Shown here piece by piece: positions 1 through 64,000 of a stretch of DNA of 64,000 nt. The position numbers were made by a program, and so were the translations under genes. Every line of letters begins with the position of its first letter. Positions within the stretch are counted from its first letter, which is position 1. Below the pieces are notes generated by a model. It ran no database searches. It worked only from the letters and a program-made list of their open reading frames with translations, and was not told the origin of the DNA. Source of the stretch: Trichosphaerium sp. ATCC 40318 (taxonomy: Eukaryota > Protista > Tubulinea); assembly GCA_038496445.1 (NCBI GenBank), contig JALMLS010000354.1:186001-250000 (forward strand), in the 5' to 3' direction.

Positions 1-1105
1 AGTATTTAATATCAGACCAAATAAAATCAAGTTCTTTCCACATATCTTCAAGTTTTTCGATATCCGTCTCAGCTAAGCAAACACGGTATTGTTTAAAGAA
101 CTCTATATATCTCTTTTGTTCATCAGATAGGTTATCTATCTATTTCATAAAAGCATAAGACAACAACAAGACAGAGAAGAAGGATTAAACATACTTTTTT
201 TAGTTCAGAAACGAGATCATCAAAAGCTTCCAGTAGAGGCGTAAACTCGTCTTTAAAATAAGAGGCATAAGACACATGGTATAGCTCTCCTTTATCGTTG
301 AGCTGTATAACAGTATAGTGATTGTTGAACTTGTCTGGAACCTAAAAAGTTTCCATCAAAATAAAATTTGTTTTTTTTCTGCAAGAAAAAACTAACCTTG
401 CCGTCCTTCTGCATCTCTATGAGCGTTTCGGCTACCTTATTACCTTGCACTGCCTTGCACCACGTGATGTAGTACTTATCGTACAGGCTTGCTATTTTAG
501 CCGAGTGCGTTATCAACGCAGCGTCGAAAGGTTCAAAGCCGTGGTCAGGTTGTTCAAGGCGAAATTGAACAAACGATCTGATGATGTCCTGGCGAAGAAT
601 TGAAGCATCTAAACGTTCATTAGCGAGTTGAATAACAATGTTTGGGTATTACCGAGCACTTTGTAGAAGTCTGGGGTGAATTCAGGTATACCCTCCCAGT
701 TCCCTGTTGTAATTGCGTTTACTACCTATCAGATGCGTTAGAAGTACTATTATAAAACTACTCGTTTTTACCAACGATTCTTTTTCTGAACCGAGTATTG
801 TTCTGTAACTCGCCAAAGCGCTGTCTTTTGTGAATAAATCGACAGATTTGGTCTCCATAGCACGTAGGATGTCAAGCTTTTGGAGCTTTGAAAAATTTTC
901 CTAGATCGTCGGTGAGAACAACAAGAGGTATTGTTTGATAAAGAATCTATCAATATGGAGCGTTTTAACGGTTTTTGAGGTTTACCTTATCGTAGAGTGC
1001 GCGTAAGTCAGCCATTGGTACTTCTTTCTGTTTGTATGGTAAGTATATTTGTATAACTACGGCTAAAACACAAGCGGCTACCAGCCAAGTTATAAAAGTG
1101 TTCAT
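1..1105 (-). CDS. CiaB-like (Campylobacter invasion antigen B-like) protein with N-terminal signal anchor; multi-exon, runs off the window start
   Basis: Spliced exons read MNTFITWLVAACVLAVVIQIYLPY...FDAALITHSAKIASLYDKYYITWCK...YTVIQLNDKGELYHVSYASYFKDEFTPLLEAFDDLVSELKK...SDEQKRYIEFFKQYRVCLAETDIEKLEDMWKELDFIWSDIKY, resembling the CiaB/M49-like N-terminal half as recalled. An alternative start is MADLR near 1016. Confidence 0.6.
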
Positions 1106-1110
1106 CTCGC

Positions 1111-2733
1111 TTAGTTGAGATTTTTTTTCAAGTCCCGCACTTTTTGCTGTCTCTTCTTTTGCTTTTCGAGCCATCTATCCATCACTCTCTTTCGTGTCGA
1201 TGACGCCTTATAACTATCCATAGCTTTAGCATGGCTTGGTGACACAGTCTGACTATCTGACAGTGTCTTTGACGAAGCACGTGGTGTTTTAGTGCTTTTT
1301 GTTGCCGTTCTGGATGAATCATAAGTCTTTGGAACCTTTTTCAAGTCAATCTCCGTTGGTGGCCAAACCTTGTCAATAGCAGGTCCCATATACGCAGGGA
1401 ATCTAATCTAAGGCATCAGTCTACATACCAAGAGGATAATTACCTTGGTAACCCTGCGTCTGTTAGACCCTGATATCTAAATGTAATTATACTCCCTAGT
1501 AGTGTCACAGGTGAGTGCATCATTCAATACGGAATACGAACCAACTTTTGGAGGGTCGTCTCTATCTGCATCCGTGAAGCCAGTTCCAATTTTAAATTTT
1601 ATCTTATTGCCAAGTTCTACCATTAATGCTCCTATGCAACTCACTTCAGCTTTGATTTCTTGGAACGTTATTGTTTTCTGTACCTGTAGATCCTATGTTT
1701 TTACCTTTTCCTTTAACATGTGATATTACTTTAGCTTCTGTATCCTGGAATGATTTCACCTTTAACAAGTCACCAGAACGACCACCATGATATTTAGACT
1801 TTGGTCTCCTCAACATTAATCCTTCTCCACCTTTCTCTTCGATACTTGATAACTCCTCCATTAGATGTTCTTTACTCTTACCAATAATATTTAACAAGGT
1901 AAGCGAGTATTAGTCATACCTTAACAAGCTGTTGGGTTGTCAACGTGATGTGTTTGGAGTCTTTTGGTAAAATGCTCTTCAAGTGCTCCATGCGTGTTTC
2001 AAAGCCTGTACAATAGTTTGCAATCACTAGAAAGAGGCTTGCCTACCTTTTTTGCCTTGACCTGGGCAATCGAAAACCTTGTATTGTACCTTGCTCCATC
2101 CCAGTTGTCTTTTTTTTTCTTTCTCTCCGATATCTACCCCTTCATTATAACGTACTCATTCTTACACTTGTCAACGCACCTACACCAGTCTTGACAACAC
2201 TAATTGTTTGTTGAAAAAGACCTCGTCCGAGGTACAACTCACCTGGACAACAGACATGTCAAAACACATGATTATTCTAATAATAAACAGTACCATCAAG
2301 GTACTCATTTGGGAATTCCTTGACAAACTCATCTGGAGCACAATACACGTTCCCAAGCCTTGAAACGAATTCTCTATGTAGAATAAAGGTCTGCACGGAT
2401 CCTAGAATTGAGTGGCGTACTTTCCTGTCCAGATGGCTCTGACACCATCAAATTTCTCTGACATGTGCCAATTTTCTATCCGCTCTGTTTGCCACTGTAA
2501 CTGGGGTAAGAGGTTTTCTGTTTTTATGTACTTTGTACGTTTTTTGCAAGCATTATATTTGCTGCTAGTTCTTTTCTGCTTGGAGACTTGCTATGGCTCC
2601 AGAAATGATTCCAGTGGCGTTGGTTTGTAGTTGTGGCTACAAGTAAGAATAAATGTCAACACAGTCGTCAAACGTTTCAAATACCCGTCGGTTTATTCGA
2701 AATAGCTGTTCGACGCGCGTACAACGCAAACAT
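1111..2733 (-). CDS. Minimal ATP-dependent DNA ligase (LigE/Chlorella-virus/kDNA-ligase-like), multi-exon, putative mitochondrial presequence
   Basis: Motif I SEKFDGVRAIW, FVSRLGN, LDGELYLGRG, motif IV GGEGLMLR, motif V RSGDLLKVK, OB-fold FKIGTGFTD and motif VI PRFP. N-terminus MFALYARRTAISNK. Confidence 0.9.
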
Positions 2734-2857
2734 TGCTCGTAATATCACGCACTCAATGAAACAGCCACTACCACTACTAGACAACCTAATTATTACCCTG
2801 TTACGCTCACGCTTAACGGCTTTTGTGCTTAAGCTATCGCGTCAAAAAACGTACAAA

Positions 2858-3845
2858 ATGCAACAAATCATCGAGAAAGAGATCATAGAGTACAAATTAG
2901 AACTTCACCGGTTATCACCACACAAAACAGCCAAAGAAATAAAAAAGTATGGCTTGACGCTATTGTACACTGGTACGCCTGTTTCTAATACAGTTCTACT
3001 GTCAAACATCGATGCTCTACCCAAAGAAAAACAAGAAGAAGCTTTTCAGGTGAGTTCCACCAACAACACGGTTTGTGTCATGGTTTTTGCTTAAAAGTGC
3101 TTAGTGGGTTTGTTCTGTATTTGCAGAGTATAAAGCGGGATTTGAATGGTGGCTGTGGCATTCTAAAAAAGACTACGATCCAACAATAGAGCAATTATTG
3201 ATACAGAATGGTTTCCATTCAGAACCAATGCTTTGCATGTCACGTGATCTCAAAGGTTTTCTCATAATCTTAATAGCCGAGAAAACAACACCCCCTAACA
3301 ATTTTTAGGGTTCCAGAAGATAAAGAAATCGAGTGTAGTGATAGAAAAGACAAGTGACTTAAGACAATTTTTTACAACGGTGTCTATTGGTTTCGATGTT
3401 CTTACAAGGAACAAGAAGATGTATGTTGACTCTATGAGCGTTTTAGACAATGAACAGTGGGAACACTACATTGGTACGGATAGTGGAATATCGGCAATGA
3501 CGCGCTAATTGTTATTTCAACAGGATTTGCTGGTGAAGAACCTGCAACTACATGTTCGTTACGGTTTTTACCTGACAAGCGGCATGTTGCTGTACATAAT
3601 ATGACTACAATACCAGACAAGCGCCGAAATGGTTATGGAGGTGATATTTTATCTCATTGTTTACAAGTAGCAAAAGATAGAGGTTATGAGATAGCCTTTC
3701 TTCAAGCAGGTAACTTTTACTTTACATTATCCACACACTTACTCCTTAAGATCCTCCAGGTGTGGGTCTATACAAAAAAGCTGGGTTCGAAGCATGTGAG
3801 CATCCAATAGGATGTTATTTATCACCAGCAAAAATACCAAAGTAA
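2858..3845 (+). CDS. GNAT family N-acetyltransferase, multi-exon
   Basis: MTTIPDKRRNGYG (acetyl-CoA motif A) and AFLQADPPGVGLYKKLGF after splicing. Confidence 0.85.
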
Positions 3846-3888
3846 CTTTTTCTTCGTGATAAATGCCAAGTTAATCAATTCAATGATT

Positions 3889-5207
3889 TCAAATAAATTT
3901 AAGTCCTCGGATGTTTAACTGCCTTTGGTTGTAATGGGCTAAAACACTATTTCTGCGATCTGAGATGTCGTAAGCTTCAAGGAATCTGTAATTTTGTTGA
4001 ATTGCAATTGCCACGGTATTACCACTTAGTTTATAGTTACAGACTTGTTTATTGGGTTGTTTTGTTACAATATACCAATACCTGGTTGTGTAGTATCCAG
4101 AATATGTTGTACAATTAAGGTAGCTTCCTCAAAGGATTCTTTGTTTCGACCTTGACAGTTGACTTCAATGCGATGTCTTACAACACACATAAGAACGCGT
4201 CTTACTGCCTCTGGTGTGGCGAATGTCTTAGAAGTTGACGTCACTGTATTCTCGATTGTAACGATTGCTTTTACGCAAGATAAAAGATCAGAGGTGCAGC
4301 TAGGCGCCATACCATTTATAACAAATAGAGAATGTCGAATTGCTGTACACATGTCAAAAGCATATCTCTGTTTTTTTTGTCAGGTCGTTACGTTGTGACT
4401 TTCTTAAATCTTTCTTACCTTGATTGAGTTTACAAATATCATGTCTTTGCTCTTACGTAGTGTTTTTAACTTTGAAGGAGAAAGAGAAAGTATCTCAGGT
4501 GTTTTTTTAGGCAGTATATCTGAGTCCACTGAAATCATGAAATAGTCAAGCTACAAAGCCATCAAATGGTTTAAATCATTTGTTTATACGTACAAGAGGT
4601 AAGGGAAGAACTGATTTCATAAAATTATCCTTGTGAGATACGATGACGACCAGAAAAAGTGATTTTCTTACAAAACTCGCACGGATATGCATAAGCTGTA
4701 CTAAATGCTCTAAAAACTCTCGTCGTGCACACTCTGGTCTAGAAACAACGATGACGCATTGCTGCCTGTTGTTAAGGGTTAATCAGCTTAGGTGACACTT
4801 TGTTGACATTGTGCGTACATTTTATGGGCATCAGGAAGCGCTGCGTTGACGTGCTTTATTAAAGGAGATTGCTTGTGGCACGCAAAATGAGTTAACTTTA
4901 AATACTTACCCAGTAGTCTACGTGAGGCCTATGCGCAGTGTTATGAGGTATTACCTACGTGATTGAAGCGTCATAACTTGACACGCACATTTTCGACTGA
5001 TTTAGCTACGCTATCGCTGTTTTGGTTCTTGTGGAATACAACCATATGGCCGCCTACCAACATTAGTCACTTTTTAGATTGTTTGGTAATTGCACACCCG
5101 CAACAGCACATAATTTGAGTCCTAGATCGAGCTACGGTAATTAAAAGGAGGTAGCGCACAAAAACGTTATTTTCTCGTACCTGTGGTTCCTTAAATGTCG
5201 CTGCCAT
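3889..5207 (-). CDS. Hypothetical protein, multi-exon
   Basis: ATG exon MAATFKEPQ|gtacg and a chain of open exons with splice signals, including ORF 4065-4352 and last exon ...LNIRGLKFI*. No recognisable domain; internal boundaries uncertain. Confidence 0.5.
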
Positions 5208-5326
5208 ATAAATTTACATTGGTTGTACGTTACAAGGTGTCCGCTATAACTTTAAAAGCGTTATTTGAAGCAACAAAACTAAAGTCAATAGTAGTCGTCT
5301 AATAGTATTGCTTGCGAACTGTAGAA

Positions 5327-8300
5327 ATGGCGGAAAGCGTCAGTGAAGTTGAACCGCTAAATGTTGAGGAGTTTGTTGAAAAGCAGCTCAAATTGTTAGA
5401 ATTAGATAACGACTATGAAATTGAACAGACTACAGTACTATTGGAGACATTACCACCAAAGGTTTGTTGAAATTCGTCAATTTTTACACTTAACATGACA
5501 CCAGGAGTTAGAGAGTCGTGGCATCGCTATTCTTAATCTATGCGTATCTGAAACGTGTACAGGCACGTTTTTAGTCACCAGTTGATTTAAATACCACAAA
5601 TACATCTTAATACGCGTAAAGGTCTATATGGGCGCTATTTAGTAACGTTACAGCACAAAATATCTGACATTCCGTTAAATGCTCACAAACTGACCAGAGG
5701 TACGCCAAAACCACACCCAACATCAGTAAGGGTCAAAAGAAAAGCATAACAAAGCTTGAAGTTGCACATGAGGATTTTGACATGTTGTTATTCTAAAGTG
5801 GGATTGAAATTCATTTTTTGTACACAGGAAGCGTCGTAGGTCTTGATGATGAGTCTGATGACGCTCAAGAGACATTATATCGTGGTGTAGTATACCGAGT
5901 GAGATCACAAAGTATTACAATCGCATTAAATGTGCCACCAGTAGATGCTACTTTTTCAATGCATTTATTTAAGCTCTTGTTGTTGGGCAATCACAAAACG
6001 TATGTATCAACTCCTTTACGTCAGCACATCCAATACATATTTTCTCACAGGTCACGTGCAGGTTTAAGTTTATGAAATACGCGTTATACGATTTACGTAA
6101 ATTCATGAGAGAATCAACTGCAACTACTGCAACACGTGTGCTCATGTACCATTCACCGCCAAGTCATGACGCCATAACAAGTTTTGAGCCCATCACTGAA
6201 GGCTTAAATAAACCTCAACTTGATGCTGTATCATTTGCACTTGCGTCAAATGACATAGCACTCATTCACGGACCACCAGGCACTGGTAAAACAACAACAG
6301 TTGAGTATTGATACTTTTCATATTTTGTTGAGTCCACGGCTGAAAACATATTTGTATAATACTTTTTGTAGGTTGTAGAGTATATACTACAAGCAATAAA
6401 ATCTGAACAGCGCATTCTTGTGTGTGCACCATCTAATGTAGCAGTGGATAACATTGTCGAAAAAATAGCAAAATCTAGACAAAAAGTAAAAATGGTTCGC
6501 CTCGGCCATCCAGCACGGGTCCTCCCTGAGGCAATGGAGTATACCCTTGATGTACAGTTCAGATACTCTAATGGTGCACAAATTGTGGCTGCTGCTCGTC
6601 AGGATATGGATGATATTTCGAAAGAGTTGAAGCAAGTTCTACCTAGAGATGTTAGAAAAAGAAAGTTTGAAGAATGGAAGAGGCTCAAGAAGGATCTACG
6701 ATCAGGTGAACGTAAAGCACTTGAATCTGTAATAAACCAGAGTCAAGTCGTATTATGTACATGTGCAGGAGCATCACACAAGTGCGTTTTATTCGGTGTT
6801 GAACACTTGAGATTTTATCGCTTTATTTTGCTGATTATTCTCGCTAAGGTACATGTCTTCTATGAAGTTTGATGTTGTTGTTATTGATGAAGCTGCTCAA
6901 GCACTAGAACCTGTTTGCTGGATACCTATTTTAAAAGGGAAAAAGGTAATACTTGCTGGAGGTACGTTGCAAGCGATCGTTAGAAGTAGACTAATGTTGA
7001 TTGTTTAGATCACAACCAATTACCTCCTACTGTTCAATCGCCAGAGGCTGAAGCTCAAGGTCTCGGTAATACGCTTTTTAGTAGACTTATGAAACAGTAT
7101 GGTACACGCATATCGCGATTGTTATCCATACAATATCGCATGAATGAATCCATTATGAAGTGGTACGTTTCACAACTTCTTCCCTTACAAGCTCACCTTT
7201 TTTTTTTTAAAAGGAGTTCTGCTGCCATGTATGACAACAACCTGGTTGCACACTCGAGTGTTGAAGGACATGTATTGAGCGATCTCCCTGATATTACAAA
7301 AGATGAAAACACAGCTGCTTCACTAGTGTTGATTGACACTCAAGGATGCGACTTATATGAAGCACCTGGTACTTTAATTTTCTCAGGAAGGTTCCATCGC
7401 TAAATAGCTACGAAGGTGATGAGGGTTCATCGAAAGCTAATGAAGGCGAAGTCGCTGTTTTAGAAGCGTATTTTAATGCCCTAATTACAGCAGGGCTTTC
7501 TGCAGCTAACGTTGCGATAATAACGCCGTATGTTGCACAAGTATCTCTTTTGAGAAAGAAGCTTTTGCCGTCTCACCCATCTTTGTCCATTAACACGGTT
7601 GATGGATTCCAAGTAAGGACTTATATGAAGTAACTCTATAATTTACTTATACCTCGCGAAAGGGTCAGGAGAGCGAAGCAGTAATTATTTCTCTTGTGAG
7701 GTCCAATATTGACAAAGAGGTGTGTCAAGTAGTATTTTTTTTTGTTGTTGTTTTCAACCCAGACTCACGTGAGATGATAGGTTGGGTTCTTGAAAGATAA
7801 TAGACGGTTAAACGTTGCTATAACAAGAGCGCGTCGACATGTTTGTGTAATTGGAGATACCGAAACAGTTTCTACACATCCATTCTTGAAAACAATGGTA
7901 GACTATTTTACTGAAAATGGTGAATATTTGAGCGCTGCTCAATTTCTACCAGACAATACCTCCTTTGCGACGTTCTATGGGCATACGAGTAAGAAGAAGA
8001 TAAATGCTGAACGCGTCAACCAACAAAAGGTAGTACAGAAGCGACTGGATAAGGTACGCCATGAAATAAAAAAAGACTAACTGACACGTGTTTAAGAACC
8101 GAGAAAAACAGCTTCGTGAAGCTGTTTCAATATTTGCAAATGACTCTTCGAGGAATAGGTTGGAATTTTCCAGAGATTTAAATAAATGGGAGCGTATGCT
8201 TGTACATGACCAAGCGGAGAAGATTGGGTTATCACATTTCAGCACAGGAAAAAAGAAGGGGAGATTTGTTGTTGTAACAAAAGGAGATGTCAACACAACT

Positions 8301-9257
8301 TCTTCAACTGCAGATCAAAAAACTCAAGGTGAAGGCATCTCTGTAGCAGATACTGCGGAGGAAAATAAGAGTATAGAGGGTGATGACGAGGGTGATGATG
8401 TGACAATAGACGTTGATAAGGATGAAGATGTTGCTGTAGATGTTGACAAGGATGAGGAGTGTAAAGAAACTAAAGAAGACGTTGAGGTTGTATATGTCAA
8501 TACTGAGACTGATTTGAACACAACAGAAGTTCAAGAGCCTCAAAAGTCACCTCCTAAGCCAACAAAGAAGAAAAACAATGCACCAAAACCAAGGTTTCCG
8601 CCTAAATCGATGAACCCTTTCGCTACGAATAACAAGCGCACAAAGAAACCTGCTCCTAAAAAACGAGATTTGACTAAAATCAAAAGAGGTGGAAAAAAAA
8701 AACCACCTGTACGAAAGGTCCTTGTTGGATCAACTGATAATGAGGTATTGGACAATGCCGTACAAGATAGGTACAATTTTCTATTATTTCATTTCCAAAA
8801 AACCGATTTTACTTATCTTCAACACAAGGTACACGTGCGCATACAGGAAATGCAAATCTTTCACTGGAAATGTTGGCGCAGATTGTGAGTTTTGTATCAG
8901 GCGCTTCTGCTTCAAGCATGCGTATGTGACATCCCTGAATTGCCCACTACAATTGTATTGACTTTGTATGTAGGCTACCGGAAATACATGGATGTGGTGA
9001 GGCTGTAAGAGAGAAAGCTAGAAGCCAATGGCTTGGTTCTCATCCTCAGAATAATAAAGGTAGAGGATACACCAATAAGTCAACGACTGGTAAAGCCACT
9101 GATAAGAAAGTACTACAGACGAAATTAAAATCTAAGGTAATCATAATCAAAGCACTTGTACCATAAACTAAGTAGTTTATAGCTATCCTCAGCGGCGAAA
9201 AAACGAGGTAAAAAAAAATCAACAAAAAAAAGAAAAAAGCCAAGAGGTAGACGCTGA
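5327..9257 (+). CDS. IGHMBP2: SF1 helicase IGHMBP2/SMUBP-2 (Hcs1) with R3H and AN1 zinc finger
   Basis: [65 protein letters not shown]; R3H ([20 protein letters not shown]); AN1 ([15 protein letters not shown]). Confidence 0.95.
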
Positions 9258-9460
9258 AGGATATTACATTATCGACAAGTATGTACAACGTATAAATACA
9301 AAACTGCTCTGTTGATAAACCAACTTAAACGGTGAGAGCAACAAAACAAGCCGTTACGTTGTCCAAGATGACCTAAATTTTGCTCAACAACGAAAAACAA
9401 AGGTCAGAAAATAATGAGAATGTTTTGGACTTTATTCGAAAAGTCAATTTCTTTTGTTGC

Positions 9461-10608
9461 TTATTTTTCCCAGCAATTATCTTGCAAGATTTCCACAGTA
9501 TCACCTTTAGTCCACATCTGAACGTAGAATTTATAGGAGCCACCACCCAGGTTAAAAGGCCCTGAGCTATGTGTTCCACTACTAAATGATACACATTGGT
9601 TGACCATGTCTAACAAGACGCCAATTGTAGCTAGACACTCAAGTTAATTAGAATCATGCGTTTATTGGTGTACCACAAGTATCGAGGCCTCCCCAAGACT
9701 CCTTCTTATTTGATTGAACTACAATATTCCCGTTTGTGGCGTACACGTAAGCACTTTCAGGGTGGTCACTAACGGGTTCTGTTGCACCTGAGGGTATGAC
9801 ACCGATGTTAACCCACTTGTTTGAGTCTGTATTAATCCTAACATTGTTAGCAAGGAAGCGAGAGTATAACTTACTTAAACTCAGCGTAATGAAGGCCTTT
9901 TGAAATGTCACGCTTGCAGTAAACTAGTAGCCACTTTTCTAAAAAAAAAAACCTCGGTTAAAAACAGGTTAAAAAATGATGCCTACTGGATGCTGTTTGG
10001 CTACATTCCACAACACAGTTGTTATTTGATAGTACTAGTGAACTAGTCTTGTTTGTCTTTGAAAACTTCCAAGTCGCACATCTAATACGTCCTTCAAGGA
10101 ATGCCACTTTTTTTTCCAACTGTTTTGTTTTCTTCCATAAAATTGCTACCTGAATACCGTGTTAAAACTACTAACCCAAGATAGTCATACGGTTTGTTCA
10201 ATCCTAGGAGGGTTTGTGCCGCCCCCACGAGTGTTTTCAGATAATGTGATGGTGTGTGACTTGACTGTGTCAGTAAAATTATCCTCTTCTTTTACTTCGA
10301 GATGCACGCTATCCAAACTTTCAGCAATCCTAACGCTCAAACTGAACCCATGCGTCTATGTCTCTGTCAGTTTTAAATATAGGAGACGATAGTTTTACCT
10401 CATTAACAGCACATTTGATCATTTTGAGGACTAATTGTAACGTTTGGCATCTGCCGCTAGATATCGAGATGGCTTCATTGGAGTTACTTATTTTTAAAGA
10501 GTATCTGCGAAACAGAGTCTCTGTCGTGATTTCTAAGTCACCAGAAAGCTCTACGACAAACTCCATTTCACATCTACTGAATTTATAGACTTCATCAACC
10601 TCTGCCAT
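9461..10608 (-). CDS. Protein with C-terminal SPRY/B30.2-like domain
   Basis: WVNIGVIP...AYVYATNGN...IGVLLDM SPRY-like strands after a coiled segment; multi-exon. Confidence 0.6.
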
Positions 10609-11064
10609 CGATACACTTAATTATCTCTTCAGGAACTGGCAAAAAAGTTCCTTTCAGTCAATGATAGTAAACTGGCCTAGAGTTTTACAGTAAATTAGAG
10701 TTCTAATCTTACTTTCCAGTTACAAACTGGTAAACTTCAACGCCAACCAATTAATGGATATGATTGTAGCGGTTGGACAAGGCAAACTGTAGCAAAATCA
10801 AGTAGATAAAATAGTTTGTCACTTTCACTCAGATCGCTTCTCAATTGTGTTAAACCCTTTCTTGTAGTTCTGACATAAAAGGCATTAGCTGCCCTACAAG
10901 GTCGCTGTTTTATTTCGAAATAAAATCACGTTGACCTATCGATACCTTGCTTAGTATTGGAACTGCAATGGATTCGCGATGCCTTGTTTACTATCTTCAT
11001 CTGATTGAAGCTTGCCACTATGAAACGTTTTATTTCAATTTTGAGAGGTTTCAATACATCATTT

Positions 11065-12808
11065 CTATGCAGTTGTTGTGTATTTAGACCAATCAGGAAT
11101 TGCTGCTGACTCTTTGATTATAAACTCGTCTTTGTACACAATATCCTCTCTGCTGTGAAGACTACCAACGATGGAAGCTAAAAAAAAGAAACTCGTAAGT
11201 TGACCACTACTAAAAAAAAAAACACAAGAAAGCCAATGTTTAGCACTTACCACCAACCCATTCTACCTCATCGAATATTGAATCCAAAAAACCAAACTTG
11301 CCTTCCAGCCCTTTATAAAGCACTAAAGTCAGGCCAAATAAAAACATTACCACAACAAACAAGTTGCCAATGGTTTGAAGTATGTGAAGTATGCATAAAA
11401 TTAGTTTGTACCTTTCAGTGGCAGCCATTTATCTTGTGTACTGACCATATTGTTTAACTCTTCCAGAAATCTGTCCTTAAATCCAGGAAGCCTTGTTGTC
11501 ATTCCGCATAGTATAATCTTTGATGCCAACACGTGCCTCAAGTCAACAGGGCATGCCATAATACTCTTCAAGAAAGCATACGGAAGACTAACTCCATCTG
11601 AATTTATACTAAAAATAGATTCACAAGGCACGTGACAACAATATCCAGGAAGTGTTATACGACCTCTAAAAAAATAAGAAAAAGAAGCTTACCGCTGCTT
11701 TAATACGCACGCTCTATTGGGTAAATTAAATTTACCGACAGTGTCTTCATTGTCGTTTGTCCTATAAAGTTTAGTGGATAACTATCCAGGCAAAATATTC
11801 CAAGTACCTGACATAGCAACATTTATGTTTTATAGACTCCAGTACGGAACGTTGAGGAGGCCATTTACGATCAAATACACCTTCTTTCTTTCTGATATTA
11901 ACAGGTGCTGATGGGATTATATTGTGGAGTTCTTGAGATACCAAATCACCTCCAACATCAACAATCTTGACAATCCATCAAAAAGAAAACTTATCTATAT
12001 TACTCTCTACCTGCAATGCTTGTATCATGCCTATTCCAGAAAAAACCAACGTCTCATAAGTATCGCATATTATAGAAGTAACTTACTGGTATTATAACGC
12101 TTGTATATGTCCCACATTTTACAACCAGGCCTGTTTTTGATTTGGCGCCGGCTGCTGCCTAGCACATGTGTTTTAAATGTTGTCAAACTTTCTGTTGCAC
12201 GTACTACACATTCTGAGTTTAAGAACAGCACGCCTTCTGCCTAATGAAATCACAACGGCGAAGCGAAGATACCCTCAAACGCACCTTGAATCTAAAGAAC
12301 AACACATTTGCTGCAGCTACAGTAATGTCACTACTTTTGTATTTTGATCATTTCATTCTCGCACCTTCAATAATGTGACGTGGCGTAACCAACGACGTGC
12401 TTAAAACAATGTCAGGAATCCGAACAGTATTTATACGTGCCTTAGTACTATACACCTATTTGATGTATCTACACCAAGCTCACTAACAACGGTTATAAAG
12501 AGACAAGCTATGAGTAAACAAAGAGTACTTGAACACTTTTGTGAAGAGCTTAAAAAATCCTTCTTGATATTGATCACGTGATGGAAAGGAGCTACCCAAA
12601 CAGGCGCGTAAAGGCAGTGTTACACCTTCGAAATCTAACAGCGTATCTAAAATCTACAGCATTACGCTTTTTAGTAAAAATAAGACTACCACGAATCGTT
12701 ATTTACCACACGTGGTGTTCCTTCGCCAGATAGCCCTGCTCTAGTTCTCGAGCTGCCAATAGATAGTATTATCGCTTGTTTTTCTGTTAGCTGGTAAATG
12801 TAACTCAT
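11065..12808 (-). CDS. ACTR10: Actin-related protein 10 (dynactin Arp11)
   Basis: N-term AIILSIGSSRTRAGLSGEGTPR; SIMACPVDLRHVLASKIILCGMTTRLPGF; ASIVGSL; C-terminal IPDWS typical of Arp10. Confidence 0.85.
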
Positions 12809-12916
12809 TGTAGACGCGAGAAACCGTCAAAGACGCCAAAGTGTTAAAAAAAATTGAAGGTTGGCGGAGAAATAGTCAACTATTCTCCAAACTTCGTTAC
12901 AACTTGTAGTTTTAAC

Positions 12917-13201
12917 ATGTTTGGCGTCAAAGAAGTCGTATGCCCATCTGTGAGCGTTGCTCCTAACAGCAGCAACAGTATTGTTGTATCTCTACCTCCA
13001 GCGGTTTCAACAGTACATTTAAACCATGAAGCACCTTCTGCATGGAATGCTACTGCTACTGGCGTTACTGTTGGTACAGCTTCTGGAAATATTGACGCAA
13101 AAGGCTTCTCTGTTAGCGTAAGCTCTGGTGCCGCTTCTGAGGGTACACAATACGCAACAAAAACCCAACTAACAATTTGGTTGAAGGCTCAGTGGAATTA
13201 A
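12917..13201 (+). CDS. Small beta-rich hypothetical protein (94 aa), intronless
   Basis: Clean ORF MFGVKEVVCP...IWLKAQWN*, coding-like composition, divergent from Arp10. Confidence 0.6.
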   Translation: MFGVKEVVCPSVSVAPNSSNSIVVSLPPAVSTVHLNHEAPSAWNATATGVTVGTASGNIDAKGFSVSVSSGAASEGTQYATKTQLTIWLKAQWN

Positions 13202-13868
13202 AGTGCAAATTATATATTTGTGATGACGCTGGACAATGCACAATGGAAACAGGTTCGATTTGCTTATCACACTAGAAAATCTTTTAAATTGTTCAGGGCT
13301 TGCCTACAGCCTGCGTAATTACTAATTTCCTCGTTAAATCACGGTTTTGACACTTTGAGCTTGCTTTGGATTGACATTTCGTTAGTAAACTTAAAGGTGC
13401 CTGTAAAAGTTGCTGCTGATGGTAAAAAGGATGAAAAACACGCCGTCGGTACATTAAAAGCGTTTTATCTTCACTTTTCACTTACAATGTTGCTTAGAAT
13501 ACAAACTATCGATGGAGAAAGAAGCCGAAAGCGGAGGTTTACCATTCTAGTGTACAGATTGCAATAAAGTGCTGTTGTAAAAAACAAAATTGAAAAAAAA
13601 TGAAAAAAAAGATGAGTTGCGAACTCGAGTACCCCAACGCACAACTAAGCGTCAAAACGCTATTTAGGCGTATACAGTCGTAACTGCATGTGTTATAGTG
13701 CTATTGTAGACATAAACTGTCAACTTTTGGTGAACAATGCTTCTAGTGGTTCCCTACACAGTATTAATGCGTATAGGGAAGGCTATTATTGGTCTACTTT
13801 CTGTTTGCTTAAGCGCTTTCTTGCGTATTTTCTGCTTAAAATCCTTTTAGGCAAGAACCACCACAACG

Positions 13869-14960
13869 ATGGCAAGCATTATCGAACCTGTCAGCGACGC
13901 TATACTGCATTGGATTAACCCCGAATTAAAAGTACAGTCCACGAAAGGATGGCCACTCGTTAGCCTCACCGAAGCGCTAGCCGTAGTCGCCGGTTACTTA
14001 GCTTTCGTGTTTATTACCTCAAAATTGGTTCAAGCCACTAAGACTGACTTCAAATGGCTCATCAAGCTTGGCCAGTTCTTTTATAATCCATTTCAAGTGA
14101 TTTGCTGCTCATACATGGTTTTTGAAGCGCTTCGCTTGGCAATTGATATGAACTTCGCCCCACTTTGTAACCAGTTCGAGGAGAGGTCCACACGCATGGC
14201 TCGCGTCGTCTGGCTGTTTTACTTGTCCAAGGTACAAATCACAACAATAACTTGTACGGGAAATCTAATCTAACTGTTCCAGATAACTGACTTTTGCGAC
14301 ACTGCCTTCATCATTCTTGGACGTAAATGGCGCCAACTGTCATTTTTACATGTTTACCATCACTCTTCCATTTTCCTCATTTACTGGATGGATATTAACG
14401 TTGGATACGACGGCGATGTTTACATTACGGTACAAAACCAAAATGACTTTTCGATCCCATTTTTTTTTTTTCGGCGTCTCTTTTTGAACGTTTTGATAAA
14501 AACATGCTTTGAGGACCTTCTTTTTACTCAAAAGGTTTTTCCGCGCTATAACTAGTATACTTACTATTATATTAAGGTTGTTTTGAATGGATTTGTTCAT
14601 GTTGTTATGTATTATTACTACTTTTTGACAACTTTCAATATTCGACCATGGTGGAAGAAATATTTGACATACATGCAAATGGCTCAATTTGTTATTATGA
14701 ACATTACTGCCATCTACACTCTTGCATTTGGTACGTGTACTTTTGAAAAAAAAAGGTCATCTATAGACCTATCAAAACGATAAACAAGGAAAACAAGAAA
14801 ATTAACATTTTTTCTCTTAGGATGCGGAAAATATCCTCGTAATATTGTCATTATTTACTTTATTTACGTGCAATCAATGTTCTGGCTATTTGCAAACTTT
14901 TTATGGAAGAACTACCCTAATAAAGGGTCAAAGGACAAAACAGCAAAGAAGGAGAATTAA
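13869..14960 (+). CDS. ELO/GNS1 very-long-chain fatty acid elongase
   Basis: FYLSKITDFCDT, FLHVYHH histidine box, NGFVHVVMYYYY, KKYLTYMQMAQF, C-terminal KKEN ER-retrieval signal. Confidence 0.95.
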
Positions 14961-15192
14961 AAAAAATCCACTTCTTCACCTTTATTATTTTTTTTGTTTG
15001 CCAGTGTTCGATAAACGCTGGGTACAATACCAAACCAAAAAAAAAATAAAGATACAATTTTTTCCATAGTAGGTCGTCTCACTTAACTAAGGTTAAGCCA
15101 AACAAAGAAAAAAAAAGTCACTGAAAGAAAACTTGTTTGGCGCGCAATCTAAATAACAAAGCTGCACGTCAGCGTTTTGTAGTACTATTGCG

Positions 15193-17853
15193 ATGAATAT
15201 TTTTCGTATTGATTACAAGTCCATGGTTAAGGGCAAAGAGGTCACCATCAATAAGAGAGTAGAGGCTATGTTAAAGTAAGCGTATTTTGCGGTGATTTCA
15301 AACACAAATTTGATGTTCATTTTCCCTTTTAGTGACATTGCCTTTGATGTCTTCCATAAGATCATGTATCACTCAATACTACTCATGCATAAGCAAGCAG
15401 AAGGTTTAAAATGTTGTATTCCAATAAGCAGTTTACTGACATTTTTTTTCAAGAGAGGAAGAACGCTCCAACAACCATTTCAGCAAGACATGTACAAACA
15501 TCTGTGAGGCTTGTATTGAACGCGGAACTGTCTATGCATGCTATATCACAAGCCGTCAAAGGTATGCCCAGCTATGAAGGGTTGTGTTAGCTCTAACAAG
15601 AAAAAGCTGTGACAAAATACAAGAACGACAAACTAGAGAAGAATCGTAAGAAGTACGACAAGATTTCTGATTCACGAGTAAAAAAAGCAATGAAGTATGG
15701 TAAGAACTCTCTTTGCTATGGTAATAATCACGTGAATAATTAACATTTCATTCAATAGAATGGCAAGGGCGTATAACACCATCAGCGGCAGTTTATTTTG
15801 CTGCTGTGATTGAGTACATTGCTTTTGAGGTTGTTGATATTGCCTATGAACTCTGTAAAACGAAACCCATTCTGCAACGGACAGATATCGTTGCTGCTAT
15901 CCATGGAGATGAGGATCTTAGCACTTTAATTGATTTAAAGAGATGTTGCTTCATAGGCACAGGAAGTAACACAATATATAAGGAACCGAAAACATCATCT
16001 ATTGCAATGTCTTCAAACAGTACATCCCAGCCACCAACACAAGTTGTGCAGGAGTCTTCGTCTCTTATAGCCCCAGATACTGCCTCATTAGAGTTTACTG
16101 GAACATGGCAATCAGCTCGCTCTGCGTATTTCCCAACAGGTAAAGCGGAAAGTTTTTCTGTTTACTATATACTTTGGTGCAGCTTATTCAATGTTCTACT
16201 GTAGATTATAAGATTTTAAAATTGAGCGTTCTACAATGGACTGATTTTATCGATAAATTAAACAAGTATTACGTAATAGAAGTTCATGAAGGGTTCGAAA
16301 ATGGAACATATTGGTATCGCGTCTATGTCCACAGAGGTAATGTCAATAAACTTATTACCAATCCGAATGGTGGTAAGCGAGAGTCAAGAACTTTGTTCTC
16401 CAAAGAAGAGGTATAAAATGTTCAACAGTTCAAGCTATTTTACAACTGAACTCGTTTTTAGGCGATAGAGCTGTACAATGTGATTTATTCACAAAAAACA
16501 AAGCACCCAACTAAAAAGTACATGCCTGTCAAACTATCACGTGTCTTTGTTGGTAAATTCTATAACGCTATTTATTAAACATAAGTAAACTCATTATACA
16601 TCATTAGGATCACCAAGAGCCAATACATTCTTTAAAAGAGAAAAACCACAAAAGCAGAAAAAGGTAGAAAATCAAAAAAAAAAAACGCAAGAATTCTAAC
16701 TCACAGGTCCTTAGAGTCTCGGTCTTAATACAATGTCAAACGACGTAAGTGATCTTATTGAACTATTGTACAACGAAGCCACCAGTGCACTGACCAAACA
16801 CGTGGTCGCAAAAATTTCTCAAGATGGCATCTCTACGCCATTGGGTATTCTTGCACTTGAGCAACTCCAGGATGCTGAAGCATTATTAAGGGAGATACAT
16901 ACCGTTATCACAGTACAATTATATTATTGTGAATTTTCGGACACTAATATCCCTGTAGACTGGTCGCCAAGACTCGATTGTTAGTGCCTTCAATTTCGCA
17001 GCAAAAGCTACGACAATAGCTCAAGAGGTATCAGGACGCTTTTATTCAACTGTTCCGGAGAAAATGGGTAAAACAAAAGGTAACATCTCTTTTCCTTTTA
17101 GTTTACTTTTTCTTTATTTGTTCGTTGACTGTTTGTCGTAATATAATTTTAGGTGAACGTGCTGCAATGGTTATTAAGACATTGGCTCAAGTTGAAGAAA
17201 AGCAAGAGCTCATACAGCTCATGAAGGATATGAGAGCGGCTAGTCTAACAGGAGATTTATCCAAAAGTGAAATGAAGTATCAAGCACTTGGTAGACAAAT
17301 AACATGCTTAGATGTCTACTCCTTTGAATATCAAGAGATATCAAACCTCTTTTTAAGCACATCTGCACCTCACGTGACAAGTATAACGAATATCTACTCA
17401 TTATCACATGGGCTTGAGGAAAAAAGATTTAAACGCGATATAGGAAATGTAAAAATGCTTTTCCATGGATCTAGAATAAGCAACTGGGTAGGATTGCTCA
17501 TGCATGGTCTACTGATGCCTAGACTTGTTGTGGCTAGAGGAGGAGGCCGTACTGATGCAGGAAACCTTGGATTAGGGTTGTATTTTGGAGACAGATCTTC
17601 AACATCTATTCAATACACGACGCCTTCTTGTTGTGGTAAGCACTATATGCTAGTATGTTCTGTAGCGTTAGGGCGTATCAAGCAGACAACAAAGTATATG
17701 AAACAGCTTATAACAGCTCCAGATAAATATGATAGCGTTCAGGGTGTGGCTGACTGTAATGAGGAAATGTCTTGTTTTAAAGACAACGAGTTTGTTGTGT
17801 ATGATGTCAACCAACACAAACAAGAGTTTCTTGTAGAGTTTGAATTACAATAA
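15193..17853 (+). CDS. Histone H2B-H2A doublet fused to WGR-like, PARP regulatory and PARP4-like catalytic domains
   Basis: Spliced exons give an H2B fold ([13 protein letters not shown]...[34 protein letters not shown]), an H2A fold (AAVYFAAVIEYIAFEVVDIA...IVAAIHGDEDLSTLI), WGR-like (LNKYYVIEVH), regulatory (TPLGIL) and catalytic LFHGSR / GNLGLGLYFGD / DNEFVVY. Confidence 0.9.
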
Positions 17854-18046
17854 AACCAAAAAATTGTTGTGCACGTGTTATCGTTTATTTTTGGGTGACC
17901 AAATGTAATGGAAAGCTGGAGTACTTGAGCGTCCTAGTAGCATCGCACAAACTCGTCATTAATGTATACAGCGTTCTGTGCAATTCAGTGAAAACCATTA
18001 AAAAGTGTTTAGCCAAAGTATTTTTAGTTTGCGCTCATCAGAGCAA

Positions 18047-19102
18047 ATGGCAAAGAATACTGACATGAAACAAAGCGTAGAACAGTTTCTGGAGACATCT
18101 AAACGGCTTGGAAAGTTAGGATGTAACGGAGCACTTCTCAGCTACGTTCGGTTGAAAATTGCATTGTCACCCTCAAGTCCCTTCACACGGCTCTCTACGT
18201 TCGTAACACACTTCGGAAAAGCGGATTACGGCCTTCTTTTCGTTCGTACAACAAAAGATGATAAAAATTGCGTTAAGCTCGTTTCCAAACCAGAAATAGG
18301 ACGACACTACTCTGAAAACAACAGAATTACACCAACATTTTTGATAAAACGCTTAAAACTCAAAATCACAAAAAAACAACTTTGTGTGCTCGAATCCCTC
18401 GTTCTACAACATAATGCTCTCAGTCGCTCACTACAAAATGATTCAATACCTCGCGAATTGGCTAAAAATAAATCTTGGATATCTCTTTCACGTGCTATGC
18501 ATCGTACAAAAAACAATTTTTGTTACTCAAAAGAGAGAATTTGGTTGATCCTTGCTTGGAAGAATAGCCCTACACTTTCAACTCTTCCTTTTGAACTTAT
18601 ACGGTACATTGGTGAATTTCTACCGTATAGTCAAGACCGTATGGGCACGTATTTTAAAACTGTTTACATAGTTTCAAAGCCGGAAGTAGATCAGTCTTCT
18701 TACAGAATAAGTTTCAAACAAAAAAAGAACAACCAGTACACTTTTGAGTATGTCTACAAGAACGATTATAGTTACCATAGTACCCGTAACTACACTGATT
18801 TAATTTACAATGGCACGTGCGCTATTGAAGGACCTTACGTAACGTTTGATGTTACACATTGGGGAACGTGCAAATACGATAATGTGCGCCCAAAGAATTC
18901 CCCTAAAATCAAGGCAGACAGAACTGGCTATATGCAGTTTTATGGGACTTTTCAAAGCAAGACAAGAGATGGAATGCCTGGTATTATCTTATCTGGAATG
19001 GACATTAAAGTCCCAAGTTCGTTGATTCTATTACAATTTGCGCTTAAGACCGACTGCAATGAAAAAGAGTATGGATGCGGGAACAGTGTCTTGTATTGTT
19101 AA
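18047..19102 (+). CDS. Intronless hypothetical protein (about 350 aa) with internal F-box/SOCS-box-like motif
   Basis: Long uninterrupted ORF; LSTLPFELIRYIGEFL motif mid-protein. Confidence 0.7.
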   Translation: MAKNTDMKQSVEQFLETSKRLGKLGCNGALLSYVRLKIALSPSSPFTRLSTFVTHFGKADYGLLFVRTTKDDKNCVKLVSKPEIGRHYSENNRITPTFLIKRLKLKITKKQLCVLESLVLQHNALSRSLQNDSIPRELAKNKSWISLSRAMHRTKNNFCYSKERIWLILAWKNSPTLSTLPFELIRYIGEFLPYSQDRMGTYFKTVYIVSKPEVDQSSYRISFKQKKNNQYTFEYVYKNDYSYHSTRNYTDLIYNGTCAIEGPYVTFDVTHWGTCKYDNVRPKNSPKIKADRTGYMQFYGTFQSKTRDGMPGIILSGMDIKVPSSLILLQFALKTDCNEKEYGCGNSVLYC

Positions 19103-19609
19103 CTGTAACTCTTGTAATGAAGTCCATAAATAAAAGTGTAATTACTTCTATACTATACTATCCTTCGCATATTCTCACATCCAAGTTTCATACTTAAACA
19201 TATGTTGATACCATGCAAGGAAGCGAATGTCAATTAACCAATATTTACAGACTTAGTAAGAACTGCTTATAGGTGCTACATGACTCAGTCAAAGAACATC
19301 GTTGGAAGCTCGGGGACGTTAAACCCACCAGGCATTGCGCGACCAGCGCCAATTGGAACAGCACAGACAGACTTATGTCGTCGTTTCACTGAAAGTAGTT
19401 TCTGTGTTGTTTAGTACAGTTCGGAAGTAGTAAAGATTTAGTTTGGTAGAAACTACTCTTGAACTATCGTACAAGAGTTTCTGAGAGAGGCAGGTTACTT
19501 AATTACCTCTTTTTTTTATTCTCGTTTATATGGTTGTTAAACTCACCAGCTGAGCTTGCGTTTTTCATTGGTGGTTTAGCAGTGGCGGTAAGCAAAGCAT
19601 ACATTGCTA

Positions 19610-22600
19610 ATGCTGCATGTCATTCGAACCAATAGAGCTTGTAAACGCTTGTATTCGCGTTGTAATGGCGTAAACAAAGCTTCAAAACGCTTCAAGGTAC
19701 CAGATTAGTATTATTGAACTTACAATCAAATAAACTATGTTTCTAGGCTTCTTTTATACTAAATATCAACCTAATAAGCCTCAAACTCGAAGTACGACAC
19801 TTTTCATTCCAAAGAGCTTCCCAGCCCGTTTAAATCCGTCCTTACGCCTTTCAGTCCAATAACGAGTTCAACTACGATGCTTACGAGGAAGCCAACGCAT
19901 CTTTTCCTGTCTTGGCCCCACCTCGTTTAGTCGATGAACAGTCCATACAAGAGTTGAATACAAGAATAGCAGGACAAACAGTTCCACCATTACGTACGCT
20001 GAAAGTAAAAAAAAAATTGTTGGCTTCGACACGTCTCATAGTCCTGTGACTGACTTGAACCACTCATCATAATGTTATGACACGTATTGACGAACAACTC
20101 ACCAAATTTTTTTTGAAATAGCAAAAGAGGAACCCGTCAAGTTCACCTTCTATCAGCGCTTACAGCTGTATCATACCGCCAAATTCAAGCATGCAGGATA
20201 TACTTGGATAATATCACCTTGGTTACTCTCAGGCCGAGAGAGGGCTTTCTTTACAGATCAAGCTACAAAGATAAAGTACTTTTTTTGTTTTCTTACTTTT
20301 TTTTTACTTTTTTTTTTTTCTGTTGAAACATGGCGTTGTTTGCTGATCTGGTATTTCGTGGATAGGTTGGAACAATGGTTTTACTATCGTACAAGTTTAT
20401 ATGACATACCAAGAGTTGCATTTCACTATTGTAAACCTGTTATACGAACAAGAAGGACGTTAGAGAGAAAATTATTTATAAACTAACTCCTTTTTTTAGT
20501 TTTTCTAAGAATGCTTCTTGATGCTTTGATTGGACTCCCAGAGAAGCAATCTCAGGAGCTTACCCAGAAAGAGAGGTAACATTAACACTATCGGAGTACA
20601 AAATGTTAACTCTTGCAAGGCGTGCAGCATACCGTGGTTACTTTAGTAAACGTTTCAAGTATGACACCTCAGATAAAAAATGGATGTTTTTAGACACGAA
20701 ACAACATGATGTCGTTGAAGGCATTCTCTCTCATAAAGAACTTATAAAAGAGATACTTAAGAAGTCATCAATGCGTATAATGAATGAGAAGGCACTTGAA
20801 AGTGCTTTAGTGTTTATAGAAAAGAAACAAGTTCCAGAAGATTTTAATGTTGAAGAAGCTTCAAGAGCTCGCATTGCATTAACTAAACTCCTTAATGACT
20901 GGTGGATTATTCAATGTAAAGGTTTTTTTAAAGAACCTGAGCTACATACACACTTGATCGAAGGTACCTAGCATCAGTATACTGAACACAGGAATACTCA
21001 CGTGATTTTTTTTTATCAAGATAAAAACAGCCTTTTGTTTGCAAAAGTTGCAAACAAGTTTTCTAGTCTGTATGGAACACGATCACGAAAAAAACTTGAT
21101 AAACCGGCTGTAACTATAAAACATGAATGGTCTTTATGGAACAATAGTAAAGTTGAAGGCACTGCAAAGATGACCCAAGACGGCAATGAGAAAGTTGTGT
21201 TCAATCGTGTCACAAAAACAGAAACAAGTGTAGGCAGTACTTTCACAGGTATGCTGCTTAATCTCCCCTTCTCTTAAGAATCCATTAGGGTGGCGATTGT
21301 ATAATATATTAACAAGGACTTGTAGTACTGCAAAGAATGTATTTATATCATGTGCCAAAAACGCAGTTTATGGCTCTTACGGCTTGAAGGTGGGTTTAAC
21401 ATAACTCAGTTTTTATTCGTTTTTCTGCTTTGTACTTAAGGACTAACTGTCGGTTTTACCCAAGGCTTTGTTTAGTAGAGAACCATTTTATCCACATTAT
21501 GTCAAAGATGCTTCATCAAAGGCCAAGAGCATAGAAGATTTTACAAGGCCTGTTTTATCTTATGGATATCATATTTTCGGTACCTATTATTGATGTTTTA
21601 TAAAGTTTATGTAACATCCAATCATAGCAATATGGAACGATATCAAACAGGCAAGACTAAAATTACGTGAATCCAGATTACAAAAAGGAGAGAAGAATAT
21701 ATCTGACGTAAATCTAAGTACTTTTATAAACTACGTATTCAAAGGTGACGATAAATTTGTTTTTATTTTGAGATGTTTTTAGCTGAAATGTATTTTTAGG
21801 TCCCTTTCTTACTTTTGGTGTACTTGTACTATTTCCAGTACTATGTTCTATAAATTTATTGGTTTCACTTGCGGGGATGGTAGTATCACCAGCATTGGGT
21901 CTTCGTATGTTCAGAACTAGGCGTCTTTTCGAGTTTTTTTCTTTTTATTTTACTCTAACAGTCAATACTAGTACATGGCGTTGTGGAATACTTGTGGAGA
22001 TCGCTAGTGTTTGATTACCGTAGTAACAATAGTGATCCAAATAGTAGAATACAGTTGTATAAGATTATTATACCTCTCATAAATATACTTGGTGGTCAAG
22101 TGTGGGGTACACTATATTTTTTTCCGAGTATAAAAAAAAAGATGAAAAAGAACTTGTGGAACTGCTTTACGACCAAATCAGTCAAGTGATTAATACGTGT
22201 GTAGGATTAATAATGTCAATTGGACATGCATCTGTTACTGTGATTGGTCCAATATACCTATATACCAAGCGCATGTTGATCTTCTTTGCTCGCCGACTCA
22301 TAAACTTTCGAGATATGAGTACGTTTCATCCATATCTACAACTTAACTGCATAATTCTAACAAACTGAAATAGTCTCATTTCATACGTATTTCAGGTTCA
22401 TAGCAGAGTACGTCGTAGTATTTTAAACCACAAAAAACCCAACAAGTTGAATTAACAACATGTTTTTTTTTTTAGAGTGCCGACTAAAGATGGCTCTTTT
22501 ATACATCGATGGGAAGGTCCAGGTATAAAAGCAGGTAAGGGCTGTGTTACACTAAGCTATGAGGATCTTATGCTCGCAATCAAGGTACCTAGATACAACT

Positions 22601-23400
22601 AGTAGATTTTTTAACTGTCGCTGCTTTTTCAAGAAAAAAATAAGAATAATAATCTTAATGAGTTTTTAAGGGCGAGCTTGCAGAAAAGGTAAATACTGCA
22701 ATGTACATATACACCTTGAAACTTCTTGAAAGGCGTGGTATTTTTGGTGTAGCAAAAGATAATATCATGGATCAGTTAAATAAAGCTATACCGGATGTTG
22801 CTGTACATAACGAGTGGGGGAAGGACATTTATGAGCACAAAATGTCAAAGGTACCATCATCTTTTGGTTTTTGCTTTTGGATCAGAAGCCTTCTTTAACC
22901 TTATGTCAATAGATAGTAGTACCAGAAAACAAGTACATGGTAGTGTCTGATGAAGCCCTAACACGTGCTGTTGAAGATGGAGGGAAGCTTGTATATAATG
23001 GCATGAATAATTTGCTTCAAATGACTGTAGATAAAGATGAAGCTGAAGTAATAGCATACCAGTATCTCATTGACGTTTTTGGTGAATCGATTTTTTACTC
23101 TTTATATAAAGTCCACTCTATTTCTAGAATACCTCACGGTGTTCACACTGAAAAGAATTACCAAGAAGCAATGGTACAAGGACTTAAACATTTTGAACTT
23201 TTTTTTGTTAATTGTGAAACTTCACGTTTTGTTTACTGTTTTCTTAGAACACGCTGGGTAAAAATGACGTAACTAAAGCTTGGTTTTCCGCTGATACTAT
23301 AGTTGATACATATCTAACAGCACCGTATATCGATCCAAAAAGCTTAGAAGATGATGTACGGATGCTAGAGTCGCTACAAAAGTACCCTGTAAATGAATAA
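19610..23400 (+). CDS. Large multi-exon hypothetical protein, possible mitochondrial presequence and hydrophobic segments
   Basis: Exon 1 MLHVIRTNRACKRLYSRC...; successive plus-strand ORF fragments (20603, 21002, 22102, 22701, 22937) bounded by GT-AG; ends ...QKYPVNE*. Confidence 0.55.
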
Positions 23401-23752
23401 ATATCTAAAACGACATTTTCTCGTTTGTCGAAGGAATAGCTAGAATAATTGATGTGTGGCTGCGTTTTAGATGCTACTGTTTAGTCCAATGATAGTTTAT
23501 ATGAAGAAATTACCTGCAATTCAACAAGGGTTTCAAACATTCTTAGATCTGTGCCTGGCATTCCCCACACAGCTTTGCAACTTTTAGATCTTAACCTAGA
23601 GACGTTCATACATCACTTCAAGGTCCACCGAACAAAATTAAGCAATTCCTGTTGAAACAGGAAAAGTGTTTTGGGATTCAAAACGGTTGATGTTATTTAT
23701 CGTTTTTTGATTAAAAGTGACATATATTTAAATAATGGTATTCTCTGTTTAT

Positions 23753-26700
23753 TTATTTTGATGCTTCTTTTGGAGGAATAGCACCTTTAGATAGAGGCTG
23801 GATATAATCTTTTAGAATGTCCCTGTTATTGAAAGAAAACGATTAGATCAAAAAATATCTGAACGTTCAAAAAAAAAGGTCATACTTGTATTGTCCCAAT
23901 AATTGCTTTGTTGCACCTTCTGCATTTATGAGAGCTACTGTCACATGGTCTTGAGGGTTGAGTAATGCACTTTGTGAAAAAGAAGGACGCTCAATCCATG
24001 CACGGATATTATTTGAGAAATTGAAAACATGAACATTGTTTGCAATAAGGTTCAAAGTATCCACAATGTTTTCAGCAGATACATTTCCTTTCACAGTATC
24101 TTTTTGACTTGTTTTACTCTTTTCTATATATGCAAGAGCACGTGGGGTACCTAGTAGTAAATAAATATAGAGCAACCAAACAGCACAAAACCGAAACGAA
24201 AAAAAAAAAGCCGAATGAATGTAAAAAGTACCTATTTCATTCAACTTCTTATTCAAATGAACATCCAACTCGAATTCTTGCAATGAAGTTATCTTTGGGC
24301 AAGGATTTATACCCTACAAATGAACGTAAGTAAAACAATACCTCCAGACACTTTTTCGCCACCTGCAGCTGATGCTGCGGTTAAGCGAAAACAAGCAAAA
24401 AAAAATAAAGTTGGAGAAATTAGTTTGACTTTACAACAATGTTCACAGTTTAATAAAAGAGGATAATGCTTAGATTTGCTGTTAATACTCTTAGAAAGAG
24501 TATTAAGTACGTACTTGTTGTCTTTGTTTCATTATTTCCAAATATTCAAGTTTTCTATTAGTTCCATAATCCATAGGTTTTTTATTATTTGCTTCTACCA
24601 TAAAATCGACAATATCATCTGCTTCAGGCATAGCAGATGCTACGAAATCCATACCGCAAATGCGTTGTGCGACAACATCAGATGTTAGACATCTAAAATG
24701 ATCTAGTGAGCCGAAACACAAAGGAAAAAAAAGTAAAAAGCAAAAAACATTAGCATGAGAATGTTGGCGTACTTCTTTACAAACACAAGACGGAAAGGCA
24801 TTTCGAAAAATTCCAAAAACAACATAGCTACCTTTGTAGCATACATATTTTTTGATTCTATGAGTGTTGCTATTAAACTTCTAAACGAAGACTCCTCAGT
24901 CGATACTTTTTTAGAATCTCCTAGTGCACAACATTAAAAAAAAAAGGATTTTGTTAAAGATAAACAAGCGGTTTGGCTTGCTAGAGTCATCGACTCTACC
25001 ACAAGACACTAATCCAGAAAACACAAAGATGTACAAAAAAATACCTCTTGCTTTCATATTCGTCATACAATTATCAAGAGCCATTAATAGTGGTGCAGGA
25101 AGGCCCATCTATAATTATTTAATCACAAAAAAATGCAAAATAAAAATCTAACAATCACGTGCCTTTGGGTTCGCTACATGTGTGGAAAGAATTGTTACTA
25201 ATCTCTGGAATGCAGAAGGTGTAGCAATAGTGCCCAGAGCTTTCAGAAGAGTTAAGGAAATACCTCCTTTTGCAAGCGCTAGCAAAATTTTTGCTGCACC
25301 AAGACCTGATAACTTTATTACTGTTCAACGAACTACCACTGCTAATCAGTACCTCCAATATCTGCAACAAGCCCTATGGCAGCATTCTTTATAGAAGCGA
25401 TATCTGAAGATACGTATGGACGTATTTTTCCCAATGGCGCTGGAATATTAAACCTTCAAAAAAAAAAGTTTTAGGAAAGTTCTGTCTTTTTGTAAGTGTA
25501 CCTTTTCAGTGCAGCGAGACAACCCAAAACAACCTATTATTTTGTTACGTTAATCTCACACCACTTTAAGAACACGTACGTTCCCGTTTTTGGCTGTTTC
25601 AAGTTCACGCAAAACATATTTTCGCCCAGCAATCGCTTGTATTGTAGAAACTAAAGAAAGGAAAAAATGAACAACAAGAAATCTTGCGAATCGTAAATGA
25701 CTCACCTAGCCTCATTCTCATAATCTTTTCCTCAACAGGAAGACTACTAAAATTACCTAGTAATACATCTATATTACTATCACTACAAAGCTCATTTATA
25801 CTATCTTTGACTTGTTTCCTGTAAGGTTCTATTTTTGAAGCACAAAAAGTTAGAGATATCAACTCATTGTTAAACAACTCAAGGCATTACCTTCGTTTAG
25901 AGTCATCCCAGATATACGTAAAATAAGGTATTTAAGTAAAGCATAAGTAGCATCTAAGAGAGTCTTTTGACACTTTGCATGTGTTGCTTTTGTTGACTTG
26001 ACTTTAAGAAGCTGTTGGTATACTGCAGCCAAGTAGTATCGCATTGTCATTTCCTTCTTTAAGTTGTCTTGGCAACAAATAACATATTTACCACTTGGTT
26101 GAAACCTTAAAGAAGCAGCTGTACCACCCATAAACGCCCCTATATTCCCACTAGACCCTATACAATTACTTCATTAAAAACCACAAAATAATCTAAAGTA
26201 GTCGAGAGCGTACCTTGGCTGAAAACCCACATACTATCACGAGGGTTATCATCCAGCAAAAAGGCTTTGTATTCAACAATACAAACCAATAAATTCTGGT
26301 AGGAAAGCAACGTTAGCACTAGTATACATAGTACAGAGTCTTGTTCATATAAATGTGCGTACTCTGTATCCATCCCGTAGTAGTTTCAAACCTTCTTCTC
26401 CACTGACTACAGACTTTACCTCACTTTGTAGCTTCGCAAAGAGTGCTGCAATTTGATGTGATTTAGGGTTTCTTCCCAATAAAGATTGACTGAATGTTTT
26501 AACTGCCTACATGCAATCACGTTAACCACGTGATTTAATATGTTGTATTTGCAACAATAAAAACGTGGAAGTACCTCAGCAGTAGGTCCTACAACACCAG
26601 GAGCAATGTTCAAGCGAATAGGAATTACGTTAAGAATTTTTTGGCATTCGTCAGGCATTGAGGCATTACAAAGAGATATTGGCTTGAAAAGGTGTTAATT

Positions 26701-27133
26701 AATTTTAATTATGCATTGTCCTTACTTGTAGCGCATAGCCAAAGCGATTATTGTAAGTCGTCAAAATATCAGCTATTTTTTTAAATTCGGCGTTTTCTGG
26801 ATCTAATAGCTTCTCTGCTATCACTACTACTACCTAAGATGCTTAAGAATAATTAAAGAACCTTTGTAACAGTACTTGTTTTCTAACGCGCGCAATCACT
26901 TCTTCAGTGTTTTTTACGCTTCTACATTCTATTTAAGTGCGTATTGGAAGTAGGACAACGCACTCTAAATCATTTGGTGATAATAAAGTGACTTTTGATA
27001 ATTCCGCTACAGTGTAGTCCAAAGTAGAATAACTTATTGTGGCTGTAATGTTTACGGCTTCTCCAAGTTTTTTAAACAAGCTCGATGTCCAAGTGAGTAA
27101 AGTTGTTGCATTAGTATCTACCTTCGCTGACAT
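23753..27133 (-). CDS. Large multi-exon hypothetical protein, helical/HEAT-like character
   Basis: Chain of minus-strand exon ORFs (26416, 26158, 25859, 25605, 24503, 23867) with splice signals; ends ...PPKEASK*; divergent from TOP2. Confidence 0.55.
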
Positions 27134-27223
27134 GGCTCTAAATTGAGTTCAGCGGATTTTACACATACTCTTAAGGCAGTTTGATTAAGTTGTTGTAAAA
27201 CAATACTTTGTACTTCATCAACC

Positions 27224-30200
27224 ATGTCAGACTCAGAAGGCTCAGCTTTTGACAGCCCGAGCGTGAGTGAAGACGACTTTTCCTTCGGGAAACCTCTCAG
27301 TTCAAGAGAAAACACTCCGACCAAACCCAAACCGGTACATTGCCGTCCTGTAGGCATACCACTTACTCAAGCATCAGGTTGCTCGCAAAAAAACGCAAAC
27401 GAAGCTGACAAGAAAGGCGCCAACATCAAAAACAGCTAAAGTATTGTTTCTATACCTGGTGCGCTCTAACAATGCTAGGAAAACAAGCAGCCAATCAAAA
27501 AAGCAACCAAAAAACCGCCTGCAAAAAAGCGCGGTAAAACTGGTGAAAAAACAGCCTCGGAACGCTATGGAATGCTTGATCCGCGCGAGCATGTACTACA
27601 CAGACCTGATATGTACATTGGTATGTAGAATTGAAGTAATCTACAAAATAACACGAAAAAGGCTCTACGACACTCATTGAAGATAAACTATGGCTTGTGG
27701 ATGACGCCGATAGAAAAAACATCAAGTACGTTGACATAAATTTAACGTTCAAACAAACTGACGTTCAACTACAGAGTAGAACTAACAGATGTCACGTACT
27801 CTCCTGGTTTATTCAAAATATTTGATGAAATACTTGTAAACGCAGCAGATCACTACCAACGCGATAATACACTTAAAAACATCAAAGTAACAATCAATGA
27901 AGAGACAGGATCAATTTCTGTGTGGAATGACGGACAAGGTAACGATTGAACTCGAGATTTCTTGAAAACAAAAAAAAAAGAAACTGTATCTTTTTTTCTC
28001 AATTACCCTTCCAGGAATTCCTGTTGAGATGCATGATGAGCATGATATGTATATACCAGAAATGATATTCGGTCACATGAACGCAGGTGAAAATTTCAAT
28101 GATGACGAAGAGCGTGTAACCGGTACATTTAGATTACTTTAATATTATTCAAAAAACCTTTTGTTTTACCGCCAAAATTTTACTGACTTGTGCACAAGGT
28201 GGTCGTAACGGTCTTGGTGCTAAACTCGCTAATATATACAGGTACGCTAGGAGGAAATAAAATTACAATTTATCAATGTTTTGACATGTTGACAGTCTTT
28301 TTTTTGAACTTCGTTTTTATGTTTTCTTGTAATTCGTCTCCCGCCTTTTTTTTGCTCGTGTAGCTGTTCTTGCTTACGTGATGTGTAGTACTGAGTTTAT
28401 TGTCGAAACTGTTGATGCCAGTAAAGCCAAGAAATTCAAACAAACATACACAAACAACATGGCTGATAAGACGAATCCAAAGATTACCAGTTTCACAAAG
28501 AAATCATACACACAAATTACATTCAAGCCAGATTATAAACGTTTCAATGTACAAGGCCTTGATCAAACTCACTTGAAGATCTTAAAGACACGCGTTTACG
28601 AAGTAGCTGGTATGTTGTTTACGCGGTTTACTCGTTTTTTACTATGAAGTCTAACGGTTTGTTTGAAGGCTGTAACTCTGAATTGGGTGTTTTCTTGAAC
28701 GGCAAAAAGATTTTGTTTCGTTCATTTTCTGACTACGTCAAACTCTTTACTCAAGATGATGGTGCTACCGTCTATGGTCCAGAAATAACACTAAAAAGTG
28801 GAGGAAAAAGGTACATTTAGTGTTTTTGGTGTTGCTTTTCAGTAGTTGACTTTAAACTGTGTAGATGGGAAGTATGTGTTGCTTTAAACAGCACTGGTGC
28901 ATTCCGTCAAGTATCGTTTGTAAACTCAATTCGTACTTCACGAGGAGGAAACCACGTTAAGCATGTTGCAGATGCTATCATAAAGCACTTGACACCTATC
29001 ATTAAGAGAAAGAACTCAGCTTCTACAATCAAAGGAGCACAGGTTAGTATGAAGATAACAAAGTGGTTTGCTGATAGTGTTTTGTAGATCAAGAATCAAA
29101 TGTTTTTGTTCGTAAATTGTCTCATTGTCAACCCTGAGTTCGATGGACAGACTAAAGAAACACTTAAGACAACAGTTGGTAAATTTGGATCCCGTTGTAA
29201 GCTCGGAGAGCCATTCCTTAAGAAATGTACGCAAATTGAAGTGTTTACTTTTCTTGTACTAACTTTTTTTTTTAAAGTCGCCAAATCTGGCATTGTTGAT
29301 CAAGTTCTTCGTTGGGCTGACTTTAAGTCTAAAGAACAATTGCGCAAGCGCGGTGGTGTTCGTAAAAAGAGCCGTCTCACTGGAATAGTCAAACTTGATG
29401 ATGCGAATCAAGCTGGTACTAGAAATGCAGCTAAATGTACTTTGATCTTAACAGAGGGAGATTCTGCTAAGGTGTGTAGAGCTCTACAATTTTTTATTCT
29501 TGGTTTCTCACCTCGGTTTACTTAGTCTACAGCCTTGTCTGGCTTGGAAATCACTGGCAGAGACTATTATGGTGTTTTCCCTTTGAAGGGTAAACTGCTT
29601 AATGTTCGTGGCGAAAAAGTTCAGAAAGTTATCGCCAACAAAGAGATTCAAGAAGTTGAAAAAATTATTGGTCTAAAACATGGTCAAAAATACGATAATA
29701 CAAAAAGCCTTCGTTATGGTAGTATCATGATAATGTACGTTGTGTTATTGAGTTTGAGTAAATTTGCTTTTAGTGTTCTTGTTTAGAAATCCTAATGTGT
29801 ACTTCTAGGGCTGATCAAGATCACGACGGATCTCATATTAAGGGTCTTGTTATCAACTTTATACACAACTTTTGGCCTGAGTTGCTTAAAATTCCAAACT
29901 TCCTCACTGAATTTATCACGCCTATCGTCAAGGCACGAATAGCGTGCATATTAGAACTGGTTTTTAACCATTTTGTTTGTTTAGGTTCGTAAAGGCAATA
30001 CTGAGATTCCTTTCTTTACTGTCCCAGAGTATGAGACTTGGAAGAAAGCTCATCAGAATGATAAAGGGTGGCATATCAAATACTACAAAGGTTTGGGTGC
30101 ATCCGATGCTTCAGAGGCTAAGGAGTACTTTTCTGACCTTCGTAGACATAAAATCTCGTTTAAACCGAACAGTACGGCTATTTTAATCATTCTTGACTAT

Positions 30201-33200
30201 TTCCTAACCTCCGCGTAGCTCCTGAGGATGATAGAGCAATAGATTTGGCTTTTGATAAGAACAAATCATCTGACAGGAAGGAATGGTTGCTTGGTTTTGA
30301 GCCTGGCACGTATCTAGATATGAACGTACAAAAAATCAGGATTAAGGAGTTCATTGATAAGGAGCTCATCCTTGTGCGTGTTTTAAAGTGTTTTACCTTT
30401 TAAGCTTGTCTTTCTAACACTTTGAGTCTAGTTCTCGCGTGCTGATTGCCTGCGATCTATTCCATCCCTAGTGGACGGATTTAAACCTGGTCAACGCAAA
30501 GTGTTGTTTTGCTGCTTTAAGCGTAAACTTACGCGTGAAGTAAAAGTAGCCCAGCTTTCTGGTTATGTCAGTGAGCACAGTGCGTACCATCATGGTGAAG
30601 CTTCGCTTCATGGTACTATCATTCATCTTGCACAAAACTTTGTTGGATCCAATAACATTAACCTGTTGCATCCAAATGGTCAATTCGGCAGTAGACGTCA
30701 GGTATTTGTTTGATTCTTTGCTGTTTTTATTTCTTATGCCTTTAAAGGGTGGTAAGGATGCGTCAAGTCCGCGTTATATCCATACAGAGTTATCAGAGCT
30801 TGCTAGAACGATTTTCCGTACTGAAGATGCTGAGGTTCTGGATTACCTTATTGAAGATGGTAAATATATTGAGCCTAATTGGTATATGCCTATTGTTCCT
30901 ATGATACTTGTAAATGGATCTATTGGTATTGGAACTGGTTGGAGTTGTGCTATTCCACCTTATAATCCAAAGGATATTGTAGCCAACATTCGGTGCGTTT
31001 GATGTTTCTTTTTTTGGTTTTTTCCCTTCGTTCTCTCTTGGTTGCAACTTTTATCTGAGTGTTCTGTTTAGTAACTTGATCGATGGTCAAGAGCTAGTAA
31101 AGATGGAACCGTGGTTCCGTGGTTTCCAAGGAAGCATAGAGTGGGTGGAAGCAAAGCAACACTACCTTATTAAGTGCGGTTTTTTTTTTTTTTTTTCAGT
31201 GCTAACAAAATAACTAAGGGGTGTTTTCGAGCGCATTGGTGATGATATGATTGAGATTACTGAGCTACCTATTCGTAAGTGGACCCAGGATTATAAAAAG
31301 TTCCTTGAAACCAAGATCGAAGCTGGCGAGAAGGCTAAGACCCCACTTGTTAAGGACTACACTGAGCATCATACTGATACTAGAAGTAAGAAAATATCGA
31401 GAAAAAATTTTGGGGTTTTTTTTGCTTGCAACTAACACTTTTTTTTTAGTTAAATTCAGAATTACATCACCTCAATCAGCTACAATGAGTGATGCTGAGA
31501 TTTTAAAGACATTCAGGTTAACAACAACACTTGGATTGGGTAATCTTCACATGTTTGATGCTCAAGGCAAGATTAAGAAGTTCTCGAGCGCTAATGAGAT
31601 ATTGGAAACGTTCTATCACATACGTTTAAAGTATTATCATAAGCGCAAAGTACGTATAATGTTATAACGTTTTCACGAATACTCAAAAGAAGTGGAGAAA
31701 ACCACAACGTTTTTCTTTCTTTTTTTTCTTGATTTTTTTGAAGAGATCCTTGTCTCTTTTTGGTATTGCTACCTCCCTTCATGGTTGTTCTTGTTTGTTT
31801 ACTTTTTTCAAGGCCTACCTCATTGGAGAGTTGGAGCGAGAAGCAAGCAAGCTCGAAAATCAAGTACGGTTCATCTTGGCCGTATGCAACAAGGAGATTA
31901 TTATTTCCAATAAGAAGAAGCAACAAATATTGAACAAGTTGATTTCTATGAAGTTTGGAAGGTTCCCTCCAATACAAAAGAGAAAGAACGAAGTACCTGA
32001 TCCAGAAGAAGTTGCAGACGAGGAAGAAGAAGGTAATAGCTGTGCTTGAGCAACAAAGAAGAAAACCTCTGAACTCTTTTTTTTTTTTTGGCGTTTGAAG
32101 TTTTTTTCTGATTGTTTCTTTAGAACTTGTCGAAAACGACTCAAAGGATTTTAACTACCTCCTATCGATGTCTTTATGGTCTCTAACAAAAGAGCGTGTC
32201 GATAAACTGAAAGCTCAACTCGAGAAAAAGCGTAATGAAATTGATGTCCTACAATCAACACCACCTAAACAAATGTGGGATAACGATCTTGAAGTATTTA
32301 GCCTAGCCTTTAATGAACATGAACAAATCATGCGTGAAGCTGATGAAGCAGCTAAACTAAGTAAGTACCCCGCCGCCCCTCACACATCTTTGATAGTTCT
32401 GTGTGTTGTCTAACTTGTTTGTTTCAAACAGGTAAGAAGAAGAATAAGAAGTTTAAGAGAAAGTTTAAGAGAGTCAAAGTTCAATGGGATGCCAAGCCTG
32501 CGAAGAGAACTTTTGATCCTTCGAGAGCTAGAAAAGAGAAGAAACCTGATATAAAGAAAGAGGATGGTATGGATATTTCTGAGTCGTCTGATGATGAGGA
32601 TATGACTGAGTTTAAAAAAGCTACCAAGTCATCATCGACTAATGGAAAGTCTACTGCGGCAAAACCTAAGGCTAGAGCCAAACCTGCTTTCAGCAGTAGT
32701 GAGGATGAGTCTATTTCTGATGTGTCTGATAAGATGTCTATCGAGGAGACAAAGCCAAAACCGAAACCTAAACCGAGAGCAAAGGCTCCTGCACGTAAAA
32801 AACCAGTTGCCAAGCCAAAGGCTAAGAAACAAACGAAGCTCAATCTGGGAAAGCGTAAGCTCTTCTCAGCATCTAAACAGGATTTGGAAGACGACTCAAT
32901 TGAAGACCTTAAACCAAGTACGTTATTTACGATACCTTGATTGAATTGAATAATTTTCTTCAACACGTGTTAGTCAAGACTAACTTTCTTTTTTTTTAGA
33001 ACCTAAACGCGCTCGTACTACTGCAGTTTCTTTGTTAACATCTGACGATGAAGCATCTTCCTCTAGTGAAGAACAGGTTGTTAGACAGCAAGTAGCAAAA
33101 CGTAGTGGAATAAGAAAAAAGGTTCGTTGATTTTTTTTTTCATGAATTTTTTTAGCTATCGAACTTTCTTCCTATCTTGGTTGTGTCTCGTGTTTTTTTG

Positions 33201-33636
33201 TTTATTATTTCTTTAGGCGCCTCCTAAACAACGTACTTCTTCAAGCGAAGATGAAGAAGAAGAGTCTCCAATAAAGCGTAAGCCTGTAGCAAAGAGAGTC
33301 GCAGTCAGAAGGAAAGCTCCTACGCCAAAAAAAAAGGCACCTCCAAAAAAGAAGGTCGTGGCAAAGAAGCCTGTTAAGAAACCTACAAGAAAAGCTGTGC
33401 TTGATGCGTCTTTATCATCCTCTGAAGAAGAGTCTCCTGTAAAAAGAGCTTCTCGTCGTCCTGCACGTCGTGCTGCTGTAAAGTCTTCAAATTATGATAG
33501 TGCTCCTCTTGATTTATCTAGTGATAGCTCTGGAGAGGAGTTTGCTGTTGGAAGCGATGATGAAGAAGAAAACGATTTTAGTTTATCTGTATCTTCTTCT
33601 GACTCGGCATCTGATTTTTCAGCCATGTCTGAATAA
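27224..33636 (+). CDS. TOP2: DNA topoisomerase II
   Basis: EHVLHRPDMYIG, KIFDEILVNAAD, GGRNGLGAK, LILTEGDSA, PLKGKLLN, DQDHDGSHIKG, YYKGLG, DGFKPGQRK, catalytic SPRYI, Lys/Ser/acid-rich C-terminal tail. Confidence 0.98.
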
Positions 33637-34273
33637 AGGCCTTTAAATAAAATTGTAAAAGTAGAAAACATTCCAGTTCTGTACTATCACAATTGCTTGT
33701 ATAGCAAATACATCGCCAATGCTGTCAATCACCATTTGCTCCAATGGAAATGGTTTATTCATAGTAGCGTCTACAAGAACAGTCAAGGAAACTATTATTG
33801 GACAACAGGTAGTTTTGTAAAAACCCACTGAGATAAACATGATACAGCGAAAATAAAAGTCATTTTTATTCCAATACGACGGATGTTTCACGGTTTTTTT
33901 TTTGCTCTTCGTATTCTAAAGTACTATTCTATACGCTTACATCTTCAAGATGTATAACATTCTTGTACACGTGTGCAATTCAATAATCTAACAATGTTTT
34001 ATTTTGGCATTAAATAAGTGTGGCTAAAGGAGAAATAGCAAAAAAACTTTGCGTGCAACGCTATGACAAAGACTGTGAACAAACAACTTACAATGTTATG
34101 AAAGGACTAGTTATTGTCTTGCAAAGGCAAACTGTACAGAATAACCTGGCACGCATACAATACGATCAAGGAACAGAAAACCAAAGCAAACAACTACAAT
34201 TTTCTCAGTTTCGAAATGGAAATTGGAGCATTTGAGGAAGTCTTATCTCTTTATTGTTTTTTTTTTCAACCCA

Positions 34274-37200
34274 CTACTTTCTACGTAGCTGGAACCAGTT
34301 GATATTAAACGAAGGACCTTGCATCACTAGTTTAACTTTATGTTTTCCACCAGAGATTAAATCTACATTTGAGGCTACTGGTCGTTGTTTAAGTGGGAAC
34401 GCTCTTGACGTCTTCCAAGTTTGCCAACCTCCAGTAGTTCCAAACTCGATGTTACCCCAAAGTTTGTTATCAATGAAGACTTTAATCGAATGATCCATAG
34501 ACCTCGCTGATGCGTATCTAACCAAGACTTCATATCTTCCAGGCAAAAAGTCAACATCGTATTCCAAGTATTCTCCTTTGTATACATAGCCTACATTACA
34601 ACCACCGTCCCTATCAGTTGTGCGTTCCAAATCTACCTGAGCTTTTCCAGGTACAACTTTTCCACACTTTGCGCGTCCTAAACACGTGTCAATCGAGTAA
34701 TTTTTTGTGTCAAAAAAAACTGTTTTACCTAGGTTCGCTTCTGTAGTATCAAAAAAGTTCGTGTATGCTTCAGCTTCTATTTTAGATGGGGCTTTAAGTC
34801 CCATTTTAGATGGAGCTTTAACTCCCGTTTTAGATGGGGCTTTAATTACTTTCGCAATAGGTTGAAGTGTTGGACTTTCAGTGATTGACTTAACGTGTTC
34901 AAAAGGGTTAGGAACAGGAATACCGCACTGGGTGCACGGTGAAACAAAGTTCCATCTTGGTATTATTTGCCTGTTAGAGTTCTCTCTACGACTGACACAG
35001 CTAATACATCTATCTCTGTATATTGCTGGTATCACTAAAAGATCAATAGGTGGAGTTGAAGGGCCAAAGCCTGAAGGAGCAGTCTTTTGTAGATAAGTTG
35101 TCAAGAACATTGGATCATGTGGATCAGTTGTTGTAACGAAGGAACCAAGTGTATCAGTTGCGTCACGTGCTTGAACAGCGTAACATAATAAAGTCCTTGG
35201 GTTCCTGCCATGACGTTCTTTTAAAGTGTCACATTCTTTAGGAAGCAAACTGATGTATTTATCATATGCTGTTTTGATTTTTGCTGGTGCTACAACAATA
35301 CCTGTACACAATTTAACACGTGTGCAAATATCAATACACGGTTGAGCATTGTTATTAGCAATGAATTGACATTTACCAATAACTTTTTTGTATCCTGGTG
35401 TGAACGCATGATCAACACGTCTAGAAGGAAGAAAAAAGTAAGAAAAAAAAAGTCAGGAAATAAAAAAAAAGTCAATGTTCGTGAGAGACTAAAAAAAAGC
35501 CGTACTCGTAAGTTATTGAGTTGCTTGGTTGTGTAGGTGTATTAGAATAATCAGGTGTTGGTACACCTTTAGGCCACTGATTATAGTTTGTTCCTTTTGT
35601 ACCATAGATGTTTTTTACTTGTTCATCTTTGTAGTCAACATGAATACAATCATAGTATCCATTCCAGTTGTAAGCAACAACATAACGACCAAAATCAGAA
35701 CCAGGAGGTATCATAAGTTCAGCAACATCGTTATCTGCTGGCCTGTGAGTTGACTTCATAGTATACTTGTATACAGCAACAATATCTGGGTACTTAGAGC
35801 TCTTGTATGCAACATACTTGTTGCCTGCAATATCAGCAGCATTGTACTCATATAACCTGTACACTGACTGCTTCAAGTTCTTCATTTTGATATTTCTCTT
35901 ATTCGCAAAAGAGTCTCTAAGATACATAGGATCACCTGGCATGATTTCGCGCTTGTATGTTCCCGGGTTCGCATTGTAGTTTGTGATCAACCTAAACAGA
36001 GGCTTTGCACTGAGTTTTGCGCTCTCTGGAGCATCATTGAGGTATTGTTCGTAGTCTGATCGGTTGAACTTTGCAAGTTCATCCAGAGAGTCTACTGGGA
36101 CGATAGCAAAGAAAACTGAGTGTTTACCAGCGTGTCCTAATGACCACTCGACTTCAAACCGTTGGTTTGGACCGACTTGTATGTTAGGTGCGTTTCCGAC
36201 TTTTGTTGGACAAGGTTTTTGTGTTGAAGCTCTTCCTTGTGAGGTCGAAGGAGAACCGACCCAGTTGTGAGCGTTTACAGTTGTCAAAATGATTGTCAAC
36301 GTAAGTACGCCGACCAACATGAACGAAATGTTCATTTGGGACCCTTTCCCGCTTGTTTTCGGAACAAGGAGAGACACCAATAGCACTAACGCAATCAAAG
36401 CAACGCTAGTATAAAAATAAGGAACCGAAACAAAAAAGAAAAAAAAAAGATCGAGTTCTCCAAACACGTGCCTTTGAGAGTTTGAAGAGGCGCTATTGGT
36501 AATTTGTGTCTTGACTATTTGGGTGGTGGTTTCGTCTTTTGTTGTAGTTGAATCAACGCTACGCTTAGGGGCAGAAGTACAGGCACAAATTGTTTGATGT
36601 GACCTGCTTCTAGCATTGCAATTGACTTCCTTTGCACAATTCTTCGGTTGATACAAGCAGTACTGTCCCTTTCTAAATGTTCCCAAAGGTGAACACGTGG
36701 ACAACGTCAAAGGCGAGCATATCAAGTCGTTTTGATCAACAACTTCAGACATCGCTTTAGCTGTGTTGATAGATTTCATCATAGCAGCGTTGCAAGTTTT
36801 TCCAACTTCTTTGCAAGTCCTTGTACAAGACTGACGCAGCTTAGATTCATACCACGTCTTTTCAACTTTACCAAGTTCATGCATTGTGTAATCACCTTTG
36901 ACGTTCGGATGGTAGAATGCTCCTGTGTTAGCAGGACCTTGTTTGATCAGAACACGGAAAAAAATCTGTCCGGTTCCAGCAGGAGGTGCCAAAAATTTAA
37001 AGTGTGCTACTAATGGCTTCACATCAGCGGATGTATGCGTTACAGAGTGTGAACATGAGTGTCCTGAATCTCCCCAAGGTTTTTGAAAGAATGCTAAGGA
37101 CAAGAATGCGTTAGGCAGGGCGCACGGAATGCAAAACGGGTTTCAACGGAAGAAAAAAACTAAAATATTAGAGCGTACCAGGAACTTCGTCCAAGAGCTT

Positions 37201-37774
37201 GATAGATCCAACTCTTTGTCCTTTAGTATCTTCAGCATACATGAGCATACCACGATACTATGTTTTAGTTAGCGATAGACGCTTGGTTCGGAAGGTAGAC
37301 GTGTGTACCTTCAAGTTGTAATTAACAACTTTAACAGTTAAAGTTTGAACACGATTTGGAGCGTAAGTCGTTGACGGATTGCTTTCTTTTCCAACGAATA
37401 CCCGTATACCATCAGTACGAACAGCTTTAGTTGCCCAAGACATAATAGCATCCTTATCTCTGCATTTGAGTCTATCTTCAACGCCATCGACAATCGGGTA
37501 CTATTTTAAAAAGATAAGCCTTCGTTCACCTCTTTTTGAGTCTCGTACCATTCCTTTCGGACATCCAAAGCCTTTATGAAGCGCATTGCAAATACTAGGG
37601 GTACCAGAGGAATTAGCGTCACAAAAGACGACAAAGAGAGTGAGTGTGATACAAACACATACGCCCTAACGGAGTAAGCAAAGTGAGCCAAGTTGTGCGC
37701 TTTAAAATAGCTATTGTAGTTTCCGTTTGACGCTAGCGTACAATATGTGATTGAAAGAAAGTGGATTCAACCAT
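34274..37774 (-). CDS. Secreted/membrane multidomain protein: Reeler, Cys-rich, two hydrophobic segments, His-brace LPMO-like, PAN-like, CBM6
   Basis: Reeler (YRGMLMYA, SVTHTSADVK, APPAGTGQIFFR); VNA-HNWVGSP...WSLGH...YNWNGYYDC; CBM6 (IEAEAY, GEYLEYDV, RYAS, TGGWQTW, FNINWF). 5' end uncertain (37774 or 37586). Confidence 0.75.
34780..34851 (-). repeat. Three imperfect 24-bp coding repeats (xxxKAPSK) before CBM6
   Basis: KVIKAPSK-TGVKAPSK-MGLKAPSK; ttttagatggrgcttta repeated three times on the plus strand. Confidence 0.85.
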
Positions 37775-38222
37775 CTAGGCTATGTGGTACGTGTTGTGTA
37801 AGTTTGTGTATTTAAGTCGAAAATACCCTAAAAAGGAAGGTACTCTTCTTGTTTTGATCTTCGCTAGTTGGCAGCGCTAAAAAAAAACATTTTCGATACA
37901 AAATTACGTTGCCGCATTACACCTTTCTTTAAATTCGAGTGATTTAGGGAAGTTTTTTCAAATATCCAAAAAATCGCTTCCTGCAGTTTTAGAAGAAGAT
38001 AATTTATTCAAAAACGTATATGTGCTGGGTTGCCGAAATTCCAGTATGTGTGGAAGTTCCAAAAAGTACAGTGTTAAAAGGTAGCTCAAGCGCAGTTTCA
38101 AACTTTTTCCAAAACCTTCTTTTCTGGGCGATCTCCTTATTTGCTTGTTGTCGCAGTATGATGCAAAGGTAACAAGCATTACCTCACTACCTAATACACA
38201 ATTGTATCGTGCAAAAAAAAAC

Positions 38223-38251
38223 CATGACACATGACACATGACATGTGTCAT
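38223..38251. repeat. CATGACA x3 ending in a perfect 10-bp inverted repeat
   Basis: atgacacatg-a-catgtgtcat at 38231-38251. Confidence 0.8.
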
Positions 38252-38390
38252 TCGACAAGAATGTACGTAAAAAAGAAAGAAAAAAAAAACAGCTTTTTGT
38301 TTAAGATTATTTTATTAGATAACTGCTACATACAACATAAATATAATGTGTCCCTTTCTTCCTATAAGGTACCCTTAAATATATAAAACA

Positions 38391-39584
38391 TTAAAACTTG
38401 AGCCATTTACGCTTCATAAAATAGTACAACCCTTGTTTGTTTGTAACATTAGTTATTCCAATCGTTCCTATTTTTTTCTTCCATTCTAATAATTTAAACC
38501 AATTATTACTTTGTAATCCTTTATCAATGCCTCGCTTTATATAATGATTCATAGCATCCTCAGGCCTGATATTTTTCGGTGCATTTAACAAGTCTGCGTA
38601 CTCCAAAGCATTAAACCATAGAGACGTCTGACGTTCCCATTGATCCTTACCTTGATGTCCGAAGTGAAGAATAGCTGTAAGATAATCTCCCTTTGCAATC
38701 TTGAGACTAGGATTGTTCGTGATATAGTACTCTGGATCAAACACATAAGAGCTTGTTAATCCCTTACGTATTCCAAACTTAAGCCAATGAGCTTTAGCTT
38801 CTTTAACAGTATTGACATTAGTCAATACATTAGCATTCATATAAACTTCAGGATCGAAAACCAACTTCAATAGCTTCGTATACATTGCATTAATAGCAAA
38901 AATGTCACCCTCTGAAAGAACTTTTGGACCCTCCTTACGTAAGACAATACGTCCCTTACCTGTTATACCAGGTTTAAATGGTTGTTCGACATAATGCATG
39001 ACGCTATCAAGATCATACGTTCCTAACCTGAATCCCCATTTAGGAACATCGTACTGCGACTTTAAGTGCTTTGGTATGTTCTGGTGATGTACGTTTATGA
39101 AGTCTCCACGGTCAGGCCGTCTGTGTTCGTGTAGGAGTCCAAGGGCATGTCCAAATTCGTGCAAGACAGTGCTCATCGTTACACAACCTCTACCGAGGTT
39201 TAAATTCTGGTTGGTGTTCACGCCGCGCCCCTGTAAGGAACTACATAATCGGGAGTGTTTGCCTGTTGGTTTAACCACTTCAACAAGATTTTGGATTGCC
39301 ATGACGTGTTTTGCTTGAAAAGGCACGAGAAACACATCAGTGTTATCATTGATGTGCTTTACAGCCGCTTTAATTACTGCTACCTCTGATTTGCTCTACA
39401 ATGCACTTAGATGGAAGAAAACGCATTAATTGCGCCGTACAAAGCTATTGGATATACTGTACGGTAGTATACCGCTTTGCCATCTGTGGTATGTATTTGC
39501 GACTACGAATCCTCGCTTTGCTCCCTGTATTGTATGTGCTAATAGTACAATGAAGCAGACCACATAGAGTAAGTGGCGCCACAT
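38391..39584 (-). CDS. Secreted astacin (M12A) zinc metalloprotease with C-terminal FDPEYY-type repeats
   Basis: Signal MWRHLLYVVCFIVLLAHTIQG; HEFGHALGLLHEHRRPDR; Met-turn YDLDSVMHY; one intron. Confidence 0.92.
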
Positions 39585-39939
39585 TAGGATTGTTCGCTCC
39601 TAATTAACAAAAAAGTCGCCAGAATTCCTGGACGCGTAGTTGGAAAACCTGAAAACTTCTAAAATACCACAAGAACGCATGCGGTATCGTTTACGCTTGT
39701 ACAGAGTTCAAGAAATACTAAATCAACTTGAGATGCATTACATCTCATACAAATCAAAGCGAAGCTATCAATTGAAGCGTCTAGACGTGCGATTAACTGA
39801 TTCGTAGACGAAAGAAGTGAGTGTAGTGAGTCTTTATTGTCAGCGGTCTTACAAGTCGTAGACAACAGTGTTTTTTTTGCTATCTTCAAGATCGGTATCC
39901 CTAGAACGACAAAAAACACTTAGCAAGCTGTACTGTTTA

Positions 39940-40833
39940 CTAATGCTTTTCGTACTTTTTGTCGTTGTAAATGGCATCAATGACGAAGTCATCTCCGAAT
40001 TCGTATACAAAGGATACGTTAAAAGCGAGGATAGCAATAGTACCAGTCCATTCACAAAAGGCACTGTAAAGCATAAAGTTTGGAACTCTTGCGATGCTAA
40101 CATAAATAAAGACAGCAAGGGCTATTGTCCCATAGGCTGCAGATACAGTCTTGATCATTTTCGATGCGTAAGGTACTGAAGTAGGCCATAGTCTTGCTGC
40201 TACAAGAATATTGTATGCCTGAAACGTAATGAAGAAAACTAAAGCGGCAGCTAAAAGAATATTATTTTTGAAAAGTTTTTCGCTTTGAACAGAACTTTAA
40301 CACGTGCCTGAGTGAACTGGATTATTTTCTTTGTCGCTGATAGAGCCTACCATTCCAAGTCCAATACATCCAAGAGTTACCATGTAGTAAGCGTAACGAT
40401 CTGTCACTCTAGCACCTACAAAACAAGTAAGCTATGAGGAAGAAATTTCTAAATAGTTGTACCTCCAAACATTGCCCTAGAATTTAATAAGGAGAGTACC
40501 AAGACCGAGTTTATATTCAATAGAACAGCACTAGATATCATAAAGAACCTATACAGCAGTTTTAACTCTTTGAGTTAACAAACAAAGCAAGACGAGCTGT
40601 ATGTACCTAGAAATATAACTTCCTGGGGCAATCTCGTAACACCAAGAAATCATAGGTAACCATGGTTTAACGTGTCCTACACAACGTTAGTTTTACAGTA
40701 GTATACTTTAAACAGCGTTTATTTACTTACCTTGGTAAATAGCTATACCATAGCATAAAAGGATACAAAAAGTAGCTGCGGTAGGACCAAGAATAGCAAT
40801 GTACTTTGCTTTGATTTGGGAAACCACTTGCAT
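39940..40833 (-). CDS. Frag1/DRAM/Sfk1 family membrane protein
   Basis: GHVKPWLPMIS, ENNPVHSGAALVFF, FCEWTGT; six hydrophobic segments after splicing. Confidence 0.85.
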
Positions 40834-41016
40834 TGTGTTGTTGGTGTATAAACTTTGTCCTGATTAAAAAATCACGTGACACATTTTTGGCAAAAAAGTT
40901 CAAAGCATCACGCTACCTACGAACCCTGGAGACACAACAACCTTCGAAGGTGCTAAATTAAGCGCGCTCAGTTAAGTTGTCAATAAACTGTTGCAATAAA
41001 GCGCCAACCTTCAAAA

Positions 41017-41920
41017 ATGGATGAGGTTATACCTGGTTTATTCCTTGGTGACTATTTAGACGCTAAAAACTACGATTTGTTAAAAAAACATGACATAACA
41101 CATATATTGCCTGTGGGATACGGATTAGAGCGAAAGTTTCCGTCTGTAGGTTGTTTTAAACAATAACAGCTCTAAATCTGACTAGGAGTTTGAATACTAC
41201 TCCAAGCGACTGGACGTGATAGATATGGACGAAGAGGACCTACTAAGTCATTTTGATTCATGTACATTGTTTTACGACAAACAATAGCGCTAAAAGCGAA
41301 AGTAGGCACAGAATGGATACATAACGGGTTAAATGGCGGTAAAGTTTTCGTTCACTGCGCTGCTGGTACCAAACTTATCTCAATGCGTAACATAACGCCT
41401 AAAAGGTATCTCACGCTCCAGCTCGATAGTCATTGCATACGTTATGAAACACAAACAACTAAAGTACAAACAAGCGCTTGAACTTGTTCGTAACAGACGC
41501 TCAATCATATGGCCTAACGATGGGTTTGCGAAACAACTAAATTTGTACAGCAGTTGGGGATGTCAGGTTGACATTAACTCAAAAGAGTACAAAACGTTCC
41601 AAAGAACAAACCAAAGCGCAAGAACAGGTACAACGCCATTTTCTTCCATTTTTTTGTTGAAAAATCAGCTCAATTGATGTTTGTTGTGTTCAAAGTCGAC
41701 AACGGTTTACCATATCACTTACAACACGGCGCACAACCAAATCAGAGTATCACCGACATTTTCAGTGGGAAAAAGTAACACGAACAGCCAGTAGGCGTCA
41801 TTTCTAAAAAGTTTTTTTTGTTGCAACTTTTTTTGACATTTTTGTTTTCTTTTAGCAATGCTTCGTGGTGAGGATTATGAACCTGAAGACTTGCTACAAG
41901 ATAACCCAAACCATAAATGA
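41017..41920 (+). CDS. Atypical dual-specificity protein phosphatase
   Basis: MDEVIPGLFLG, ITHIL, VFVHCAAG|ISRS (CX5R split by an intron), PNDGFAKQL. Confidence 0.93.
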
Positions 41921-42280
41921 TTCGTTGTAGGCTAACTACAATGATATCTGTACATACACAAGCATGTAAAAATAGTTTTCAAAAAGGAATCTTTGGCTTT
42001 ATTTTTTCTAACTCTGGAGGCTCTTGAAACCGAAGTTATGATACCAACGGCCGCAAAAAAGAGTGTACATGTTAGAGGAGAGTGCTGTTGTATGAAAATT
42101 TATTTTAATCAATCATTGCAGCGAATACACCGTTTTTCAATCTGTTGGGTGCATAACATATCTTGGGCGTCCGTGCGTTGGCTCGAATAACGCTGACGAA
42201 TAAAGAAGGCAGACAATCAAAGAAAAATCGTTCAGTAAATCATTTGTGAACATCATTTATTGCAACTTATTTTACTGACA

Positions 42281-43706
42281 ATGGAAGGTTGCCTGAAGAG
42301 TGATAACGCTATTTCTTCAAATACAAACGCAGCGGGAACAAAAACGTGCAAACTTGTCAAAAAGCGCGCAATAAATGTCCCAAAACCCCGCCAACGCAGC
42401 GTAATGAGTTGTACAACAAAGAAATGTTGCGATAGGTTTATTCCAAACAGAAAAACAACAAACATTGCACAATGCCATCACCGCCTTCGACAACAAGAGC
42501 GTGTCGATATAAAATTCGCCAACAAAACTGTAAACCAATACAATTACAATCAACACCTCTCATCTACCATTCTACGCGTAGAGCTACCAGGAATGCTTAA
42601 TTTCAGCCCTTCTAAACATCATACAACCAAATCCGTACACAAACGTTACATGCATAAAGAAACGCTACCACAGAAACCGTATGCCGTCCTAGATGCTCCT
42701 GGGGTCATTGATGATTTTTACTATTCAATCTTTGATGTAAGCAACACAAACGTACTCGCTGTAGCTTTAGGTGACCGATTGTACTTGTATAACGCCGCAT
42801 CAGATCAGAAAGTCACTGAACTAGAAACTGACAACTCAGAAATATGCTCTGTTAAATGGCAAGGAGGATTCTTGACAATGGGCAACGTGGATGGCGTAGT
42901 TAGTATTTGGGACGCGTGCATACAGAAAAAGTTAAGGTACAGTTTTCATCAAGAATTTTCGTTTTTGTTTCGTCTCCTCTGTCTCACACATTGTTGCTTC
43001 TAGGAGTTTTATTAATGAGTCTACATCTCGTGTTGGTGTTTGTTCTTGGGATAGTCATATGTTATCAACAGGTTCACGTGATGGTATTATTAGGAATTAC
43101 GATGTAAGAATTAAAGATGCCTTTGTTTCAACTTTTAAAGGACATTCTCGTGAAGTATGTGGTTTATCATGGTCGAACCATGGTGAATTGGCCTCTGGAG
43201 GTAATGATAATATAGTCAATATATGGGATAAGAGGTTAACAAGGCCTATACATCGGTTTGATGAACATGAAGGTGCCATTAAATCAGTTGATTGGTGTCC
43301 TTGGAAAAGAAAATTATTATTATCAGGTGGCGGTAATGGTAAGCATATATGTTGTTTTAATACATCCTGTGGTGACCTTGTAAGAAAAGTAGACACTGGA
43401 TCACAAGTATGTGGTGTTAAGTGGATAACAAAGACAAAACAGATTGTATCAGCTCACGGTTATGGTCACAACTGTTTGATACTTTGGCAGTATCCTTATA
43501 TGAAGAGAGTTTCAATGACTAAAAAGTGTGATGGACGTATATTACATTTAGCTTTAAGTTCAGATGAAAGAATGCTTGTATCTATATCAGCAAGTGAACG
43601 ATTGGATTTTTGGGATTTAACCAAAAATAGTATGGAAAAACAAAGAAAAAAAGAAAATGTTATTAAGCCTCTTCGAAAAGGATGTACTGTAACTAGTATA
43701 AGATGA
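42281..43706 (+). CDS. CDC20: APC/C co-activator CDC20/Fizzy family WD40 protein
   Basis: C-box DRFIPNR, VLDAPGVIDDFY, HSREVCGL, LASGGNDN, C-terminal IR tail; one intron. Confidence 0.9.
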
Positions 43707-44036
43707 AGGCCGCTCGACTTTCACTAAAAAATAAAATGTATTATTAGGATCCAAACAGTGATAAAGTCCGATCTTGCTCAATAGCAGTAAAACTATGTCA
43801 ACATTGGTAGGTGTCACGTGATTTGTTTGTTTACTTCTCAAAAAAGCTTATACTCGTGCTTTTCAGTCAATCCGAGTTGGCAAGTTAAAATACTACAACT
43901 TTATCAACAACACGCAAACGAGCCATGTTTATTCATCCATTGACAAGTTTCTTTTTGTGATGATTATTATTAAAAAATACAATTGTATCATGTTACAACA
44001 TGGTCAAACGAATACTATAGAAAGTATTACGAACGA

Positions 44037-45183
44037 TTAAGAAGTGATTTCAAGATCCATAGCATCAACTTGTTCCTGACGTTCTTTCATTTGACGTTCT
44101 ACTTTTTCTCTTAATTCGATAAGTTCTTTATTAGCTCTTTCAGTTTCTTCCTTCATAAAATAGAATGTCTCTTTACCATATTCCTTCTTATCAGAATAAC
44201 TACAACATGTCAATATTAACAAGCACCACAACAACGCCAAAAAGAGAGATTAGAAGACGCTTTGTACCTCTTAATGAAAGGATAATTGACACATTGATGT
44301 TCTGATCCACGTCCTGTAATTTTCCTTGATTCCTTCTCAACGTAAGTCGCTATAGTCCTAAACGAAAGGGATATTCTGGCATCATCTAATCCATCTATTT
44401 TTGGAATAGCATGACGATACTTGATATTTGTTTTAGGTCCTAAAAAAAGCCGTTAAATCTAGTACATCTCTAAATCGTAGAAAAAAAAAGAAAATAATGT
44501 TTTAAGGCGTACCGATTGCCAAAACCGATCCTGGTCGTAATAGTACTGTGTGGTTATGCTTTACATGTTCTGCTTGGAATAAAATAGGTCTAGGAGCTCC
44601 AAAAGAAACACTCAAGATAAGTGAGTCTTGTTGAAGATCAAGCAATTTATCTTTATGAAATCCTAAAGAATCTTCTCCATTTCTGTACAAAGTAACAACA
44701 CAATGATTAAACTCTTGTCCAAAGTGCTCTGATAAAGCATCTCTTACTTTAGCTACAGTAGGAGTCCAATTAGTTGTTCTGATATTCCGTTCGTTGCAAC
44801 CAGGCATTCTGTAAATAGCTGAGTTGTCTCCTGTCTTTGACGTCTGAGCGATAACCATCCGCGGTATCGGTTGCGCTTTTAATCCATCTTTTTTGGTGAA
44901 AAAGAACTAAAGTCGTTGTTAAGGTTCGTTTGATATCGTGTGTAGGTTTTATGCGCACCATCTGCTCGAATTCAGCTTCTTTAAGGATATTTAAAAATAT
45001 TTCTTCTTTTTGTGCTCTTGTTGAAAAGAACTCCGGCATATAGCTTGAGTCACCAACACCAAGAGAATCAACCGCTTTTTTGCCGTCGTAATATTGACCT
45101 TGCCTTGTTTTCTTAAAAGACCCTTTTGTTGATTCTACACGCATGCGTTTATTTTCTAGCCTTCTCTTTTGTGCGTTTGACAT
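44037..45183 (-). CDS. AlkB-like 2OG-Fe(II) dioxygenase
   Basis: FNHCVVTLYRNGEDSLGFHKD (HxD), SVSFGAPR, YRHAIPK, RISLSFR; coiled-coil C-terminus. Confidence 0.9.
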
Positions 45184-45815
45184 TGTTGTATTGCTATTAA
45201 TGGAGTTTGAAACAAGTATTTTGACTTAACCGCAAAGCGAAAAAAGTTCGTAAAATCAACGAATAACACAAATCCCTAAAGCAAGACTGTGATTGCTTTT
45301 GTACTTGGTAGAATACTAAAGAGCGTATCGAAGTATTAATTGGTACTTGCAATGAGATGTGATAAGCTGGTAGAGTACAAGACGTCAAGTTCTTTGTGAA
45401 ATGTGTTATCTGAATAAACAAGCTAGAGAAGATACCGGTGTGGTGCTTATTTTAACCACTTTGGTGTTCTAACTTTCATGTAATTATAAAGAGGTAGTAA
45501 AGTTTAAAAAAATTTATGCTGGAGTGACCAAATAAAGAACACAGAATAAAACAAGAATTACTTATATAATTAGTTTCAAAAAACAAAGTCGGAGTCAAAC
45601 TGAATCTCGCTTTTTTGCTATGGTAAGTGGAAATATGGATTCTGGTAGTGAACAAGATAGATATCTTCGGATTATTCTAATATCAAAACGAAACTTGAAA
45701 GTAAATAGAGGCTAACATTCAAACATTTTTAATAACTAATTTTACAGAATTTTTTTTCCCTTTTCCCTTTGGATACGAATTCTTGGATATCATCTCTTCG
45801 TATCCCTGACTGAAG

Positions 45816-47171
45816 TTATAATTGACCAGATGACGATGATGATTCTTCTGATGAAGGCTTCTTCCACCTCTGTATCAATTTACTTATACCATAAGACTTA
45901 TTCTTTGTTAAACTCTTTGAGACATCAATCCATTTTAATCCCAAACAAGTCTTTGCCGAAAGACGTTTCTTATACTCAGGGTTCAAAAGGTGGTTCAAAA
46001 AAGGTATGGAATCTTTAGGTAACTTAGTGTACTTCGCACTCAACTCTTCCCAGTCGAAACCGCCATCCTCAGCGACTTGCTTGAGGTTCTTCTTGAACTT
46101 TGGCAAGTCCTTTGAATGACGTACTTTGAAAGGATATTTTTTTGTTAAGAGAACAAAGGTTACAATGCCGAGACTCCAAATGTCGAATGTTTCATTCCAT
46201 TTCTTCTCAATAAAACACTCTGGCGGTATAAACTCAGGTGTACCATTTAGCGGTACTATACCCTTCTCCGCATCTGCTATTTTACAGCAATATCCAAAAT
46301 CTGCTATTTTGATCTTTTTGTCGTAACCAACTAAAAGGTTGCCAAGTTTGATGTCTAACTATGATCAGTATGCGCCGTTTTTCGCGGAGTTGTAAAGGAA
46401 AAAAGATAAAAGAGATAATAAAGAAACAACACGTGATTACAATACATCACGTGCAGCGGAGACGAAGTGTTTTCTACTTCTAATAACTCGTAAAAATGAT
46501 TTATCTTTTTTTTTTTCAGGTCTTAAGAAAGCTTATTTTACCTCCGTGTATGTAACCCTCAGAGTGAATGTATATCAACCCACGAAGAATCTGTCGAATA
46601 ATAGACTGACAAAGAATTTTATCCATCAAGTAAAGTTGAGCTTCAACCATATCATGTAAGTTACCAGCGGCAGCTTCGAAAACCAATACAGGACAACCTA
46701 AAAAAAACTGTTTAAGACTTTTTTGACACATAGCTATTTAAAGTCACATGCAGCACTTGACGGTTACAATAATCATTAATTGATTAAAACAGTTTATTCA
46801 AAAATGTAAATAATAAAACAGCTACAACGCCAGAAAACCAAAAAAAAACCGTTTTGAATCACGTGATAAAAAAATAAAAAAAAAAGGCTGTTGGAAAGGT
46901 TCGTCGTACCATCAAAATGGTGAATTGTTAGAAGAGACACTAGGTATTCGTTCGACCTCGCTTTTAAAAACCCAATCTCATTTTCAATCACTTCACTGTG
47001 TTTTTCCATCGCTCTCTTCTTTATACACTTAAGAGCAACACGTCTATGTGGTTTTGCACGTTCTTTCGCCTTGTATACAATTGCTGTGCTTCCAGAACCA
47101 AGAACACGGCTTATCTTGTATTCTGCATCAATGTCTGTTTTGTATAGAGGCCATGGCGTATTCTTTGACAT
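45816..47171 (-). CDS. Ser/Thr protein kinase (CAMK-like, non-RD)
   Basis: LGSGSTAIV, VALK, IHG|DIKLGN, IADFG, GTPEFIPPE, DIWSLG, KRLSAK. Confidence 0.9.
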
Positions 47172-47740
47172 TTTTGGAGTATTTAACTTCCTGTGCTTGT
47201 TCGTCCAAGTTTTTTACAATAAATGAAATTAAAATGCGCGTGGTTCACAATGTCCCACACCGAAAGCTATTGAATATAACGCCATAAATTACTCTAGGAG
47301 GTTATGTGAATCCTCTGGCTAGCGGGTAATAAGAATTAGTAGCGCTAGGGGAGATTTTATTGACTTTGTTGAGTGATTTTTTCGTTCTGAGTCTAGCCAA
47401 AAACTATTTGACCGCGTTTTGTGAAAACAAACTCTACATGTGCTAGTAGCATTTACTTGCGCTCTAAGGAGCCTCTCGACATAGTTAGGAACCTTTCCAC
47501 GCTACTCCGATTTATGGGATATTAATACACTAATTACTGCGTTGAGCAAAACTGTCAGAGCTCTCTGGCTGTTAGTAGCCGTTTTTGGTCTTCGAAAAAG
47601 GATGCCTTTTGACTGTAACTAATTTTACCTCCTAGACTAATTAATAGTTTAGACACTTGGGTATTCTACAAATAAGTTATTTGTATTGAAGCGGGTTACA
47701 ACGTATTCTATTCTACAGTGTTTTGAAATCCTTTTTTTTT

Positions 47741-48897
47741 TTACTTGTACAAAGATGTGATGAATTTATCGAATCTACCCTCCTACGAACGTTTAGTACT
47801 CACTCAACGAAATAAAGCGTACCTTTTCATCACTAAGGAGCACATCACAATTCGCAAAGTCGTCATCATCCACTAATTTTTCAGTGTCATTGTCGTCTTT
47901 ATCTTTTTTTTTCTTTCTGTTTTTCTTCTTCTTCGTTTTTTTACCAGAACTATCTTCTTTTGACGGTAGCTCATCCAAACTAATACGAACAAAAAAATTA
48001 ACTAACAAAACCCAAAAATATCACGTGATATTGCGTACGTCGATCTGAGAATGTGAAAATAAGGATTTTTTGTTGGTTTCCAAAAACAAATCTGAAGTGT
48101 CCATTTTCTAGGGAACCTCGCAAAGTTAGGTGACTTTGATCCATCTGGACCTTTCCCGAATGTTCTCGCTACAAGAGTAACTAAAAAACCCTTCTGAGAA
48201 CCTTCCTTTAACGAAAGATTCTTTAAATACTTTGCACAGTTCTTATGGTTGCTCTCAGAACCTTTCTTACTGTCGTATGTATCAAGTAATCCATTAAAAA
48301 TATCAGTTAAATCATCCTCTGATAGAATAGAATCAACCCTTGACTTTACGGATGAGTTATCCATATCTATCTTTGATAGTTGTTCAAGCAACTGTTCTGG
48401 TTTTGAAAATCTCGATCTACCAAGGTAATCAAGATCCAGCCAATAAGTAGGCGCGGTATCACCATAGAACGATAGAGCTGTTTCGATGTACTCTAGATAT
48501 GCATTTTTTATATGTCCAGAGGTATTTGGAAGTAGCTTCTGTGCATAAAAGAACAAGTAATTCTCAACGGTAAACTCAATTAATTCCGACGGAACTTTAT
48601 CAAGGTCAACCCAAGTATAACGCCTTGTTGCTCTGATACCATCACCAATATACTCTTTTTGTACTTGCTTACCTCTACAAATTATTTAAAAAAGAGTGAC
48701 AACGAATAGCGATAAACACGTTTTCAAAATCACGTGATTTCCAAAAAAAAAAAAAACCAAAAAGAACATTACCTCATTTCTGATATTCTTAGATGTCTTA
48801 CGGCCTGGTATACGCCATCTCTCTTCTCAAAGTACCATTTTAATAACATAAATTCATGCTTTGTTGGCACGTGTTTACTATGGTCGTAAGGGTCCAT
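47741..48897 (-). CDS. Hypothetical protein, multi-exon
   Basis: MDPYDHSKH start, long exon 48115-48675, Lys/Asp-rich exon, final exon EGRFDKFITSLYK*. Confidence 0.6.
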
Positions 48898-48954
48898 ATT
48901 TTTGATTTGAGGGTTTCGAATAAGCCTTGCTTCTATTTCAAAAAAAGTTGACAC

Positions 48955-49621
48955 TCATTTACAACGGGAACGAGAGTAAAAAAAAAACCAAAAGCTTTTT
49001 GTTTATAAGACACAAACTTGAAGCTATTAAAAAGCGTACCAAAGTGTTCAACAGATATGGGATCACCTGGTTTCGCCAATTTAAACTTCAATAAATACCC
49101 TGACGATAAGCCCTACAATTTTTAACACTTTGAGTAAAAACGTGTTTTTTGAAAAAAAAAATCAAAAAAAAAAAAATCAAAAAAAACCTCAACAAACCTG
49201 TGTTAAATTATGCCAACGCGCTTCATGACGTAAAGAAGGTATCCTCTATAAACGAAAATTATTATTATTTCGATAAAATTAGGATTTAGGTAAATTAGAT
49301 ACTTACACTTCTTGCTCTATTCATTGCTAAACAACATGGTACAAAGCACGTGCACATACTGATAAGACAAGTAATTAAAAGTTTCCCTGTTGTCATCTCT
49401 CCCTTTTGAGACAACTTGGTCATTGTTTTCCATGTCCTCTGCCATGCTTGTTTATCTACACTGTCTTCGTTCCATCCAGAAGGGAACGAGGCATCAAAAC
49501 GGTTGTTGGCCTTTCTAACGATGACAACTGATCCATTGGCATCATCGACGCCATTGTTCGTTGTCAAGAGCATTTCAGAAGAGTTGTTGCGGTTTAATCG
49601 AGACTTTTTGAAGATGGACAT
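48955..49621 (-). CDS. ERF4/Golgin A7/CHIC-like cysteine-rich hydrophobic protein
   Basis: NRFDASFP...CLISMCTCFVPCC pattern; three or more exons; 3' end uncertain. Confidence 0.5.
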
Positions 49622-49802
49622 TTACCGTTTTTTTTTTCTGAAATGTTCTCGCCAAGTCGACCACCTTTTCGCGATATGGCACCAAAAGATTAATACTGTG
49701 AATACATTGTTGCTGTGAATGTGATCGCAAGAAGATCTTTGGTGTTATGGTCAACGCTGGTGTTTTTGCATTTTATCAAATTATAACAATTAAACGGCAA
49801 CA

Positions 49803-51407
49803 ATGGCAGAAAGCAACTCGTCAATGCAATCCTCAATGTTTTTACCAACGTTCCTACAGGTACAAAGGCGTTTTAGACTATAACTGTTAAAAATACATTA
49901 AAGCAACTTGCCAATCCTGAAGTTAAGACGGTAATGATCGCTGGGTGCGGTGGTGGCTTTGATTTCGTACATGGTACCGGTTTTGCCTCAACTACTTTCT
50001 AACTCCGTTAAAGGTATGCTGTTGTATCCGGAACTCAAACGACTCAACAAAAAGGTATGAAACAAGGCGTACAAGCTGTTAACACAGTCATAAAAATTCA
50101 GTGAATATTTTGTCAATTGCAACTAATTTCCTCAAAAAAGTTTTTTGTTTGTCACTCGCTCACCCTCCTCTGATTAGATTATTATTGGAAGTTTTTCTTT
50201 TGGTAAACCTGAGAATTATAAGGACGCTGAAACTTATCATACTTTCGAAAGTGGGGTCGTTGTTAAGAAAGGTAACACTCCAAAAGAAAAAGAATTGGCA
50301 ACTTACCATTTTTTTTTTTAGTTTGTGCCGAAAACACTGGCGCATTTTTTTATGCTCCTGAAGGTTCGTTATTGTATGGATTTACCCTATTGATACTCAC
50401 GTAATTTGAAGTACATATGTGCGATTATTTGGATGAAAAGTATCCAGAAGAGGAACCGCATAGCGTATATGCGTACTATGCAAGATCTTACACTGTAAAA
50501 ATGTTAAAGGAATTATACGAGAAAATTATAAAGGAGAACAATGTTGATGGTCTCATAATCATTGATGGTGGTAGTGGTAAGTTATATCATACCCTACAAT
50601 ACATATATACATTTTACTAACAGTATTTTAGATTCCCTTATGATTGGTGATGAGGAGGTGCGATACCTCGGCACCTTTTTTGTTACACGTTTTGTTTTTG
50701 CTAATAAACAACTTTTAGGGACTTGGTGATCCAATAGAAGATTGTGTATCAGTTACCACTGCTTCATTATTGGAAGGGCTAAAAGCCAAGATGTTATTGA
50801 GCGTTGGATTCGGCGCTGATAGATTCAATGGTGTTTCTGGTAATTTTCCTATTTTTTTGTATGTTTTATTTGAATGTAACTAACTATACTCTTAGACTGC
50901 GCATCTCTTCGTGCTGTGGCTGATCTGACATCAAAAGGTGGTTTCTTGGGTAGTATTAGTATTGAACAATCTAATCCAGGTTACACATTCTATCGTGACT
51001 GCGTCAAACACATTTACTCCAAGCAAACATTCAAGTCTGTATTAACAGGGTAAGTGTACAATTATCTGAATACTATCATTCTCTAATTCGTTGTTAGGTT
51101 AATTCTTACATCAGCTAGAGGATGTTACGGGTCTGATATTGTTCCTGAGGAACTACAGCCACGTGTGAAGAAGGGATCGGCATTTATTTGGCCGCTCATG
51201 GCGTTCATTTGGGGATTCGATATTCAAAAAGTTACAGATCGTAGCTTGGTTAGCAGTTGGATTAAGGACTGTAATACTGTTGGTGAATGTTATACAGAGC
51301 TTAAGAAGGGTAGAAAAGATTTAGAAGCTGTCGGCAAATTAAGAGGTGTTGAGAATTTGCCTAGTCAAAGATCAATGGATAGTGCTACCAATGTTTTTTG
51401 CGGATAA
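49803..51407 (+). CDS. DUF1152 family protein
   Basis: IAGCGGGFDF, IDGGSDSLMIGDEEGLGDPIED, GFGADRFNGV, FIWPLM; many introns. Confidence 0.85.
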
Positions 51408-52126
51408 AACAAATAGTAAATCCCGAAGAACAAACTTCAATTCTTTTGACTTTATGTGTACCAACGTGATGTTAATAAAACAATACTTATGTTAAGTATA
51501 TCACTTGTTAGAGGCAATTTTACAACACATCATCTTCAGTCAATGGTATGTATGGTACCAGGAAGCGTTGGTTCTATAAGTACTGCCGGCTGATTTTAGA
51601 ATTTAACAAAATGGTTCTTGTTTGAGACAACTGCGTTTGAAGAACAGGTACTGCATATTTTTGAGTATTTAAATGGAAGGCTGAAGTGCCAAATGAACGG
51701 TCACTTTTAACTAAATACCGACATATGGTTTTAGTAGCAGTGTTTGTTTTTCGGCTTGTTTGCAAAGAAAACTCACACAGTTTTTAGCTTTCTTACCTCT
51801 CACTCACAACGGCTCCTGCAAAGCGTACAAATAATCAAACTTGGCTCCCCAAGTACGCAAAGTCAGTACATGTCATATACACGCGTCACGTTTTCACTCA
51901 CTTGATATTCGTGGCTTCTTTGTTATTGTTCTGTGAAGCTCCACGAGCTCACTTTCCTTATTCGCTGTTTTTGAAGTTGATTTTTGTAAACTGCGTATGG
52001 GTGTCAGGGAAATTCACGTGCTGGGGTACCAGTAGGTTTTGGTGTCTGTTGACATTATTTAAAAATAAACGGTCACGTATTAAACAGCATAAACAAAGGA
52101 ATCTGAGTATATTAGGTTTCAGACTT

Positions 52127-52942
52127 TCAAGTACACCCATTGATGTTACATTTGTTTGAGCAAATCTTCTTTGTGCAGGCACTTCTCTCCGTTACAACTG
52201 TAGATTTAATAGTTCCAGGTAAGGTGTATGTCTTGCCGCAGCTTCTGACAGTCATCTTTACAGGTACTTCGTAAATACTGCCCTTTGCTTCAAGGTATCC
52301 CATCTCGTCGTGTTTTCTGCCTCCAGCAGCAATTGTACATGTTTCAGATACAGTTACTGATGTCTCTGTTGAGTGGCTGCCTCCTCTCGTGTAAGTATTG
52401 GATAACTTAACCTTCATGCCTTCAATAAACACACTTGCGTCGATTTCAAGTTCAGTAGTTCCGCTACAACAAAATTAGAACCATGTCTCCAAAAAAAAAC
52501 GGTACGGGGCACAAAATCCAAAAGCTTTCAAAAAAATCACGTGCCTGTCAGACCATGAGACTGTGGTTGTTTGAGTATACCCAAAAGTAGATTCTACAGA
52601 GCACGTTTGGCCCAACGTGCAGCAAGCGGTATGTTTGAGGTCATGTGCGGCGATTGGTTTTGGAGAACCAGCGTTTGCGATACTAACAACGTAATGCTTA
52701 TTGTCGGTACAATAACACGAGTTTGGAGCGTCACAGTGATCGTGGTCGTGTTGGAAGGTGCCTTTACAAGCCCAAGCTGATTCATTAGATCCAGGACAGC
52801 ACCAAGCGTTGAAATCATCGTGACAGCAGCGTCCTTTGCACTGCATATGAGAGAAATCGCTTCCGCAGTAATGAGTGCCTCCACAATTGTCTGATACGAC
52901 GACAGCGATTAGAAGAGCTAATATGGCGACCTGTGCTTTCAT
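52127..52942 (-). CDS. Secreted Cys-rich protein with aerolysin/ETX-MTX2-like beta-stem, copy A (244 aa)
   Basis: Signal MKAQVAILALLIAVVVS; Cys-rich head; alternating S/T strands flanking an amphipathic hairpin; GC-AG intron 52464-52544. Confidence 0.7.
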
Positions 52943-53439
52943 TGTTGTTGATTTTATGTGTATTAAGTTACAAGCGAGCTGAAGAGAACCACAATACACA
53001 TTTGAGGCGTCTACTCTGTTACAAATAAGATCCTCCCTTTTGATTCTTTTGCGAATTCGCGAAGGAAAACTCGTACTCCAATACTTCACGGGTTTTTTGT
53101 AGTTACCACAAAGCTGTACAATAGGCACAAGCTTATCTGTGAGTATTTAACATCTATCATTAGTGGTACACAAATTTAGCTTCGTAAACCACTATGGGAG
53201 TAGGAAAGGTGGCTTTCTAGAAACACTCGTTTTGTTCATCACGTGGCGTTTACTCTTTGCCAACCGGTTTTCTGTTTCCAGCTCACATATTATGAGACCT
53301 CACACGTAATGGTGATTGTGTTATCAAGTTACCCAAGAAGCTGAGAAAGGCAACGAAAAAAAGTGGCACATACAACAGAGTATAGCAGGCAGAGGTTGTA
53401 CAAAAAAAATGAAAGTGGGCTGTAAACAATTATTTAGTT

Positions 53440-54269
53440 TCAAGTACAACCGTTGATGTTACATTTGTTTGAGCAAATCTTCTTTGTGCAGGCACTCTTG
53501 TCTGTTACAACTGTAGATTTAATAGTTCCAGGTAAGGTGTATGTCTTGCCGCAGTTTCTGACAGTCATCTTTACAGGTACTTCATAGACACTTCCCTTTG
53601 CTTCAAGGTATCCCATCTCGTCGTGTTTTCTGCCTCCAGCAGCAATTGTACATGTTTCAGATACAGTTACTGATGTTTGTCTCGTATGGCTGCCTCCTCT
53701 CGTGTACGTATTAGATAATGTAACCTTTGTGCCTTCAATAAACACGCTTGTGTCGATTTCGAGTGACACAGTTGCGCTACAACAAAACATTAGCCCAAAA
53801 AAACCCCGGAACAATCGATGTGATCTTCAAAAAAAAAACATAGTGCGAAAGCTTTTAAAAAAATCACGTGCCTATCAGACCATGAGACTGTAGTTGTTTG
53901 ACTGTACCCAAAAGTAGATTCTACAGAGCATGTTTGACCTAATGTGCAGCAAGCAGTGTGTTTGAGGTCATGTGCGGCGATTGGTTTTGGAGAACCAGCG
54001 TTTGCGATACTAACAACGTAATGCTTATTGTCGGTACAGTAGCACGAGTTTGGAGCGTCACAGTGGTCGTGGTCGTGTTGGAAAGTGCCTTTACAAGCCC
54101 AAGCTGATTCATTAGATCCAGGACAGCACCAAGCATTGAAATCATCGTGACAGCAACGTCCTTTGCACTGCATATGAGAGAAATCGCTTCCGCAGTAATG
54201 AGTGCCTCCACAGTTGTCTGATACGACAACAGCAATTAGGAGAGCTAATATGGCGAGCTGTGCTTTCAT
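53440..54269 (-). CDS. Secreted Cys-rich protein with aerolysin/ETX-MTX2-like beta-stem, copy B (tandem paralog)
   Basis: Near-identical to copy A (15 aa differences counted by eye), same GC-donor intron position. Confidence 0.7.
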
Positions 54270-54910
54270 TGTTGTTGAGTTTTGTGTTTTTATGTAACAT
54301 TTCTGGTGAGTTTTCGCAAAAGAACCCTTGTTACACATTTATGCCATTCTTTGTGCGAGAGAGAAACAGAAATAACCACACCTTCGCTGGTTTTTTTGTT
54401 TGTACACAAATATGGCATACAGCAAATCTTGTGTGCGCTGACGTCAAAATTTGGGACAACGGTTGGGTTTATAGCTCACCACGTGCGTTTTTTTTGGATC
54501 AAAACGACATACTGCTAGATGAAAATGATCGTCTGGTATTTGAGTTCTCTCGAAGTTTGTAGCTCCGCATAACTTATTTTGTTATCGTGCAGTACATGAA
54601 GAACAGATTTTATAGTGTACCGTAAGTGAAGTATCGAAAATTTCGGAAGAAAGAGCATCATAGAGCAGACGAATGCTACGAGCTTGCGTTTCTAGTAATA
54701 CAGATTGTTGACTATTATACTAAATTCTATCGTACATTTACAAGAATGGTGCTTTTGATTTTACCACACCCAATAGTTGGATTCAAGAATTCATAGATTA
54801 CTGCGCTCAACACCCGGCTCACTATGTGGTTTAATTTGTGCTTCGTCGAGGATTCACTTGTGACGTAATATGTATCCAACTCGCATCTTAAAAAAAAAGG
54901 TGAAGTTTTT

Positions 54911-56165
54911 CTAAAAATGTTTTTTTAACGCATCAACGACATCCCATCCTTTTGCGCCGATCAGAAGTCTTTTAGTTCGTTGATAGTGATTTAAATCGAT
55001 GTAATTATTGTCCAATAAGCCGCGAAGAGGACTAGTAAAAAATTAAAAAGAGGTACAAAGAATTTATCTCGTTTCCAAAAAAAAAGCTGGGCTTTCGTTT
55101 CCAATTTATGAAACACCTTGAGCATATATCTGATTGTAAAACACTGTATCAGCAATATACAGTATTATACAAGAGTTGGACGCTATATCAATCAAAAAGA
55201 TGGTTTTACCAAATAAGGAGGTAATCAAAAAACAAAAAAAAACTAAGTATTACCTTTTGTCTAGCCTCTGATTTTTACAGTTACCACATAATTTATGCAC
55301 TTTGAATTTTGCCCAATGTTTACATATAGACCTACTAGGTTGCTCTCCTTTCAAAAAAGACCATAAAACTTGAGGTAACAATCCATCCTCGTCATCATGA
55401 ACAACTTGAATATCTTTTTCCAAGTCTATATCATCTAATGAAGTCACCTTGTTTCCAAATCTCAGTGTTGCTGCTAGAATACATTTATGCATATGCGTTA
55501 GCCTTTTTATTTTACGTGGTGAAAGTGGCACGTGATGGCGTGTTTTTTGAAAGTAGTGAGTGATCGCTGGATTTGGACAATGTTTATCTTTACCATGAGG
55601 AAATAATCGCTTCCCAGGAGATCCCTGGCTTGGCTGTGAACTATTAAATAAAAGAGGGCTACTATAAGGCTCCTCTATTTGTGTTTCATCATCTCCGTTT
55701 TGAAATAGTGGATGTGTTGTCTCTACAGGAGGAGACGCATCTTCAAACAAAAACGCTTCGAAAAAAAAATTCAGTAATTGAACCAAAAAGAAATAAAGTG
55801 TCACGTGATAAACACAAAGTGTTGAACGCTCCAATTTTAAGAAAACCCTTACTGTTGGGCGGTGGAGGGGAAATGTAAAATTAAGTGACCAGCAACATCC
55901 ACAAAAAGCAGAATGAAGTCGTTGTTCAATCCGTACATGAAAAATCTACTTCGTTTTCACTGTTTTGAGATTCTCTCTGGCTTTCCTCTATGATTTCATC
56001 TGGAGATTGATTCAGTAGCTCGTCTAACGTTATGCTGTCTGTTGCCGATTGTTTTCTGCGATTCGTTAACGTTGTCGCTCGTTTTGTTGGTCTTTCGCTA
56101 GAAAAACTCGTAGGCGCTTTACGCTTTAATCCTATGCGTTTCGGTCGCCCTAGAAACTGTTCCAT
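54911..56165 (-). CDS. Hypothetical nuclear protein, possible C-terminal winged helix
   Basis: MEQFLGRPKRIGLKRK (NLS-like), SQ/TQ/SP-rich disordered region, last exon LLDNNYIDL...KGWDVVDALKKHF*. Ends uncertain. Confidence 0.5.
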
Positions 56166-57090
56166 GCACGTAAGTCTGCAAAATAATTCATTTAACGTAA
56201 ACCGATCAGAGACGTTTAAAAACATATTCTTTCATACGCACACATAAAGAGAAAGTGTACCAAACAAGTGTCAAACCAAATTAGGCAGATTAAACAAAAA
56301 AAGTTTGACTTTCTACGAAAAGTTTTTCTGAAACTAAAACTCAAAAAAACTGACTACACTAATTGCAATTAACTTACGCACTAAAGAATGAATTAACAAC
56401 CTGAACAACATAAATACATAAGGGTGTCAGTATTGGTATTTACATGTAGAGCAAACTTAAAGAACTTGAAGTACAATATGTACCTGAAGTGGCTGAATAC
56501 ATTGTTGCAAAAGAAAAAAAAAAAAAGAAACGGAAGGAGATCCATGCAAGCAAGCTTGCAAATAACTCTTGTTGATAGGTAAATTACTAATGGATCTGTT
56601 ATAGAGAAAAATCATTGAGAATTTAAACACGAGAAGCATACATTTCAATAAATTATGGATAAAATCGTAAACGAAATTTCACTTATCCAGAAAAAATCAA
56701 TCAAATTCTGAGAACAAAGAAACCTCAAAGCCTTCGCAAAAAAAAAGCCCGCCATATTTTCAAACTTCATGAGTGAATACTCAAACAGTACCCAGAGTCC
56801 CAAAAAAAGGTACACCTAATACAGAGCACCCTCAAATCAAAAAAACGTCGCAACTTGTTCATAAAAAAAAAAATACAACTTAGTCTAGTTTCTATCTCTA
56901 ACATACACAAATGTTTAATCTCTACAAAATAGCCTACAGAAAAAAATGTAAACATAAGACTCATGCATCTTATGAAAGGCGTATTATAATAGATACAGAT
57001 AATGGTCGATAGATATTAAAGGGTTTTGTAAAAGGGAGTCACTATAGGTATAACAATAAGATAATAACAGTAGGTCATTATAAAAAGAAA

Positions 57091-59204
57091 TTATTGGTCA
57101 CGTGCCTGTTCTTCAATCCTACCATTTTCATCATCGTTTATGACAAGATCATATTCTTCTTTCTTTATTGTTCTTCTATAAGCCCAGCAACCAAGGTAAA
57201 CAGCTGTGACAATAGCAGTCATTACTGCCATTATGGAGACTAGTATAATCTTTACCAAGCGGCCATAAATCAGCGCTAAGTAGAGTAAGAGTAGTCCAAC
57301 AAACGGAAGTCTAAACGCTTGAAGAATTCACATAAAAGAAAAACGTCAAAAAAAAATTAGTACCCATATTAACTGGTAAGTCACCAAGGCCTACAGTAGG
57401 ATCCCAATACATACTCGTTTCAGGTTTCTTTCCTACCGAAAAATAGAGACGTTTTGCTGCGACTATTTTAGCGTCTGTATTGCCTGTTTCACAAATTAAC
57501 GCCAAATTACTTTTTAGGTGAAGTCTTTTTTTTTTTTACCTTTCAAGAACATATCCGCAGAAGCTCCAGTAAAATTGTTCATATTCAAATCGTATAAAGG
57601 AGATGATTTAATATCAATAAGTTGTTGATCAACAAGCGCATGAGCAGTATCCTCCCACATCTACGTTTAAAAAAAATCCAATAAGTTTTTGTTGTTTGCA
57701 TAGGTTTTTTTTATCTTTTTATCAACGTACAAAGTACTGCTGTGTTGAAGCGCCTAAAGTGTGTATATAGTTCTCTTTAGGTCTATCTACTACTGATTCT
57801 GTATGATTTGATGACATAGATTCAGCGTATAGAATGCTTACACCAAAGCTCAAATACCTATTCTTTTTGGTGCTCGAAAAAGGAAATTTGTTTAATTTAA
57901 TGTCAATCTTGGAGCTCTTTGGTGTTAGGATTTTGTATGTAGGCGTCACTCCTACGCGTAAAGTTAATTTAAACACCCAAACTTAGGTTCAATACAGAGT
58001 CATAAAAGGTAGTTGGCGATTAGAAGAAAACATACCTGATTTAGCTGAAAATTGAGCTTGAAAAGAAAAATCAAACAAATCTGTTGCGTTTGGGCCATGA
58101 TTCAATACTGTAGAGAAGTTGAACGTTCCAAAAGTACCATCAAACTTATAACAAATAATATCCCACTCCTATAATCAAAGAAAAGAGTAAATAAACAACA
58201 AAAAAACTGTCCAAGAAAAAGATGAACTTTTCTTCAGTTAAAACAAAAAAAACGTGCCCTGTCTTCAAGTGTTATAACCTTTATTACTTTATCATGAACT
58301 GGATCATATAACTTGTTACCATCATTATCTTCAAACTCAAGTACTTCATCAAATACAACAGTCATCATAGACGTAAAGTTACCGACATAAAACTAAAACA
58401 AAGAATAAATAAAAAAATTGAAAAAAAAAGAAAAGAAGAAAGAAAAAGGCTTAGCAGAAGTGAGAATATACTGTGCTGCCTGGACGCCTTCTAACTATTA
58501 TAACACAAGTATACTAGTACACAAAAAAAAATTGAGGACACAAGGGCTGGCAAGTCTTCGCAACACCAATCTGAAGACTTTGGGGTTTGTTGGCATTTAG
58601 ACCCAAAATAAAAAAGAAGCCGTTTTTGGGTTGTACCTCATCTAGAGTGTAGTTTCCTTTATGTAAGAAATCTTCTGGGTTCTTAAAGTATGCCATTGAT
58701 ACTGTAGGCGATGTACCTTGCATGGCAAACGCACGAGCGCTGATTTGACATTAAATGGACACGCAATTATTAAAAGGGTTGACATTTGATTTGAATAGTA
58801 CAAATGACTATGGCCTCTTGTAGAGCACTATTTTAGAGGTGGAAAATGATGAAGAATTTGGCGCTTGGGTAAGAAAAGTGACGTGAAAGTGTGTGAATGC
58901 TTGATTCGTACCTAATAGTGCTATTGTCAAAGGACTCAGACCCAAATGAGTCGAAAAAGGCTATACCGCTATCGTTCGCGTTTGGAATAACAGAAACGCG
59001 TACGACTCGCGTTGGGAATAGTGTATCTCCATTTTGTAGCGTAACTTCTACACGACTTTTTTAGCGTCTTTTCTTTAGCTACCATTAGTTTGTGTACGTA
59101 CTAGATAGCTCAGGGAAATCCTTCTGGGGCGGGCACACCCTGGTAGAATTAACAATTGTCAAATACGCCATGACAGCGTAAGTAAGTACAATAATTAACT
59201 TCAT
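57091..59204 (-). CDS. Type I membrane glycoprotein, GLMP/NCU-G1-like (tentative)
   Basis: Signal MKLIIVLTYAVMAYLTIVNS, many N-x-S/T sites, VLEFEDNDG, YWDPTVGLGDLP, C-terminal TM and YDLV sorting-like motif. Confidence 0.55.
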
Positions 59205-59455
59205 GGCGTAACAAACAGCCTCGCGTTGGCAATTACAGCGCCTATAATTCTTCAAAACATACCGAAGTCCCGACTCGTCAAAATGTTTTTTTAGTTGATG
59301 CTCTGTGAAAGTTGACGTGCCATCAGACGTAGTAGGAATTCAAGACTGGCAACGGTGGAAACTTCAAACGAGGTGGCGGTTAGTATTTGGAATAGTAGCC
59401 GTATGGCCTCAATGGCCAGCGGTAATTACTTTGAACCGTTCGCCAACATCTCTGA

Positions 59456-60874
59456 ATGCACGTATTGAGTACTATAGCCATATTTGTACCTTTTGTATTT
59501 TTCAATGTGTAAAATATTGAAAAAATAATTACACCTACCATTTCGAGAGCAAGCCTTGTTCAACCGTCTAATAATGTATAGGCCATATATTAGACCTACC
59601 TAATGAGATGATATATACTATACTCGCGCAAACAACTCTTGAAGATGTATTATCTGTTCGATCGACGTCAACAAGGTTTAGAGCAGTTACAAACCTTTTG
59701 AATGTTGTTAGGGTACGTAAAAAACAAAATATTTTGTACGCAATTTTTTTTTTTTGTAAAAGTTAGTCTCCACGTCTTTTACGTTTCAAAAACTGATCAA
59801 TTATCATGTTTGTAGGTCATTCTTCGAGTTTACAAATGCGACATTGTGTGTAAGTTCAAGAATATTACGACGTCGGATAAATTGGGTATAACAACGTCGG
59901 ACACTGGAAAGGTAAATGAAATCAAAAAAGGAAATGCACAAATTTTTTTTTCTCACCTTTATAAACTATTGAAATTGGGCGCACGTGATATTCATTTATT
60001 TCGTAAATAACGTCGGAATATAGGTTTTGCTATGCCAATCAAAGAGTGTACTAGCCATTGACATGAAAACAGGGAAGATAGATACCATAGGTACGCCGAA
60101 AAAAAAGTTACAAAAGCCAAGTGGTTTTTTTGTTTGATTTTTTTGTTAGCTTCAACTTTTTGGAACCCAAAAGGTATTGCTTATGACAGAGATGGTTCTG
60201 TTGTAATAGCAGATGCTGGACATGATATTATAGTACGCATTGGAGTAAGTGGTAAAAAACGTACTATCGCTGGTATTCGAAAAACATCGGGTTACGTAAA
60301 TGGAAAGAAATGCCTTTTAGATGAACCAAGAGGCATGGCTTTTGATAAAAAAGGAAACTTGATTTTCTGCGACGCATACAATAATAGGATTCGTCAATTA
60401 TCACGTGATGGGTTTGTATCAAAAGTAGCAGGATCTGGTAACAGTAATAACGTCAATGAGACAGTATGTACAAGGAAGGCAGGGTTTTCTTATCCTGAAT
60501 TCATATGCATCGATCATAGAAACGGAGATATTTATATTGTAGATTTTTCGTGCGATCACTCTGCTTCTACTATACGTCTTATTAAAAATGGTAAAGTATA
60601 TCCTATACTCATAGCAGGCAAGAATAATGTTCCGAGGATTATAAATGGCTTGGCTATCAGCAGTAGAGGACACTTGTATTTTATGGCGAATGGTGTTTTT
60701 AAAGTTTTTAAAGAGTGTGGTATTCAGCATGTTATAAGGCTGAAAATCACACGTGAGGTTAAGCAAAATATAACAAACTATAGTGGGCTTTGTTATTGTA
60801 ATAATGCGCTGTATTTTATAGGTAATCACGGTGACGCAGCGGCGCCTGCAAAGTTGTACAGAATAAACTTGTAA
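59456..60874 (+). CDS. F-box protein with NHL-repeat beta-propeller
   Basis: ILDLPNEMIYTIL...VRSTSTRFR (F-box); FWNPKGIAYD, LDEPRGMAFD..GNLIFCDAYNNRIR (NHL). Start uncertain. Confidence 0.8.
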
Positions 60875-61240
60875 ATTAGAGAAAAAAAAACCGGAAAAGT
60901 CAATTGATAACTGACGTTTATTTGGTCCCATTGCTAATGTTGCACAGCTCAGTGATCTCCATGAACCAACATTCTAAGCAGTTTGCAGCTGTGGTGTTAT
61001 ACGCAAGGTCTTTTTCCGCATGACCTTAGCAATCATGAAACAAAACCAAAAGTGTCAATGACCTTTTTTCATATGATTGATTATTCGCAACTTAACGAAT
61101 TGGTCACTTAACTTAGTTCTGCTAAGTGGTTCCTTTGTAGGTAACGAAACGCGCTCAACTTTACATATAGTATCCTACACATACAAGTGAGTATAATGAA
61201 ACTATCTTTTAATAACGTTAACAAAACTAGCTAGTTACAA

Positions 61241-64000
61241 ATGGAAGACATGGATATCGACTCAAAATCGGAGTCTGCAACTACTGAGGTTGCCGTTGCA
61301 AGAAAAAAACGGCGAAAAACGCGCGAGGAAGTTGCTATGACACCTGAGTTACCATACGAGATATTACTCATAATTCTGCTACAAATACGGCGTGTGGATT
61401 TGAAAAGAGCGGCTTGTGTTGACGTACGGTAAAACAAAAACTTGTGGAATGCTTAAAAGTCTCTCAGCGATTCTGGTGCGACGTTAGTCGCGATCCAATG
61501 CTAAATTGGATCCCTTTATTCGAAGAAGAGGTAGGGAAAGGAAAAATAAGAGGAACTTGGACGTTAGAGCGAATAGAGAATGACAAGCCATCCTGGGGAT
61601 CGGGGACTATAGATCGCAAGGCTATGGACAAGCAAATACGCCTACTCAAGAGTATACCAACCAATAAACTACAAGTTGAGGAGTTAAACTTAAACTACCT
61701 ATCGAGAACATGGAATGAACATCATAAGTGCATCGTACGGACCATAAGCTTCAAATGACTTTCGAGTTTTTTTTTAAACGACTTTTGTTTATTCTTCTTT
61801 TTGTAGCTTTCCTCGGGCGAGCATGAGTTTACTATTGTGACAAAAGGATTATTGCTTCCTTGTCGTGCTTCTAATACATTGAATTGGAAAGATTTGATGT
61901 CAAAGACCGGATTGTGGCGTATGGATATTGAAAAAACTGGTTACGAAGAAAATTCTGGTCCTAAATTAAACCTCAGTCTTCTCCTCAATTCAAGAAGGTA
62001 CTCACCTCTAAACATACCCCATCTCTTCTTTATAATGTTGTGGTTATACTTCAACGTTATAAGGATCCACACTTGTTGTTTTACGCTCAAAAACAGTTAT
62101 TCTTTTCTTGGTGGTTCCTGTGATTTTTTTTTTTACACTTTTTTTCGAAGGTTGTACGATACAGTTCAAAGCAAAGCACATGTTCCTGGTCTAATGTTTA
62201 TGATGATTATCGCTATTGCTGATAACGTTAAACAAACACTCTCCAAACCTTTTGTAGAGCTAGCTTCTTTGAAAAAGCCGTTTATATGCATGGTGCGTCT
62301 TGTCACTTTTCAAAGGAAGACGATTTATGATGTTTACTCTTCTTAGGATGGCGTAACGATGACGAAACAACCTGAAGACCTTAAATTGACACTATATAAG
62401 TATCAGCAGAATGCTTACAACTGGATGTTAGCCGTTGAGAGAGAACAAAACTTTCATGGTAACCAGCCTCATTTTTTTTTTGCTTTTTTTTTTTGAGTTT
62501 CCACTTTGACGTTACTGATTTTTTTTTTGAAAGAGTTCAAGTACACTTCGTTGTTACCTTGGCGCCGATCAAAGACGTCTATTCTTTTTGATATTGTAAA
62601 GAAAGAGATGCTTACAGCTGAGCAAATTGAAAAGAAAGGGAAATGTGGGACAGTCACTTTTTCTGGTGGTATATTAGCAGGTACGTACCTACCTTTTGAT
62701 TACAAATATGGACCCAAAACCTTTTAACCTACACTTCATTTCGTTAACCTCTCTTAGATGACATGGGACTCGGTAAAACCATTGAAGGTACAAAACGTTT
62801 TTTTGAACTTTTTTTTTTTTCTTCCTTATTTTGAAGTGTTCTCGCTTCCTTGCTTATCTACCTGGATAATCATCTTAGTCTTTCTTTCCTTTAGTACTAG
62901 CGTTGCTTCTCGCAAACCCGAAAGAAAATCATAAACCTAGTATTATTAAGGGTGATGACGATGTTCAGTTCTACTCTTCTAAAGCCACTCTTGGTACGCT
63001 TGACCACCGCCTCCTACATCTTTTGTACTTTCTTATTTGCTCATAAACTATAGTATGTTGTCCTAGTCACCTTGCAAAGCAGTGGTGTGAGGAGATACAA
63101 AAGCATTCCAAGAGTAAACTCGATGTGAAAAAAATAACAACAATCACTCAACTTCGTAAATGGAACGCTGAGTCCTTATCAAATGCCGGTACGTACAATA
63201 AACATTTATATTTTTACTTGAGGAGTATCCTTGAGTCTATAACCTATCAAGTCATTGATATTTGCTTTATGTTTATTGACTTTAAAGTCCCTTAAGCTTA
63301 TGTTTTTTTTTTCTTAGATGTTGTTGTTGTATCGTATGAGTTTTTAAAAAATATGAATTATCTCAAGATGGTGATGCCAAAAGAACGTTCTATTAGGAAG
63401 AACATCCAAACTGAACGCGCTAATGCTATAAAATCGAAGAGAAGGGTATGTAACATACTTCTAAGAATCAATATTGAAATCGAAACTAGACTGCAATCAA
63501 CAAAAAAAATTTGTCTGCAAAGTCGAAGGTGACACCTATTCTTGATTACTTCATGTGGCATCGTTTAATTCTCGATGAGGTACATTATTCACCTTAAAAA
63601 CGTTACTTTACTTACACTAAACGAACTAAAGGGTCACGAACATATCACTGAACCTTTCTACGAAGGTACAACCTCAAACAAAAAAACAAAGAAAAACATT
63701 TTTGAGTCATCAAGTCTTTGAAGTCTTACACTTTTTAGAAATCCTGTGTAACAATCTCAAGGCAGACTTGAAGTGGTATGTTACTGGTACGTAATACTTA
63801 GTATTTCAATACCTTCAGTAGCGTCAGCCTGACCCAATATTTTTTAGGCACTCCGTTCCCAAAAACGTAAGTTAAAAAATTTGAGTTGAATGCAGATACC
63901 GCTTTATTACGCACGTGTTTTAACGCTTACTGATTTTCGTTTTGAATAGTTCTGTAATCATGGGCGCACTCAAGTTCTTGATGAAGACTACAACATTGGA
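61241..64000 (+). CDS. F-box plus Rad5/Rad16-like SNF2 ATPase, truncated by the window end
   Basis: PELPYEILLIILL...AACVSQRFW (F-box); LYKYQ, GGILADDMGLGKT, ATLVCCPSHLAKQW, VVVVSY, WHRLILDEGH, KWYVTGTP across small exons. Confidence 0.88.

What the first reader, a model, noticed from the sequence alone, without database searches (positions are those of the whole stretch)
15193..17853. Single-chain histone H2B-H2A doublet fused to a catalytically intact PARP
Seen: the first five short exons, mostly invisible in the ORF track, splice in frame (introns beginning near 15276, 15404, 15562, 15700). They give [92 protein letters not shown], a short basic linker, then ISDSRVKKAMKYEWQGRITPSAAVYFAAVIEYIAFEVVDIAYELC...IVAAIHGDEDLSTLI. 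The frame continues through an S/T linker into WGR-like, regulatory and catalytic PARP domains. Known: these segments match H2B ([34 protein letters not shown]) and H2A ([20 protein letters not shown]...IRNDEELNKLL). H2B-H2A doublets in this order occur in Marseilleviridae, and macroH2A joins H2A to an ADP-ribose reader. The H-Y-E triad is intact and RTDAGNLGLGLYF resembles PARP4. Inference: a tailless histone dimer carrying its own ADP-ribose writer, which could be loaded into nucleosomes, bind histone chaperones or act as a decoy or sensor for viral histones. I know of no described protein with this architecture.
Basis: partly seen in the sequence, partly recalled or inferred. Interest (0 to 1): 0.92.

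Follow-up and report, generated by a model that had tools for sequence, protein, structure and literature searches.

The report
Histone pair fused to PARP enzyme
An amoeba gene really does join, in one chain, a tail-less copy of the DNA-packing histone pair H2B plus H2A.Z to a complete ADP-ribose-adding enzyme (PARP), a combination I could not find described or present anywhere else, although what it does in the cell is untested.

Summary
An 11-exon, 702-residue gene (15193-17853, + strand, ten GT-AG introns of 45-73 nt) encodes these parts in order:
- a tail-less H2B fold;
- a short basic linker;
- an H2A.Z-like fold;
- a Ser/Thr-rich linker of about 55 residues;
- a full WGR, regulatory (HD) and catalytic PARP module with H-Y-E intact.

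It joins the histone exons to the first WGR exon. The fusion point itself lies inside one continuous exon (exon 5). Exons 6-11 have no read cover, but the spliced product aligns end to end (E 1e-98) with bacterial WGR-PARP proteins of about 475 residues.

A profile of giant-virus H2B-H2A doublets matches residues 18-177 in one stretch (77 bits; best of 500 shuffles 6.8).

No protein with this architecture turned up in an exhaustive search of 1.84 billion cluster representatives, or in two PARP family surveys.

Function is inferred only. The histone pair probably acts as a docking module on chromatin or on histone-handling proteins. Several features argue against an ordinary nucleosomal histone.

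Earlier scan notes report stand-alone H2B-H2A doublet genes elsewhere in this genome, but not this fusion.

The parts
15172..15192 (+). 5' untranslated start of the observed spliced contig; an in-frame TAA at 15154-15156 closes the frame upstream of the ATG
15193..15275 (+). exon 1 (Met1 to residue 27, then 2 nt): start of the H2B-like fold, with no N-terminal tail
15333..15403 (+). exon 2: H2B-like helix alpha2
15454..15561 (+). exon 3: H2B-like L2, alpha3 and start of alphaC; 17 of 33 residues identical to H2B
15607..15699 (+). exon 4: H2B C-terminal AVTKY, a basic linker between the two folds, and H2A-like alpha1
15759..16139 (+). exon 5: H2A.Z-like L1 to alphaC (to about 15937), Ser/Thr-rich linker (15938-16099), and the first ~13 residues homologous to the N-terminus of WGR-PARP proteins. 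The fusion junction lies inside this one exon.
16205..16410 (+). exon 6: WGR domain, first part; signature is HRGN (residue 288) instead of the family's HYGR
16462..16552 (+). exon 7: WGR domain, second part
16608..16663 (+). exon 8: short basic spacer between WGR and the regulatory domain, 9 residues shorter than in bacterial relatives
16715..16912 (+). exon 9: PARP regulatory (helical, HD) domain, first part
16959..17079 (+). exon 10: PARP regulatory domain, middle part
17153..17853 (+). exon 11: end of the regulatory domain and the PARP catalytic domain (H574, Y613, E682); TAA stop at 17851-17853

Best explanation
What it is (shown). One expressed, intron-rich amoebal gene encodes a 702-residue protein with these parts in order:
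- a tail-less H2B fold (about residues 1-95);
- a basic linker of about 12 residues;
- an H2A.Z-like fold (about 108-178);
- a flexible Ser/Thr-rich linker (about 179-232);
- a complete WGR, helical regulatory domain and H-Y-E catalytic PARP module (233-702).

How it most likely works (inferred).
1. The two histone folds pair with each other inside the chain, as in viral H2B-H2A doublets and engineered single-chain H2B-H2A.Z.
2. This presents the surface of an H2A.Z-H2B dimer, including a nearly complete acidic patch.
3. The dimer acts as a docking or targeting module. It would plug the enzyme into whatever handles or binds H2A(.Z)-H2B dimers, such as import and deposition chaperones, remodellers, acidic-patch binders, and possibly the nucleosome itself.
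4. The regulatory domain would keep the catalytic site closed until the N-terminal modules are engaged.
5. The enzyme would then ADP-ribosylate itself and neighbouring chromatin proteins. The Ser/Thr linker sits where PARP1 carries its automodification region.

I rate the architecture at about 0.9 and this targeting mechanism at about 0.5.
For: Architecture.
- The gene model is open, with 10 GT-AG introns.
- A spliced contig covers exons 1-6.
- The junction lies inside exon 5, which carries both the H2A.Z-like fold and the start of homology to WGR-PARP N-termini.
- Residues 237-700 align as one domain to 473-485-aa WGR/PARP_reg/PARP proteins at E 1e-98.
- The doublet profile matches at 77 bits against at most 6.8 bits for shuffles.
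- H2B and H2A.Z give significant PDB hits.

Mechanism.
- Seven of eight acidic-patch positions stay acidic: E137, E142, D145, D169, E170 and D171 in the H2A half and E76 in the H2B half. Only the position corresponding to H2B E113 is lost (Q84) (positions from established nucleosome structure knowledge).
- The H2A.Z-type alpha3-alphaC residues (GDE..S/T-L-I) are kept.
- H-Y-E and 109 of 168 family-invariant columns are kept, so the enzyme is under constraint.
- The linker is 33% Ser/Thr and lies directly before WGR.
- Earlier unverified scan notes report stand-alone H2B-H2A doublet genes in the same genome, which would be a ready source of the module.
Against: - No read cover for exons 7-11. 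The type of run X1 is not on record, so RNA origin is inferred from the five removed introns.
- No structure prediction of the spliced protein was possible, so the intramolecular handshake dimer is inferred from collinearity with doublets.
- No orthologue was found, so conservation of the fusion cannot be shown.
- The histone part is very diverged (about 42% identity to H2A.Z, about 52% to H2B in alpha3-alphaC).
- The H2A half has net charge -3, against +4 for an H2A.Z fold.
- Both N-terminal tails, the H2A alphaN segment and most of the docking tail are missing. L1 and L2 of the H2A half are shortened, and 6 residues are inserted at the end of H2B alpha2.
- The WGR signature that is 99-100% conserved in relatives (THYGRTDD) reads VHRGNVNK here, so the usual activation route may not operate.
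Confidence: 0.55

Rival explanations
1. Writer-histone. The doublet replaces an H2A(.Z)-H2B dimer inside nucleosomes, as macroH2A places a macro domain there. The PARP would then be a covalent part of chromatin and modify the neighbouring nucleosome surface.
For: - The H2B-then-H2A order leaves the H2A C-terminus free, the same exit point as the macroH2A linker (established knowledge).
- The module is collinear with viral doublets, and viral doublets are known to form nucleosomes (PMC8357426, abstract seen).
- The acidic patch and the first residues of the docking segment (IGTG, aligned to AGGG of a viral H2A) are kept.
- The doublet as a whole is basic, net +7.
- Stand-alone doublet genes are reported in this genome (unverified notes).
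Against: - The H2A half is acidic.
- The L1 and L2 DNA-binding loops are shortened, and alphaN and most of the docking domain are absent.
- The residue aligned near the conserved Tyr at the end of H2B alpha2 is not Tyr, and 6 residues are inserted next to it. By my recollection this region forms the H2B-H4 four-helix bundle.
- Identity to core histones is far below what nucleosomal histones usually keep. Talbert et al. give mean identities of 83-91% in the histone-fold domains (PMC9145170).
Confidence: 0.22
2. Bait or decoy sensor. The soluble histone-dimer mimic is an integrated decoy for factors that attack or bind host H2A-H2B, for example from giant viruses. Binding would switch on the PARP as an immune effector.
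For: - The divergence pattern fits: binding surfaces are kept while nucleosome-specific features are lost.
- The WGR signature is lost while the autoinhibitory domain is kept, so a different trigger is needed.
- Earlier scan notes, which are unverified, describe other PARP fusions to sensor-like modules and histone pieces displayed in other proteins of this genome.
Against: No direct evidence of any kind. There is no sign of diversifying selection, no paralogue family in the window, no viral partner, and no special similarity to viral over cellular histones.
Confidence: 0.13
3. Generic DNA-binding head. The basic histone-fold pair simply binds DNA. It would replace the zinc fingers or SAP motifs that other WGR-HD-CAT PARPs use, and compensate for a degenerate WGR motif in sensing DNA damage.
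For: - PARPs with a WGR-regulatory-catalytic core carry varied N-terminal DNA-binding modules (PMC4245714).
- The doublet has net charge +7, and basic residues of H2A alpha1 and the L1 arginine are kept.
- The WGR motif is degenerate.
Against: The H2A half is acidic, the L2 basic cluster is shortened, and the tails are absent. A free H2A-H2B dimer binds DNA weakly and without break specificity (established knowledge).
Confidence: 0.1
4. Artefact or decaying fusion. Either the histone doublet and the PARP are really separate genes joined only by my model, or the fusion is a recent neutral accident with no function.
For: No reads cover exons 7-11. No orthologue is known. The histone and WGR parts are strongly diverged.
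Against: - There is no stop between the H2A fold and the start of PARP homology inside exon 5.
- Intron 5 is seen spliced, joining to the WGR exon.
- All 11 exons stay in frame with no frameshift or stop.
- 65% of family-invariant positions and the catalytic triad are intact.
- Of the two contig differences that were listed, one is synonymous and one is V to I.
Confidence: 0.06

Closest known systems
macroH2A (H2A fold plus linker plus macro domain)
   Same: A histone H2A-type fold whose C-terminus runs through a flexible linker into a domain of the ADP-ribose system.
   Different: macroH2A carries a reader/binder rather than a writer. It is a single H2A, not an H2B-H2A chain, and it keeps a near-canonical nucleosomal histone fold.
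H2B-H2A histone doublets of giant viruses (Marseilleviridae and metagenomic relatives)
   Same: Same order of folds and the same spacing. A profile of seven viral doublets matches residues 18-177 in one stretch at 77 bits.
   Different: The viral doublets carry no enzyme and no introns. The amoebal module is no closer to viral than to cellular H2A.Z (34.5 against 32 bits).
Compact WGR, PARP_reg and PARP proteins of bacteria (Myxococcota, Planctomycetota; about 475 aa)
   Same: End-to-end collinear with residues 237-700 (E 1e-98), with the same three domains and the same length.
   Different: Mean identity is only 39%. The amoebal protein sits on a long branch outside 150 sampled members. It has lost the WGR signature, has a 9-residue deletion after WGR, and has gained about 230 N-terminal residues. 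The bacterial gene examined sits next to a macro-domain gene.
Human PARP4 (vault PARP)
   Same: Best solved-structure match of the catalytic exon (E 2.8e-36), sharing RTD.GNLG, YF.D and EFVVY.
   Different: PARP4 has BRCT, VIT and vWA domains and no WGR. None of BRCT, VIT or vWA is present here, and the catalytic domain here is C-terminal.
PARP1/2/3 (DNA-damage PARPs)
   Same: WGR, helical regulatory domain and H-Y-E catalytic core, with a Ser-rich flexible region just before WGR as in PARP1.
   Different: Weaker similarity (PARP2 E 1.5e-17, PARP1 E 1e-7 or weaker). There are no zinc fingers or BRCT. The tryptophan and arginine of the WGR motif are not kept.
Non-nucleosomal histone-fold pairs inside signalling proteins (SOS1 N-terminal histone domain; ABTB2/BTBD11, Pfam Histone_ABTB)
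   Same: Histone folds used as a built-in module of a larger enzyme or adaptor rather than as chromatin building blocks (SOS1 from my own knowledge; PF26281 seen).
   Different: Those folds have lost clear identity with a particular core histone. Here the H2B and H2A.Z identities are still recognisable by plain sequence search.

Membership tests
Histone H2B | Histone fold (alpha1-L1-alpha2-L2-alpha3) plus alphaC ending in the AVTKY-type motif | tested here: met
   Exon 3 hits H2B chains at E 4e-7 to 7e-5. Residues 16-94 align to a viral H2B singlet that carries Pfam Histone. AVTKY is at residue 88.
Histone H2B | Basic N-terminal tail | tested here: not met
   Met1 lies about 17 residues before the profile match. 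There is an in-frame stop at 15154, and the contig starts at 15172.
Histone H2A.Z | H2A-type histone fold with H2A.Z-type alpha3-alphaC residues | tested here: met
   H2A.Z chains score 28.8 bits (E 1.4e-5) against at most 23.3 bits for canonical H2A. The spliced alignment covers H2A.Z residues 41-110.
Histone H2A.Z | AlphaN segment (AGLQFPV), full docking domain and C-terminal tail, as needed for the canonical nucleosome position | tested here: not met
   The alignment starts at alpha1 and ends at alphaC. The sequence then runs into the Ser/Thr linker. Pfam Histone_H2A_C was not found.
Pfam Histone (PF00125) | Score above the gathering threshold | tested here: inconclusive
   No hit on the separate exon pieces. 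The spliced protein has no reference and could not be given to the Pfam tool. A home-made doublet profile gives 77 bits.
Single-chain H2B-H2A doublet | Both folds in one chain, in H2B-then-H2A order, collinear with known doublets | tested here: met
   One alignment stretch, model residues 18-177 to profile positions 22-190, E 5e-23. Exons 1-5 are joined in a spliced contig.
PARP (ARTD, H-Y-E class) | PF00644 catalytic domain with His, Tyr and Glu of the triad | tested here: met
   PF00644 at 1e-30 and 107 bits. H574, Y613 and E682 align with the family and with PARP4.
PARP (ARTD, H-Y-E class) | NAD+-dependent ADP-ribosyl transfer | not testable with these tools
   This needs an enzyme assay.
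WGR-PRD-CAT PARPs | WGR domain followed by the helical regulatory domain and the catalytic domain, collinear | tested here: met
   Residues 237-700 align as one domain to proteins carrying PF05406, PF02877 and PF00644.
WGR-PRD-CAT PARPs | Conserved WGR-type signature (HYGR in the nearest family, WGR in PARP1) | tested here: not met
   The motif reads HRGN at residue 288. Y289R, R291N, T292V, D293N and D294K fall at columns 99-100% conserved in 150 relatives.
PARP4 / vault PARP clade | BRCT before, and VIT plus vWA after, a central catalytic domain | tested here: not met
   The catalytic domain is C-terminal and ends at the stop codon. Pfam finds no BRCT, VIT or vWA on any exon. Clade definition from PMC2964712.
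macroH2A | H2A fold followed by a macro domain | tested here: not met
   No macro domain is found. The C-terminal module is WGR-PRD-PARP.

The most novel reading that the evidence does not exclude
A 'writer-histone': a variant H2B-H2A.Z doublet that is built into nucleosomes and carries its own ADP-ribosyltransferase. The chromatin unit itself would then be the enzyme, the mirror image of macroH2A, which builds an ADP-ribose binder into the nucleosome.
Probability: 0.22. Interest if true: 0.92.

Novelty: new variant of a known kind. Interest (0 to 1): 0.72.

Why it matters
Histones are normally the substrates and landing pads of ADP-ribosylation. PARPs reach them through separate DNA- or protein-binding domains. 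Here a recognisable H2B-H2A.Z dimer is covalently joined to a PARP.

Three consequences follow:
- It adds a new kind of targeting module to the PARP family.
- It gives a natural, intron-bearing and expressed example of a cellular histone doublet. The literature has treated such cases as mostly annotation errors (PMC9145170).
- It offers a direct test of whether an enzyme can be delivered through the histone-dimer handling pathway, or even built into nucleosomes.

If the bait reading is right, it would instead be an example of host chromatin mimicry used for defence in a host of giant viruses. Either outcome is experimentally accessible by expression, reconstitution, an NAD+ assay and localisation.

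Tried and rejected
- Pfam on each exon separately found only PARP_reg and PARP. Histone and WGR were not seen on the pieces. Exon 2 and exon 6 alone gave nothing against the PDB.
- The exhaustive search of 1.84 billion representatives with exon 5 gave only tandem H2A/H2A.Z predictions and one low-complexity hit. There was no self hit and no fusion.
- The word-indexed search with exon 5 gave nothing.
- Searches with the catalytic exon, and with a mixed alignment (A1), returned only bacterial-type WGR-PARPs. None carried a histone domain among the 120 listed of 1137. Longer fusions ranked lower could have been missed.
- Scans of viral contigs (exon 5, exon 11) and two scans of metagenome contigs (exon 11, catalytic core) found no close relative.
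- The ESM Atlas look-alikes showed no histone-plus-PARP cluster.
- Recent transfer from the sampled bacterial family is not supported. The amoebal module is a long branch outside all 150 members.
- A viral origin of the doublet is neither supported nor excluded.
- Structure prediction, fold search and Pfam on the spliced protein were left out.
- I did not pursue the organism's identity, because the run's organism and sample names are coded.
Full report
**Gene model**

Reading 14800-18300 and assembling exons by GT-AG borders gives an 11-exon gene on the + strand. The exons are 15193-15275, 15333-15403, 15454-15561, 15607-15699, 15759-16139, 16205-16410, 16462-16552, 16608-16663, 16715-16912, 16959-17079 and 17153-17853. 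The ten introns are 45-73 nt long. The coding sequence is 2109 nt, stays in frame throughout, and gives 702 residues.

An in-frame TAA at 15154 lies upstream of the ATG at 15193, so the protein starts only a few residues before the first histone helix. There is no H2B tail.

The gene sits between an ELO-family elongase gene upstream and an orphan ORF downstream. No second copy of any part occurs in the window.

**Transcript evidence**

Only one public run (X1; 11 million letters, library type not recorded) holds the stretch. One of its contigs, 961 nt long and about 99% identical, lies on 15172-16408. It skips 57, 50, 45, 59 and 65 nt at GT..AG borders identical to introns 1-5.

A sequence lacking five introns must derive from spliced RNA. 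A processed DNA copy cannot be formally excluded, because the table of joined forms in other runs was not given.

This contig joins all the histone-coding exons to exon 6, the first WGR exon. It stops 2 nt before the end of exon 6, so exons 7-11 have no read support.

Two independent arguments fill that gap.
- The spliced product of exons 5-11 (residues 237-700) aligns as one uninterrupted domain with 473-485-residue proteins that carry Pfam WGR, PARP_reg and PARP. The alignment covers target residues 11-472 of 473 at E 1e-98. A wrong splice would break it.
- The homology to the N-terminus of those proteins begins at about residue 233-241, inside exon 5. Exon 5 also encodes the H2A-like fold.

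The junction between histone and PARP therefore lies in a single continuous exon and does not depend on any splice.

**The histone part**

Pfam saw no histone domain in the separate exon pieces. Plain sequence searches against the PDB did.
- Exon 3 (35 aa) matches H2B chains over L2-alpha3-alphaC, with 17 of 33 residues identical and E 4e-7 to 7e-5. All hits listed are H2B or engineered H2B-H2A chains.
- The first 58 residues of exon 5 match H2A.Z at E 1.4e-5. All 60 rows shown, of 206 hits, are H2A-type chains. H2A.Z scores 28.8 bits against at most 23.3 bits for canonical H2A.

With the exons joined in a script, the H2A.Z alignment extends back to alpha1 (model 111-176 against H2A.Z 41-110).

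To test the N-terminal half and the doublet arrangement, I fetched 23 giant-virus loci with H2A-like genes. Several of them encode H2B-H2A doublets with two Pfam Histone stretches.
- The spliced N-terminus aligns to these doublets in a single stretch.
- A profile of seven doublets matches model residues 18-177 to profile positions 22-190 at 77 bits, E 5e-23. The best of 500 shuffled N-termini scores 6.8 bits.
- Residues 16-94 also align to a viral H2B singlet. The amoebal sequence has a 6-residue insertion at the end of alpha2.

The module is no closer to viral than to cellular histones (H2A half: 34.5 bits to the best viral H2A, 32 bits to H2A.Z). Its origin is open. Earlier notes of this scan, which I could not check, report at least three stand-alone intron-bearing H2B-H2A doublet genes in the same genome. 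Those would be the simplest source.

*Features of the histone module kept:*
- the AVTKY end of H2B;
- the H2A.Z-type GDE..S/T-L-I of alpha3-alphaC;
- the L1 arginine and the basic residues of H2A alpha1;
- seven of the eight acidic-patch positions (E137, E142, D145, D169, E170, D171 and H2B-half E76; Q84 replaces the eighth). Assigning these positions to the acidic patch rests on established nucleosome structure knowledge.

*Features lost or changed:*
- both N-terminal tails and the H2A alphaN segment;
- most of the docking tail, which runs into a linker with 33% Ser/Thr;
- two-residue shortenings around L1 and L2 of the H2A half;
- a 6-residue insertion at the end of H2B alpha2;
- charge: the doublet is net +7 overall, but the H2A half is -3 against +4 for an H2A.Z fold.

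**The PARP part**
- Pfam gives the PARP catalytic domain at 1e-30 and PARP_reg at 1.5e-5 on single exons.
- The best solved-structure match is human PARP4 (E 2.8e-36), then PARP2 (1.5e-17), PARP3 and PARP1.
- The whole module is nearer to a large family of compact WGR-PARP_reg-PARP proteins found mostly in bacteria (names given: Myxococcota, Pendulispora, Isosphaeraceae, Gemmataceae). These give 187 bits on the catalytic exon against 128 bits for PARP4.
- One such gene lies in a clearly bacterial neighbourhood, next to a macro-domain gene.
- Against 150 members, the amoebal protein has 39% mean identity and keeps 109 of 168 columns that are at least 95% conserved. These include H574, Y613 and E682.
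- In a quick tree it is a long branch outside all 150 members, so there is no sign of recent transfer.

Notable losses are the family's WGR signature (THYGRTDD reads VHRGNVNK), nine residues after the WGR domain, and a PHR.GR.R motif in the regulatory domain.

**Is the architecture known?**
- The exhaustive HMMER search of 1.84 billion cluster representatives with exon 5 returned five hits. One is low complexity and four are tandem H2A or H2A.Z predictions. None is a fusion, and the gene itself is not in the library.
- At that database size, only matches above about 38 bits pass. Close orthologues would have been seen. Distant or independently formed fusions would not.
- Word-indexed searches, viral and metagenome scans, and Atlas look-alikes gave no histone-plus-PARP protein.
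- In the two broad PARP family surveys, searching the text for 'histone' and related terms turned up no histone-fold partner (PMC2964712; PMC4245714). The latter notes an expansion of PARP4-like proteins with added domains in Amoebozoa.
- A full-text search for PARP catalytic domain, histone fold and fused found no paper.
- Talbert et al. regard predicted eukaryotic histone fusions as mostly annotation errors, while allowing that some may be real (PMC9145170). [quoted passage not shown]

**Mechanism**

*Shown:* the domain order, the expressed and spliced N-terminal half, and intact catalytic residues.

*Inferred:* the two folds pair within the chain as in other doublets and present an H2A.Z-H2B-like surface. 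This works as a docking module. The helical regulatory domain gates the active site. The Ser/Thr linker, placed like PARP1's automodification region, is a tether and a likely self-modification site.

I favour a docking role, on histone-dimer chaperones, remodellers or acidic-patch binders and perhaps on chromatin, over a standard nucleosomal role. The features specific to the nucleosome position are the ones that have decayed, while the dimer surface is kept. The loss of the WGR signature suggests that activation no longer runs through the usual nucleic-acid-end contact.

The rivals are nucleosome incorporation (a writer-histone), a bait for foreign factors, a generic DNA-binding head, and an artefact or neutral fusion. 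They are weighed in their own sections. None is excluded except, largely, the artefact.

**Limits**
All work on the joined sequence was done in scripts from the window file.
- The reads tools were each limited to one call.

**Verdict**

This is a new domain architecture built from known parts. Its function is open but testable.

Noticed in passing
window 13869-14790 (+): The upstream neighbour is an intron-containing ELO (GNS1/SUR4) fatty-acid elongase gene. Two ORF pieces hit PF01151 at 6e-8 and 4e-15.
   Followed up: partly
window 18005-19102 (+): The downstream neighbour is a single-exon ORF of about 351-365 aa with no Pfam family. It contains an LP.EL..I-type stretch that looks F-box-like by eye; this was not tested.
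   Followed up: partly
L001:4001-6188: The nearest bacterial relative of the PARP module (P0010) is followed directly by a macro-domain gene. This is a writer-eraser pair, in a neighbourhood with GGDEF/EAL and kinase-TPR genes. The family is large: 1137 proteins at E<=1e-20. One 753-aa member (P0136) carries WGR, PARP_reg, PARP and Macro domains in a single protein.
   Followed up: partly
L007:1210-2154 and L007:2223-3095: A giant-virus contig encodes a 315-aa protein with three Pfam Histone stretches (H2B-H2A plus a third fold) and a second histone-like ORF of 291 aa next to it. Other loci (L011, L017, L020-L023) carry histone ORFs of 327-394 aa. Such triplets are described in the literature.
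   Followed up: partly
P0002-P0005: The database holds 205-283-aa 'proteins' made of two near-identical H2A or H2A.Z copies in tandem. These are probably mis-joined tandem genes, the kind of false eukaryotic doublet Talbert et al. warn about.
   Followed up: no
window 16140-16204 (intron 5): If intron 5 were retained, the frame would run 21 more codons to a TAG at 16202-16204. That would give a doublet-plus-linker protein without the PARP. No such form was seen in the one contig available.
   Followed up: no
window 35620-37774: Another first-stage note on this window proposes a Reeler/LPMO-like polyprotein. I did not examine it.
   Followed up: no
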